A DNA stretch of 46,485 nt. Source: Bdellovibrionota bacterium FG-2. Lineage in GTDB: Bacteria > Bdellovibrionota > UBA1018. The position numbers and the translations under genes were made by a program. This document shows positions 1 to 46,485 of the stretch, one piece after another; positions within the stretch are counted from its first letter, which is position 1, and each line of letters starts with the position of its first letter. The notes below the pieces were generated by a model. That model did not search any database and had not been told where the DNA came from. It saw only the letters and a list, made by a program, of their open reading frames with translations. The stretch lies in the NCBI GenBank assembly GCA_051382305.1, contig JBBCAV010000040.1, positions 1 to 46,485 of the forward strand, read 5' to 3'.

Positions 1-111
1 CAGCTCTTTCCTGAGCTTGAAATACAGCACTTTTCGTCTGCATTTCGGGATGAAAGTCACATGGTATTTGCATTCCCACCGCGTGTGGCTTAATGATTCT
101 GACTCGTTCAT
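1..111 (-). CDS. tnpA: IS200/IS605-family Y1 transposase, N-terminal 37 aa (runs off the left edge of the window)
   Basis: Not in the ORF track. Reverse complement of 111..1 reads MNESESLSHTRWECKYHVTFIPKCRRKVLYFKLRKEL, the typical IS200 TnpA N-terminus (SLSHxxWxCKYHxxFxPKxRRK). SD-like AGAAAGGAA at 121-129. Confidence 0.93.
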   Translation of the reverse strand, partial: MNESESLSHTRWECKYHVTFIPKCRRKVLYFKLRKEL

Positions 112-225
112 AAATTGGGTTTCCTTTCTGTGTAACTTTGAGCGGTTCACAGTTAGGAGACCCATTCATAGAACGTCTCCGGCAAAAGTCAAACTCCAGG
201 AGTCCCCCAGTATACCTGGGGGATT
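1..225 (-). mobile_element. IS200-family element, left end (partial)
   Basis: tnpA start plus subterminal hairpin TCCCCCAG-TATAC-CTGGGGGA at 203-223, as expected for IS200/IS605 ends. Exact boundary uncertain. Confidence 0.8.
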
Positions 226-470
226 AGCGATTTTATTTATTTACCCGAAGACGGATCCAGCGGTTTGTTGATGAGTTCCGGAAAAAGAGTGGACAACTTC
301 CCACGCTTCAAGACTGCGAGAGAGAAGGACTTACTCGCGAGCAAATCAAGGCGTCCATAAAAGACAAAGTGATCGAGCAGTTTTATGTGACCCTTAGCAA
401 TGGGACCATCATGAAGGGCTACAAAATCAAGTAGCAATTTCTAATATTTCAAGTGACACTATTGACTAAT

Positions 471-1133
471 GTGCGCCAAGCAAAGCTTGAAACAACCAGT
501 GGGTGCGGAAGCCGGTCGGGAGATCACTCTTCCTAGTCTCACCCCGGGAAACACCATAGAGTCCGGGTATCATAGCTGGCGTTCATCACCGCGAGGTGCT
601 GGACGAAGCCCAGTGCGAAACGATGTAGGCCGTAATGCCTTAAGTGGCGTGAAGGTATCGAGCCCCGTTAAACATAACGTTCCAGAGTGGCCGAGTAGGT
701 ATTTAACTGCGAAGGCAACACCCCTCATCTCGATGAGAGGCACTCTCGGGGTCCAAGTCCATGGCATGTATCGAAGGCTGTCTCAGGAACTTGGGAGATC
801 TTCAATGGATCGAGCTTTTAAAAGCTCGTCCCAACGAGCAAGGACCAATGACCAAGTTCGCCAGGATTCGACATTGAAGAAGTCAGACTGGTTCGTAGTA
901 GCATCGAAGCGGAGTAATGTCCGTGGAGCCAAGGGACCAGCAGGGCTTGGGCTCTCGGCGCCTCCCTCCCGGGGGTGTGTTTCAATACACGCCAACCAAC
1001 CCGGCACGAGGAGCGTCGTGCATAACTCCTTCGGGAGCAACCAAGAACTGAGGAGCCCGTTGCCTAAATTGGGCACGGCGGGTTCTGCGAGGGGCCTACC
1101 CTCTTTCGAAAGATTAGGGCAGGTCTACTCTAT
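471..1133 (+). ncRNA. Group II intron, ORF-less (no intron-encoded RT), inserted within a start codon
   Basis: 5' GTGCG at 471. DI basal stem CCAAG(476-480)/CTTGG(790-794). DII GATCTTCAATG(797-807)/CATTGAAGAAGTC(872-884). J2/3 AGA(885-887). DIII CTGGTTC(888-894)...GGACCAG(934-940). DIV only ~110 nt (941-1050). DV GAGCCCGTTGCCTAAATTGGGCACGGCGGGTTC (1053-1085) with AGC triad and AC bulge. DVI with bulged A1127, the 7th nt from the 3' end ...CTACTCTAT(1133). gamma A885 matches terminal U. Confidence 0.93.
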
Positions 1134-1503
1134 GAACCTCACCGATGAACTTATTTTGCTGGGACAGATGGATTTAGCCGAAGCTAAACGAATTCGCTCG
1201 ATCCTTGAGGATCAAGGGGTGGTCTTCCAACTTCGCACCGAGGTGGAGGCTTGTAACTCAAAGGGCTGTAAACCTACGGCGCAGGTTTATACCCGGGATG
1301 CGGACCTACCGGTGATTCGAGAGTTTTTTGAAAAAGAACACGTCAGATCTTTGGCGGGCCTTGAGGTCAACCACGAGCTGCAAAACGCCGTTTTTGATTC
1401 CGAAAAATCAGAAGCCACTTGCCCGGCCTGCGGGACGGTGTTTTCGACTCTGAAGACCGAATGTCCGGATTGCGGGCTTTGTTTTGGGGGACCCACGGGG
1501 TAG
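1132..1503 (+). CDS. 123-aa hypothetical protein with C-terminal zinc ribbon (CPACG...CPDCG); host gene of the intron (spliced start = AT 469-470 + G 1134)
   Basis: The C-terminal third of ORF 469..1503 is protein-like (MNLTDELILLGQ...CPACGTVFSTLKTECPDCGLCFG); the first 221 codons are intron RNA. Confidence 0.8.
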   Translation: MNLTDELILLGQMDLAEAKRIRSILEDQGVVFQLRTEVEACNSKGCKPTAQVYTRDADLPVIREFFEKEHVRSLAGLEVNHELQNAVFDSEKSEATCPACGTVFSTLKTECPDCGLCFGGPTG

Positions 1504-1613
1504 ATGTGGCGGCCCGCTCACCTCTCCGGAGAGGGTGCGACGCATCAAAAACCAAACCAAGCAGCTCTCTTCATGAGTGACACCTTCGGTTATTGCTATA
1601 CCCGACACGCCCC

Positions 1614-1751
1614 TCACGCTCGTCTTAAGTAGAACTCGACCAGATTTGCTAGAAGAATCAAAACCTTGACCAAGACTAAGAGACGCCAAGATTTTAACTT
1701 AAGTTTTGCTAGCGCGATCCGATGGACATAATAGCTGGTATTATGCTTCAT
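1614..1751 (-). CDS. 45-aa basic, hydrophobic single-TM peptide; candidate type I toxin
   Basis: Very strong SD AAGGAGGTGAT before ATG at 1751. Sequence MKHNTSYYVHRIALAKLKLKSWRLLVLVKVLILLANLVEFYLRRA. Confidence 0.65.
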   Translation of the reverse strand: MKHNTSYYVHRIALAKLKLKSWRLLVLVKVLILLANLVEFYLRRA

Positions 1752-1827
1752 AAGATCACCTCCTTTCTTTTTACGAAGAAGGGAAGTGGTTCCATCCACT
1801 CTGCTTGGTTTTGCGGAGGCTGCTAGC

Positions 1828-1844
1828 AGCAAAATCGATACCAA
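1828..1844 (-). promoter_or_regulatory. Putative sigma54 (-24/-12) promoter for the small peptide gene
   Basis: Minus strand TTGGTATCGATTTTGCT: GG-N10-GC spacing with TTGC. Confidence 0.55.
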
Positions 1845-1908
1845 AATCTACAGCAACATACTGGCCAAATTCTACTCAACTCGTGCCTAAAAAGAGCCGA
1901 AACGCTGA

Positions 1909-4830
1909 TTGAAGGATATAAATCGTCTGTTGAAGTCTCTTTGGATTTTTGCATTGCTTGCTCTCGTGCTTGGCCCCCCCCAGGGAGTTGCACAAGTCAC
2001 TTACCTCGGTCCTGCGGATCGCTCAGGGCAGTACGCACAATTTGGGCTCACCAAGAAATTCAATGACCGCGTCGAAAAAGAAGCTCAAGAGTGCTTCGAT
2101 TCAAGCACCCCCGTACCTTGCTTTGATGGACTTCTCGCGGCGACCGCGCGCAAATCCAGACAGGAATACCGATCCGCCCTGACCCATGTCGATCCTCTGT
2201 TTCGCTCAGCCGTCAATCAAGTCTGCCCCGGGCAATCCATCGAAGCTTCATTTTGCGCAAAATATGCGCTGGAGATGCTTCTCGAAGATACCTCCACTGC
2301 ATTGCGAGATTTAGATCAACACCCGCCCAAAGACGTCCAGGCGGCTCTTATGCGCGACAAAATGTCTTTAGGCATTTTGATAGAAAAACAGTGCCGACCA
2401 TTTTCCGACAGTTGCTTTCGTAAAGAGCTGGACAAACTCGCGGGAAAAATTCATGCAGCCCGAAAACACATGGGAGTGTTCACACAAAAAGTGGCTAAGT
2501 ATTCAATCCTAACCCGCCACTGTATGCAAAAGTTTAGTGCCGACATCTGCACCGAGGGCGATCGCTATCTCTATCCATTAATGGAGGACTCGATCCCCTA
2601 CAATCCAAGAGCGGTACCCAAACCATCTGGAGATTCTGCCGGCACCGGCAAAGCCACCGCAGCTGGCACGGGAAACGGAACTGGCGAAAAAGGTGATTTT
2701 CTTTCAGCCTGCATTTCCTCCTTCGATGACACTCCTCATGCGGATCAATTTGATGACCACTTTTGCAAACACTCCAGTGATATCAAGAACGCGTTTTCCA
2801 AAGAAGTAGAATTGATTCGAAACATAGGCAAACTCTCCGCCCTCCGCTATTTTGCCCATCTGCGTGAGGAGGCCTATCGTAGATTCTTAGAATCCTACTA
2901 TAGAGTTTTGGGACAAATCCCCTCTCCTACTCCGCCGTCATGCAGAGCTTTTCCTGAGATTCTTTCTGAATTTAAGAAAAATGCTCCACTAAATCCCTCG
3001 CAAGGAACTGAGCCCTCGCCCGAACTTGACCAGGCCGCAGGCCAAATCGAACAATGGTCCACTGAGGCGCGCAATCTTTCGAAGGTCTGGGGCACCGCCT
3101 ACCTAGTGGATTCAGTGAACTATAAGAGAATTCAGCAAAGAATTGGCCAGCTTGAATCCATGATTCTGCAACGGTTAGACGACTACCCCACCCTCGCTGC
3201 AGCCCATCCCCCACGACTTCGTGTCTTCGAAGAAGGGGGACTGCCCTACTTGCGTCCTCTCACGGATTCAAAGTACTCGTATCGCGAAAAAAAGCAGATC
3301 CTAGAAAAAGCTCAAAAGATTGTCGCACGCGATTTAACCGCAACGATGGAGAAGTTTTGCAATTCAAACCCTGACACTGGCGGAGCGAGCTGGACGGATC
3401 TCATTCAAATAGAGGCGCTTACAAGTTCGGCTTTATACAAAAACCCCGTCTATCAAGGGTTTCATGATTGTGCGCTCAAGCGCTTAGAGAAGCGTGACAA
3501 CTTTATTGCGAACAATAAGATTTTTATCACCGCGGGCTGTGCCGTAGGAACCGTGATCACAGAAGGCCTACTGGCGCTGGCTTGTACTCCCGCTTTGGTT
3601 GGCGTAGCAGGCCAGGACTATCTTCAAGCCAGAGAAAAGCAAGCTTGGGTAAACCGCTGCCGAGCCGGAGGCGGCTCCGTTTGCAATGAAACGGAATGGA
3701 AAAAAGCTTATGACGAATTCAACGCCGCATCTTCGGAGCTCGCCCTTGCCGTTGCAACGGCCCCCTTAGATGCCCTCGGCGGAGTGAAGGCCGTAAAGAT
3801 CTTTTCGCGTGCAAATTTTCGAAATTCCGCAATAAAGCTGCTGCGCGAATCCGCGGAAGTTCTATCACCGGCTGAAATGCTCGAGTTTAGCGCAAAACTA
3901 AGGACGGCCCACACGGTTGAAGAAATGGACACGGCCCTTCAGGCCCTGCGCGCTCGCACGTCTCAAACCTCAGTACGAAAAATTGGCAGCGGCGCTGTTA
4001 CGCGGGTTTCAGCTGATGCTGATCTTGCGACGGATCCCGTATTGTTTCAAAAAGCGAGTAAGAAGCTCGAAAAATTGGTCGGTGAAACTGCTGGCACCGG
4101 CCCAAAGACTTTGCATCTTTCATCTCGAGTTCAGGACACTACTGCGGATGTGAGGCAGCTTCAGCGCGCAACTTTTGATCGGGTCAAAGCACGGGCCCCT
4201 CCGGGGACACCTCAACAACAATTAGTAACTGAGGCTCGATCCGCTATTGAGGCGGACCCCCAATATCTAAAGGCGCAAGAAGCGGCAAGAAAAGCAAAGG
4301 CAGATTATCTCAATCATCTTGCCTCCAAACTAGGGGAGGACGCTGAAGTTAACCTCGCGTCATGGGATGACTTAGAAAAGAGTCTTGCAGCCCTTCCCAA
4401 AGAACCAATCCTCAAGTCAGCCACGCCAAAAGTGCTCAAGCGATTTGAAGCAGAGGATCTTGTATTTGATGCGGATGCCGCGAAGCCTGAGCGGATGGAT
4501 CCAAAGAAAATCCGGTTCATGCAAACGGATTGCAGAGACTTGAGCGCAGACGGCAAATATACCGTACTCAAAAACGCTGAGGCCTTAAAAAGTGGGGGTC
4601 TCAAGCCCGAGCATCTGCCCCCTATTCGCCTTTGGCGAGATATAACCGGCCGAGTTTGGACGCTTGATCATCGACGCCTCTCCGCTTATCGTTTAGCGGG
4701 ATTGGATGACGTCCCTGTCGAGTGGGCCAGCAAGGACATTGTAGAATACGAACTTTTCAAGATGCAGACCAAGAACGATGGCCTTTCTATTATCTTGAAA
4801 ACAGATCATGGTAAGATCGAGGTTAAGTAA
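1909..4830 (+). CDS. Large Sec-secreted Cys-rich protein with C-terminal ParB/Srx-like domain; putative polymorphic toxin
   Basis: N-terminal signal peptide, many Cys, a hydrophobic Gly/Ala segment (IFITAGCAVGTVITEGLLALACTPALVGVAG), and C-terminal MDPKKIRFMQ...PPIRLW...VWTLDHRRLSAYRLAGLDDVPVEW, a ParB-like toxin-tip pattern. Confidence 0.75.
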   Translation: MKDINRLLKSLWIFALLALVLGPPQGVAQVTYLGPADRSGQYAQFGLTKKFNDRVEKEAQECFDSSTPVPCFDGLLAATARKSRQEYRSALTHVDPLFRSAVNQVCPGQSIEASFCAKYALEMLLEDTSTALRDLDQHPPKDVQAALMRDKMSLGILIEKQCRPFSDSCFRKELDKLAGKIHAARKHMGVFTQKVAKYSILTRHCMQKFSADICTEGDRYLYPLMEDSIPYNPRAVPKPSGDSAGTGKATAAGTGNGTGEKGDFLSACISSFDDTPHADQFDDHFCKHSSDIKNAFSKEVELIRNIGKLSALRYFAHLREEAYRRFLESYYRVLGQIPSPTPPSCRAFPEILSEFKKNAPLNPSQGTEPSPELDQAAGQIEQWSTEARNLSKVWGTAYLVDSVNYKRIQQRIGQLESMILQRLDDYPTLAAAHPPRLRVFEEGGLPYLRPLTDSKYSYREKKQILEKAQKIVARDLTATMEKFCNSNPDTGGASWTDLIQIEALTSSALYKNPVYQGFHDCALKRLEKRDNFIANNKIFITAGCAVGTVITEGLLALACTPALVGVAGQDYLQAREKQAWVNRCRAGGGSVCNETEWKKAYDEFNAASSELALAVATAPLDALGGVKAVKIFSRANFRNSAIKLLRESAEVLSPAEMLEFSAKLRTAHTVEEMDTALQALRARTSQTSVRKIGSGAVTRVSADADLATDPVLFQKASKKLEKLVGETAGTGPKTLHLSSRVQDTTADVRQLQRATFDRVKARAPPGTPQQQLVTEARSAIEADPQYLKAQEAARKAKADYLNHLASKLGEDAEVNLASWDDLEKSLAALPKEPILKSATPKVLKRFEAEDLVFDADAAKPERMDPKKIRFMQTDCRDLSADGKYTVLKNAEALKSGGLKPEHLPPIRLWRDITGRVWTLDHRRLSAYRLAGLDDVPVEWASKDIVEYELFKMQTKNDGLSIILKTDHGKIEVK

Positions 4831-4832
4831 CA

Positions 4833-5216
4833 ATGGCAAACGTTAAGCGAGTATTTGAAGGCACGAACTTCGATGATACACCCCAAGAATTCGCTTCGTT
4901 TGATTCAAACCACAAAGTTCTTCGTTTCGACGTTGACACACGCGATGACGGAAGAAAGACCCTCGAATTTTCCGAAGCAATAGGATTCCAATATCAGCCT
5001 TCGGCTATGGTCGATCGATCAGAATACTTTGTTGGTGGTGAATATGTAAACACCGTTCTCGAGGTTGAAGGATCCGATTGGATCGCATCGTTGCACTCTT
5101 TTCAAGAACGTCTTATGGAACCTATTTCAACCTCAATTCGTCATTTCATATTATTGAGTGATGATGGCGTGTGGCAGATACTTGCCTCCAATTGCTACCC
5201 CCTCACCGCCCCCTGA
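4833..5216 (+). CDS. Putative immunity protein
   Basis: Small acidic cytoplasmic ORF starting 2 nt after the toxin stop; C-terminal RHFILLSDDGVWQILA pattern. Confidence 0.6.
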   Translation: MANVKRVFEGTNFDDTPQEFASFDSNHKVLRFDVDTRDDGRKTLEFSEAIGFQYQPSAMVDRSEYFVGGEYVNTVLEVEGSDWIASLHSFQERLMEPISTSIRHFILLSDDGVWQILASNCYPLTAP

Positions 5217-5818
5217 ATCCTCCTCCTCAACACCAAACTCTCGGCCCCCACAAAAACAATAAAACTCACGGTAAAACCCACGCCTTTAAGCATCGCCCAA
5301 ACGGCCGTCGTTGCGTAGAGTGCCGCCCAGGTCGCCACAACGGCGTGCAACCACAAAAACACCCCGATGCGAATACACATCCATCTCATCGACCTCTTCA
5401 TCAGCGGAACCACGACGGTTTGAAGGTGCAGCGGAAACTGCTGAAACAGACCCTGCTTTTCAGCAAGCGCCAAAAGCAAAGGACGCCCAAGCACAACCGA
5501 GCCAAAAAGAACGCCTCCCATCACGGCCTCCAAAATCGCGGGCTGAAGTTTAAACCACAGTCCTTCTTTCGTGAACAAAGAGACCGCGCCCAAAAGGAGA
5601 AGCATCCCATTGCCGCCCCAAGTGATCGCGTCTACTCGCCTCTGTGATAGCCATTCCCAAATGATCTCGCCCACGCCAAAAATCATCCCCGCTGCCAAGC
5701 CAGCAAGCGTGCCATAGACTTCTTCGATCACGGTAAAGGCGACGACGGGAAGCACTCCGCCTAGCAAAAGCATCCGAATTTGCGACTTGGGATTCAGTTG
5801 GGGATTCATGTAGGTCAA
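5195..5818 (-). CDS. yciB: Inner-membrane protein, YciB/IspA (intracellular septation A) family
   Basis: Multi-TM protein with LLLGAVSLF...WFKLQPAILE and W..K..G motifs. Confidence 0.7.
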   Translation of the reverse strand: MTYMNPQLNPKSQIRMLLLGGVLPVVAFTVIEEVYGTLAGLAAGMIFGVGEIIWEWLSQRRVDAITWGGNGMLLLLGAVSLFTKEGLWFKLQPAILEAVMGGVLFGSVVLGRPLLLALAEKQGLFQQFPLHLQTVVVPLMKRSMRWMCIRIGVFLWLHAVVATWAALYATTAVWAMLKGVGFTVSFIVFVGAESLVLRRRIQGAVRG

Positions 5819-5866
5819 TCTACCGCAAACGCCCTAAAGTGGCACAGCGTTTGTTTAGTCAAGCTC

Positions 5867-6562
5867 ATGAATTTCACACCCGCACCCCCTACCGAATCCT
5901 TGAGCCTAAGCGAATGTCTTTATGCCTTACTGGGTACCGAAAAGCTCACTCGTCAGCTCCTAAAGCGCCTCGGCGCCGATCTTCCCGAAGCAGAAAAACA
6001 CCGCGCATTTTTTCAAGCGTTGGACCTATCTCACGACGCTATCCTCACCGATCTTCCCGGCCTCAGTGACGCCGCTAAAACCAGACTCCTGTGTGCCTTT
6101 GAACTCTCAAAGCGATATCTTCTTTTCCGAAGCCTCAGAAATCACGAACAAACTCAGCCCTCTTTAGAAAAGGGCTCGCTCCCCAACCCCCAAGAAGCCC
6201 TCAAACGGATTCCCCTATTTTTGCGACATTCCCCCAAGGAGTGGCTGGGTTTTGTTCCCCAATATTCCCGCCGAAACCTGGGCGAATTCTGCCTCGTTGA
6301 GCGGGGAGTAAAGACCCACATCAACATTGATCCCGCTGAACTCTTTGCTCGTCTTCTGAGCCTAAGGCCTCAAGCATTTTATCTATTTCACAACCACCCC
6401 TCGGGAGCCCTTGCTCCTTCATTTGAAGATCAGCGACTTACTGAACAAGTCCGACAAACAGCCGCTTTGTTCGGAATCAAGCTCCTCGGTCACGCCATCA
6501 TCGCTGCAAGCGACGCGCATTTTATCCAGAGTCAGGAACTCCCGAAACTAACACTCGCTTAA
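5867..6562 (+). CDS. radC: RadC-like JAB-domain protein
   Basis: HhH-like PGLSDAAKTRLLCAFELSKR; JAB motif E...HNHPSG...PS..D; LLGH. Start moved to ATG 5867. Confidence 0.85.
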   Translation: MNFTPAPPTESLSLSECLYALLGTEKLTRQLLKRLGADLPEAEKHRAFFQALDLSHDAILTDLPGLSDAAKTRLLCAFELSKRYLLFRSLRNHEQTQPSLEKGSLPNPQEALKRIPLFLRHSPKEWLGFVPQYSRRNLGEFCLVERGVKTHINIDPAELFARLLSLRPQAFYLFHNHPSGALAPSFEDQRLTEQVRQTAALFGIKLLGHAIIAASDAHFIQSQELPKLTLA

Positions 6563-6594
6563 AGGGCCCAATCAGGCTAAATAGAAGCCTCACT

Positions 6595-7200
6595 ATGACC
6601 ACCACTCACGAAGTACCGCTGCCGAACCGCCTACAAGTCTTGATCCTGCAACATCCGCAAGAGCCGGACAAAGAAATCGGCACCGCAAAACTTGCACAGG
6701 AGCATTTGGCGAAGGCAACTCTCCGCATCGGACTTTCTTGGCCTAATCTTTCTAAGGCAGTCGGGGCGACCTCAATCGCAAAGGAGTGGGCAATCGTCTA
6801 TTTGGGTAGTGGTGCGCAGCTCCCTGAAGGAAAAGTATTTACCGCCCCGCTGATGTTTTGCGGAAAAAAGGGCGAGCCGCTTCCCTATGGCAAAAAACCG
6901 AAAGTCAGTGACCTCAAGGGCGTCATCATTTTAGACGGAACCTGGAGTCAGGCGAAAACCCTCTGGTGGAGAAACGCATGGCTTCTCAAATGCCATCGTA
7001 TTATTCTCAATCCAACCGCGCCTTCTCTTTATGGCAAGCTCCGTAAAGAGCCCCGGCGCGAATGTCTCTCGACGATCGAAAGCATTGCAGAAGTTCTCCA
7101 GGCACTCGGAGAACCCAAAGAAGTATCCGTCTCGTTAAAAGGTATTTTTTCAGAATTCCTGAAAGAGTTTCCAGAAAAGTTTAAGTCGAGCAAGCGATAA
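6595..7200 (+). CDS. DTW-domain tRNA-uridine aminocarboxypropyltransferase
   Basis: LILQHPQE...T, LDGTWSQAKTL, S.YG.LR.EP..CLSTIE motifs. Confidence 0.9.
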   Translation: MTTTHEVPLPNRLQVLILQHPQEPDKEIGTAKLAQEHLAKATLRIGLSWPNLSKAVGATSIAKEWAIVYLGSGAQLPEGKVFTAPLMFCGKKGEPLPYGKKPKVSDLKGVIILDGTWSQAKTLWWRNAWLLKCHRIILNPTAPSLYGKLRKEPRRECLSTIESIAEVLQALGEPKEVSVSLKGIFSEFLKEFPEKFKSSKR

Positions 7201-7215
7201 GGGGCGGTTCCGTCT

Positions 7216-7503
7216 CTAACGCCTGCGCTTCTTCTGAAGCATCTGCATAGCCGCGCGAAGCTGGGCTTCTTTTGACACATTTGAAGCGGCCCCACCGAGC
7301 GCGCCCCCCATACCTTGAAGTCCCCCAGGTACCTTTCCCATCATGCCCTGCATCTTTGATAGAGCATCTTGCATGTTCTTGGCCCCCGGGAACGCCATTT
7401 TTAACATCTGCTCAGAAGCAGATTTCAATTTCCAAAAAACAAAAATGTTTACCCCAGTCAAAACGAGAACAGATACCCAACTCACAATTATCCAAAATGT
7501 CAT
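7216..7503 (-). CDS. Small single-pass membrane protein, Met/Gly-rich
   Basis: N-terminal TM helix; SD-like AAAGGGA upstream. Confidence 0.7.
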   Translation of the reverse strand: MTFWIIVSWVSVLVLTGVNIFVFWKLKSASEQMLKMAFPGAKNMQDALSKMQGMMGKVPGGLQGMGGALGGAASNVSKEAQLRAAMQMLQKKRRR

Positions 7504-7564
7504 AATAGATCCCTTTTTACCCTCCTAGACTTACCTTGAATTTTCGGACTCCGCTACCCCTACT

Positions 7565-8404
7565 TTATGGCCACAAAACAGGAGGAGGATCAGTAGGTTT
7601 AACTAAGTTGCGCTCCCCCAGACAGATCATGCAAAACTTCTCCGGCACAATCACGGAACGGAGCGTCTTCTTAGTCGGATCAAAAAAGGGCGTTAGAACC
7701 CACGCAGCCAATTGCATCAACCATTCCTCATCAGTGGCGGGCATGGGTCTCAAGGGAAGCAAAATTTTCATTTTCATTTTAGCCATCGGCAGTCGCACCT
7801 CTGCCATTTGATTGGCCTCAACGTTGAGCCTTGCACTGTAGCATTGCAACTTCCCCTCTTCCGTACTCTGAAAAAATATTTCTCGGGGAACAGGAATACG
7901 CCCTAAAGTTTTTTTAACACAGTCCGGGCCCCCCTCGTCATCCTCAAGCACCAGCGCCGGTTCAAAACTTCGCTCAAGCAGATAATAGAGAGTATATTCA
8001 AGCGGTTTAGCTGGCATTTCATCAGTCTCAGAAACCTCAGGAGACGGCAAAGGTGAAGGTGAAGGTGAGGCAGTCACGAAGAGACTTGCCAAACACTTTT
8101 GGGCCTCGTCCCTCTTAATGTCCTTAAACAGTTCCTTCAGCGTTACACAATCGAGCTTCGCATTCGGAAGCGTGTCACTCGTATACCCTACTTCACCTTT
8201 TAGTGCCTTTGGAAACGCCCCACGAACGCCAGGCCGCCGCACACTGAGATTTTGGGCGACTAGTTTGTGAATTGAATGCTCATTTCTTTTTCGCTCAGCG
8301 CCACTTATCCCAGGCGTCGAACTCGAAACACAACCTGCCTGCAACAACAAGGCACCCCATACAAGACTCACAACCACAGTTCTCAACCGCGCACACTTTT
8401 GCAT
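7565..8404 (-). CDS. Hypothetical lipoprotein (start uncertain)
   Basis: Lipobox-like LLQAGC; long ORF. Confidence 0.65.
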   Translation of the reverse strand: MQKCARLRTVVVSLVWGALLLQAGCVSSSTPGISGAERKRNEHSIHKLVAQNLSVRRPGVRGAFPKALKGEVGYTSDTLPNAKLDCVTLKELFKDIKRDEAQKCLASLFVTASPSPSPLPSPEVSETDEMPAKPLEYTLYYLLERSFEPALVLEDDEGGPDCVKKTLGRIPVPREIFFQSTEEGKLQCYSARLNVEANQMAEVRLPMAKMKMKILLPLRPMPATDEEWLMQLAAWVLTPFFDPTKKTLRSVIVPEKFCMICLGERNLVKPTDPPPVLWP

Positions 8405-8443
8405 TCACACTTATCTTAGACCTTAAACAGTGCGCAAAACAAG

Positions 8444-8459
8444 CGGCACATGGATTGCA
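8444..8459 (+). promoter_or_regulatory. Putative sigma54 promoter
   Basis: CGGCAC-ATGGA-TTGCA (GG-N10-GC) about 65 nt upstream of ATG 8523. Confidence 0.6.
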
Positions 8460-8522
8460 CACCAGGCCGGACATCACGCCCCGCACATTTCCGGGGCTTT
8501 TACCCTTTTTAAGGAGGAACCT

Positions 8523-9590
8523 ATGAGATCTCGAACCATTCTGACTTCTTGTGTGTCTGCTTGTTTTATTTTGACGCTTGGACTTGTTGGCTGCAATTCT
8601 GACTCGACAAACGATGCAGCGCCGCCCTCGCCGCCCGCTCAGACTGAAGCCACGACTCAACCCAGCGAAAGCAACACTCAACCCACATTGGAAATCCCGC
8701 AGAATCCAGAGATTGTTGTGGCCCCTTCTTTCATTGATCCCCCCATCCACAATGAGCCGATTCCTCCAGCTCCAGTTCCCACGCCCACCGTTGATCGCTC
8801 GTGGAGTTTTTCTCTGCAAAACCCTTGCACCGATACCCCCCTTGATCAATGTGTAGGGGCCTATAAATTCTCGATCTCTTCTTCAGGTGCCTACTCCATG
8901 GGCCCCACCCCGGAAGGGAAAACAAAAACGGGCAAAATTGGTGAGAATGAACTCAAACTGCTCCAGGCAGGTCTCGCCAAAACACTTGAGGAGATGGAAA
9001 AGCAAAATTCCACAACTGAGCGTTGCCTTTCTTTCGAGGATGCACGAATGGCGGAGCTTGATCCTACCCTTCCCAACGACACGCTGGCGCTAACCGCTTG
9101 CGGGAAAACCCTCACGGTTCTGCGCTCGCAACAAGAAGAAGTCTGTTTCAATACTCCTTCTCCGATTACTGCGGCACAACTCCATCAGTCTCTCCGAGCC
9201 TTGGCAGAACGATACTATGCGCTGCCGTTTCCGAACTTGTGCCAAGATTCAGTCGATGCGGCACAAGCGCTCTATCCGCAACTTGTAGGTTGCAGCACGG
9301 ATGCAGACTGCTCGTACATCAACAACGCCTTTGATCCGATTCCCTCTTACAACCTGCAATATGTCATCGTTGACAATTGCAGTCTCGTCACACCGCTTGC
9401 CGTTGGAAATGCACGATACGTCGCAGCGGCGCAATCAAAACTGCAACTGGCGCTGGATCAGGCACAAGCCGTATGTGGCGATAGTATCATTCGAAACTCT
9501 TGCCTAGGTCTAACGGGGTTTCAATCCTCTGAAGCTCCTCCAGTCTGCGACCAAGGCGTCTGCAAAATCAATCCTTCGATTCGCTACTAG
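8523..9590 (+). CDS. Cys-rich lipoprotein with Pro-rich linker
   Basis: SD AAGGAGG before ATG 8523; lipobox LVGC; paired cysteines. Confidence 0.8.
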   Translation: MRSRTILTSCVSACFILTLGLVGCNSDSTNDAAPPSPPAQTEATTQPSESNTQPTLEIPQNPEIVVAPSFIDPPIHNEPIPPAPVPTPTVDRSWSFSLQNPCTDTPLDQCVGAYKFSISSSGAYSMGPTPEGKTKTGKIGENELKLLQAGLAKTLEEMEKQNSTTERCLSFEDARMAELDPTLPNDTLALTACGKTLTVLRSQQEEVCFNTPSPITAAQLHQSLRALAERYYALPFPNLCQDSVDAAQALYPQLVGCSTDADCSYINNAFDPIPSYNLQYVIVDNCSLVTPLAVGNARYVAAAQSKLQLALDQAQAVCGDSIIRNSCLGLTGFQSSEAPPVCDQGVCKINPSIRY

Positions 9591-9601
9591 CCTTCCACTA
9601 T

Positions 9602-9633
9602 TATGCCGTGGCGGCAAAGGCCGCCACGGCATA
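9602..9633 (+). terminator. GC-rich stem-loop (terminator or mRNA-stabilising hairpin)
   Basis: TATGCCGTGGCGGC-AAAG-GCCGCCACGGCATA, perfect 14-bp stem just after the stop codon. Confidence 0.7.
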
Positions 9634-9666
9634 TGGCTTTCAACATTTTTGTAAGGAGCAGGTTGT

Positions 9667-10368
9667 ATGCTGAATTCTTCGACAGTTCATGCCAAGGTCA
9701 AAGTCCCAAGTTTGGGCCTTTTTTTGCTTTTTTCGCTCGCGACCTGCTCCCATGAGTCAGCGCCATCAAACGGCTCTGCACCCCAGCCCCCTACAACAAC
9801 ACCGCCCACACGCAGTATAGAACCCGGCACGACGCCCAGCGCGACACCCTCTCTCAGCGTCCCGACAGAAGTCCCACCGCTGAGTCCAGAGGCTCCTCTC
9901 CCGTCGCCCAGTCCAACGCCATCACCCAGCCCTTCACCATCTCCCTCAGCGTTGCCTTCTCCAGTTATTGAACTCGTCTATTCAAAAGGATGGAAACAGA
10001 TCATCATGATGGCAAATTATGCAAAGACGACGGTCGACTCTTTAGGTCACTTCGCGACTTCTCGTACTGCCTGCGGCCTAGAAGAATATGGAGCCCTCGA
10101 ACTCACCTTCTGGAACGAATTTGCCACAAAGATGAATCTTCTCGCCACGGCTGAGTGGGGCACCACGGAGCAGTGCTACGAGCCTCCTCATACAGCTCGA
10201 GCAAGCATGGACGGAACGGTAGAGGTTCAATTTTCAAATGAACTCAAAATGGTTTTTGAAACAAAAGGTTATGAAGCCTGCTCGTTTCTTAAAGACAACA
10301 CCCTAGCAAAAGACCTTCTGCTGTTGTTTAACCAAATTGTGCTTATTTCGGACAAAGAGGGCTGCTGA
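9667..10368 (+). CDS. Hypothetical lipoprotein with Pro/Ser/Thr-rich linker
   Basis: Signal peptide with LATC; (PS)n repeats. Confidence 0.75.
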   Translation: MLNSSTVHAKVKVPSLGLFLLFSLATCSHESAPSNGSAPQPPTTTPPTRSIEPGTTPSATPSLSVPTEVPPLSPEAPLPSPSPTPSPSPSPSPSALPSPVIELVYSKGWKQIIMMANYAKTTVDSLGHFATSRTACGLEEYGALELTFWNEFATKMNLLATAEWGTTEQCYEPPHTARASMDGTVEVQFSNELKMVFETKGYEACSFLKDNTLAKDLLLLFNQIVLISDKEGC

Positions 10369-11077
10369 CAAACTCCTCGAGGACCTGAAGCATCTGATGC
10401 CGTACATTCTCAGAGAGTGCAGTGACGTCCGCCGCCCCCAATCCTGAAGTCGAAATGGGCGCAAGCACGCGCATCCTAATGGTCCCAGAATGAAAAGCTT
10501 TTTTCAATCGCCAATCTACGATGTGCTCAAACGATTCAGCAACAATCGGAACAATGGGAACCCCTGCTTCTATGGCAAGGTGAAAGGCGCCCTTCTTGAA
10601 GGGTAACAGCGGCATGTCTCGCGTGCGACGTCTCGTACCTTCCGGGAAAATCCAAATGTGATTTCCGCTTTCCTTGAGCTTCCTCAGGGCGACATCCATT
10701 CCCGCCAAGGCTTTAGTGCGACGAGCGCGGTGAATAAAAACGTTTCCCCCAATCCAGAGCGCCCACCCCAAAAAAGGGACCCACCGAAGTTCTCGTTTAG
10801 CAATGACGAGCGTCCGCCGTGGAACGATCCGTCCAAAAACCCCTAAATCAAGCGCACTCTGGTGATTAGCGACCAACACACAGGGGGACTGGGGCAGCCC
10901 CTCAATATTCTCAATTTGAATGCGAATACGCAAAAGCCCCATCATCCCGCGCCAGATCCATTTTGACACGTGGTAATTAAGATCCGAGCCCCAGAAAAAC
11001 AATCGCATCAAACAGCCCAAAAAACAGGCGAATGCGACCCAAGTACCGATGAGAATGATTTGGAGATAAACCCTCAC
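10343..11077 (-). CDS. plsC: 1-acyl-sn-glycerol-3-phosphate acyltransferase
   Basis: NHQSALD, IAKREL..P..G, FIHR, IFPEGTR, FKKGAF motifs. Start taken as GTG 11077 to avoid overlap. Confidence 0.9.
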   Translation of the reverse strand: MRVYLQIILIGTWVAFACFLGCLMRLFFWGSDLNYHVSKWIWRGMMGLLRIRIQIENIEGLPQSPCVLVANHQSALDLGVFGRIVPRRTLVIAKRELRWVPFLGWALWIGGNVFIHRARRTKALAGMDVALRKLKESGNHIWIFPEGTRRRTRDMPLLPFKKGAFHLAIEAGVPIVPIVAESFEHIVDWRLKKAFHSGTIRMRVLAPISTSGLGAADVTALSENVRHQMLQVLEEFVSSPLCPK

Positions 11078-11090
11078 CTCATGAGTGCTA

Positions 11091-12233
11091 TCACGTTCCG
11101 CGCTGAAGCGCCATGAGCTCGTCGACACGCGTGGGATCGACATATGGATTGCGACTCTTTCGAACGGGCTTCGCATCGGGGACGAGCGTTACAAAATCAG
11201 GATGATCATCTTCGGAGGCGCCAGTCCACTTCCCGCCCGTCACACCAAAACTTCCATCCAAGCCGAATTCGCCGTAAAGATCGTAAGTATATTGAAAATT
11301 AACGCCCAAAGTTCCTACAAAATTGAGCTCCCGAACGAAGGGACTCACGCCCCCAATCCAAGCCGTTACGTGCATGACATGCGAGTCTGCCGAGTCAGCG
11401 ACAACCAAAAGTTGAGCTTTCCAAACGGGGGTATTCCAGACGGGGATTCCAGGATCCTTATCGATAATTATGGGCTTATGTTTTTCAATAATTTCGCTCT
11501 TTAATGCCTGATGAAATAATTGCGGAGCCATATCCTCGAACACGCTGGAGCGATCCCCATCAAACCTTTGCCCCAAATAGGTCAGCCCCTCAACCCTCGC
11601 GTAACTCTTAATCAAGAGAGCTTTTAGGTCACCTACATTAAACTGCACGTTCCGATACGAAACTGCCGAAACCGGCTCAGGCTCAAGCACCGAGGCCAAT
11701 GCCCAAGCATTGCACAAGCCCTCCCAACCCACGGCATTGGGGTCATAAATGTTTTCCCTCTCAAATTTTGCCGATGCCGATAGAGAAGACGGAAGGGGCG
11801 ATGGCCCTGCCGATACCTGAGAGAGCGTCACATAACGATCCCATTTCTCAAGCGGAGAGTTTCCAGGTTTTGCGTCCTCAAACAAGACACGCTCCCGAAT
11901 AGGATACCACCAGGCAGACCAAGGGCGCACGCTGGCCTGTCCGTCAAAACTTCCTTCCCGAACGCTTAAAAGGTGTGAACTTGAAACCACACCCGTATTC
12001 GGGGGTACGACAGCGGGAGGCAGCTCAGCTGTGACAGGAGTTTCAAGTGCTGGCACCGTGGCAACTGGATCAGCCGGAACCTCCTCGGAGCTCCCCATCG
12101 CCTCCGCAGGCTGAACCTCTTGCCCGAGATCTGCCTGAGGCAAAACAGCGGGGTCCAGCCTACTTTGTACTGTTTCCGCATCTCCACAACCCATGACATA
12201 CAAAAGACCTAAAACCAAAGAAATTTTTCTCAT
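11091..12233 (-). CDS. Lipoprotein with transglutaminase-elicitor-like (papain-fold) domain
   Basis: Lipobox VMGC; PWSAWWYP, SPLEKWD, WEGLCNAWA, VWNTPV, YTYDL, G.W...S.DDHPDF resemble the Phytophthora GP42/TGase-elicitor family. Confidence 0.75.
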   Translation of the reverse strand: MRKISLVLGLLYVMGCGDAETVQSRLDPAVLPQADLGQEVQPAEAMGSSEEVPADPVATVPALETPVTAELPPAVVPPNTGVVSSSHLLSVREGSFDGQASVRPWSAWWYPIRERVLFEDAKPGNSPLEKWDRYVTLSQVSAGPSPLPSSLSASAKFERENIYDPNAVGWEGLCNAWALASVLEPEPVSAVSYRNVQFNVGDLKALLIKSYARVEGLTYLGQRFDGDRSSVFEDMAPQLFHQALKSEIIEKHKPIIIDKDPGIPVWNTPVWKAQLLVVADSADSHVMHVTAWIGGVSPFVRELNFVGTLGVNFQYTYDLYGEFGLDGSFGVTGGKWTGASEDDHPDFVTLVPDAKPVRKSRNPYVDPTRVDELMALQRGT

Positions 12234-12250
12234 AACACCCTCTCATGCTC

Positions 12251-12292
12251 GTACCGCGGCAACCCAACCCTCGTTGGAAATTGCCGCGGTAC
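12251..12292. terminator. Intergenic stem-loop
   Basis: GTACCGCGGCAA ... TTGCCGCGGTAC, 12-bp perfect inverted repeat. Confidence 0.55.
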
Positions 12293-12332
12293 ATACGCTT
12301 GTCTCAGTTACCGAAAACCAACTAATGACGAG

Positions 12333-12944
12333 TTACTTGCCGTCGCCTTTACCGTCCCCCTTGTCGCGATGATCTGTCGCATCTGCTGGGCAAGTGTCGA
12401 CGAGACGCCCCGTGTCCTTGACCTCAAGGAGTTTAGGATTTGCGACTTTTGCCGCATCCAAACCCGCCACGCAGAAACTCGCAAGATCGCCTTTCCATCC
12501 CAGGATCTCGGCGCAACCTAGGTGTCGCTCAAGGGCTAATACTTTTTCGACTTCCTTAAAGCGCAGACAGCTCCCTGACTTAATATAAACGGGAAGCTCA
12601 TGTTCATCTTGATTCACATGGAATTTATCCGAATACACCGAAGTCTGAACAATCCGTCCGCCCGCGAGAGCGATTTCCCCAGGCGATGCCGCCACAAACT
12701 CCCGACTGACATCCGTGCAGAGAATCCGAATGTTTTGAGGGGCCCGTTGAACGTCAAATTCCTCCGGATGCTCACATCGTGCCTTAAGCTCGTCAAAAGC
12801 AATGGCTCGAGTCTCTCCCAATGGATCTTTCCCCTCCCCCTTGCCATCTATTTTTCCGCCCAGGTCACCGCCTTTAGGATCGCCTGCCCAAGCGCCAATA
12901 CTCAGAACCAGTAATACCGAAAAACCAATCGCGAATTTCATCAT
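12333..12944 (-). CDS. Secreted Cys-containing hypothetical protein
   Basis: SD GGAGG; signal peptide ending AWA; G/D/K-rich termini. Confidence 0.8.
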   Translation of the reverse strand: MMKFAIGFSVLLVLSIGAWAGDPKGGDLGGKIDGKGEGKDPLGETRAIAFDELKARCEHPEEFDVQRAPQNIRILCTDVSREFVAASPGEIALAGGRIVQTSVYSDKFHVNQDEHELPVYIKSGSCLRFKEVEKVLALERHLGCAEILGWKGDLASFCVAGLDAAKVANPKLLEVKDTGRLVDTCPADATDHRDKGDGKGDGK

Positions 12945-12995
12945 TAATCCCTCCTTATTGGAGATTGTGTTAAACCAACCGCGCGCGGCAGGAAG

Positions 12996-13011
12996 TGCAA
13001 CGAAGGTGCCA
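12996..13011 (-). promoter_or_regulatory. sigma54 promoter
   Basis: Minus strand TGGCAC-CTTCG-TTGCA, consensus -24/-12. Confidence 0.75.
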
Positions 13012-13162
13012 GAGGAGATTTAGCGAAAACACCAGGTTTTTTCGGCGCCAACTGCCCTAAATAAAATATTTCAAGACGCAACAACTCTGGCGGCTACTAA
13101 GGCCCTTCAAAAAGCGATGATCCACACAGTGCAGATTAAGCGAAAATTTTAAAATGAAAAAC

Positions 13163-14560
13163 TTATTCGAGGCCGTAGCGACGGCGTTTTCGCCAAAGGG
13201 TACTAAGATTAATTCCTAAGATCCCGGCGGCCTCTTCCAGAGTCGAGGCCGTTTGCAGAACTTGTACAATATGCTTCTTCTCAAGATCCTCAAGACTGCC
13301 TTCGCCCGAAGCGGGTGCCGCACCCTCTGCCCCCAGGCTAGAATTCGCGCCCTCTGTACTTAAAGGACCGCCATTCACGCTATTAGGACGCATTTCCAGG
13401 ACGCGATCGGGAAGGTCCTCGAGAGTCACTTCCTCGCCAGAACACAAAATGGCAGCGCGTTCAAGTGCGTTCTTAAGTTCGCGAATATTGCCAGGCCAAG
13501 GATATCTCTGAATCGCAGTCTTTACAGCCTCATTCATTTTACGCGGTGTACGTCCGGTGCTCGCCAGCGATCGAACCAACAATTGTTCGGCAAGCGTGAG
13601 AATATCTTCAGGACGTTGCCGCAGCGATGGCATATGAAGATCAATGACATTGAGTCTGAAATAAAGATCTTCACGAAACCGCGCTTCTCGCACTTCACGA
13701 TCAAGATCCTTGTTCGTGGCTGCAATAATTCGAACATTCACTCGAATCGTTTTCGTATCTCCGACACGCTCAAACTCCCGATCCTGTAAAAACCGCAAGA
13801 GTTTGGTTTGAAGATTCGGCGAAATCTCGCCGATTTCATCCAAGAAAACCGTCCCCGTATCCGCGACCTGCAGACGCCCCATTTTGTCTTTAACCGCCCC
13901 GGTGAACGACCCTCGGACGTGGCCAAACAGTTCGCTCTCCAGAAGGTTCTCAGAAAGCGTCGCACAATTAACAACCGCGAACGGGCCTTTTGCCCGAATG
14001 CTGCCGTCATGTATCAGTTTCGCCAGGAGCGATTTTCCGGTGCCGCTTTCGCCCGTCACCAAAATCGTAGAGTCAGTTGTCGAAACCTTCTTTGCGGTCT
14101 CAAGCAGTTTTTGCATTCTCGGGTTGCGAGTCTGAATTGAAGTAGGCTCTGCTAACACTTCAATCTGATCGCGCAATTTTGAATTTTCATCCTTAAGGCG
14201 GCGAAACTCATCGACCCGAGTAATCAGATGTTCAAGTTGCTCGGGCGTAAAGGGCTTCAACAAATAGTCATAAGCGCCCGCCCGCATCGCAGAAACGGCC
14301 GTATCAATCGATCCAAAGGCCGTCATAATTACCGTAGAAACTGAGGGAAAATACTCTCGCGCTTTTCCCAAAAGATCCAAGCCACTCATCCCATCCATGC
14401 GAAGATCCGTGAGCAAAACCTCGGGAAGGTTTTTCCGCATGCAGGCTAAAGCCATCTCCCCACTATCAGCAACCTCAACGAAGTGCCCAGCGTTCCTCAA
14501 AACCACTTCAATCGTACTACAAATGTTTCGCTCATCATCAACAACTAGAACTTTCGCCAC
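13163..14560 (-). CDS. sigma54-dependent response regulator (NtrC/AlgB-like; REC-AAA+-HTH)
   Basis: REC (VVDDE, TDLRM), GESGTGKS, ESELFGH.RGSFTGA, FLDEIGE, PWPGNIRELKN, C-terminal Fis-type HTH. Confidence 0.95.
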   Translation of the reverse strand: MAKVLVVDDERNICSTIEVVLRNAGHFVEVADSGEMALACMRKNLPEVLLTDLRMDGMSGLDLLGKAREYFPSVSTVIMTAFGSIDTAVSAMRAGAYDYLLKPFTPEQLEHLITRVDEFRRLKDENSKLRDQIEVLAEPTSIQTRNPRMQKLLETAKKVSTTDSTILVTGESGTGKSLLAKLIHDGSIRAKGPFAVVNCATLSENLLESELFGHVRGSFTGAVKDKMGRLQVADTGTVFLDEIGEISPNLQTKLLRFLQDREFERVGDTKTIRVNVRIIAATNKDLDREVREARFREDLYFRLNVIDLHMPSLRQRPEDILTLAEQLLVRSLASTGRTPRKMNEAVKTAIQRYPWPGNIRELKNALERAAILCSGEEVTLEDLPDRVLEMRPNSVNGGPLSTEGANSSLGAEGAAPASGEGSLEDLEKKHIVQVLQTASTLEEAAGILGINLSTLWRKRRRYGLE

Positions 14561-14600
14561 ACCCGCCTCCTTTAGTAAACCGAGGCCTTTTTAGCCTAAA

Positions 14601-16289
14601 TTAGCTTGATTTGCACTCCATGTTCTCAACCGCTTGAAAATTTATTAATCCGACCCTTGGGATGGCGAAACAAAACTCTGCGCCCTTGCCCGGCTCACTG
14701 CGAACCCAAATGCGCCCGCCATGCGCCTCCACCAATTCGCGAGCCGTCGCTAATCCGGCTCCCACACCGCCGGAGCGCCCTACACGCATGTCATAATGCG
14801 GTTTGAATTTCTCAAAGAGATGCAATTGCCGTTTGAATTCAACACCAGGCCCCGAATCCTTAACCCGTACTTCGACACGCCCTTCGCTATAAACAACCAT
14901 GGTTGTGACCACGCCCCCCCGCGGGGTATGCCGAATGGCATTCGTCATGATGTTGCAAAAGGCCCATGAAACGCGGGTGGGATCCAACTTCATTATGCCA
15001 GAGCACGCTGGCGTTTCCCCGACAACCTCAAGCGCCATCTGCACCCCACGCTCGTGCGCCATATCGCGAAACGAGTCGGTTGCGTAGCGCACCAACTTAC
15101 CGATATCGACTTCGCGAAGCTCAAGCTGGCTCGAAAGCTCATTGAGCGTCGTCACCGAAAGCAAATTATCCAAAAGGGCTCTCAGCCGATCAACTTCTCG
15201 CACACTTGTGGTAATAAGACTCCTAAGCGTTTGATCCTCGAATTCATCGATACGGCGCGCCAGTAAGCGCGTCGCCATGGTCAGCGTAGTGACCGGCGTC
15301 TTTGCTTCATGAGAAAGCATCGCTAGAAAATGACCTCTGGCCTCTTGATACTCGTGAACCAGCGTGACATCCTGCGCAAGCACTACCGTGTCCGCCTGAT
15401 CGCGCGTGGCCCAACGTTGTAGATCGGCGTCACTTAAAAGCCCCTTCCACAACCCATCGCCCAAAGGCGCCTCAACAGGAACCGCTCGCAACTCGTAATA
15501 GACGCGAGCGGAGTCATCTTCAATCTTCAACAGCACTCTATGATTACCCTGGAGTACGGCGGATACCTTATTCCACCCCTCACGGCTTTCAACTTGCGTT
15601 TGCAACTCGTCAAAGGGGCTACCCACACCCTCACGTCCGGGCCTCAGATCGAGAATTTGTCGGGCGATATCGTTCATATAAATCAGCCGTTTTTCCTTGA
15701 ACAAAAACACCCCGTGCGCCACGGAGCTTGCGATTACGTCCGCGCGACTTTTCTCTGAGATCAGTCGTTTCACATTGATCGCCTGAAAAACCCGAAGTCT
15801 TAGCAAGAATTTGTTTATACTTGAAATCACGGATTGAATTTCGGGGGCCTCACTTTTTGAAACAAAAGGAATCCTCTCAGGCAGGGGCGCCTCACAATTG
15901 ATCCCATCCAGAAAATGAGCAATATGCGAGATCGATCGCGTCAAGAGGGTGATGATCTTTGTATAAGCCAATAAAATTATGGCAAGAAACAATGCCAAGT
16001 GCAGAAATGCACTCTTTTGTTGCGTTTCATACAGTTTCAAGAAATTTTGATCTGACTCGCGAATTGCTCGAAGTGCCTTCCGAACTCCCTCACCCGATTC
16101 AGCAGGATAGCTTTGCTCGATGATGCTGTACTCGCGCTCCGACATCTGTGAATGAATGAGCGCCGATTCTTTCTGCCTGGCTATAATGAAAAATGAAAAC
16201 GAATACGCCAAAGAACTAAAAAGCGCAAAAACGATAAATAGCCTTGCCCGAACAGATAGTCTTCCTGCCTTCTTTCGAAACCACTCCAT
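14601..16289 (-). CDS. Membrane sensor histidine kinase (KinB-like; TM-HAMP-PAS-HisKA-HATPase)
   Basis: Two TM helices, LSHEAKTP H-box, NAIRHT N-box, DSGPG, GAGL, GGRIW. Start taken as ATG 16289. Confidence 0.9.
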   Translation of the reverse strand: MEWFRKKAGRLSVRARLFIVFALFSSLAYSFSFFIIARQKESALIHSQMSEREYSIIEQSYPAESGEGVRKALRAIRESDQNFLKLYETQQKSAFLHLALFLAIILLAYTKIITLLTRSISHIAHFLDGINCEAPLPERIPFVSKSEAPEIQSVISSINKFLLRLRVFQAINVKRLISEKSRADVIASSVAHGVFLFKEKRLIYMNDIARQILDLRPGREGVGSPFDELQTQVESREGWNKVSAVLQGNHRVLLKIEDDSARVYYELRAVPVEAPLGDGLWKGLLSDADLQRWATRDQADTVVLAQDVTLVHEYQEARGHFLAMLSHEAKTPVTTLTMATRLLARRIDEFEDQTLRSLITTSVREVDRLRALLDNLLSVTTLNELSSQLELREVDIGKLVRYATDSFRDMAHERGVQMALEVVGETPACSGIMKLDPTRVSWAFCNIMTNAIRHTPRGGVVTTMVVYSEGRVEVRVKDSGPGVEFKRQLHLFEKFKPHYDMRVGRSGGVGAGLATARELVEAHGGRIWVRSEPGKGAEFCFAIPRVGLINFQAVENMECKSS

Positions 16290-16316
16290 GAAAACAGCCC
16301 CCCGCGGAACAGGTAG

Positions 16317-16434
16317 GCAAAAGCCATACCGAAAGGCAATATCCTTACATTTCAGTAATTTAGTTTCATTCCAAAGAGTGGAAGGCCCATTGATCTGCGA
16401 AAGTCGTGCACGTCTAAACATGCAAAATGCACGA
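16317..16434 (-). promoter_or_regulatory. Putative sigma54 promoter (16317-16331) with upstream enhancer-like inverted repeat (16404-16434)
   Basis: Minus strand CGGTATGGCTTTTGC (GG-N10-GC); TCGTGCA...TGCACGA dyad enclosing ATGCAAAATGCA about 75-100 bp upstream. Confidence 0.5.
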
Positions 16435-16435
16435 T

Positions 16436-16885
16436 CTAACTTGCCATCGCGCGCGGAAGCCGAATGCCTTTGCGCTCCTCCATCGCCTGGCAGGTTGCAC
16501 AGAAACGTGCTTCCGGAACGACCCGAAGCCTTCGCTCCGGAATCTCCTCTTGGCAGTCTTCACAGACCCCAAAGGTGCTGGACGCCATTTTCGTTAATGC
16601 CCGCTCTATCATAAGAAGTTCCCGACGCTCCTGATCCGCCAGCGAACTTTGCCTTCCCAGAAGTTCAAGGCTCTGTGCAATATCAATCATCTCAGTCTGC
16701 GCCTCACTTGCCTCACGCGTGGCTTCAATCTCGCGTGCTTCAAGATCTCCTAATTTTCGCCAACGTATCACAAGTTGTCGTCGCAATTCTGCCAATGTAA
16801 TCCCGTCCATAGTTGTGGCCTCCAATGCCTGCCTGTACCGTGAAATCCTATCGGGGGAGGTTGCGAATTTCGTTCCACTACTCAA
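16436..16885 (-). CDS. DksA/TraR-family C4 zinc-finger protein
   Basis: Coiled coil with EMIDIA tip; IERAL.K....FGVCEDC..I...RL..VPEARFCATCQ. Confidence 0.9.
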   Translation of the reverse strand: MSSGTKFATSPDRISRYRQALEATTMDGITLAELRRQLVIRWRKLGDLEAREIEATREASEAQTEMIDIAQSLELLGRQSSLADQERRELLMIERALTKMASSTFGVCEDCQEEIPERRLRVVPEARFCATCQAMEERKGIRLPRAMAS

Positions 16886-17324
16886 TAAATCGATCGCCGG
16901 GCTGCACTTGCTGACCCTCGTGCACCAAGACGCGCGTCACGAGGCCAGAAAATGGGGAACGAATAGAAAATTCCATTTTCATCGCCTCAACCAAAACCAA
17001 ACAATCGCCCTTCGCTACGCGCTCACCCTCAACGACCAAAAGTTTGCGAACTTTGCCTGGAAACTGCGCCACCAAATCATCTGGAAGTTCCGGAGCCGAC
17101 AAGCTTCCAGCAGAATATAACGAAGTAAGCCCCCCTTGGATCACACGGCCCTTCAGATGAACCTTGAGTGATCCACATCCCTCGGATCCCATAAAGCGAA
17201 ACCTCTTGGACCCATCAGGAGAAACAGCAACCCTCCAGCCTCCAGGCCTCTGCACAATCTTCCAACCCTCGTGCGCAAACGGCAATTCAAGGCGATGAGA
17301 ACCTAGCTGCAAAACCTTCTTCAT
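16878..17324 (-). CDS. Biotin carboxyl carrier protein (separate subunit)
   Basis: FPGKV...EAMKME biotinylation motif; ATGA overlap with the upstream biotin carboxylase. Confidence 0.88.
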   Translation of the reverse strand: MKKVLQLGSHRLELPFAHEGWKIVQRPGGWRVAVSPDGSKRFRFMGSEGCGSLKVHLKGRVIQGGLTSLYSAGSLSAPELPDDLVAQFPGKVRKLLVVEGERVAKGDCLVLVEAMKMEFSIRSPFSGLVTRVLVHEGQQVQPGDRFIE

Positions 17325-18781
17325 TGCGTACTGCCCGACAGTCTTCCCATAGCGAACCAAGGAGATTTCCATTTTGAAGTAGCCTTCGAATCTACATCTT
17401 GAGCGAGACTCAAAACCTCAAGTTCCTCCGCCTCAGGCAACGCTTGTACATATTCAAAACGAGACTCCAAGAATTGCGTATCGACACATCCAGACACCCA
17501 TTCTTCTAAACCCACCAATTGTTGGAGATAAGTGAGGTTCGTGGCGGGCCCCAGAATCACCGTTTCCGACAGCGCATAGCTGAGCCGAGCCCTCGCCTTT
17601 TCGCGCGTTTCAGCATGCACAACAAGTTTTCCCAGGAGTGAATCAAACCGCGAATCAACATTCTGTCCTTGCTCAACGCCACTCTCTACGCGAATTCCCG
17701 CGCCCAGAGGCCAGCGCAGAGTTTCAATTACGCCGTTCGTCGGGACGAAGCCCCGTGCGGGATCTTCAGCATAAATCCGGGCCTCAAGAGAATGTCCGCG
17801 CGGGCTAAAATCTGTGCGTGCAAGGAACTCAAACGAGGCGCTATCCTCCGCCAGCGCCACTTGCGCGGCCACAAGGTCGATTCCTGTGACCATTTCGGTG
17901 ACGGGATGCTCGACTTGCAATCGAGTGTTCATTTCTAAGAAATAAAACTCTCCCCGACCATCGACCAAAAACTCGACCGTCCCTGCGTTACGATATTTGA
18001 CGGATTTTGCAATTTTCAACGCCGCTTCAGTGAGGCCCTCCCGAGTCGCAGTAGAAATCAAACTCGCAGGAGCTTCTTCCAGAATTTTCTGGTTACGCCG
18101 TTGCAACGAGCACTCGCGCGTAGAAAGGGCGAGCGCCGCTCCTTCTCCATCCCCGAAAACCTGCACTTCAATGTGCCGAGGTTTTTCGAGCATCCGTTCC
18201 AAATAAAGCGCGCCCTCTCCAAACGAGCTCCGGGCTTCACGCTTCGAACTCAAAACGGCCGGCCCAAGTTCCTCGAGGCGGGAAACTTTTCGCATTCCTT
18301 TTCCACCCCCCGAAGATATGGCTTTTACAAAGAGAGGGAATCCACCCTTGAGCGCGGCTTGCTCCAGAGCTGCCCCGGATTCCAATTCAATCCCCAACTC
18401 TAGCCAAGGGAGCGTTGAAATCCCCAACTGCTCCGCCACAGCCTTTGCACTCGCCTTCCCCCCCATCAACTCGATGGTCTCACTGCGCGGACCCACAAAA
18501 ATCAAACCCGCTCGCTCCACGGCTTGCGCAAAGCTCGCCTGTTCTGACAAGAACCCATAGCCCGGGTGTACCAAACGCGCGCCACTTTTTAGGGCCACAA
18601 GAATAATGGCTTCGGCATCCAGATAACTGGGAATCTCATACACTTCGTCAGCAAACGTCACGTGCCTTGCATCTTCGTCTCCGGGAGCCACCACTCCCAC
18701 GGTAAAAAACCCGAGTTCGCGACACGCTTGAAAAATGCGGCACGCGATTTCGGCACGATTGGCGATCAGGACTTTCTTCAT
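17321..18781 (-). CDS. Biotin carboxylase (methylcrotonyl-CoA carboxylase alpha-like, without fused BCCP)
   Basis: KKVLIANRAEIA, HPGYGFLSE, GGGKGMR, ECSLQRRNQK, FLEMNTRLQVEHPVTE. Confidence 0.95.
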   Translation of the reverse strand: MKKVLIANRAEIACRIFQACRELGFFTVGVVAPGDEDARHVTFADEVYEIPSYLDAEAIILVALKSGARLVHPGYGFLSEQASFAQAVERAGLIFVGPRSETIELMGGKASAKAVAEQLGISTLPWLELGIELESGAALEQAALKGGFPLFVKAISSGGGKGMRKVSRLEELGPAVLSSKREARSSFGEGALYLERMLEKPRHIEVQVFGDGEGAALALSTRECSLQRRNQKILEEAPASLISTATREGLTEAALKIAKSVKYRNAGTVEFLVDGRGEFYFLEMNTRLQVEHPVTEMVTGIDLVAAQVALAEDSASFEFLARTDFSPRGHSLEARIYAEDPARGFVPTNGVIETLRWPLGAGIRVESGVEQGQNVDSRFDSLLGKLVVHAETREKARARLSYALSETVILGPATNLTYLQQLVGLEEWVSGCVDTQFLESRFEYVQALPEAEELEVLSLAQDVDSKATSKWKSPWFAMGRLSGSTQ

Positions 18782-18782
18782 T

Positions 18783-19610
18783 TTATTTTGTACCCTTAAG
18801 CGCGTTCTTTGCCACGACCCACGCGGGTTTGCGTTTTTCCAAGAACGCCCGAAACCCTTCTTGCGCTTCAGCGCCCGCGCGAACTTGGGCTAAGAGCTGC
18901 GCGACACTTTCGAGCACCTCTTCTTGAGAACCCCTTTGATCACGGGAAAACAAATCAGAGATCAGCTTCTTCGCTGTACTCACCGCTTGTGGGCCCGCCT
19001 CCAGTACGCCTTCGAGGGTTTGCGAAAGCGCCGCTTGCGCTTCGCTCACACCGGGGTAAACTCCGTGAATGAGGCCGATTTCAAAGGCTTTTTTCGCAGA
19101 AAAGCGCTCTCCCGTAATAAAATATCGGCGCGCCTGCGAAGCCCCGATTTTAGATACAACAAAAGGACCGATGCAGGCCGGCACCACACCTAGGCGCACT
19201 TCACTGAGTCCAAACATGGCATCTTCAGTGGCAAACACCGCATCACAAACACTCACCAGCCCCACCCCGCCGCCAATGGCTGCGCCTTGCACTAAAGCAA
19301 ATACTGGCCTAGGGCACTCGTTCATGAGCTGAAAAAGCCCCGCGATGCTGCGTGCGTCTTCTAGGTTTTGCGCAGGAGTAAATTCCACCGCCTTTTTCAT
19401 CCAATTGAGATCTCCGCCCGCACAAAAACTAGGCCCCGCGCCTCGGAGTACGACCGCACGAAGGTTTGGGTCTGTTTTGATTTGTGTAAAAACCTGAGCG
19501 AGTTCGGCGACCACAGCATCATTAAATGCATTTCGCACTTCGGGGCGATTCAACGTTAACGTGAGAACACCTTGATGATCTGTATTGACGAGAATGCTTT
19601 GGTAAGTCAT
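18783..19610 (-). CDS. liuC: Enoyl-CoA hydratase, probably methylglutaconyl-CoA hydratase
   Basis: [41 protein letters not shown]; adjacent to MCC genes. Confidence 0.85.
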
Positions 19611-19699
19611 TAGAACTCCGTGTATATAAGTGCAGGGCAAGCTACTTTAGTGGACTAAAAAAATCAATAACCCAAAGGCCGCAAGAGCATTACTTTTAT

Positions 19700-21319
<1,620 letters not shown>

Positions 21320-21334
21320 GGCTGGAGCAGTCAA

Positions 21335-22174
21335 ATGAACAAGCACGCCCGCATGATCCGCGAAGCCCTCGTAACCCCTTCGGATTCAAACAATCCTGAT
21401 TGCTATGACCCTCACTTAGTTGCGGAGTTTGTTAAGCCCATGGACGGGTTTTGCCGACATTACTTTCGTCAGGAAGTGCAAGGAATTGACCTGGTTCCGC
21501 GCGGAAAAACACTCATTGTCGGCAATCACAACGCGGGGATTACCTTTATTGAAGCGTTTGGAATGTTCGCGCGTTTTTATTTGGAACGTGATCCTTCTGA
21601 AATCATTCATCCCCTTGCGCACGACACCTTGATGAAACTACCCTATCTCAACAATCTTCTCGCCAAGCTTGGATCCGTGCGGGCCAATGCCGAAAATGCG
21701 CAGGCTATTTTCGCAAGAAACCGAAAGATTTTCGTTTGCCCCGGTGGCAATCTTGAAGCCTATCGTCCTTATCGAGACCGGCGCAAAGTGAATTTGGCCA
21801 ACCGGAAAGGCTTTATCAAATTAGCCCTGACCCACCGGGTTTCCATCAGTCCGGTGATCTTTCTCGGTGGGCACGAAACTTTTTTTGTATTAAATGATGG
21901 TCGGTTTCTCGCAAAACTTTTGCGCATGGACCGAGCCTTTCGCTTGGACACCTGGCCACTCGTATTATCAATGCCTTGGGGTTTAACCCTGGGCCCGATG
22001 TTTCATTGGCCATTGCCGGTTAAATGCGTTGCCCGATTTCTAGAACCGATGTCTCTTGAAAAGTATTCTCCTGAGGACGTCAACAACAAGAAGGCGCTTG
22101 AGGAGATCTATCGAAAAGTAACTGGGCGCATGCAGCGGGCCTTGACAGCGATGTACCAGGAGAAAGCCTCTTGA
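21335..22174 (+). CDS. Lysophospholipid/diacylglycerol acyltransferase family protein
   Basis: VGNHNAG, PGGNLEAYRP, RKGFIKLAL, GGHE motifs. Confidence 0.85.
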   Translation: MNKHARMIREALVTPSDSNNPDCYDPHLVAEFVKPMDGFCRHYFRQEVQGIDLVPRGKTLIVGNHNAGITFIEAFGMFARFYLERDPSEIIHPLAHDTLMKLPYLNNLLAKLGSVRANAENAQAIFARNRKIFVCPGGNLEAYRPYRDRRKVNLANRKGFIKLALTHRVSISPVIFLGGHETFFVLNDGRFLAKLLRMDRAFRLDTWPLVLSMPWGLTLGPMFHWPLPVKCVARFLEPMSLEKYSPEDVNNKKALEEIYRKVTGRMQRALTAMYQEKAS

Positions 22175-22182
22175 TTCGCTGA

Positions 22183-22869
22183 TTATCGTTCCATCGTCAA
22201 AAAGATATACTTAAAACCATGAACGTCTTGAACACGAGTTCCATTGGGCTCCAAAAGTGACTTCCAAACTACGCGCTTAAAACCCAAATGCCATCTAATC
22301 GCGTAAGCAGGGGTGGCTTGAATCGCTTCGAAATCAGATTTTCCAGTCTCTTGCGCTCGCACGAACGCCTCTCGGTTGGAAGACTCAAGCGTTCCGGTGA
22401 TTCTTTTCGTCGCGGGGTTCGACTCGAGCGCTCTTGTAAAAAGTGCCGTGGCAAGGCCCTTTTTTCGGTACCGGGGGTCGTTCTTGATTTCAACTGAATC
22501 GACCTTTAACGTGTCCTTGCCGATGCGGTGATAGAGAATTTCACCCACCGCTACTCCCTCGCTTGAAAAAAGTTTAATAATGGTAACGGGTTCTCCAGCG
22601 GGGCCTCGCCCTTCAATAGGCGCCGAATAATGTCCGCCCGCAAGTTTAAGCGGATTCGAAATCGCTTCAGCGGCGAGACTGCTCCACTGTTCCGGCCAAG
22701 CAATCGAAGGAACATTGCTCTGAGCGGGCTCCCGCCGCGTGATCAAACTTTGAAGCGCTTTGGTGACACAACCCCCGAGCGAAGCCGCGCGCGAAACAGG
22801 TATGACCGGCGCACCCAAAAAGGATGTGACTGCAATTGCGGTGATCAATAGGGCTTGGCCAAGTCGCAC
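22183..22869 (-). CDS. GNAT-family acetyltransferase with N-terminal signal peptide
   Basis: Hydrophobic N-terminus (…SRA|A); acetyl-CoA motif A: V...PRYRKKGLATALF. Confidence 0.7.
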   Translation of the reverse strand: MRLGQALLITAIAVTSFLGAPVIPVSRAASLGGCVTKALQSLITRREPAQSNVPSIAWPEQWSSLAAEAISNPLKLAGGHYSAPIEGRGPAGEPVTIIKLFSSEGVAVGEILYHRIGKDTLKVDSVEIKNDPRYRKKGLATALFTRALESNPATKRITGTLESSNREAFVRAQETGKSDFEAIQATPAYAIRWHLGFKRVVWKSLLEPNGTRVQDVHGFKYIFLTMER

Positions 22870-23369
22870 AGGTAAAGGTCCTCTTCTCTTGTTCGGAAAT
22901 ATTTCGCTAGACCTGTAGGGCTAAAATCATGAAGAATCTTTTCACTACTACATTGATCTGCTGGTCGAAGGCCCCATTGTTGTCCTAGTTCTCGTCACGG
23001 GAATACTAAACCTGTTCTTTGTCCCGATTACTGCATTGCAAATTGTAAAAGTCAGCGCGGGGCTTGCGGCAATTCTTGCAAATCTGTACTGCATAAGCAT
23101 GGTGATCAAGAGGCATCACGGCGCCGATTTGCATCGCAAAATTCTTATCTCTGCCGTGGTTGGAATTCCGTTTGGCATTACCGCATTGATTTTGGGATTT
23201 AGAATTTCGATGAACTTGCTGCAACAGACGTAGATTGAAGTCCTTGGGCACCCTATGACACAGCGCCCCTGCTGCAGCCCAACCGCCGCACAGCGCCAGC
23301 CAAGCCGAACATGCGAGGTTGCTGTTTTCCCACCACCAGCTTAGAACTATAGCAAGAAAAGGGGATCAC

Positions 23370-23933
23370 ATGAATACCACAAGCGAAGTGAAACTTTTTG
23401 GAACTCGATGGATTGCACTCTTGGCTCTCGGGGCCTCCGTGCTCCTAAGCTCGGGCCTCACTACGGCAGATGAAACTCCCGATGCCGGTGCACGCATGGG
23501 ACAGTTCTTTTCGCAAATTCAGGGAGAGTGGGCTGCAACGGGGATGCTTAGTTTTTTGAAACCTTACGGCGGATCTCAAAAGATTCGGTATTCGATGGAT
23601 ATGAAGATCATGCCGACTCAGGATTCTACCTGGCATGCCACCCTTCAAATTCTAACCGAGACGGGTGAACTCAGACGCAATGCTGTTGAGTTTAAGATCC
23701 AGGGCGATCGGCTTTTTGTCGGCGATTCCCTGACTCGCGAATCCGTGGACCTCCTAGAATCCTCATCCACAAAGCTCAATTATCAAATCACGCGCTTTGA
23801 TCGCTCAGGACACGAAGTTCACTATGTGTATGGGCTGGAACTCAACGAAAAGGGGAAACTCATCGGTCATAATTTTATTGAAACCGAAGAAAGCGTCGTT
23901 CAGGAAGATGATTTCCTGGCAAAACAAAACTAA
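23370..23933 (+). CDS. Secreted beta-rich hypothetical protein
   Basis: SD-like AGGGG before ATG 23370; signal peptide; G.W lipocalin-like start. Confidence 0.7.
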   Translation: MNTTSEVKLFGTRWIALLALGASVLLSSGLTTADETPDAGARMGQFFSQIQGEWAATGMLSFLKPYGGSQKIRYSMDMKIMPTQDSTWHATLQILTETGELRRNAVEFKIQGDRLFVGDSLTRESVDLLESSSTKLNYQITRFDRSGHEVHYVYGLELNEKGKLIGHNFIETEESVVQEDDFLAKQN

Positions 23934-23958
23934 TTTTCCGAAGTAAAGGGCGCCTGCG

Positions 23959-24894
23959 ATGAACATATTCCAAGTCATTCAGTCCAACCCCGATCTCATA
24001 GCTCAAGTTCAAAAGGCGGTTTCTGACACGCTCAGGGGCTATTCAAAGTGCAATCTTGAGGCAAAGCCTAGTTTCTTAAAGGACGATAACAACAAGTTTA
24101 AGATCACCATCCTAAGCATGCTGAACTTGAGCACCAAAGCGGTGGACCAAGGGGGTTTGGCGCTTGGTTTTACAGAAGCCGCATTCATGAAAATCTATGA
24201 AAGCACGCTCAACATGAAGGCCGAAGGGATCAATGCTGAAACCGGCGATCTCGCAGGTGAGCTCATCAACATCATCTATCAAACCATTACACCGGAGCTT
24301 CGCAAAAAAGGAGTCACTTTTGACGTTTCGCTCCCCACTGTCTTACTTGAAAATCAACTCAGCGACTGGGCAAAAGTCGCTGTGGATCGTTCCTTAGTTT
24401 TTCCCTTTAGCTCGGACCAAGGCGATCTGTATTTTGAAATCCCAGAGATCACTGAAGCCCCCCCAGCTCAACCCCAGAAAAATGCGCCGCTAGTACAAGT
24501 TCAACAAGCGGCCGCTTTTCCCACGCGGATTTTACTCGTGGATGACTCCGGGACCACACGCAAAATCTCAAAAAAAGCCCTGAGCGAATTGGGCTATTCA
24601 AATATCATTGAAGCAGCTGATGGCGAAGCGGCTTGGCAGCTCATCGTCCAAGGTAATCCCCCCGTTCAGCTTGTCATCACGGATTGGCATATGCCAAAGC
24701 TGACCGGGTTACAGCTTTTAGAGAACATTAGAAGGCACCCTGAAACCAAGAACCTGCCCGTCGTGATGGTAACGGCTGAGCGCAATAAAGAAGAAGTCGC
24801 AAAAATCGTAAAACTCGGCGCTCAAGGCTACTTGGTTAAACCGTTTGATCAGGCGGCACTTCAGAAATTTGTCGATAAGATCGTAAATAAATGA
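23959..24894 (+). CDS. CheX-like phosphatase domain fused to a CheY-like receiver
   Basis: D..GELINII...F..SLP.V (CheX); ILLVDDS...TDWHMP...MVTAE...YLVKPF (REC). Confidence 0.85.
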   Translation: MNIFQVIQSNPDLIAQVQKAVSDTLRGYSKCNLEAKPSFLKDDNNKFKITILSMLNLSTKAVDQGGLALGFTEAAFMKIYESTLNMKAEGINAETGDLAGELINIIYQTITPELRKKGVTFDVSLPTVLLENQLSDWAKVAVDRSLVFPFSSDQGDLYFEIPEITEAPPAQPQKNAPLVQVQQAAAFPTRILLVDDSGTTRKISKKALSELGYSNIIEAADGEAAWQLIVQGNPPVQLVITDWHMPKLTGLQLLENIRRHPETKNLPVVMVTAERNKEEVAKIVKLGAQGYLVKPFDQAALQKFVDKIVNK

Positions 24895-25313
24895 TGATTC
24901 CACGATTGTTTCTTGCCAGTTTGTTTTGGGGAGTTCTCGCGCTGCCCTGCTTTGCTGACACCACCCTCTACTCGCGTTTGGGCGGAAAGCTCGCCATTTC
25001 GAGGCTCGTAGATGGCTTTCTTACTTCGCTCTCAAGTGATCCTCAGCTCATGGCAAACCCAAAACTCAGAGAGTTCAAGACGCGTGTGGATCGAAAACGA
25101 CTTCACAAGCAACTCACACAACGCGTGTGTCAAGCAACAGGCGGTCCTTGCAAAAAAGAAGTGATTAAACTCAACATTGAGCCCCCCAATATTCGTCTAA
25201 ATCCCTTAGATTGGCTCTCAGTGGTTGGCGACCTGCAACGGTCTTTGGATGAAAGCAAGATTGGCCAGCAGGAAAAGACGGAGCTAGTGTTGCTGCTGAT
25301 GCAGGCGAGATAG
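24891..25313 (+). CDS. Group I truncated-globin-like protein with signal peptide
   Basis: TLYSRLGG..AI..LVD.F, CQATGGPC motifs. Confidence 0.8.
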   Translation: MMIPRLFLASLFWGVLALPCFADTTLYSRLGGKLAISRLVDGFLTSLSSDPQLMANPKLREFKTRVDRKRLHKQLTQRVCQATGGPCKKEVIKLNIEPPNIRLNPLDWLSVVGDLQRSLDESKIGQQEKTELVLLLMQAR

Positions 25314-25388
25314 CTAGATAACGCTAAGCGCAATATCCCCAGTATTACCTCAAGCCTTGATACTAGCGTGCCGAAACGTAAGTGGGCT

Positions 25389-26690
25389 ATGAGAACCTTT
25401 TTCCGTACTTTTGTCATTATCGGGCTCATTCTAAGTTCTGCCAGCTGGGCAACGACCCGGCCCGATGCGTCCTGCCTGCTCAAGCATTTCCTCAAAAGTC
25501 TGCTAGCAGAGGTGGAGACCGACTTCGATACTTTAAGCGACCTCGGAGGCACGCTGCCCTCCTTCGGCGAACTTCTGGGCCGAGCAACTCCAACCCTCGG
25601 CGCAACACAACGATACGGCCTGTTACGAGACTTTCCGATTCGCTCCATTATTGCCGCGCCCGGGCATCGTTTCTTGCGCAAACCAGCCCAGATCGAAGGA
25701 CTGGTGAAATACATCCGCACCTCCAATGGCGGGGATTTTTCACATGACAAAATACTGCTCAACCTCGTGACGGACTCAGACGGCACGATCACAAGCGTGG
25801 ATCTCTGGAACGCCCACCATCGTCTGCTTGCTTATCTTGAAGCGAACTACCGCAGGCTTGGAGATATTCCGGAAAAAAATATCGAAATCCTCGTCAATGG
25901 CAAAACGACTGAGGGAGAAGCTTGGAACCATTTCCTCTCCATCGGAGGCGTTGAGACGGATTCCGCAGGACCCTACTCCGTTGTGCCTGAAGGCGGCGAT
26001 ATCCGCACTGGGACCATCGCGGTGAGCGGTGCGCTCTCCAACCACCAGCTCGGCTCGCGCAATTCCCTCGGACAACTTCATCGAACCATTACGACCCGAA
26101 AAGTTCCGAAAATTGGCGTGTATTTTGGGACCTTCGATCCGATTCATGAAGGCCATTTCCAAGTCGCAATGTCAACCATCAAGGAACTCGGACTTGATGA
26201 ACTGGTCATTGTTCCCAACGGAAACCCGATTCACAAGCCGGGCGCTACCTCACTGAAAGATCGAATAAGAATGCTCACCCTCCGGACTCAACACGAACCT
26301 AAAATCAATGTCTATGTCGGAGATAGTCGAGAGATCATCAATCAGTTCGGGCGCGATCCGTTTATAGAGCGCCTCGCGCAAAGCTATGGCACCCATGATA
26401 TCTATCAAATCATCGGAGAGGACTCCTTCAACAACCTCCTAGAACAAGGAAAACTGAGCCCTTCTCTCAATCGTAACTTAGTGGTTTTTCCACGCGACAG
26501 CACCGGCGAGGGGCCTTCAATCCCCGCGGAGCTCGCCGGCAAAGTCACCGTTGCGAGAACTAAAGTGGTTTCAAAACTAAGTTCTGCTGCGATTCGAAGC
26601 AAACTGGGCTCTGGGGTCGCGCCCAAACCCGAGGAATTGCATCCCGAGGTTTTGAGAGACATCAAAGAACACGGGCTCTATCAACCATGA
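25389..26690 (+). CDS. Signal peptide + ParB/Srx-like domain + NadD-like nucleotidyltransferase
   Basis: Signal ...SASWA; LWNAHHRLLAY; GTFDPIHEGH, P.HKP, IIGEDSF, LSSAAIR, V...I....LY. Confidence 0.8.
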   Translation: MRTFFRTFVIIGLILSSASWATTRPDASCLLKHFLKSLLAEVETDFDTLSDLGGTLPSFGELLGRATPTLGATQRYGLLRDFPIRSIIAAPGHRFLRKPAQIEGLVKYIRTSNGGDFSHDKILLNLVTDSDGTITSVDLWNAHHRLLAYLEANYRRLGDIPEKNIEILVNGKTTEGEAWNHFLSIGGVETDSAGPYSVVPEGGDIRTGTIAVSGALSNHQLGSRNSLGQLHRTITTRKVPKIGVYFGTFDPIHEGHFQVAMSTIKELGLDELVIVPNGNPIHKPGATSLKDRIRMLTLRTQHEPKINVYVGDSREIINQFGRDPFIERLAQSYGTHDIYQIIGEDSFNNLLEQGKLSPSLNRNLVVFPRDSTGEGPSIPAELAGKVTVARTKVVSKLSSAAIRSKLGSGVAPKPEELHPEVLRDIKEHGLYQP

Positions 26691-26691
26691 A

Positions 26692-27378
26692 CCACGCTTG
26701 ACCGAGCCCCTGCTTTACCTCTTGTCGTTTGGCATCGGGATGGGAAGTCTAATTGGAAATCTCCACGTTCACGGCGTGACCGTCTCCTACCGGCAATTTG
26801 TGTTTGCGGGGATCCTCGCGCAAACGGTTCTTTTCCTGGGATTTTTTGAAGCCTCCTACGGAAGCTTTATCCGAATGTATTATCAAAAAATTTTTCAACC
26901 AATCGCGACGACGCCCATCACGCTTTCCGAAGTGCTTTGGGGTGAACTGCTTTGGGATGCCTCCAAGGGATCGTTTGCCGCTGCGGGCGTTCTGTTGAAT
27001 TGCTCGATCACGGGTGATTTTTCACCCTTGGGCGCTTTATTGTGCCTGCCCCTGTGTTTTGCTTTTGCTTTTATGTTTGCCGCAATGGGGCTGTGGGTGG
27101 CTTCGGTTTCGTAAACGATTGAGCAGATTTCGTACCCGCAATACTTGGTCGTGTTCCCTATGTTTCTCTTTTGCGGGGTCTTTGATCCCATCGAGCAACT
27201 GCCGCATGCGCTACAAATCTTCGCTTAGATACTGCCACTGACCTCAGTGCTATCGCTTGCGCGAACCCTGACGCTTGGGTTTCCGTTTGAGCCTCAGAGC
27301 GTTGTGATATTCACAGCATGGCTTGTGGTGCTGGTTATGGGTTCACGGCGCGCGATGGTACGGAGGCTAGTGAAGTAG
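26692..27378 (+). pseudogene. ABC-2 (NodJ-like) permease pseudogene
   Basis: EPLLYL..FG.G.G...Y..F...G, then in-frame TAA (27112-27114) and TAG (27226-27228) with homology continuing in the same frame (TIEQISYPQYLVVFPMFLFCGVFDPIEQLP...LPLT...RRLVK*). N-terminus missing. Confidence 0.85.
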
Positions 27379-27415
27379 TTCCAGGGGTCCAGTCGGCATT
27401 TAGATTCTTTGGGGA

Positions 27416-27470
27416 ATATATCGACTGTCGATATATCGGTTGACAACATAGTCCTTGCAGCGCTATTGTT
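27416..27470 (+). promoter_or_regulatory. sigma70 promoter and candidate operators for higBA
   Basis: TTGACA(27440-27445)-18 nt-TATTGT(27464-27469); palindrome ATATATCGAC-T-GTCGATATAT at 27416-27436; GTG 27476 lies 7 nt past the -10 box (possibly leaderless). Confidence 0.6.
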
Positions 27471-27472
27471 AA

Positions 27473-27766
27473 TTGGTGCTTAAGTCCTTCAAAGACAAAG
27501 TGACACAGGATATATTCGATGGGACGCACTCAAGGGCAACCCGAAAACTTGGACCTGAGTTACTCAAAATAGCACGAAGAAGGCTCGACTACATAAACGC
27601 CGCAAAAGCGTTGCTAGATTTGAGGATTCCACCGGGCAATCGGCTTGAGGCCTTACAAGGAAACCTTAAAGGCTATCATTCGATTCGGATCAACGATCAA
27701 TGGCGAATCGTGTTTCGGTGGGAAGACGGTGACGCATTTGAAGTTAGAATGGAAGACTACCATTAG
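27473..27766 (+). CDS. higB: HigB-family (RelE/ParE) toxin
   Basis: SFKDK.T..IF.G...ARRRL......L.DLRIPPGNRLEALQGNLKGYHSIRINDQWRIVFRW...DYH. Confidence 0.95.
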   Translation: MVLKSFKDKVTQDIFDGTHSRATRKLGPELLKIARRRLDYINAAKALLDLRIPPGNRLEALQGNLKGYHSIRINDQWRIVFRWEDGDAFEVRMEDYH

Positions 27767-27774
27767 GAGGTTGT

Positions 27775-28059
27775 ATGTTACCTAAAAATCGCCCCCCCGT
27801 GCATCCTGGAGAAATTTTAGCTGAAGAGTTCTTAAAGCCTAAGAATATTTCGCAACTCAGATTCGCTGCCCATCTCGGCTGGCCCTATGCGAGAGTCAAT
27901 GAGATCGTTAATGGAAAGCGTGGAATCACTCCGGAAACCGCCTTAGCCTTCTCGGACGTATTCGGCACTACTCCTGATTTATGGCTCACGCTTCAACAAA
28001 ATTATGAACTCTGGTACGCGCAGCAGAAGCACAAAAGAGTGACTAAGCTGGCGGGCTAA
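27775..28059 (+). CDS. higA: HigA-family HTH antitoxin
   Basis: PVHPGEILAEEFLKP..ISQ...RVNEIVNGKRGITPETAL....FGTTPDLW..LQ; SD GGAGG. Confidence 0.95.
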   Translation: MLPKNRPPVHPGEILAEEFLKPKNISQLRFAAHLGWPYARVNEIVNGKRGITPETALAFSDVFGTTPDLWLTLQQNYELWYAQQKHKRVTKLAG

Positions 28060-28073
28060 GAGTTCCCGCCGGC
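28047..28073. terminator. Hairpin between convergent genes
   Basis: GCTGGCGGG...CCCGCCGGC inverted repeat overlapping the higA stop. Confidence 0.4.
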
Positions 28074-28088
28074 CCCTGAACCGAGATT

Positions 28089-28304
28089 CTACTCTTCAGC
28101 AGGCTTTGCAGGCGCCTTCTTGGCCTGTTCATCAGCACTGCCAGCCGTCACGGCTGCGGGAGTTGTCTGAGCTGCGGGCGCTTCACCCTTCAAATCAGGC
28201 TTAGCTTCGTTCCCAGCCGTACTCCGACAATCTGCCATCGCAGAACCCGTCATAAACGCCGAAATAAGTAAACCACTGAAAAACACCTTTTTTAAGTTCA
28301 TCAT
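28089..28304 (-). CDS. Small secreted low-complexity protein; positional equivalent of Bdellovibrio hit (Bd0108)
   Basis: SD AGGAG; signal peptide ending SAMA; mature part DCRS followed by an A/P/K/E-rich, probably disordered tail; lies directly downstream of the YD-repeat gene and tadB. Confidence 0.7.
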   Translation of the reverse strand: MMNLKKVFFSGLLISAFMTGSAMADCRSTAGNEAKPDLKGEAPAAQTTPAAVTAGSADEQAKKAPAKPAEE

Positions 28305-28331
28305 AATTTCATCTCTCCTGTCTCTATCTAG

Positions 28332-28347
28332 AGCAAGCACAGTGCCA
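28332..28347 (-). promoter_or_regulatory. sigma54 promoter
   Basis: Minus strand TGGCAC-TGTGC-TTGCT, consensus -24/-12, about 30 nt upstream of the start codon. Confidence 0.75.
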
Positions 28348-28447
28348 AAACGCCCCTGAACTTTTCTCCTGTCTTTATAGGGACTTGAACCTCAAGCCCC
28401 CGTCGAATCACTGTCAAACCTCTATACACCCGACTCCTTACCAGGCA

Positions 28448-30127
28448 CTAAAACGACAGGCTCACGCCCGCCGGACGAATGATATCCAGCAAGTTTTGAA
28501 AGGCAGAAGTCACCTGAAGCGCAATCTTGCGTCCTGCCGAACTCTCTACTTTCTTGATCTCGCCGCTATTGGTGTAGCTCACCGTGATCGTGCCCAAAGC
28601 AGGATCCGCGATTTCTACAGGTTTGGAGTTCTCATTATACTTGAAGTTAATCTGCCGCTGCCCCTGATCGACCATGCTTCGAATTCGACCATTGTTATCG
28701 TAGAAAAGCTTCACCCCTTTGCCTTCAGAGTTCTTAGCAAAAACCAGGTTCGCTTTATCGTCATATTGAAAAGTCGACCAGTTACTATCCTTCTTATCAA
28801 GCTTGGAGAAACGCACAACCTTCGAAACCTTTCCGGCTTTAGGATCATAAGTCAGATCCGTCACTTCAGTCGGAGTGCTCTTCTTTGTCACATGTCCTTT
28901 AACGTCATATTCAAATGCCGTCTCTTCGGTGCCATGCTTGATCAAAAGTGGGAGTCCACAACACTCATTATAAGTCGTCTCCGTGCGGTCACCATCAAGC
29001 GTTGTGACCAACTTGTAGGTCCACGCCTCGCCATCGGCTTTGCGCTTCACGAGATACTCATACTTGCTCGTAGAAATCGATTTATTGTCTTTCCCTTTAA
29101 CATCGACACCCACCGTAAGATGCCCTTTATCGGCAGGATCCTTAAGATAAGAATACTCAGTCCACGTCCCATCACGGTCCTTCACGCTCTTGACGTTTTC
29201 GTTCTTATCCCGCTCAAAATAGGTAATCCCCATCGTGGTTTTGTCAGAATAGGCAATCTCCACCATATTATGTCGCTTCTTTGAATCGTATTTAAAACTG
29301 TAACTATTGCCTTCTACATCCTTCGTCCACGAAAGCTCAGAGAGCGAGTTATATTTGTACTCGGCCTTTTTCCCATTTTCGCCTTCAATTTTCTCAACCA
29401 GCCCATTCGTTCCGAAAGTGAAAAACATCTTACGGTTAAAATTGTCCGCAAGTTTTGCAAGTTTGCCATCTTTGCCATAGGAAAGCTCAATGAAGTTATT
29501 GTTCTTATCAGAAACTCTCATCAATTTTCCCGTGTCATCAAACCTTTCAATTTTTCCAGTATCAAAAGAGCGGACATAACCTCCAGCTACTTTGGTGATG
29601 TACTGATAACTAAACTGATTGGAATAGAGCTGGGCATTCACCGCAAGCTGACGCGGCTCAATTTTCTTTTGCGCGCGAAACTTTTCCCACTCATTATTGC
29701 GAAACTCCGCGTCTTGCTTCAGACGTCTTTCATAATCCGCCACTTGCTGAGCGTTGCCTAAAATGCCCGCGGCTTTTGCGACCCCAGTTAGCTTCTCAGC
29801 CGCGAGACCGAGTTCTTCAGCCTTGAAAGCCACAGGGCTGAAACGATTCTCCGCGCCGCCCCCGTACTCATGCACAACCACGCTACCATCCGCCGAGACG
29901 TTAAGGAAAACTTCATACTCATTGCCCCAGCCCCAACCAAACATTCCTTTAAAGGGAGTTTTTGAATTGTAGACCCGCTCGATTTTCGGCTCAAAGCCCC
30001 CGGAGTAACTCAGGTCCGTATAGCCCATAAAAAAGTTTCCATTTTTTAAGCTCACATTTGCCTGAGCGACGGAAACGGAAAGAGCCACAAACAAAGCACT
30101 CACCAAAACAAATCCGAAATTTCTCAT
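28448..30127 (-). CDS. Secreted YD/RHS-repeat protein without a toxin tip (Bd0109-like)
   Basis: Signal peptide ending AQA; NVSLKNGNF...ERVYNS...GMFGWGW N-terminal module; many YD-type repeats; no RHS core PxG motif or C-terminal toxin. Confidence 0.85.
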   Translation of the reverse strand: MRNFGFVLVSALFVALSVSVAQANVSLKNGNFFMGYTDLSYSGGFEPKIERVYNSKTPFKGMFGWGWGNEYEVFLNVSADGSVVVHEYGGGAENRFSPVAFKAEELGLAAEKLTGVAKAAGILGNAQQVADYERRLKQDAEFRNNEWEKFRAQKKIEPRQLAVNAQLYSNQFSYQYITKVAGGYVRSFDTGKIERFDDTGKLMRVSDKNNNFIELSYGKDGKLAKLADNFNRKMFFTFGTNGLVEKIEGENGKKAEYKYNSLSELSWTKDVEGNSYSFKYDSKKRHNMVEIAYSDKTTMGITYFERDKNENVKSVKDRDGTWTEYSYLKDPADKGHLTVGVDVKGKDNKSISTSKYEYLVKRKADGEAWTYKLVTTLDGDRTETTYNECCGLPLLIKHGTEETAFEYDVKGHVTKKSTPTEVTDLTYDPKAGKVSKVVRFSKLDKKDSNWSTFQYDDKANLVFAKNSEGKGVKLFYDNNGRIRSMVDQGQRQINFKYNENSKPVEIADPALGTITVSYTNSGEIKKVESSAGRKIALQVTSAFQNLLDIIRPAGVSLSF

Positions 30128-30149
30128 CTGACTTCCCCCAAAAAAGTTT

Positions 30150-31016
30150 TTACACTTCAATTTTTATGATCTTCATAATGACAAAAAAGCCAACTGCCTC
30201 TAACGCCAGAATCACCATTATTATGACCCATCCCATCCACGTTGTGAACAGCGGTTTCATAAATTCTGGATCTGTTTGATAGAACACCACACCTAGAAGG
30301 GGCGGAATCGCCATCACGAAAACCCCCTGATAAAGTCCCTGCGACGTCAACGCCTTGATTTTATTCTCGACTTTGAGTCGCTCTCGAATCGTGGAAACAA
30401 TCGTATCAAAAGTTTCCGCCAAATTTCCGCCGGTTTCCTTCAAAATATTTACGCTCGTAACGAACATTTCCACGTCATCAGACTTGATGCGAACAGAAAG
30501 TCCCGTAAAAGCTTCCTCAAGCGAAACCCCCAACTTGTTCTGACTTAAAACCAAACCAAACTCTTGTTGAATGGGATTGGGCATCTCTTGAGTCACCAGC
30601 CCCATCGCCTGCGCAACAGACAAACCAGATTTAAGTCCATTAGACATCAAACTAAGCGCATCGACCATTTGCATGACAAACTTATCAACCCTTCGCCGAT
30701 ACATCCAGTCCACAAAGGGTTTGGGTGACTTCCAGCCAATCACAGCCGTAAGCAGACCCAAAGGAACCCCAGGAAAAAGATCCGGCAAGAACGAAAGAAA
30801 CACGAGAGTCCCCAAACCAAAACTTAGAGAAAAAAGTCCAATGAGAATTCGGTGCGCGGGAATTTCGATGAACATCAAGCCCAGTCGCTCGACGATATAG
30901 TCACGAGTACCTAACGACTGAAACCTCAGCCAATCCAAGAGCCGTTTATTGTAGTGATAGGAAACCCCAAAGACGCCGACGAAAAGTCCTATGAGGCCTA
31001 CATACTTCAAGAACAT
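30150..31016 (-). CDS. tadB: Tad pilus inner-membrane platform protein TadB
   Basis: DALSLMSNGLKSGLS, PI..EF, ETGGNLAE, IRER, K.KALTSQG. Confidence 0.92.
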   Translation of the reverse strand: MFLKYVGLIGLFVGVFGVSYHYNKRLLDWLRFQSLGTRDYIVERLGLMFIEIPAHRILIGLFSLSFGLGTLVFLSFLPDLFPGVPLGLLTAVIGWKSPKPFVDWMYRRRVDKFVMQMVDALSLMSNGLKSGLSVAQAMGLVTQEMPNPIQQEFGLVLSQNKLGVSLEEAFTGLSVRIKSDDVEMFVTSVNILKETGGNLAETFDTIVSTIRERLKVENKIKALTSQGLYQGVFVMAIPPLLGVVFYQTDPEFMKPLFTTWMGWVIIMVILALEAVGFFVIMKIIKIEV

Positions 31017-31031
31017 TGGCTCCCCCCCTTT

Positions 31032-33191
31032 TTACCCTTTCGAGGCAAAAAGGCTGCGAGAAATTTTCATCCCCTTCTGCTCCATCTCCTCGACAAACTT
31101 TGGAATAAATCCGGTCGGCACAAATCGCCCGATGATCTTTCGCTTCTTATCCATGCCCTCTTGCTTGTACAAGAAGATGTCTTGCAAGCTGACCACCTCC
31201 CCTTGCATCCCGACGACTTCGGTAATGTAGGTCACCCTTCTGGACCCGTCGGCCAATCGGGATTGCTGAATGATGAGCCCGACGGCAGAAGCGATATTCT
31301 CCCGGATCGCCTTAGCGGGCAAATTAAGACCTGCCATCATCACGAGCGTCTCAAGACGTGACAAAGCCTCTCGGGGATTATTGGCATGCAACGTCGTGAG
31401 CGAGCCGGAGTGGCCGGTATTCATGGCCTGGAGCATGTCCAAAGCTTCACCACCGCGACACTCCCCAACCACAATTCGATCAGGACGCATTCGGAGGCAA
31501 CATTTAATCAAATCTCGAATTGAAACTTCGCCTTCACCCTCAATATTTTTGGGGCGCGTCTCCAGACGTACAACATGTTCCTGCCCCAATTGAAGTTCCG
31601 CCGAGTCTTCAACTGTAATGATGCGCTCGGTTGCCGGAATAAAATTCGAGAGCACATTCAAAAGCGTCGTTTTCCCTGAGCCCGTGCCGCCGGAGACGAC
31701 AATATTGAGTTTTGCTTCCACACAACTTCTCAAAAAATCGCCGATCTCTTCCGTAATGGAACCAAACGCCACGAGATCTTTGACCTCGATGCGCTTCTTG
31801 GGAAACTTACGAATCGTAATAGTCGGTCCTCGCAGGGCCAAAGGGGGGATAATGATATGAACCCGAGAGCCATCCAGCAAACGCGCGTCCACATAAGGAA
31901 CCTTTTCATCGACTCGTCTGCCCAAGGGGGTGACGATCCGCTCAACGACGTTCATCATCTGCTGCTCACTGGAAAAGGTGACTTTGGAGAGCATGGGTTT
32001 CCCCGCACGCTCGACATAGATTTGATCACGAGCGTTGACCATGATTTCGGTGACTTGCTCGTCCGCCAAAAAGTCCTCAAGCGGTCCGAGGCCCAAGGCC
32101 TCATCCAAGACCTCTTTGAGCATCTGTGCCTTAAGCTCTCGGGTCCCTAAGAGAGAGGAAGTATCTTCATTCTGAAGCACATCAAGAATCGTCTTCTGCG
32201 TTCGCTCTCTCAAGATAGCACGCTGCTTAGGGTCGTTAATGTCCATGTTGGTTTTCTTCAAATCCATCTGATCGACCAACGCCTTATGAATTCGAAGTTT
32301 CATTGCCGTCCAAGCGTCAAGCGGTGCGGACGAAGAGCGCGCACTCGGACCTCCTTGAGACGAAGAGGTCTCCACGCTTGGCCCCCCGCTGGCGGCTTGT
32401 GCCCGCGCGAGGACGCCTGTCGGCTTCTTAAGCTTGGCCAGCGTTTCCAGCATGTTCATCTGAAAAATTTTTCGAACTATATCATGGTAAGCGCGGGCAA
32501 TCGGCGTACTCGCCGCCGCGATACAAAGAGGAGTACTCTTGGCTAACGAGCCATCGCATGAGGCGGCATCCTCGGGAATCCCCGCAAAAACAGGGCGATT
32601 CAAGTTCTTCTGAATGATTGCGGGCGTAACGATGCTACTTTGAGAATAGCGATTCACGACAATTTGCACCATTTCAGCTGGAAACAAAAGCTCTTGAATC
32701 TTGGCAAGCATACGCTTGGTCTGGTTAATGACAATCACATCTCCGGTCGTTACAGCAAATATGGCAGTCGAATATTCCAGAACTTTAAGCGCCCAAGGGT
32801 CCGTGCCATTGCCACAATCGATGACAACGAAATTAAAAACGTTGGTCACTGCCTTCAAAAACTTGCCCAACCCCTCCAGATCCAAATCACGCGCAATAAT
32901 CGCATCCCGAGGCGCCGCAATGTAGCTATACCCAGCGGGAGCGTTGACCATGTACGGCCCAAGCGACCGGGGATCAATGGGCCCGGGAGGCATACGCGAC
33001 ACATCAACGATATTCTTGGGCGGGTTTTGCCCCAAAATGATATTTTGATCTCCGAGACTATTTAAATCTAGATCAACAATGAGCGGACGTTGTTTAAACT
33101 CTTGCAAATAGGCAATCGCAAGATTTGCAGCAAAGACACTTTTGCCCACTCCGCCTTTGCCGCCTACGACTGCAATAATATGACCTGCCAT
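31032..33191 (-). CDS. tadA: TadZ/CpaE (MinD-like) domain fused to TadA/CpaF ATPase
   Basis: N-terminal GGKGGVGKS deviant Walker A; C-terminal GLGPLE, SGGTGSGKTT, LRMRPDRIVVGECRG, MNTGH.GS.TT.HAN. Confidence 0.93.
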   Translation of the reverse strand: MAGHIIAVVGGKGGVGKSVFAANLAIAYLQEFKQRPLIVDLDLNSLGDQNIILGQNPPKNIVDVSRMPPGPIDPRSLGPYMVNAPAGYSYIAAPRDAIIARDLDLEGLGKFLKAVTNVFNFVVIDCGNGTDPWALKVLEYSTAIFAVTTGDVIVINQTKRMLAKIQELLFPAEMVQIVVNRYSQSSIVTPAIIQKNLNRPVFAGIPEDAASCDGSLAKSTPLCIAAASTPIARAYHDIVRKIFQMNMLETLAKLKKPTGVLARAQAASGGPSVETSSSQGGPSARSSSAPLDAWTAMKLRIHKALVDQMDLKKTNMDINDPKQRAILRERTQKTILDVLQNEDTSSLLGTRELKAQMLKEVLDEALGLGPLEDFLADEQVTEIMVNARDQIYVERAGKPMLSKVTFSSEQQMMNVVERIVTPLGRRVDEKVPYVDARLLDGSRVHIIIPPLALRGPTITIRKFPKKRIEVKDLVAFGSITEEIGDFLRSCVEAKLNIVVSGGTGSGKTTLLNVLSNFIPATERIITVEDSAELQLGQEHVVRLETRPKNIEGEGEVSIRDLIKCCLRMRPDRIVVGECRGGEALDMLQAMNTGHSGSLTTLHANNPREALSRLETLVMMAGLNLPAKAIRENIASAVGLIIQQSRLADGSRRVTYITEVVGMQGEVVSLQDIFLYKQEGMDKKRKIIGRFVPTGFIPKFVEEMEQKGMKISRSLFASKG

Positions 33192-33203
33192 CAAACCCCC
33201 ACT

Positions 33204-34835
33204 CTAATTAACTTTCACCCTAAAGTTCTTCTTAAGATCGTCCGTGCCTTCAGAGGCGTTTTCGATAATCTGTGGTGTCACAAAAATCACAAATTGGGAT
33301 TTTTGTTTCCGATACGCTTTCGAATGCATCAGCGTAAACAAAGGATCCGCGCCTTCAAAAGCTCCACTTTTAGGATCATCTTTGTTGAAATCCGTTCCCA
33401 CCGAATTGGACATCACCCCGGCCACTGCTGCACTCTCCGTGGATTTTACGTAGATCTTCGTCACGACCTTATGGTTGGCCGTCGTAGGTGCTCCACCTGA
33501 GGGAACACGGCCCACGACGTTGCTTTGATCCAAATCCAAATCCATCTGAATATCTTCGCTTTGACCCACAATCTGCGGAGTCACGGCGACCGACAATCCA
33601 ACTTGCTTGGAGGTTCCCACCGTCCCCCCCTTTCCATCTTGAGTCATAAACGGAAATTCCGTTTGCTCCACAAGTTTAGCAGGCTGACCACTACGAACGA
33701 TCACTGTTCCGGTTTTTAAAACACGCGCGTATCCGGCCGCTTGCGCGCTTTGCAGCTTAGGAAGAAGACTCGAGATCGTAGCACTAAAGGAACTCCCCGT
33801 GGCCCCCGCTCCCCCCGATTCATTTTTACCTACAGAAATACTGGGGGACGAGGTAAAGCCCGGCTCCCACTTAAAACCGAAAACTTTATTATAGTCCTTC
33901 GACAACTCAACAAAATGAATGGTCACGCGCACAAGCTTTTCTTGTTTGCGGGCCGGAGCCGGATTGATCACGATGAAATTCTGCACGAGACTGCGCGGCG
34001 GCAGACGCTGAACGGATGGATCTTTTTCCAGCAGCGCGCCGGGACGCAAATCGGGAAGATAGAGTTCCGAAATCCTCTTCGCGCGCACCGCCTGATCCTG
34101 AGAGTCCACCGTACCTTCCAGAAAAATTAAACCATTCACAAGACGAGTTCGAACGTTGGGCGCAAAAGCATTGATATCTTCTTGGATTTTTCGCGCCAGC
34201 AACTGCATTGCAAAGCTCGATAATGTGGTCATGTTCATCACCACATCCGCATAGCCCTTATCTTGAATCACCGTGAGCAGACGACCGTAATCCACTGGAA
34301 CTAGAAGCTCCCCCTCCAGGATAACTTTCGTCCCCACGACCCGAATATTGAGTCCTTCAACGTCTCGCAAAAGGTCGCGGATTTCTGCAGCGGTTCGCAG
34401 CAAATTTGAACCCGTGACATGAATAAGAAATACCAGTCGAAGCGTCCCATCCGCATCTCGAACCGTGACCGTTGTATCGCCCGCTTTCAGAGGTTTGAAA
34501 ACGATCTGTCTCTTCTCACCAATGTTAACAAGGTTGTAATTAACCACTTGGGGATTACCAATGGCGATTCCGTCTTTTCGCCCCGTCACCTCAAAGTCTA
34601 AGTCCACGGCCCTATCCTCACCTGTCGTCAAAAGAAGCGTGCGGCGATCCGAAACGGCCTCAGATTCATCCGATGTGAGTTTTGATTTCTTATACTTATT
34701 CTTTGTTTTTGCCGCCGCTGGACCAGCAGCGTCTCCCTCAGCCGCACGAGCCTGAGGAGCCGTAGAGGCCCAAAAACCACCCCCGGCTAAGATCAAGGCT
34801 GCGATAATGATGACGGCGCCTAAATATTGTTTCAT
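33204..34835 (-). CDS. cpaC: Tad secretin CpaC/RcpA with BON-like domains
   Basis: Signal peptide; IAIGNP.V pilus-formation N-domain; C-terminal secretin pattern (LF...S..Y......VIFVTPQII). Confidence 0.88.
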   Translation of the reverse strand: MKQYLGAVIIIAALILAGGGFWASTAPQARAAEGDAAGPAAAKTKNKYKKSKLTSDESEAVSDRRTLLLTTGEDRAVDLDFEVTGRKDGIAIGNPQVVNYNLVNIGEKRQIVFKPLKAGDTTVTVRDADGTLRLVFLIHVTGSNLLRTAAEIRDLLRDVEGLNIRVVGTKVILEGELLVPVDYGRLLTVIQDKGYADVVMNMTTLSSFAMQLLARKIQEDINAFAPNVRTRLVNGLIFLEGTVDSQDQAVRAKRISELYLPDLRPGALLEKDPSVQRLPPRSLVQNFIVINPAPARKQEKLVRVTIHFVELSKDYNKVFGFKWEPGFTSSPSISVGKNESGGAGATGSSFSATISSLLPKLQSAQAAGYARVLKTGTVIVRSGQPAKLVEQTEFPFMTQDGKGGTVGTSKQVGLSVAVTPQIVGQSEDIQMDLDLDQSNVVGRVPSGGAPTTANHKVVTKIYVKSTESAAVAGVMSNSVGTDFNKDDPKSGAFEGADPLFTLMHSKAYRKQKSQFVIFVTPQIIENASEGTDDLKKNFRVKVN

Positions 34836-34842
34836 CCTATTC

Positions 34843-35673
34843 TCATCTTTTCCCGGCCAACCCCCGACTCATGTCTCCCCCCATGATATCATTAAAGCCT
34901 GTGGGACTTAAATTTGTGCGCTCAGAATCATCATTGTTTCGAAGCGAAAGACTCAGGGCGCTGTCTCCACTAGCCATGACAAGGGCCAAAGCCTGCGCTT
35001 GCATCGGCTCCACCTCAAGGGTCACCGAAGCAAAATTAGAATCTTCCGTAAGGGAGCGAATCTTTTCTTTTCCGCTTTGAGTATCCACCTCGACAAGTCG
35101 GGGGACATTGTTCGTCACGTTACGACCCACCGAGAGAACCACGACATCTTGCAGAATCGTTTTTGCAACTTTAGACTGTTTTCCGCCTCCGGTATCAATG
35201 ACCGCCAAGAGATCCACTCGATCTCCCGGTTTAATTAACTTCGAAACACCGCTCGTTTCATTTACGGGGACCGAAACCGCTCGTCTACCTGGGGTAATTT
35301 GAGGCGCCAGGCCCGTGCGAATGCTCGGCTCTGTGAACTTATTAAAGGTAATTTGCTCGCCTTTTTTGATTGGAACGACAGCCACCGCACCCGATAAACT
35401 TTTTATGCTTTTGGTTACTTCTTTATCGTCTTTATCTTTTTTCTCATAAAATACGGAAGCCGGTTCGAGAAACGTTTTCGGAATCGACTTAAGTTCAAAG
35501 GCCGTCTCATTGAGGGTCTCCATCTCCTTCACGTCTCGCTTGGCGGTCAACACCAGGACTTCAGTTCCAAATTTCTTTTTTGTTTCTTCTTCCATGCTCC
35601 CAACGTAGGAACTCACGAAGAACACGGCGAGGACTGCCATCACCAGCGAAAGGGTTAATACTTTGCTATTCAT
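34843..35673 (-). CDS. cpaB: Flp pilus assembly protein CpaB/RcpC
   Basis: SAF-like region; G.RAVSV.V....GVS.LIKPGDRVD; LSLSLRN.DD. Confidence 0.92.
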   Translation of the reverse strand: MNSKVLTLSLVMAVLAVFFVSSYVGSMEEETKKKFGTEVLVLTAKRDVKEMETLNETAFELKSIPKTFLEPASVFYEKKDKDDKEVTKSIKSLSGAVAVVPIKKGEQITFNKFTEPSIRTGLAPQITPGRRAVSVPVNETSGVSKLIKPGDRVDLLAVIDTGGGKQSKVAKTILQDVVVLSVGRNVTNNVPRLVEVDTQSGKEKIRSLTEDSNFASVTLEVEPMQAQALALVMASGDSALSLSLRNNDDSERTNLSPTGFNDIMGGDMSRGLAGKR

Positions 35674-36269
35674 AACGTTGTTTCTCCCGCCACATACGGC
35701 AACGGACTTCGGCAAAAATCAAACTTCACGCCCTCAAAAAGCCGGTACTTGCCCTGCTCACCTTCGAGGGGCTTAAAGACGGTCTCGGATACTGCCTGCA
35801 AGGGCAAAATGGGCTGCCATTTGCCATCGACTTGCACGACATTGGTTTGGGTACAAAGCGTGACCGTGTTCCTCACCCGCACCAGGGCGCGACTTGTGGG
35901 TTCCTCACCCGGCTGGCCGCCATCGCCAGAAACCTTCTTAGAGCTAATGTTATAATTCGAAGCCTTAGGATGATAGTCTTCACTACTCCCATCATCCTCC
36001 TTTGAGGGCGCGGCATTGTCGGCGACGCCCAAAATCATTTGATTATAGAATTTGTTCTCGAGATCCGTGACTCGGAGACCTAGTCTCGGATAAATCGGAC
36101 TGTTCCCTGCAAGCGTCAAAGCCTGCGCGCGAGCATATTGCTGATTCACGATTGAAAACTGAATGACCGTGTTGATCTTAATCAACATCATCGTGATCCC
36201 CACCAGCAGGGGAAGCATAAAGACAAACTCCAAAATACTTTGGCCTTGCTCGTTTCGACTAACACCCAT
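35670..36269 (-). CDS. TadE-like pseudopilin
   Basis: GQSILEFVFMLPLL class III signal. Confidence 0.85.
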   Translation of the reverse strand: MGVSRNEQGQSILEFVFMLPLLVGITMMLIKINTVIQFSIVNQQYARAQALTLAGNSPIYPRLGLRVTDLENKFYNQMILGVADNAAPSKEDDGSSEDYHPKASNYNISSKKVSGDGGQPGEEPTSRALVRVRNTVTLCTQTNVVQVDGKWQPILPLQAVSETVFKPLEGEQGKYRLFEGVKFDFCRSPLPYVAGETTL

Positions 36270-36801
36270 TATCAAAAAGCCCCTTCATTTTTTCCATTTC
36301 ATTCTGACAGTCCTGATAACTTGGTTCCCGCCCCAACCAACTCTCAGAAGTGAGGATCAGTTGATTAAGCGAACTCTGGCCCTTGCCCGTCTTTCCTGCC
36401 AATGGCATGAGGAACAGACGGCTCCTAAATTTATATCGGACTCCCTGCATCCAACTTGAATCTAAATTTGCGGGATCGGCAGCTTGCACTGTCAACCCCT
36501 TGACATCCCCCTCTCCCATCCCTTGCGCAATTGAGGGGAACCGGTCGGCGCCCGCTTGGGATTCTGATTTCTTGAGCATTCGAATCGCAACCGAGTTCGC
36601 GCGCTCCCGTTGATCATCGGGGGTACTCCCCGCCGCCAGATATGCCCGCGCGGACATAAACGTCGCATAGTGAAAATAGTTGCCCACACCAAACACAAGC
36701 GTGAGTTGCAAAAAGAAGAGAATAAAGGCTATGAGTAAAACCATCGTAAGCGCAAATTCGATCGTAGATTGGCCAGACTCGTCTTTATGCTTACGAGGCA
36801 T
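36259..36801 (-). CDS. TadE-like pseudopilin
   Basis: GQSTIEFAL...YATFMSARA. Confidence 0.85.
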   Translation of the reverse strand: MPRKHKDESGQSTIEFALTMVLLIAFILFFLQLTLVFGVGNYFHYATFMSARAYLAAGSTPDDQRERANSVAIRMLKKSESQAGADRFPSIAQGMGEGDVKGLTVQAADPANLDSSWMQGVRYKFRSRLFLMPLAGKTGKGQSSLNQLILTSESWLGREPSYQDCQNEMEKMKGLFDNGC

Positions 36802-36803
36802 TA

Positions 36804-37088
36804 TCAAATCTCCTTGGGGTTGAGGAAAATTCTAAAATTCTCTTTGTCTTTTCCGCCTTCACGGGCACGCGGGTGATGTTCATAACCTCCCTCTTCTTCA
36901 CCCTTGGCTTTGGGATGGCCATACCGATAGGCCGCTTTGAATTCTTTTTGAATGGGGCGCGCGAGTTTTTCGGCTAATCCCATTTGGCTGATTCCTTGCG
37001 CGAGCAGAATAAAAAACGTAACGATCACGCTCAAAAGCAAAATATACTCTACCGTGGCCTGACCCGCTTCGTCCTTGGCTAAAACCAT
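36804..37088 (-). CDS. Flp/TadE-like minor pilin
   Basis: GQATVEYILLL. Confidence 0.8.
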   Translation of the reverse strand: MVLAKDEAGQATVEYILLLSVIVTFFILLAQGISQMGLAEKLARPIQKEFKAAYRYGHPKAKGEEEGGYEHHPRAREGGKDKENFRIFLNPKEI

Positions 37089-37627
37089 AAACGAATTCCC
37101 CACCGTTCAAACGGATGAAGCCAAGCCACCCAAACGGCGGCGATCGCAATCGGCACCCCAAAAGGCATCGTGATTTTCTGATCGACTTTGGGCAATTCAA
37201 ATTCCAGCTCCTTCACCAATACGGTCAGGAGAAACCGATAAAGTCTGAGTGCAAAATCTTTCAAACGCCGCTTAAACATAAGTTGCCCAACTCCTAGGAT
37301 ACCACCAACCAGGATTCCAAGCAGCGCTACTTCAACAATATAGTGTTTTCCACCCCACGCACCCAGGGCCATCAAAAATTTGACATCACCGCCGCCCATC
37401 ACTCCGAGCGCGAACAAAAGTCCGTAGAGCAGAAGCGCGATCCCCGAGCCTGCGAGCGCATCCCCAAAACCTCCCCAACCACCAATCACAGCTGAGATGA
37501 TGAGTCCGGAAAACCACAAAGGAACCGTGTAAGCATTGAAAATCCGGCCCCAGCGCAAATCCATGAACGTCGCGATTGCACCAAACACACAGATGAGCGG
37601 AACAAAATATTCAGTTTGTCCAGACAT
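37079..37627 (-). CDS. cpaA: Prepilin peptidase (A24), CpaA/TadV
   Basis: D.....I.N, MGGGDVK...A.GAW, MPFGVPI. Confidence 0.92.
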   Translation of the reverse strand: MSGQTEYFVPLICVFGAIATFMDLRWGRIFNAYTVPLWFSGLIISAVIGGWGGFGDALAGSGIALLLYGLLFALGVMGGGDVKFLMALGAWGGKHYIVEVALLGILVGGILGVGQLMFKRRLKDFALRLYRFLLTVLVKELEFELPKVDQKITMPFGVPIAIAAVWVAWLHPFERWGIRLWF

Positions 37628-37826
37628 GCAGTGGAGCCTTTCCCGTCTTCAAATCCTTTTCAAGCTGACCGCCCAGCCTGAGAACCCCTTGCTCCAATGT
37701 TTGCAAAATTTGGCGTGCCATTGCGGACGCCCCAACGACAATAGCGGCAAGCATGACGATGTATTCTGTCGTGGCTTGGCCGGATTCGTCTCTATATAGT
37801 CCTAGTAGAAAACCCCGTACCCCCAA
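37611..37826 (-). CDS. flp: Flp-family pilin
   Basis: DESGQATTEYIVML. Confidence 0.85.
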   Translation of the reverse strand: MGVRGFLLGLYRDESGQATTEYIVMLAAIVVGASAMARQILQTLEQGVLRLGGQLEKDLKTGKAPLHVWTN

Positions 37827-37859
37827 ACGCCCTCCAAAGTGCCTCGATCGATAAGGAGA

Positions 37860-38066
37860 TTATGGACTAGAATCCTGGACCCCTTTATCAATTTGGTCTC
37901 CAAGCGTACCGACAATACCCATGAGTTTCTTCTCAAATACGGTCTTAAACTTCAGCGCCACCATCACGACGACCGACAAAATAAGAATATATTCCGTAGT
38001 GGATTGTCCCCGCTCATCCTTCCAAACATCCATCCAAAATTTTTGTACTAACCGAATAGCCTTCAT
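37860..38066 (-). CDS. flp: Flp-family pilin (probable major pilin)
   Basis: DERGQSTTEYILIL; SD-like AGGGAG. Confidence 0.88.
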   Translation of the reverse strand: MKAIRLVQKFWMDVWKDERGQSTTEYILILSVVVMVALKFKTVFEKKLMGIVGTLGDQIDKGVQDSSP

Positions 38067-38193
38067 ACCGACTCCCTTCTCCTGTGCCTATTGATCGGCA
38101 CAAGAAACCCAAAGCTTGACCCCAAAAACGAGACACCACACTCCCTGCTATGATTATATCAATACACAACCAGTTGAGTCAACTATTTGCGGC

Positions 38194-38928
38194 TTAGAAA
38201 AACACCATTAACATCGAGGCATTATCATCGAATTGACGGTTTTTGAGATAATTTTCGACCGCCTCAGGCCTAGGAGACTTCTGCAAAATCTCCCAAATCT
38301 GGTCCCGAACCTCGGGCCCCACGCCATCGGTGTGAAGAAGCAAGAAGTCCCCCTCCTTTACACGGTATTCAAAAATTTCGGGTTCAAGATCAGAGGTAAT
38401 TCCGCAGGCCATTAAAGGGACCTGGCGAGCGGGATCCATATCCTGCCCTGAAGGATCGCAAAGTCGCGCATAAGTCCGGGGCGTGAAAAGCTCACAAAGT
38501 GCATTGCCCCTAAAAATCCAAGCCCCACACCCCCCGACATTGGCAATGGCCAGAAGATCTCCATCCATATACGCCGCCAAAACCGAAGCGCCCCCGCGTT
38601 CGTGGACACCCTTACCCTTGTTTCGGAGATTAAGCTGACGGTTTGCGTGAATCAGTGAATTGAACAGCACATTGCCTGCGAGCGAATAATAAGAACGCAA
38701 AACAAAGGGAAGCGTGGCTTCGCGATCTCCCGCCTCTTTGATAAGGAAACTTCTCACCGACTCACAAGCCAAACGAGAGGCTTCAACCCCCGGCCCGGGC
38801 CCCCCAAAGCCATCAGCCATTACAAAAATCTTTCGATCCTTGTCAAAAAAAGCATGGTCTTCTTGCGCCAAACGCTGGCCCGGATGAGAAAAATTTGAAA
38901 TCGCGCGAATCGTTTTCCCTGAACTCAT
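38194..38928 (-). CDS. PP2C-family Ser/Thr phosphatase (divergent)
   Basis: R..QED, ADGFGG...G..AS..A, TDG, DDNAS motifs. Confidence 0.85.
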   Translation of the reverse strand: MSSGKTIRAISNFSHPGQRLAQEDHAFFDKDRKIFVMADGFGGPGPGVEASRLACESVRSFLIKEAGDREATLPFVLRSYYSLAGNVLFNSLIHANRQLNLRNKGKGVHERGGASVLAAYMDGDLLAIANVGGCGAWIFRGNALCELFTPRTYARLCDPSGQDMDPARQVPLMACGITSDLEPEIFEYRVKEGDFLLLHTDGVGPEVRDQIWEILQKSPRPEAVENYLKNRQFDDNASMLMVFF

Positions 38929-41216
38929 TGGGGCGCATCATCCTTTCTGAAATAATTGGCGAGTTTGCGTTGCGCGCGTTCATGATAAACATCATCATTC
39001 GGAGCGACTTCTAAAACTTCATGAAACTTCTTACGCGCCGTCGTAAAGTCACTGTAACTCTCAGCAAGCACGGCTTCCGTGTAAATCCCCTTGGCGCGCC
39101 CATGCAGCACCCCTCGGATTCGCTCCATCCCCGCATACCCTTCTTTATGAGGAGGATCAATGTGCGTCGCCTTCTTAAACAGGGCAAAAGCCTTGGGCAG
39201 ATCTCCCGACGTTTCTAAACCTTGAGCCTCTTTCAATACAGGATCTCGGAGATCACGAATCGCCTGTCTGCACCCCTGAATCATCGCCTTGGCCTGTGTA
39301 TGCACTTTCTTATCAGACGCTCCGACATCAATTGCTTTTTGGAAAACTTCGATTGCTGAATGGAACTTTCCGACCTTACGCAAAGCCATCGCTTCTCTAT
39401 AAACGTCCCAGGCGTGCTTATTAATGTCCGTTTGTACCTGCTTCTGCATCTCCTCTTGTTTCGTCTGTTCTTCAAAGGCCTCGATCTCCTTGCGCCAGCC
39501 TGCGATCAAGGTATTGTCCGGATCAATCTCCAAGACCTGCGCAAAAAGCTCCTTTGCTTGCTCGTATTGCTTCTTGCCCATACGGCTCCGAGTTTCATCT
39601 ACCAATTGCGCAATTCGAACTCTGAGCTTGGCCTCATCTTCTTTCTTTCGCTTTTCATCTTCAAAAGCATCCAGCTTACGTTTGCCCTCTTTCGCATATC
39701 GCTCGATTTCACGCGAATCCTTATAATCAGAAATAAGGGCAAAGATCTTGCCAATTTCGAACAGTGATTTGTCGTATTCCCTATTGCGATAATAATCAAA
39801 CGCCAGCGCATGCTGGCTTTCAACAAAACGTTTCTGCTCTGGCGTAAGATTTTCAAAAGCGGGCGTATTGTTCGCCAGCGGTCCGGGCGAGGCCTGAGTC
39901 TTCGACCTATCAATTGCAGCCTTCTTGGCCCCCTTGGCTGGAGCGGCCTTTTCTTCTTCATCAAAAAACAACATATAGCCGCCCACAATCACCACTAAGA
40001 TGATGAGGTACTGCCGGGGTTTTGGGAGTGCACGAAACTTCTCCAGCAGCTTTCCTTTTCCGGCGGAACCGCCCACTCCCCCAATCCCTGTAAAGCCCGG
40101 GAGGGTTCCCATGCCGGCGCCCATCGGCGCCGCGGCCATTTCTGAAGCCGGATTTTGGGCCTGCTCAAATGGCGCGCTGTTAAGCGCGCCATACGGCGCA
40201 TCTTGCGAAGCCTCTTGTAAAACCTCTGGCTCCGCCTCTTCAATTTGATCTGAAACGGCCATGAAATTTTGTTCCTGAGCCGCATAATCAAGACTGAGGG
40301 CCTTAAACACAAACTCCACCGCACCAATTCGAATGCGATCCTCGCCCGAAAGTTCGTGTTCTCGAACTTGATGGCCATTCACATACGTTCCATTGGCGGA
40401 ATCCAAATCCCGAATCACAAAGTTCAGCCCCGCACGCAAAACGATGGCGTGCCTGCGCGAAGCCTTCTTCTCGTTTAGAACAATCGTACACTCACTCCCA
40501 CGCCCGATCGTTACTTCATCACTTGAAAGCTCATACTCGGTTACGTTAGCCGTCCCCGGCGAGAAAACGAGCTTAACCATCACCTTAGGCGCTACGTTAA
40601 CTTTAGTCTTTCCATCCTCGCTCACATCGCCAGCATCAAGATCTACAGAAGGGCTCTCAGAATTCGCCTGTGCCGACGCATCCTCGGCCAACGCAACCTG
40701 GCCCTCGTCACCCTCTGGGGAGGAATCCGCGGGTGGCGCAAAAGGATCCGCCTCTTCTCCTAACGCTTCATCTTTTGCTAAAGCCACTGCCTCACCGTTC
40801 TCTTCAACCAACTCCAAATCGCGAGGAGGTAGGTCTGCGGCCTCTGGGTGAGAATCCATCGCCACCGTAGGCGCAACCGTGGACGCGACCATCCCTCCCC
40901 CCGGAGAATCCTGAGCCCCCCCAGAGTTCAAAGACACGCGAACCCAATACGAACCCAGCATCAGTAAATCGCCGTCTTTGAGCACGGCTTCAACACACTC
41001 CACTCCATTAACACTCATTGGAGCAAACTCACTCTTGCGCTGAACTTGCACACCTCCTGCCACTGGACGAAAAGAGACATGCTCACGTGAAATCGCGCGA
41101 TCGTCGATTCGAATCGAACACTCCTCATTTCGGCCTAAAATGGACTCTCCTTCAAGAGAAACACTCCGTAGCGTCTCCCCATCTTTGAGAATCGTAAGAA
41201 GTGGCGCGTGACTCAT
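38925..41216 (-). CDS. Tandem-FHA, single-TM, TPR-like protein
   Basis: GRNEEC...ISREH; GRGSEC...ASRRHA...SANGTYVNG; acidic linker; TM; helical repeats. Confidence 0.88.
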   Translation of the reverse strand: MSHAPLLTILKDGETLRSVSLEGESILGRNEECSIRIDDRAISREHVSFRPVAGGVQVQRKSEFAPMSVNGVECVEAVLKDGDLLMLGSYWVRVSLNSGGAQDSPGGGMVASTVAPTVAMDSHPEAADLPPRDLELVEENGEAVALAKDEALGEEADPFAPPADSSPEGDEGQVALAEDASAQANSESPSVDLDAGDVSEDGKTKVNVAPKVMVKLVFSPGTANVTEYELSSDEVTIGRGSECTIVLNEKKASRRHAIVLRAGLNFVIRDLDSANGTYVNGHQVREHELSGEDRIRIGAVEFVFKALSLDYAAQEQNFMAVSDQIEEAEPEVLQEASQDAPYGALNSAPFEQAQNPASEMAAAPMGAGMGTLPGFTGIGGVGGSAGKGKLLEKFRALPKPRQYLIILVVIVGGYMLFFDEEEKAAPAKGAKKAAIDRSKTQASPGPLANNTPAFENLTPEQKRFVESQHALAFDYYRNREYDKSLFEIGKIFALISDYKDSREIERYAKEGKRKLDAFEDEKRKKEDEAKLRVRIAQLVDETRSRMGKKQYEQAKELFAQVLEIDPDNTLIAGWRKEIEAFEEQTKQEEMQKQVQTDINKHAWDVYREAMALRKVGKFHSAIEVFQKAIDVGASDKKVHTQAKAMIQGCRQAIRDLRDPVLKEAQGLETSGDLPKAFALFKKATHIDPPHKEGYAGMERIRGVLHGRAKGIYTEAVLAESYSDFTTARKKFHEVLEVAPNDDVYHERAQRKLANYFRKDDAPQ

Positions 41217-42286
41217 CCGCCCTTACCTCCTTCAGAAAAATTCCCATCCCGCATCGCTTTGATCACCCTCTCAAGCTGCTCCGTCGCTTCAAGATAACTC
41301 GCATGCGTTTGGTCCCGGTAGAGCAGCCGCTGAATCGTTTCAAAATGTGCTTTGGATTCCTTCAGGCGCCCCCCCTCAAAGCTCTTTCGTCCCCGCTCGA
41401 GATGAAACTTCACCTCGTCGCTAATTTGTTTTTCACTGTTTTCAAGATAGAGGGGGGCCAACTGATGGCCCGGAAAAACTTGCAAAGCCGTTTCAAAATT
41501 ACCTTTCGCCCGCAGAAAGTTTTTTTCACGATATTCCCTGAAACCCAGCTTAAAGAAAGTTTCGGCTTGCCTCTCCGCTTCGTTCATCGCATCCCCACCG
41601 GCGCCAGGAAGATACGAAGCAAGATTGCGCTCCTCTTGCGCAGAAGTTTTCTTTGCCTTAGGCTTCTTCGGCGCCTTGTCTTCCATCCCAAAGAGCATGA
41701 AGAGCCCGAGTGCCGCCGCGCCGATCAAAAGAAGACGTTTGGGATCTTTGGCTTTTACCGCCCCTGCACCAGCCCCGCCCACACCTATACCCGCCACGGA
41801 CATCGATGCAGCAGCAGGCGCCGGTCCCATTTTTCCAAGGCTGCGAACTCGCTCACGTTGCGCCTTCATCGCTTCGTCTTGCACCCGGGCCAGCGCCTGA
41901 TTCGAATTCGTGCGAGCAGGCGCTTGCAATACGAGCGTTCCCGCCTCCGCCGCCACAAACTCCAGCATCGTTTCGCCGAGCGTGATCGTATCTCCAGTCT
42001 GTAAAAAGGCCCCCCGCGAAGGTTTGCCATTCAAGAGAATTCCATTGGAACTTCCCAAATCCTTCACACTCCAGCCCGTGCCCGAGTTAAAGACTTCGAC
42101 ATGTCTCCGCGAAGCCTTCAAATCAGGAACCACGACGTCACAGTCTTCGCCACGTCCCAAAACACAGCTCTCAGCTTTAATCACAAAAATCGCGCCCGAA
42201 TCAGCGCCCAGCACGATCTTAAGCCTCGCCCGCTCTTCGGGCTGCCTAGGAACCTGAGCATGCTTGAACTTCGTGGCGTTCCCCAT
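41213..42286 (-). CDS. FHA, TM, TPR-like protein
   Basis: LGRGEDCD.....ASRRH...DLGSSNG..LNG; TM; C-terminal TPR-like helices. Confidence 0.88.
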   Translation of the reverse strand: MGNATKFKHAQVPRQPEERARLKIVLGADSGAIFVIKAESCVLGRGEDCDVVVPDLKASRRHVEVFNSGTGWSVKDLGSSNGILLNGKPSRGAFLQTGDTITLGETMLEFVAAEAGTLVLQAPARTNSNQALARVQDEAMKAQRERVRSLGKMGPAPAAASMSVAGIGVGGAGAGAVKAKDPKRLLLIGAAALGLFMLFGMEDKAPKKPKAKKTSAQEERNLASYLPGAGGDAMNEAERQAETFFKLGFREYREKNFLRAKGNFETALQVFPGHQLAPLYLENSEKQISDEVKFHLERGRKSFEGGRLKESKAHFETIQRLLYRDQTHASYLEATEQLERVIKAMRDGNFSEGGKGG

Positions 42287-43929
42287 TAGCCTTCGTTCCT
42301 CGTTGTGGTAATTAAGTAACCCTTAGGCGCGTTCCCGCCCACGCCGTAAGCGGCGACATGCACGGTGTAGGTGATTCCCGAGAAATCATAATCCTCACTA
42401 ATGCCATCACTGCCCACCGCCGCTCGCTCGAAAAGATCTTTGAGAAAAATGCCAAGCGACTGATCTCGGGCGACGCTCGCGAAATCTTGCCCCACCGACC
42501 CGCTCTCACGAATGCCACTGATTTCCTCAAACATACTGTTGAGGTATTGAATCTTGTGGTGTGCATCGCAAACCACAAGTCCCAGTTTTGACACATTTCC
42601 TAACATGCGCATCGGGCCGATGACCTGATCCACCAGTGAGACTTCGTCCCCACCTCCCAAACCCATCCCAGTATTTTGGGCCCCTTTTGGAATGCGCTGT
42701 ATTGCGGCGTTGATATTTTCCCAAAGCGAAGAGAGTTCCTCAAATTTGAATTCTTGAGTGACTTGAGGGATCTCCCCCTTCAACGCTTTATCCATATCCT
42801 CATTGAGAATCAAAAAGGGTTTCAAAGTCAATCGATACAGAATCAGTAGGGCCAAGCCTCCAAGGATGCCCGTCAAAATGAGAGCTTCAGAATAGACCAT
42901 TCCCACTTCGCCAAGATCCGGCGTTGCAATCGAAGTATCAATAGAAACCACGGCCATCCCCACGACAACATTCTTGGCAAGCTGTGGATTCAAAATTTTC
43001 ACCGGCTCAACGGCAATAACCAAAGAAGAATCCCCTTGAGAAATTCCCGTTTCTCTCCCCTTTCGAAACAGATCGCGCGCCTTCACGGCCAAGACGGACT
43101 CTTCTCCCCCATTGAGATACTGGTTCATCCGAACCGCCGGCGCAAGAATGCGATTATCCAGATCGGTGAGTACAGCCACCCGGACCCCTTCAGCCGTCTC
43201 TGCGACCCCGACTTCGGTCTTTGTTTCTGCGCGCGCGGCTAGATAGGGGGCATTACGCTGCGCAATTTCCCGGGCCATGAAGGACGCACGCTTGAGCGTT
43301 TCTTTGATGATGGTCGAGCGGTTAGCCTCAATCAGGGGTTGAATCGTAAAGAGGAGAGTGCCCAACACAAAAGCCGAAAAAATCGCCACACACACAAAAC
43401 GCCACTGATGTTTCATGTGAAGACCGTAGAAAATAGGCATCACATGCTGATCAAAATACCAATTGAGCTTCGATTTAAAATCTTTGCCAGGACCTTCAAG
43501 AGTATGAACCGCTGAGGCGCCGCCTCCGACAGGCATGCCGGAAATCATGGATTGAGCGCCGCCGCCACCGCGTCCTCCCATGTCTGGAAATTGAAGCCCA
43601 GAAGAAAAGCCCGCAACCGACACCGGACGAGCTGCGCGCTTAATCGTTTCGGTGAGCTCAAAGGTAAAATCTCCGACCGTGACACGATCGCCTGTTTTCA
43701 GTTTTCGAAACTTAGTCAGCGCCCCGTTTACAAAAGTGCCATTGGAGCTTCCCTCGTCGCGAATCGCAATTTGTGCGCCTTCAAGTAAAAATACGCAGTG
43801 TCGTTTAGAAATCTTTGACGAAGAGAGGATAATAGAATTTCCCGACTGCCTCCCAATCGAAGTTTCTCCCTCTTTTACGGCGTAAGTGCTGCCGCGATTC
43901 GGGCCGGCAACGACGGTTAACTTAAACAT
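42286..43929 (-). CDS. FHA-domain membrane protein with periplasmic domain and C-terminal PAS-like region
   Basis: IGRQ..N.....ISKRH...SSNGTFVNG; two TM segments. Confidence 0.85.
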   Translation of the reverse strand: MFKLTVVAGPNRGSTYAVKEGETSIGRQSGNSIILSSSKISKRHCVFLLEGAQIAIRDEGSSNGTFVNGALTKFRKLKTGDRVTVGDFTFELTETIKRAARPVSVAGFSSGLQFPDMGGRGGGGAQSMISGMPVGGGASAVHTLEGPGKDFKSKLNWYFDQHVMPIFYGLHMKHQWRFVCVAIFSAFVLGTLLFTIQPLIEANRSTIIKETLKRASFMAREIAQRNAPYLAARAETKTEVGVAETAEGVRVAVLTDLDNRILAPAVRMNQYLNGGEESVLAVKARDLFRKGRETGISQGDSSLVIAVEPVKILNPQLAKNVVVGMAVVSIDTSIATPDLGEVGMVYSEALILTGILGGLALLILYRLTLKPFLILNEDMDKALKGEIPQVTQEFKFEELSSLWENINAAIQRIPKGAQNTGMGLGGGDEVSLVDQVIGPMRMLGNVSKLGLVVCDAHHKIQYLNSMFEEISGIRESGSVGQDFASVARDQSLGIFLKDLFERAAVGSDGISEDYDFSGITYTVHVAAYGVGGNAPKGYLITTTRNEG

Positions 43930-44339
43930 AACTCATCCCCTGCTCGTAGATCACATCGTTGAATAGTTCCCACGGGAAGCTCAAGCGTTGCATGAGCTTT
44001 CCAGTCATGAAGGGGGAGCAGCTTCCACGCTGGCACGTTTGCGCGCACCGTAGAAATCCGCCAGGATTTCTCCCCGTCTTCGCCTCTTGCGTTTTCACCC
44101 CTCCGAAGAAAAACAACATCCAGCGGAACACTCATGAACCACATATGGATGTCGTTGCACCGAGGAATAAGTAAACCCTCCCCCGGCTCCAACTGAGCTT
44201 TTCCGATCAAACCTCTGAGGCGACTCCAAAACGTCTCTGCCACAAAGCACCTATCGGTTATAACGAGCTGATTTCTTAGGTTTTGAATAAGAATTTGTGC
44301 ATTCCCCCTAATAATATTCCCTGGAACCCCGTACACCAT
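43917..44339 (-). CDS. DUF192-family protein (start uncertain)
   Basis: A.TFWSRLRGL.G......EGL....C..IHMWFM..PLDVVFL...LELP.G. Confidence 0.85.
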   Translation of the reverse strand: MVYGVPGNIIRGNAQILIQNLRNQLVITDRCFVAETFWSRLRGLIGKAQLEPGEGLLIPRCNDIHMWFMSVPLDVVFLRRGENARGEDGEKSWRISTVRANVPAWKLLPLHDWKAHATLELPVGTIQRCDLRAGDELCLS

Positions 44340-44433
44340 TAGTGTACCATATTAGACAACTAATAAGTCATTATTTTTCTACAGTTCGGGTAACCCTTTT
44401 CCGATAGGACTGAGGGAGGATCTAGGACCAAAA

Positions 44434-45360
44434 ATGATTAGTCTATTTGGAGACTCGCAAGTTGTTGTTTATGTTGCATATGCCCTGATCGGCTGGGGAG
44501 TTTTTCTCCTTGCCCGAATGCTTTTACAAGAAGAGCAGTCACGCGCCGCACAAGACAACCTTGCTGACGCAGGGAGTCGAAAAGCATCAAATCCGCTCGT
44601 AAAAATGACCCGCCCCTTCTTTACGCAATACGTCGCCCCCATGATCCGCGGGAAGTCTTTTTGGGATAATCAGCGCAAAAAATATAAACGGAAAATCATT
44701 GCAGCAGGACTCAAAGACGAACTCACTCCCGATGAATTTATTTCGTTTAAGCTGGTATTGATCATCTTTTTTCCCATTATCGGCGGCATTCTAAAAGCCG
44801 GCGACTTCATTGATGTCTCTCGAATGCTCATCTTGGGCTCGGGCATTGCCGGATGGTTTTATCCCGATATGTGGGTCAATGGCCGCATGAAGGCCCGACA
44901 AAAACAAATCCTTAAAGCGATGCCGTTTATCGTCGATCTATTGGCACTCTCCACCGAAGCCGGATTGGATTTTATCGGTGCGATCGGAAAAGTGGTTGAG
45001 AAAGCCAACCCCAGTCCCCTTGTTGAAGAATTTGGTCAACTTTTAAAAGAAATTCGGGTCGGCGCATCCCGCCAAGATGCCCTCCGCGAACTGGCGCTTC
45101 GAATCAACATGACCGAAATCAACTCCTTCATCGCAATCCTCATCTCAGCTGACCAAATGGGCGCCTCCATCGGGAAGATCTTGCGCCAACAATCTGAAAC
45201 AATCCGAAGCGAACGCATGGTTCGCGCTGAAAAAGCCGGGGCCATGGCCGCGCAGCAAATCCTGCTCCCTTTGGTGATTTTCATTTTGCCCGCCGTCATG
45301 CTCATGATCTTTGGGCCGTTTATTTTGTCGTATGTGAACGGGGGCGGCGGAGGGATTTAG
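44434..45360 (+). CDS. tadC: Tad pilus inner-membrane protein TadC
   Basis: PF.VDLLAL..EAGLDF..A, PL.EEF....EI..G..R..AL, ..GASI...LR.Q....R.ER..RAE..G......PL..FILP. Confidence 0.92.
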   Translation: MISLFGDSQVVVYVAYALIGWGVFLLARMLLQEEQSRAAQDNLADAGSRKASNPLVKMTRPFFTQYVAPMIRGKSFWDNQRKKYKRKIIAAGLKDELTPDEFISFKLVLIIFFPIIGGILKAGDFIDVSRMLILGSGIAGWFYPDMWVNGRMKARQKQILKAMPFIVDLLALSTEAGLDFIGAIGKVVEKANPSPLVEEFGQLLKEIRVGASRQDALRELALRINMTEINSFIAILISADQMGASIGKILRQQSETIRSERMVRAEKAGAMAAQQILLPLVIFILPAVMLMIFGPFILSYVNGGGGGI

Positions 45361-45662
45361 GGGTGCAACTTAGCCGCGGCGATTGTACCCACTAAAATAC
45401 CCAGAGCAAACAAACCACAACCGGCGAGCTTGTCCGAGCATTTGGTTTGCTCGCAAGGCAAACGCAAAAAGAAGCCAGGCACTACCATTCGACTAATAGC
45501 GAAAATAGAGGCAGCACCGATCAAAGCAGGGCTCCATCCGCTTAACTCTTCGTTTTTGCTTATTGCAAACAGCGCACCTCGTGAGGACGCAATTGAAACA
45601 AGTACTACAATTACGATGGCAACAAAAAAGACGGGTCATGTCTGCGTCTTTTCGGTTTCCAT
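45357..45662 (-). pseudogene. Possible small membrane-protein gene with an early nonsense codon
   Basis: ATG 45662; METEKTQT*(TGA 45638-45636)PVFFVAIVIVVLVS...LFALGILVGTIAAAKLHP*; three hydrophobic segments in one frame. Confidence 0.35.
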
Positions 45663-45745
45663 AAGTAATTCTAACGCCGAGACTTAAAATGACAACGGCT
45701 AAATGAGCCCATGCAAGCGTTCACGCTCCTGGAGTGGCCTATTGG

Positions 45746-46330
45746 TTAAGGCGGAGCACCGTCTGATTCAATACGCATGATCCGGTAGCCCTGGGCGAGA
45801 AGCGCTTTCATAGGCACTCCGGCCGCTTCGAAAAGATTCTTGATAAGATACCGACCCATGCCTCTGAAGTCTCGGCCGAAATGAACGATTCGAGTAAATG
45901 CCAGATGATCCCAAAACCCTCGCCCAGTTTCGTTTCTAATCAATGATGCGCCTTTCTTAGCGCCGGTAACGATGATTGCGATCCCACCGGCGAGCTCTCG
46001 CAAGAACCTTTTCCATATGATTCGTGACGGAACTTTTATCAAAAGATGAATGTGATTGCCCACGTTTGCGTAGCGATATAGCCGTATGCCCCAGCGTTTG
46101 GCGAGAGACTCTGTAAAGTCGTAGATATGATCGCAGTGTTTGGGGTGGAGCATTGAATTCGCTCCGCGAGCCATGGATGAGCGCAAAACGACATGAAGAG
46201 CTTGCTTGGGGTCGATCGGGCGCCTGATCTTACGCCTATTCTTGGTGTGATCCCCACCGTGGGAAATGTCTGCAGTCTTCGAATTGAATCCGGGCAAAAA
46301 GGATTGAGCTTTGACTCGCATGTTTTGCAA
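45746..46330 (-). CDS. Y1 (HUH) transposase, IS200/RAYT-like
   Basis: LHVVLRS, Y..VGNHIHLL (HUH), FW...FTRIV, Y...N catalytic helix. Confidence 0.8.
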   Translation of the reverse strand: MQNMRVKAQSFLPGFNSKTADISHGGDHTKNRRKIRRPIDPKQALHVVLRSSMARGANSMLHPKHCDHIYDFTESLAKRWGIRLYRYANVGNHIHLLIKVPSRIIWKRFLRELAGGIAIIVTGAKKGASLIRNETGRGFWDHLAFTRIVHFGRDFRGMGRYLIKNLFEAAGVPMKALLAQGYRIMRIESDGAPP

Positions 46331-46485
46331 TATATCACCAGGGCAATGGGTTTACAAGCGTATAAGCGAGTGGATATCAACGCTCATCCATAAATCCGCC
46401 TGGCCTACGTTTGGCAGAAACCGCAGCAACCGGCCTCACGCCCCGAGCCTCCCCCCCCCTCCCCCCCCCCTCCCCACCCCCTCCC

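Follow-up and report, generated by a model that had tools for sequence, protein, structure and literature searches.

This locus raises a simple question: what is a group II intron doing inside a start codon, and how did it get there? The window, as we call the whole stretch analyzed, is a contig of 46,485 nt from Bdellovibrionota bacterium FG-2 (GenBank assembly GCA_051382305.1, contig JBBCAV010000040.1). Close to its beginning, the start codon of a small zinc-ribbon gene is split between its second and third bases. A preliminary description, made from the sequence alone, proposed a group II intron without RT at this point, either a nonautonomous retroelement targeting start codons or a domesticated splicing switch. 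We consider it probable that positions 471–1133 are an RT-less copy of a mobile intron family, which is found at the start codons of genes that mostly look leaderless.

A Complete Ribozyme without RT

The features of the intron and its surroundings are collected in Table 1.

Table 1. Features of the intron, its junctions and its host gene. Positions are those of the window.
Feature	Positions	Strand	Basis
5' flank as assembled, ends in AT; probably belongs, as 5' exon, to another copy of identical sequence	1–470	+	Synteny with G001
ATG formed by exon AT and first G of the intron (5' junction)	469–471	+	Sequence, genome copies
Frame of 344 codons running unbroken across the intron and on into the host gene	469–1503	+	Sequence
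ORF-less group II intron, 663 nt	471–1133	+	Rfam match, genome copies, intron-less orthologue, DV-DVI model
GUGCG consensus at the intron 5' end	471–475	+	Common to all copies
Domain I core	533–761	+	Rfam RF02005, group-II-D1D4-6
EBS1 loop GUAUUUAA; AU at 701–702 able to pair with exon AU	699–706	+	Rfam structure line, family alignment, exon comparison
DIVa remnant with RT start region, TAATG at 915–919; similarity to RT-encoding relatives ends here	890–936	+	Comparison with relatives
Remaining DIV after loss of the RT ORF	937–1052	+	Similar only to metagenome locus L182
Domain V, AGC triad and 2-nt bulge	1053–1085	+	R1 alignment, family consensus
Domain VI, A1127 unpaired (candidate branch point)	1089–1130	+	R1 alignment, family consensus
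ATG formed by last AT of the intron and exon G (3' junction); start codon of the host gene	1132–1134	+	Sequence, homologues, orthologue in G001
Zinc-ribbon gene, 123 aa and stop	1132–1503	+	32 homologues of similar length, N-termini aligned

The only Rfam match within the window is RF02005, with 89.5 bits, an E value of 7.4e-24 and a gathering score of 49. It covers the entire model (1–225 of 225) and begins 62 nt from the 5' end of the intron. RF00029, the Rfam model for domains V and VI, does not match the window, even at E ≤ 1; it gives 40–54 bits on relatives of the intron. We have replaced it by a covariance model of these two domains, R1, built from 47 relatives with the window left out. 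R1 has a single match in the window (1053–1133, 75.9 bits, E 4e-18, model 1–80 of 80), whose 3' end is exactly 1133. In the family alignment of these domains, compensatory changes are found in 16 of the 27 pairs. The complete ORF-less ribozyme of the preliminary description is confirmed. So is the position of its candidate lariat branch point, as A1127 is left unpaired in DVI by the R1 alignment, 7 nt from the intron end. All copies share the 5' GTGCG and the 3' AT (1132–1133). The usual features of group II introns are therefore present: GUGYG and AY ends, a DI-IV covariance match, a DV with AGC triad and bulge, and a bulged A in DVI.

The EBS1 loop had also been located in the right place, as judged from the UAUG conserved in the relatives. 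The base following AU mostly tracks exon position −3 in these relatives, and their UAUG(A/C) loop forms 3–6 bp with the cognate exons. The loop of the window (AUUUAA) departs from the family UAUG, with only 2–3 nt of pairing with either candidate exon.

No RT ORF lies within 471–1133, in agreement with the preliminary description. All that survives of the RT is its start region, positions 915–936, in a region (890–936) conserved with RT-bearing relatives; identity to one of these, G018, ends at position 466 of the intron. A remnant ORF, 917–1051, begins with MSVE, and the RTs of relatives begin with MSME. The only match to the DIV remnant is L182, with 78% identity over positions 452–624 of the intron. 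A missing RT ORF, a retained RT-binding DIVa and an RT-encoding relative in the same genome characterize this intron as nonautonomous.

Insertion Point and Flanks

The intron lies between AT and G of the ATG of the zinc-ribbon gene. ATG can be read at both junctions, so the cut is ambiguous by up to 3 nt from sequence alone; the consensus ends, GUGCG and AU, place it at 471 and 1133. Other copies in the genome agree: five 5' copies diverge exactly upstream of G471, all five with flanks ending in AT, and two 3' copies differ from each other beyond G1134. In G001, a genome of the same genus, the orthologue of the gene has no intron and starts with ATGAAC. The score of the protein with Zn_ribbon_3 is below the cut-off.

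The preliminary description expected gene callers to annotate the long frame as a 344-aa protein. This is not supported: The record for this contig contains a 123-aa product (P0001). We also considered a frame open through the whole intron as a general trait of ORF-less members, and rejected it. It is absent from the ORF-less relatives L182, L156 and L185: The frame closes after 25 codons in L156 and after 8 in L185, and in L182, the nearest relative of the DIV remnant, a stop precedes the host ATG by 3 codons.

The 5' flank requires some caution. Synteny with G001 indicates that another contig, C142, belongs in front of the zinc-ribbon gene (84.5% identity over 1449 nt). From this sequence comparison, positions 1–470 are probably the 5' exon of another identical copy, joined in the assembly across the repeat. 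The 5' exon given previously, ending in GACTAAT, is not supported, as it probably belongs to that other copy. Two contigs stop within the intron, C142 at 119 nt and C41, which carries a second copy of the window type, at 141 nt. The lipoprotein region which forms the 3' exon in C41 has no orthologous region in G001. We have found no promoter-like site in positions 200–520 of the window. The C142 flank contains TTGATC, 16 nt, TATTAT, then 8 nt and ATG, and no terminator-like site was found in it. Introns of this family break metagenome assemblies, as contigs end inside introns here; chimeric joins are possible and the annotation of start codons can be misled.

Copies and RT-Encoding Relatives

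The genome contains at least two copies which are 100% identical over their assembled parts and have different flanks: C40 and C142 have identical intron 5' ends, C40 and C41 identical 3' ends. In run X1, unitig depth is 57 over the part specific to the ORF-less intron and 12 over the flanks, about 4–5 times higher, which is a hint of copy number and not a count. Identical copies with different flanks, together with this raised depth, indicate recent movement.

The preliminary description asked whether an RT-encoding parent exists; RT-encoding relatives are present in the same genome: 3' ends are found in C19 and C189, and 5' ends, about 80% identical, in C180, C220 and C424. The RT in C19 has 485 aa. 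In Pfam, the RT of the relatives matches RVT_1 with 130 bits and GIIM weakly, and no endonuclease family is found. Its ORF begins 441–534 nt from the intron 5' end and ends 1 nt before the 3' end. IIC RTs are the best matches in a PDB search, followed by TeI4h and LtrA. A tblastn search against plasmids gives about 40% identity to RTs of cyanobacterial, Bacillaceae and S. meliloti plasmids, which are unrelated hosts; the RT of L040 (Thermosynechococcaceae), also with 40% identity, is among the nearer outgroups. We infer that the 485-aa RT/maturase of the related copies splices and mobilizes the window intron in trans. The family is present in genomes labelled as Bdellovibrionota and Myxococcota, and in many environmental metagenomes.

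Most members of the family follow the same junction rule. Among 54 distinct 5' flanks of relatives, 45 end in AT and 4 in GT, giving AT|G or GT|G in 49. On the 3' side, 19 of the 21 junctions in the genome set read ATG. Thirteen of these 19 open ORFs of at least 98 codons or run off the contig, the other six open fewer than 50 codons. The host ORFs include PFK, a Mur ligase, YceI, a globin, an E1 dehydrogenase and two histidine kinases. In metagenomes, the search pattern left position +1 free, and 63 of 81 junctions read ATG; the 18 matches with another base may belong to other lineages. At least 60 codons are open at 33 of the 37 scorable distinct metagenome ATG sites, and fewer at the remaining four; when every ATG of these contigs is counted, the share with at least 60 is 22.8%. 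A few copies do not fit: L033 and L036 are not inserted at ATG, and an ATG junction need not be a gene start, as in the C41 copy, whose ATG is directly followed by TGA. As a rule of the family, AT|G is supported. Of the two readings proposed at the outset, the nonautonomous element associated with start codons is sustained by the junction rule and the identical copies, while a domesticated splicing switch finds no support in an intron present in several copies, identical between sites.

Promoter Context of the Insertion Sites

The sites have more in common than the ATG. Counted back from the splice site, 45 flanks have T at position −14 in 23 cases, A at position −13 in 32 cases and T at position −9 in 27 cases; these are positions −12, −11 and −7 from the A of ATG. 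Of 46 sites, 25 have the motif TAnnnT 6–8 nt before this A and the other 21 lack it at this distance; its frequency among the 5008 first-ATG ORFs of this genome is 5.4%. A −35-like hexamer at 16–18 nt is present in 13 of 24 sites with a −10 box. Shine-Dalgarno-like motifs, found in 25.7% of the first-ATG ORF controls, are practically absent (1 of 46 sites). The target context is thus not simply AAT|G, as had been suggested: The AT|G rule is correct, but the context also includes a −10 box 6–8 nt before ATG and no Shine-Dalgarno sequence.

According to Zheng et al. 2011 (PMC3160421), leaderless genes may be recognized in silico by a TANNNT motif some 12 nt ahead of the start codon and by the lack of a Shine-Dalgarno sequence. 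As a class, the intron sites have these features as given there, so that, by sequence, the host sites look like leaderless genes. The zinc-ribbon gene conforms only with the C142 flank, with a spacing of 8 nt. If the sites are of this type, the transcript would have only 2 nt ahead of the intron. Promoter-proximal ATGs of genes with no Shine-Dalgarno sequence are a concrete clue to how a retroelement finds a start codon, and make the question testable.

An Open Frame in RT-Encoding Relatives

A subclade of RT-encoding relatives shows an additional feature. In 22 of the 31 introns ending in TTTACTT(A/G)AT, the frame that begins at the junction ATG has at least 141 codons. It runs stop-free through DI-DIII and mostly ends at the start codon of the RT (TAATG); the RT stop, in turn, overlaps the host ATG (TAATG or TGATG). 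The 21 distinct sequences with this frame have pairwise identities of 51–100% (median 64%), and their other two frames contain 149 and 140 stops over the same stretches. Only one of the 14 introns with the 3' end of the window type, TACTC(G/A/T)AT, has such a long frame. The peptide coded by the upstream frame is not conserved between distant members. It is rare for a reading frame, here stop-free over some 150 codons, and the structure of a conserved ribozyme to constrain the same stretch of RNA. In this subclade, ribosomes may be passed from the 5' AUG of the host to the RT, and then back to the host gene.

Proposed Explanation and Alternatives

In the explanation we consider probable, family members insert between the second and third bases of a start codon (AT|G, sometimes GT|G), mostly in genes with a −10 box 6–8 nt before ATG and no Shine-Dalgarno sequence, so that the first intron nucleotide would be at about +3 of the transcript. 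DI-DIII, the DIVa region, DV and DVI are all retained in the window copy.

A more detailed version is put forward tentatively, as a possibility that may well prove wrong: The family would be an undescribed lineage of introns at leaderless start codons, with reverse splicing between +2 and +3, at the downstream edge of the bubble in the promoter open complex, where the melted DNA may perhaps act as a guide. The RNA 5' exon would be only pppAU, and the intron would borrow the AUG. In the RT-encoding subclade, ribosomes would read the stop-free frame over DI-DIII, reinitiate at UAAUG for the RT and then at U(A/G)AUG for the host gene, which might be expressed by this relay even without splicing. 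We know of no splicing precedent for a 2-nt 5' exon in a transcript starting at A; if transcripts do start there, such an exon challenges current ideas on 5'-exon binding in group II introns. No joint across the intron was seen in three metatranscriptome contigs (X8, X20 and X23), whose runs matched only conserved parts of relatives: They cover positions 533–683, 743–801, 890–938 and 1068–1113 of the window, with mismatches, and their source is the relatives.

The promoter signature may also be a result of selection. In this case, the target would be only start-codon-like DNA, (C/T)AT|G, recognized through EBS1 and EBS3, and insertions elsewhere would have been purged; only those immediately after a transcription start would leave both host gene and intron expressed. 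The conserved EBS1 and its short pairing with the cognate exons agree with such a target, as do the GT| sites, where the same EBS1 could pair by a G-U wobble, and the copies at ATGs which are not gene starts (C41, L026, L027, L032 and L099). On the other hand, each genome offers tens of thousands of targets of 3–4 nt, and insertions should then lie mainly at intergenic ATGs, while long ORFs follow nearly all scorable metagenome sites and over half of the sites have a −10 box at a fixed distance. We regard selection as possible, short of an even chance. Selection and targeting differ only in the origin of the bias, and our data cannot separate them.

The window copy might be a relic, domesticated or decaying, which no longer splices, with translation of the zinc-ribbon protein starting at the ATG at 1132 or yielding a 344-aa fusion. 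Its frame is open through the whole intron, its EBS1 departs from the family and RF00029 does not recognize it. This is nevertheless unlikely: At least two identical copies have different flanks, depth over the intron exceeds flank depth severalfold, the last two domains and the branch A agree with the family model, and the DIVa region is retained.

It is very unlikely that the TAnnnT motif and its 6-nt spacing are themselves a DNA target, read by the RNP through an EBS2-like pairing or the RT, in genes which have no working promoter and are not leaderless. In one intron, L024, exon positions −14 to −6, which include its TAACTT box, are complementary over 9 bp to the variable segment of DI that precedes EBS1. 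When 22 introns are compared, however, the longest complementarity between this segment and exon positions −20 to −4, which might reveal an EBS2-IBS2 pairing, is no better for cognate exons (mean 5.41) than for noncognate ones (5.14). Pure DNA recognition does not predict the scarcity of Shine-Dalgarno motifs, and the −35-like hexamers also argue against it.

Finally, an assembly artefact, in which the start-codon position results from a chimeric contig, might be suspected from the synteny of C142 and from the contigs that terminate inside the intron, but is extremely improbable, since, at its 3' end, the intron meets the zinc-ribbon ATG within sequence that is unique in the contig, and both candidate 5' flanks end in AT, so that AT|G holds under either pairing.

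Comparison with Known Systems

Among titles and the first part of abstracts, we have found no description of group II introns associated with leaderless genes or with Bdellovibrio; Michel et al. 2007 and Simon et al. 2008 may bear on priority. Further literature did not provide a description of this lineage, and the main text of PMC3552965 does not contain "Myxococc", "Bdellovibrio", "start codon" or "ATG".

ORF-less derivatives are found beside RT-encoding relatives in Thermosynechococcus elongatus as well, where TeI3 is mobilized by TeI4 RTs according to Mohr et al. 2010 (PMC2882425). Mobilization in trans has been demonstrated there, whereas we infer it for the window intron. Two cyanobacterial relatives of our family, L037 and L041, have insertion sites other than AT|G, and no frame stays open from their junctions.

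The yeast mitochondrial introns aI1 and aI2 have an RT ORF in frame with the upstream exon. The RT-encoding subclade resembles them in that ribosomes starting at the host initiation site would continue into the intron and translate across DI-DIII; in contrast, the upstream frame is here a separate stop-free ORF, which ends on the RT start codon.

Group IIC introns, as presented in Gomes et al. 2025 (PMC12584367) and PMC4424553, share with this family a short EBS1-IBS1 pairing, a generic genomic signal as target and an RT with no endonuclease domain. They differ in their sites: Group IIC introns insert after terminators or attC sites, which form a DNA hairpin, whereas this family is found at start codons behind −10 boxes, and not after such hairpins. 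In addition, the window ribozyme matches Rfam D1D4-6 and its 3' exon base is fixed as G.

The closest comparison is a IIB1/CL1 clade of proteobacteria which includes Avi.groEL and EcKTE56.groEL. According to Gomes et al. 2025 (PMC12584367), where Michel et al. 2007 is cited, these introns are found at start or stop codons, and how they colonized such sites is unknown. Each one homes to a single conserved housekeeping gene through canonical long EBS-IBS pairings, has a 5'-subterminal subdomain Ia of 300–700 nt at the base of DI, and its RT has a C-terminal endonuclease domain. Both groups lie within or next to initiation or termination codons, and in both the first G of the intron re-forms a codon: UAA becomes UAG there, AUG stays AUG here. 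Other features are different. This family has no large subdomain Ia, as only 441–534 nt separate the intron 5' end from the RT start, with a hairpin of about 13 nt after GUGCG; no endonuclease domain was found in its RT; and its members occupy many unrelated genes, with an EBS1 pairing of 3–6 bp and a promoter context. Introns at start codons are already in print for one IIB1 clade, and the family of the window is a second, structurally different lineage.

Intron Structure

The group II intron proposed in the preliminary description is confirmed by two independent models. The Rfam search suggested there gives a match to the full group-II-D1D4-6 model (RF02005) at 533–761 (89.5 bits, E 7.4e-24). 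At gathering thresholds no other Rfam family matches anywhere in the 46-kb window. The Rfam DV/DVI family, RF00029, has no match in the window, even at E ≤ 1. A covariance model for DV and DVI was built on an alignment of 47 relatives which excluded the window, and then searched against the window. There is a single match to the whole model at 1053–1133 (75.9 bits, E 4e-18), which stops on the last base of the intron. A1127 is unpaired in this alignment, as had been suggested for DVI. In the family alignment, 16 of the 27 predicted pairs are compensated, with changes on both sides. The minimum free energy fold of the 663-nt intron has a z-score of -2.74, compared with 20 shuffles.

No RT ORF is found inside the intron. 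Of the RT gene only the start region is left, with TAATG at 915–919. The parts of the intron are of two types: The 5' part is of a first type, whose 3' end is TTTACTT(A/G)AT, while DV and DVI are of a second type, which ends in TACTC(G/A/T)AT. Its positions 1–466 are 81% identical to genome G018.

Coordinates of the intron and of its copies in the FG-2 genome
Feature	Position	Strand	Remarks
Group II intron	471–1133	+	5' GTGCG, 3' AT
44-codon ORF in RT start remnant	917–1051	+	
3' end of intron	C41:1–141		100% identical, DNA search
5' end of intron	C142:1–119		100% identical, DNA search
Three 5' ends	C180, C220, C424		about 80% identical, DNA search

Copies in the Genome and the Host Gene

The FG-2 assembly has 433 contigs and is 85% complete. 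A search for other copies and for RT-encoding relatives found both: The DNA search detects six places, including the window intron itself, and a motif census adds contigs C19 and C189, which carry 3' ends of RT-bearing copies. The five 5' flanks in this genome are all different in sequence, and all five end in AT. In sequencing run X1, probably the source of the assembly, unitigs have a depth of 57 over the part specific to the ORF-less intron and 12 on each flank, a ratio which hints at several copies and is not a copy count. One X1 unitig, a loose end at window position 470, links the 5' end of the intron to a flank ending in GT instead of AT; possibly the sample contains one more copy, inserted at a GTG codon.

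Other group II introns are also present in this genome. Locus L018 (C317:41685–45368, - strand) is also of the D1D4-6 type (87.2 bits) and encodes an RT of 455 aa. With a 5' exon ending in AAAC, this intron lies outside AT|G. It adjoins a copy of the repeat found at window 1547–1846, with a tRNA nearby. Loci L015 and L016 (contigs C313 and C201) are of a different type, Rfam D1D4-2 (116 and 101 bits), with RF00029 at 53–54 bits and RTs of 444 and 427 aa.

The zinc-ribbon gene of the same-genus genome G001 has no intron and starts with ATGAAC, exactly as predicted for the spliced junction. Its protein has 32 homologues of 103–178 aa, alignable from the N-terminus. Gene callers had been expected to report a 344-aa protein; the product on record for the contig has 123 aa.

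The G001 locus resembles contig C142 up to the gene (84.5% identity over 1449 nt) and the window from 1144 onward, and window 200–470 has no counterpart there. Contigs C142 and C41 terminate within the intron, of which they contain 119 and 141 nt. It is likely, from these sequences, that there are two identical copies, one running from C142 through the intron to the zinc-ribbon gene and another from window 1–470 through the intron to C41, and that the contig was joined across the repeat. Recombination between the two copies, instead of a misjoin, could also have given this arrangement. The predicted AT|G junction is the same whether C142 or window 1–470 is the native 5' flank. The 3' exon of the second copy, in C41, reads ATG followed by TGA and is not the start of a gene.

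Two other features of the window should be mentioned. The zinc-ribbon gene is followed, at 1547–1846, by a repeat of roughly 270–300 nt, which matches G001 in more than 20 places and also 15 other FG-2 contigs, but no Rfam family. At 1–165 (- strand) there is an open-ended ORF, with the contig start inside it, which by eye resembles the N-terminus of an IS200/IS605-type transposase.

Insertion at Start Codons

Contig C19 encodes a 485-aa RT/maturase (Pfam RVT_1, 130 bits, GIIM weak), which matches no Pfam endonuclease family. We scanned one genome per species with this RT and took the best 80 of 171 relatives. Among these, the ones with at least 49% RT identity are titled Bdellovibrionota/Oligoflexia and Myxococcota, with a few others. 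The preliminary description proposed checking whether other copies also lie at AT|G of start codons. ATG is present at 19 of the 21 3' junctions in this set. The exceptions are L033, inside a kinase motif, and L036. Thirteen of the 19 ATG junctions open ORFs of at least 98 codons or run off the contig, the other six open 1–48 codons only. The downstream ORFs are ordinary genes beginning at the N-terminus of their family: The PFK match starts at residue 4 and the globin match at residue 11. Mur ligase, YceI, E1 dehydrogenase, and two histidine kinases are also found.

A metagenome set was obtained with a pattern for DV and the 3' end in which the first exon base is free (at least 120 stretches). 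The 80 loci listed contain 81 matches, 63 with G at +1 and 18 with another base; only three of these 18 match the DI profile. There are 62 distinct ATG sites among the matches listed, 37 of them with a stop inside the contig. At least 60 codons are opened at 33 of these 37 scorable sites. For the 9183 scorable ATGs of these contigs as a whole, the share is 22.8%. Taking all sets together, 45 of 54 distinct 5' flanks end in AT, four in GT, which would be GTG starts, and five otherwise. The AT|G site is not found in the cyanobacterial outgroups L037 and L041 (about 40% RT identity).

The EBS1 loop derived from the Rfam structure line of RF02005, 699–706, is the one already proposed. In relatives it reads UAUG(A/C), whose AU can pair with exon AU, or with GU by wobble. 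The following base is G in most cases with C or T at exon position -3, and C in both cases with G (L134, L155). Total pairing with the exon is 2–7 bp in relatives, and the window loop, AUUUAA, can pair over only 2–3 nt, whichever candidate exon is taken. For EBS2, the longest complementarity between exon positions -20 to -4 and the variable DI segment averages 5.41 in cognate and 5.14 in non-cognate pairs (22 introns).

Since AT|G is restored at the 5' junction with every insertion, introns might accumulate in tandem. At metagenome locus L186 the 3' exon (oriented position 366) opens with GTGCGC, as would be expected if a second intron began there. Locus L111 (contig C268 of genome G095, 1505–1581 oriented) contains a 5'-truncated remnant, only a mutated DV and DVI, abutting the ATG of an ORF in which a P-loop-like motif, GGRRSGKST, was spotted by eye. 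It looks like a fossil, left by an intron which inserted incompletely at a start codon.

Promoter Context

The 5' flanks are alike at three positions only: Counting from the splice site, T at -14 (23 of 45 flanks), A at -13 (32), and T at -9 (27). If the A of ATG is taken as +1, they correspond to T-12, A-11, and T-7 in a -10 box. TAnnnT is found 6–8 nt before the A in 25 of 46 intron sites, versus 5.4% of 5008 first-ATG long ORFs in FG-2, and an SD-like motif in one of 46, versus 25.7%. A -35-like hexamer lies at 16–18 nt in 13 of 24 sites with a -10 box. The C142 flank reads TTGATC-N16-TATTAT, 8 nt, and ATG. In the 5' flank which the intron has in the window, searched over 200–520, there is no promoter-like -35/-10 site. 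Zheng et al. 2011 (PMC3160421) give TANNNT, at about 12 nt upstream of the start codon, as an in-silico criterion for leaderless genes. The excess of this spacing among FG-2 ORFs is small (2.5% at 6 nt, background near 1.2%), so the introns occupy a rare class of sites.

The G001 allele (L102, 1440–1480) shares the -35 and -10 boxes of the C142 flank. From the -10 box to ATG there are 15 nt with GAGGG in the intron-less orthologue, and 8 unrelated nt with no SD in the intron-bearing allele.

Open Frame over the Ribozyme

The frame of the junction ATG is open for at least 141 codons (141–178) in 22 of 31 introns ending in TTTACTT(A/G)AT, and in one of 14 with the window-like end. In 15 introns the stop of this long frame coincides with the RT start codon, as TAATG. 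In the eight complete cases of the genome set the RT ORF ends 3 nt before the intron end; its stop and the host ATG therefore overlap, again as TAATG. In 21 distinct sequences (51–100% identity, median 64%) the other two frames contain 149 and 140 stops; frame 0 is stop-free by construction of this set, so what matters is the contrast and the number of diverged sequences. The peptides match no Pfam family. They are unrelated between distant members, since the conserved RNA is not read in the same frame: What these introns keep is an open frame, not a protein. We take this to mean that translation is coupled, passing from the host AUG into the RT and then returning to the host gene. We infer this coupling, like transcription start, splicing, and trans-mobilisation, from the sequences.

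In the window intron TAA is out of frame, and the junction frame runs into the host gene for 344 codons. We estimate the chance of such a frame at roughly 1%. An open frame over the whole intron is not common to its ORF-less relatives L182, L156, and L185.

Comparison with Known Systems

The main reading, an ORF-less retroelement which targets start codons, is in our judgement real and right. The AT|G rule across the family and the promoter-proximal context with no SD are new, as is the open frame which stops at the start codon of the RT, together with the overlap between the RT stop and the host ATG. Our literature search found neither group II introns linked to leaderless genes nor a description of this lineage. 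According to a 2015 review (PMC4424553), group II introns in bacteria are targeted in three ways, to homing sites, terminators, or attC sites. In the IIB1/CL1 start/stop-codon clade, as described by Gomes et al. 2025 (PMC12584367), every member has a 300–700 nt subdomain Ia, the RT bears an endonuclease, and the introns are described from proteobacteria; how they choose their sites is, according to that paper, unknown. The present lineage, on the other hand, has neither this subdomain nor an endonuclease on its RT. It works more like IIC introns: The EBS1 pairing is short, and the target is a genomic signal of a generic kind.

Follow-up and report, generated by a model that had tools for sequence, protein, structure and literature searches.

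A stop-free frame through the ribozyme of start-codon group II introns in Bdellovibrionota and Myxococcota suggests a translational relay

The group II intron that splits the start codon of a zinc-ribbon gene in the window (the whole 46,485-nt stretch of Bdellovibrionota bacterium FG-2 DNA analysed here) is probably a non-autonomous member of a distinct clade of introns that sit in start codons (AT|G) and are organised for ribosome read-across, as a translational relay. The architecture of the clade, its conservation and the absence of constraint at the level of the encoded peptide are read directly from the compared introns and are described below. The features of the window copy are as follows.

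469 to 471, forward strand: ATG formed across the 5' splice site by exon AT and intron G1, which opens the stop-free frame (read from the sequence)
471 to 1133, forward strand: ORF-less group II intron of 663 nt, GTGCG...CTAT (RF02005 match and identity to an intron of genome G018)
469 to 914, forward strand: part of the frame homologous to the upstream ORF of the clade, ribozyme domains I-III (0, 10 and 8 stops in the three frames)
905 to 925, forward strand: remnant of the domain IVa hairpin (alignment with 17 relatives)
915 to 1131, forward strand: tail of the frame, with domain IV remnant, domain V and domain VI (0, 3 and 3 stops)
1053 to 1085, forward strand: domain V with AGC triad and 2-nt bulge (folds as a canonical bulged hairpin)
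1089 to 1133, forward strand: domain VI, its bulged A (1127) lying 7 nt from the end of the intron; 3' splice site after T1133 (from the fold)
1132 to 1503, forward strand: host gene for a 123-aa zinc-ribbon protein, its ATG composed of intron AT and exon G (NF049953 and Zn_ribbon_3 matches)

The intron has the consensus ends of group II introns (5' GUGYG, 3' AY), with GTGCG at 471 and ...CTAT ending at 1133. The Rfam model RF02005 (group-II-D1D4-6) covers 533-761 over its full length (1-225) with 89.5 bits against a gathering score of 49 (E 7e-24); RF00029 stayed below its gathering score in the Rfam search of the window and exceeded it in 16 relatives. Both the domain V and the domain VI hairpins appear in the minimum-free-energy fold of the last 88 nt, and the bulged A at -7 recurs in the 3' ends of 16 out of 16 relatives. 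Intron positions 1-466 share 81% nucleotide identity with a full-length intron of G018. By inspection, the base changes in domain V relative to that intron look compensatory. The window copy carries no reverse transcriptase/maturase, only a 44-codon remnant (917-1051) of the intron-encoded protein (IEP) which starts at ATG 917, and the TAA of the domain IVa loop (915-917) is out of frame, with an offset of 2. A full-length IEP is present elsewhere in the same genome, on contig C19.

A first-pass annotation of this DNA had described the intron as an in-frame insertion of 663 nt that is open for 221 codons, with a chance probability of order 1e-4, and had called the encoded peptide rich in S, R, G and P; all of this was borne out. 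A single ORF (469..1503, 344 aa) runs through the intron into the host gene, and the frame from ATG 469 contains no stop in 221 codons, compared with 13 and 11 stops in the +1 and +2 frames of 469-1134 and 9, 3 and 8 on the reverse strand. At a GC content of 0.555, the probability of such an open frame is 1.0e-4 for independent and identically distributed bases; the frame was open in 19 of 200,000 mononucleotide and 9 of 50,000 dinucleotide shuffles, and any of the three frames in 49 of 200,000 shuffles. Since the tail (915-1133; 0, 3 and 3 stops) would be open by chance about once in 20 cases (0.05) and the stretch 469-914 has 0, 10 and 8 stops, the improbability lies mostly in the part that covers domains I-III. 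The peptide consists of 14.5% S, 10.4% G, 10.0% R and 7.2% P.

The relatives of the window intron are introns in metagenome-assembled genomes of Bdellovibrionota and Myxococcota. Among these and the copies of the own genome, the 5' exon ends with T at -1 in 24 of 26 cases and has A at -2 in 22 of 26, and at 22 of the 26 sites exon AT precedes GTGCG, which creates an ATG across the 5' splice site. In 16 of 22 introns, the frame opened by this ATG meets no stop in domains I-III before it reaches the domain IVa loop, and L028 makes a 17th if reading starts from the GTG of the intron itself. In total, the 22 introns contain 24 stops in the ATG frame versus 160 and 148 in the other two, in agreement with the earlier proposal that selection keeps the frame open. 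The ATG and the loop triplet are separated by a multiple of three nucleotides in 17 of 22, despite lengths of domains I-III ranging from 424 to 502 nt. The in-frame stops are confined to six introns (four each in L022, L023, L032 and L033, one in L038 and, in the ATG frame, seven in L028), which account for all 19 in-frame stop columns of the alignment. As L022 and L023 combine such stops with intact IEPs, the upstream ORF is not indispensable. Control introns are closed: three further group II introns of this genome contain 5-9 stops whichever frame is read; the numbers are 7-17 for seven ORF-less introns from a different lineage and 3-9 for the distant relatives L037, L050, L042 and L066, which lack the AT exon end.

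In an alignment with 17 relatives, domain IVa shows a covarying stem whose loop reads GTAAYG/GCAACT, and (A/G)TGGAGC comes next. The upstream frame usually closes at the TAA in this loop, at or adjoining the IEP start: it ends there in frame in 12 of the open introns and in L028, while in three further open introns (L025, L027 and L034) the loop reads CAA and the frame runs about 10 codons past the IEP start. A purine-rich stretch, GGAAGTGGGG, precedes this start. The IEPs of the relatives are 487-495 aa long and score 317 bits with TIGR04416 (cut-off 300), and a Pfam search with the 487-aa IEP returned just RVT_1 and a weak RdRP_1 match. Domains V and VI are open in the IEP frame and encode the IEP C-terminus; in 14 out of 14 cases the stop of this frame ends 1 nt before the last nucleotide of the intron and overlaps the ATG formed by the terminal AT and the exon G. 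The 3' ends read ...ACTT(G/A)AT in 16 of 16, and exon 2 begins with G in 13 of these. Of 23 informative sites, 16 have a junction ATG that begins either an ORF no shorter than 98 aa or the AlaRS N-terminus, with Pfam domains starting at host residues 4-20 (AlaRS from profile positions 2-49, PAS, AAA_14 and HTH_Tnp_1); no gene follows at the remaining seven (L021, L024, which lies inside a kinase gene, L025, L026, L028, L035 and C41). In 4 of 4 controls, the IEP stops 4-39 nt before domain V. The AT|G site, the open frame, the IEP reading through domains V-VI and the stop-ATG overlap are all absent from the control introns.

From this architecture we infer translation, coupling, leaderless initiation and a benefit, which would fit together in the following way. 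In autonomous members, the upstream ORF begins at exon AT plus intron G1, extends for 142-176 codons across domains I-III and ends at, or a few nucleotides from, the IEP start in the domain IVa hairpin, and the IEP frame then crosses domains V and VI to a TGA or TAA stop that overlaps the terminal AT, which together with the first exon base G rebuilds the ATG of the host gene. A ribosome loaded at the host start signal, probably the 5'-terminal AUG of a leaderless transcript, could be handed on by termination-reinitiation from the upstream ORF to the IEP and on to the host gene, so that the long unspliced RNA would stay translated and be protected from decay and from polarity of the Rho type. 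As the AU of the AUG is lost on splicing, IEP synthesis would be limited to the precursor, and the host protein would be made with or without splicing. The earlier idea that unspliced RNA yields the host protein by initiation at ATG 1132 is consistent with the clade, in which an ATG is rebuilt at the 3' junction with the IEP stop overlapping it in 14 of 14 cases. In the window copy, a change of frame upstream of domain IVa bypasses the usual TAA, and deletion of the IEP then probably left one continuous frame that by chance joins the host gene in frame.

The flanks of the introns point to the kind of transcript involved. A Shine-Dalgarno-like motif at -18 to -5 was found at 1 of 27 sites versus 38% of 1,640 long-ORF starts of the same genome, and a TANNNT motif begins 10-14 nt before the A of the ATG at 11 of 26 sites, compared with a background of 7.9% in the same genome. 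When sigma-70-like promoters were scored with a weight matrix, the A coincided with the predicted transcription start at an empirical P<0.05 for 13 and P<0.01 for 6 of the 26 sites. A separate promoter scan located TTGATC-16-TATTAT in L003, its end 8 nt upstream of the A, and TTTACA-17-CATTAT in L005, its end 6 nt upstream, but nothing in the 5' flank of the window itself. The sequence marks of leaderless genes, namely no Shine-Dalgarno motif and a -10 element 6-8 nt upstream of the ATG, are thus present at the level of the clade, and the host transcripts of these sites are probably leaderless. A bolder extension of the relay, which we put forward tentatively and regard as rather doubtful, is that the clade is specialised for the 5'-terminal AUG of leaderless genes and borrows promoter and initiation from its host; with a three-frame relay translated from end to end, the intron would be nearly invisible to the host, whether spliced or not. 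In its boldest form targeting would be guided by the promoter: the target would be chosen by a 4-nt YAT|G match plus the promoter itself, the non-template strand perhaps being accessible at +2/+3 of the open complex, exactly where the introns sit. Points against the relay as a whole are that the 5' exon of a leaderless precursor, with just 2 nt, may be too short for efficient splicing and that YAT|G may be no more than a short IBS1/IBS3 target, chosen by an intron that recognises its sites in an IIC-like manner.

Another explanation of the open frame is that it only provides ribosome cover, as protection from Rho or RNases or for the timing of ribozyme folding, with no hand-over and with the stop-start overlaps as by-products of RNA motifs. 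The loop TAA and the terminal TGAT or TAAT do belong to conserved RNA elements (the IEP-binding loop and the 3' strand of domain VI), so that their role as stop codons could be secondary; the three introns with a CAA loop overrun the IEP start, and this start has its own purine-rich stretch. However, an IEP frame that reaches exactly 1 nt before the intron end throughout, where the controls stop ahead of domain V, is difficult to account for unless the place where translation ends matters functionally, and 12 open introns, together with L028, close the upstream ORF in frame at the loop TAA. Cover without hand-over is considered unlikely, and the relay is preferred.

A further possibility is that the frame encodes a functional protein, for instance a basic, RNA-binding helper of the intron. 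Gene callers have predicted it in 94 public protein clusters, of which 72 start with MCA, MCV or MCE and two with VCA, and among the endings listed for them most are of the EEVE/KEVG type, although matches from protein databases are biased towards open frames. The peptide is also R/S/G-rich and has invariant stretches such as GVQVHGMYRR. Those stretches, however, coincide with conserved ribozyme sequence, and differences are spread evenly over codon positions 1, 2 and 3 (560, 639 and 584), with non-synonymous changes outnumbering synonymous ones by about 4-6 to 1, which indicates that openness is selected and not a peptide. Moreover, a hand comparison of aligned 5' ends placed the first ~80 nt of L028 in another register than those of its relative L026 with both frames open, the register from domain III to IVa differs between the window-type ORF-less family and the full-length introns, and a Pfam search with the intron-encoded peptide found no family. 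The functional-peptide reading was rejected on the even spread of substitutions and is very improbable. In the absence of constraint at the amino-acid level, the notion of a dual-coded catalytic RNA can be kept only in the sense that the ribozyme would be translated.

Chance combined with shared ancestry, i.e. an ancestral open frame and too little divergence to lose it, has in its favour that one 149-codon open frame has a probability of only about 1/400 by the rate for independent bases, that counts over related clade members are not independent and that conserved positions of the ribozyme core cannot mutate freely. Nevertheless, the median pairwise nucleotide identity of the clade introns is 0.62, and in the other two frames stops have arisen at 66 and 51 different alignment columns, most of them lineage-specific (36 and 26 in a single sequence), while none interrupts the ATG frame of the 16 open introns. 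Lengths differ by as much as 78 nt with the frame kept in 17 of 22, and in the tree, where 19 IEPs form a clade with 99/99 support, open frames occur in every subclade and broken ones at nested tips. Together, these points leave this explanation with a vanishingly small share of our confidence.

Continuity with the host gene was followed in the ORF-less relatives. A frame-blind scan of metagenomes for ORF-less copies yielded 111 stretches; L142 is the sole close relative among the 80 loci listed, another 12 to 15 come from a different ORF-less lineage (used as controls) and the remaining ones did not match the HMMs of the clade. Of the ORF-less relatives found regardless of frame, only the window copy and L052 are open from end to end, the latter closing at a TGA that overlaps the ATG, whereas L142 stops at the loop TAA and has three more stops and L038 has six. 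The ORF-less relatives P0001-P0003 (210-218 aa, 67-73% identity) are also open over the tail stretch. The expected divisibility by three of homologous introns did not hold, since full-length relatives mostly have a length of 1 modulo 3 and ORF-less ones measure 641, 643 and 786 nt; nor did the N-terminally extended isoform as a general product, as the frames of the relatives are separate, joined by overlapping stop and start and not fused. Judged by the introns compared here, in-frame fusion and a length divisible by three are peculiar to the window copy. Although the intron length equals 3 x 221, the frame joins the host ORF and P0001-P0003 keep a long open tail, it is extremely improbable that the 221-residue extension of the zinc-ribbon protein is a selected isoform, given that the fusion occurs in no relative examined, that P0001-P0005 end with 'ERLG', 'TGEE', 'TGKE', 'IGEE' and 'TGEE' within the domain VI-coded stretch when aligned to the window, that L052 ends at its TGA and L142 and L038 are closed, that the second identical copy in the genome (C41) is directly followed by ATG TGA, and that the tail alone would be open by chance at about 0.05.

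At least two identical copies of the intron exist in the genome, a further copy being divided between the ends of contigs C142 and C41. By synteny with G001, a genome of the same genus, contig C142 and not window positions 1-470 belongs upstream of the zinc-ribbon gene, and in view of the identical copies the join at 470/471 may be the assembler's choice. Since both candidate 5' flanks end with AT, the ORF is unaffected by this doubt. The 5' flank of the window had no match in G001, and the 3' flank of C41 matched there solely from query position 489 on. An intron-less homologue of the zinc-ribbon protein in G001 is 86% identical and likewise starts with ATG AAC; its leader, with 15 nt including GAGGG between TATTAT and the ATG, differs from that on C142 of the own genome, with 8 nt, and the two do not form a clean pair of filled and empty site. 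The host protein itself matches NF049953 with 91 bits, under the cut-off of 130, and Zn_ribbon_3 weakly. Pfam searches found no family for the 55-aa fragment at 1-165 (reverse strand) or the 973-aa ORF at 1909-4830 of the same window.

Group II introns of bacteria are commonly portrayed as elements that stay out of genes or that must splice efficiently if genes are to be spared. The clade described here points to a third strategy, in which the intron sits in a start codon and translation through the ribozyme is handed back to the host gene. In the yeast mitochondrial introns aI1 and aI2, the IEP is read in frame from the upstream exon as one fused frame that is later cleaved. The predicted crossing of domains I-III by host-gene ribosomes on their way to the IEP is similar, and the present clade differs from these organellar introns in being bacterial and in its separate upstream ORF, overlapping stop and start, splice-site ATG and further hand-over to the host gene. 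In Ll.LtrB, translation of LtrA is controlled at domain IVa. In the present clade, too, the IEP starts within a domain IVa hairpin, a probable binding site of the IEP, and Ll.LtrB associates with ribosomes (cited in PMC12584367), an interaction of ribosomes with intron RNA that is also predicted here; Ll.LtrB, in contrast, is not known to have an ORF across domains I-III and lies inside a coding region instead of a start codon.

The closest match in location is the IIB1 lineage (Michel 2007, summarised in passages of Gomes et al. 2025, PMC12584367), whose members lie in or at start or stop codons, e.g. Avi.groEL and EcKTE56.groEL in the groEL stop codon. In these passages ribosome involvement is raised, and how start and stop codons are colonised is stated to be unknown. 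Both groups are mobile group II introns in or beside a start or stop codon that is regenerated by the intron end, and the present clade fits this trait with 16 of 23 sites in true start codons. Unlike the IIB1 clade, which has a CL1 reverse transcriptase with a C-terminal endonuclease domain, the IEP here has RVT_1 only and is nearest to IIC reverse transcriptases, and domains I-III as a whole comprise 424-502 nt. Neither an ORF spanning domains I-III nor an IEP frame that crosses domains V-VI is mentioned in the passages of PMC12584367 concerned. Among solved structures, the nearest reverse transcriptases are of class IIC (6ar1, 5hhl and 7uim, E 1e-41 to 1e-40), and the small ribozyme, the IEP without endonuclease domain and the very short conserved 5'-exon match (YAT) are also traits of group IIC. 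According to PMC7306698, IIC introns insert after terminator or attC hairpins, whereas the present sites are start codons behind promoter-like sequence and the IEP frame reaches the 3' splice site. A search of the 5' exons for terminator- or attC-like hairpins found a T-run in the last 12 nt at 1 of 27 sites and folding no stronger than in shuffles (mean z -0.4, 3 of 27 below -2), and a hairpin-based target of the IIC type was rejected on these grounds.

Literature searches returned no description of a domain I-III ORF, an IEP stop overlapping the host ATG or leaderless targets; Michel et al. 2007, known through the citing paper, may describe more, and a term search of PMC4424553 gave no 'start codon'. 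If the relay is true, it would offer a concrete, testable answer to how and why introns colonise start codons, which is open for the IIB1 lineage, as well as a bacterial counterpart of the exon-fused intron ORFs of yeast mitochondria. It would also be a natural setting for competition between ribosome traffic and ribozyme folding on the same RNA, and an example of a catalytic RNA held stop-free in one register over several hundred nucleotides without a conserved protein. In the databases, about 90 'hypothetical proteins' of some 150 aa that start with MCAKQSL... are ribozyme sequence.

The open frame lies in an intron whose position and junctions in the window are as follows.

471-1133, + strand: group II intron without a reverse-transcriptase gene (663 nt; GTGCG start, CTAT end)
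469-471, + strand: 5' junction ATG, formed by exon AT (469-470) and intron G471
1132-1134, + strand: 3' junction ATG, formed by the intron's terminal AT (1132-1133) and exon G1134

Rfam model RF02005 matches at 533-761 with 89.5 bits (gathering score 49), and the fold of the last 88 nt contains a canonical domain V (AGC triad, 2-nt bulge) together with a domain VI whose bulged A lies 7 nt from the end. The 3' junction ATG is the start of a 123-aa zinc-ribbon gene. From ATG 469, no stop occurs in 221 codons before the frame enters this gene (ORF 469-1503), and the remaining forward frames of the intron contain 13 and 11 stops. Shuffling left the frame open in 19 of 200,000 trials that preserved mononucleotide composition and in 9 of 50,000 that preserved dinucleotide composition, bearing out the chance estimate of about 1e-4 made in the first-pass annotation; the open frame in the window copy is real and far from chance. 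The bulk of the signal comes from 469-914 (0, 10 and 8 stops per frame), and the tail at 915-1133 (0, 3 and 3) has a probability of about 1 in 20 of lacking stops by chance alone.

Relatives were collected by searching genome contigs with a domain I motif (33 loci) and with the intron-encoded reverse transcriptase/maturase (IEP; 487 aa) of a full-length intron in another genome, G018, which is 81% identical to the window across intron positions 1-466 (20 loci). The two sets overlap and derive mostly from Bdellovibrionota and Myxococcota MAGs. The window's own genome, a 433-contig MAG, holds at least one further identical ORF-less copy, split over the ends of contigs C142 and C41. Several further copies, diverged and located at contig ends, are present too, and contig C19 encodes a full-length IEP. 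In the IEP tree, 19 IEPs formed one clade (99/99 support) on a long branch; two distant relatives and two further classes lay outside it. At the 5' exon end, position -1 is T in 24 of 26 sites, -2 is A in 22 and -3 is a pyrimidine in 22, with no conservation upstream of -3 across the 26 sites; at two sites the exon end is GT and the junction GTG.

The upstream frame was followed in 22 introns with a recognisable domain IVa motif, leaving out L052 (without this motif), L020, L024 and L029 (5' part missing), and L053, L062, L063 and L064 (fragments or partial copies). In 16 of the 22 the ATG frame reached the domain IVa loop without meeting a stop, and the summed stops amounted to 24 in this frame versus 160 and 148 in the others. 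Out-of-frame stops occupied 66 and 51 separate alignment columns, many of them in single sequences, and in-frame stops 19 columns, all from the six introns with ATG-frame stops; the median pairwise identity of the aligned introns was 0.62. The distance from ATG to loop triplet was a multiple of 3 in 17 of 22, with domains I-III varying from 424 to 502 nt. In most cases the frame is closed by a TAA located in a covarying hairpin loop (domain IVa), and this TAA overlaps the conserved IEP start (A/G)TGGAGC or precedes it by 5 nt; in three open introns the loop carries CAA and the frame extends about 10 codons further. In-frame stops numbered 4 each in L022, L023, L033 and L032, 1 in L038 and 7 in L028, a non-ATG site where the GTG of the intron itself begins a stop-free frame of 154 codons. 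The IEPs of L022 and L023 are intact despite these stops. Since L022 and L023/L033 are nested tips on the IEP tree, from which L032 and L038 are absent, their stops are best read as secondary losses.

Comparable openness was not found in the controls: three other group II introns of the same genome had 5-9 stops per frame in the 440 nt ahead of the IEP, seven ORF-less introns from another lineage had 7-17 per frame, and four distant relatives (L037, L050, L042, L066) had 3-9 per frame and lacked the exon end AT. The comparative evidence thus backs the core proposal of the first-pass annotation, that selection keeps the intron translatable. Differences between homologous frames were evenly spread over codon positions 1, 2 and 3 (560, 639 and 584) and mostly non-synonymous, and unchanging peptide stretches fell on unchanging ribozyme sequence. 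Moreover, hand comparison from aligned 5' ends placed L028 and L026 in different registers over roughly the first 80 nt, and domain III-IVa is in a different register in the window-type ORF-less family than in the full-length introns. Judged from these alignments, conservation concerns freedom from stops rather than a peptide.

The ORF-less relatives were more varied, as listed below.

Frame status of ORF-less relatives of the window intron
L052: 641 nt; no stop in 213 codons; frame end at the 3' splice site, ACT TGA TG
L142: 643 nt, in the start codon of alaS; 142 stop-free codons up to the loop TAA; 3 further stops
L038: 786 nt; 6 in-frame stops across the intron, the first following 30 open codons

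In the window copy the usual loop TAA is out of frame (offset 2), and a single frame reaches the host gene. Among the relatives examined there is no case of fusion to the host gene, and their lengths are not divisible by 3. Fusion is therefore peculiar to the window copy, and the comparison supports neither the suggested extended isoform nor a general divisibility by 3. In the protein database, whose matches are skewed towards open frames, 94 clusters matched the window's frame, mostly with about 145-160 aa; 72 of them begin MCA, MCV or MCE, and EEVE/KEVG-type endings were the commonest in the tally. Three matches (P0001-P0003; 210-218 aa, 67-73% identity) represent window-type ORF-less copies, open across the domain IV remnant and domain V, and align to the window with their ends in the domain VI-coded stretch.

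Several loci stand beside this sample. In L063, a full-length clade member, the first GT of GTGCG is missing (exon ...GAGT, then ATGCGCC); the homologous frame has lost its ATG but remains free of stops over 151 codons. Either this copy is dead or the assembly is wrong here. L064 (reverse strand, intron start 1090 of the reversed locus) retains only about the first 375 model positions and runs stop-free into a 534-codon frame, whose later part looks transposase-like by eye; it may be an insertion sequence within the intron, or a fusion. Metagenome contigs also yielded a separate ORF-less group II family of about 550-615 nt (L117, L097, L093, L095, L081, L092, L104, L112, L115, L152) with the common start GTGCG(C/T)CACGAAG, a 5' exon ending in G, not AT, and 7-17 stops per frame.

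At the other end of the intron, the clade's IEP frame extends across domains V and VI, and its stop ends 1 nt short of the last intron base in 14 of 14 cases, so that TGA/TAA overlaps the junction ATG; in four of four control IEPs the stop lay 4-39 nt ahead of domain V. At 16 of 23 informative sites the junction ATG is the start either of an ORF of 98 aa or more or of the alanyl-tRNA synthetase N-terminus. Pfam domains of the host proteins begin at residues 4-20, and signal-peptide-like N-termini occur among them by inspection, which argues that these ATGs are true start codons. Host families repeat: a zinc-ribbon protein occurs in the window and L022 (E 2e-11), and an AAA_14/DUF4143 ATPase in L031 and L036 (Pfam) and likewise on contig C189, by inspection of a common GPRQxGKTTL-type N-terminal motif. 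The seven sites that are not gene starts are L021, L024 (within a kinase gene), L025, L026, L028, L035 and C41.

Within the Myxococcales subclade (L026, L028, L035, L024), insertions are mostly outside start codons, L024 lying within a Ser/Thr kinase gene and L026 and L035 adjoining long ORFs in different register. The upstream frame is open in L026 and L035, and from GTG in L028 (the 5' part of L024 is missing), and the overlap of IEP stop and ATG is present in L026, L028, L024 and the 3' end of L035. All 16 full-length relatives (L016-L036) carry AGGAG on the 5' strand of domain VI, and the window carries GAGGGG (1089-1098); this strand lies 36-48 nt upstream of the junction ATG, a distance that drops to about 9 nt if the distal hairpin of domain VI folds. 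It may mean nothing, since control introns also have a purine-rich domain VI strand.

Beyond the sequence pattern, each step of the translational relay we propose is inferred. A ribosome would initiate at the junction AUG, translate across domains I-III, stop at the IEP start and reinitiate; it would then translate the IEP across domains V-VI, terminate on the host AUG and reinitiate again. The translated precursor would be shielded from polarity and decay, and the host gene spared. IEP synthesis would be tied to unspliced RNA, because the AU is lost on splicing.

An SD-like motif at -18 to -5 was found in only 1 of 27 5' exons, compared with 38% of 1,640 long-ORF starts and 12% of random positions in the same genome. 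TANNNT beginning 10-14 nt ahead of the junction A occurred at 11 of 26 sites, compared with 7.9% of gene starts. A rough sigma-70 score puts the A of the junction ATG at the expected transcription start with empirical P < 0.05 in 13 of 26 sites and < 0.01 in 6. In L003 (C142) the promoter scan gave TTGATC-16-TATTAT, which ends 8 nt before the A, and in L005 (C220) TTTACA-17-CATTAT, which ends 6 nt before it; the window's own flank gave no match. Many host genes may hence be leaderless, the junction AUG forming the transcript's 5' end.

The clade shares the start/stop-codon niche with the introns of Michel et al. 2007, as summarised by Gomes et al. 2025 (PMC12584367), but departs from them on two structural criteria. 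Among solved structures, its IEP is closest to IIC reverse transcriptases; unlike those of IIC introns, however, the targets are not terminator hairpins (none at the 5' exons; mean z -0.4, T-run in 1 of 27). In the literature searched, we found no account of domains I-III being spanned by a stop-free frame, of an IEP stop that overlaps the host ATG, or of leaderless genes as targets. Taken more broadly, these results describe an intron architecture that is lineage-specific, resident in start codons and translatable from end to end, and of which no earlier description was found there.

The assembly is broken by the two identical intron copies (window; C142/C41). In a same-genus genome, G001, with an intron-less zinc-ribbon gene, this gene aligns with window 1144-1505 and the region upstream of it with C142 (84% over 1,472 nt), and C142 is therefore probably the native 5' flank. 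Window 1-470 may belong with C41, and the window's 5' junction may be the assembler's choice; the frame is unchanged either way, because the 5' flanks of both copies end in AT. On C41, ATG TGA follows the intron end, and a lipoprotein-like ORF of 134 aa lies 66 nt downstream of that end. Window 1547-1819, just 3' of the zinc-ribbon gene, and its G001 homologue match at least 15 other contigs (75-89% over 100-300 nt, blastn), and the segment looks like a dispersed short repeat. A 55-aa ORF runs off the contig start (1-165, - strand) without a Pfam match at E 1e-3; it contains ...SHTRWECKYHV.FIPK.RRK..., a putative match to sequence typical of IS200/IS605-type Y1 transposases. Finally, a short ORF that looks truncated has a terminator-like hairpin at its end (418-435; GCTAC...GTAGC, then AATTTCTAAT), 35 nt upstream of the intron.
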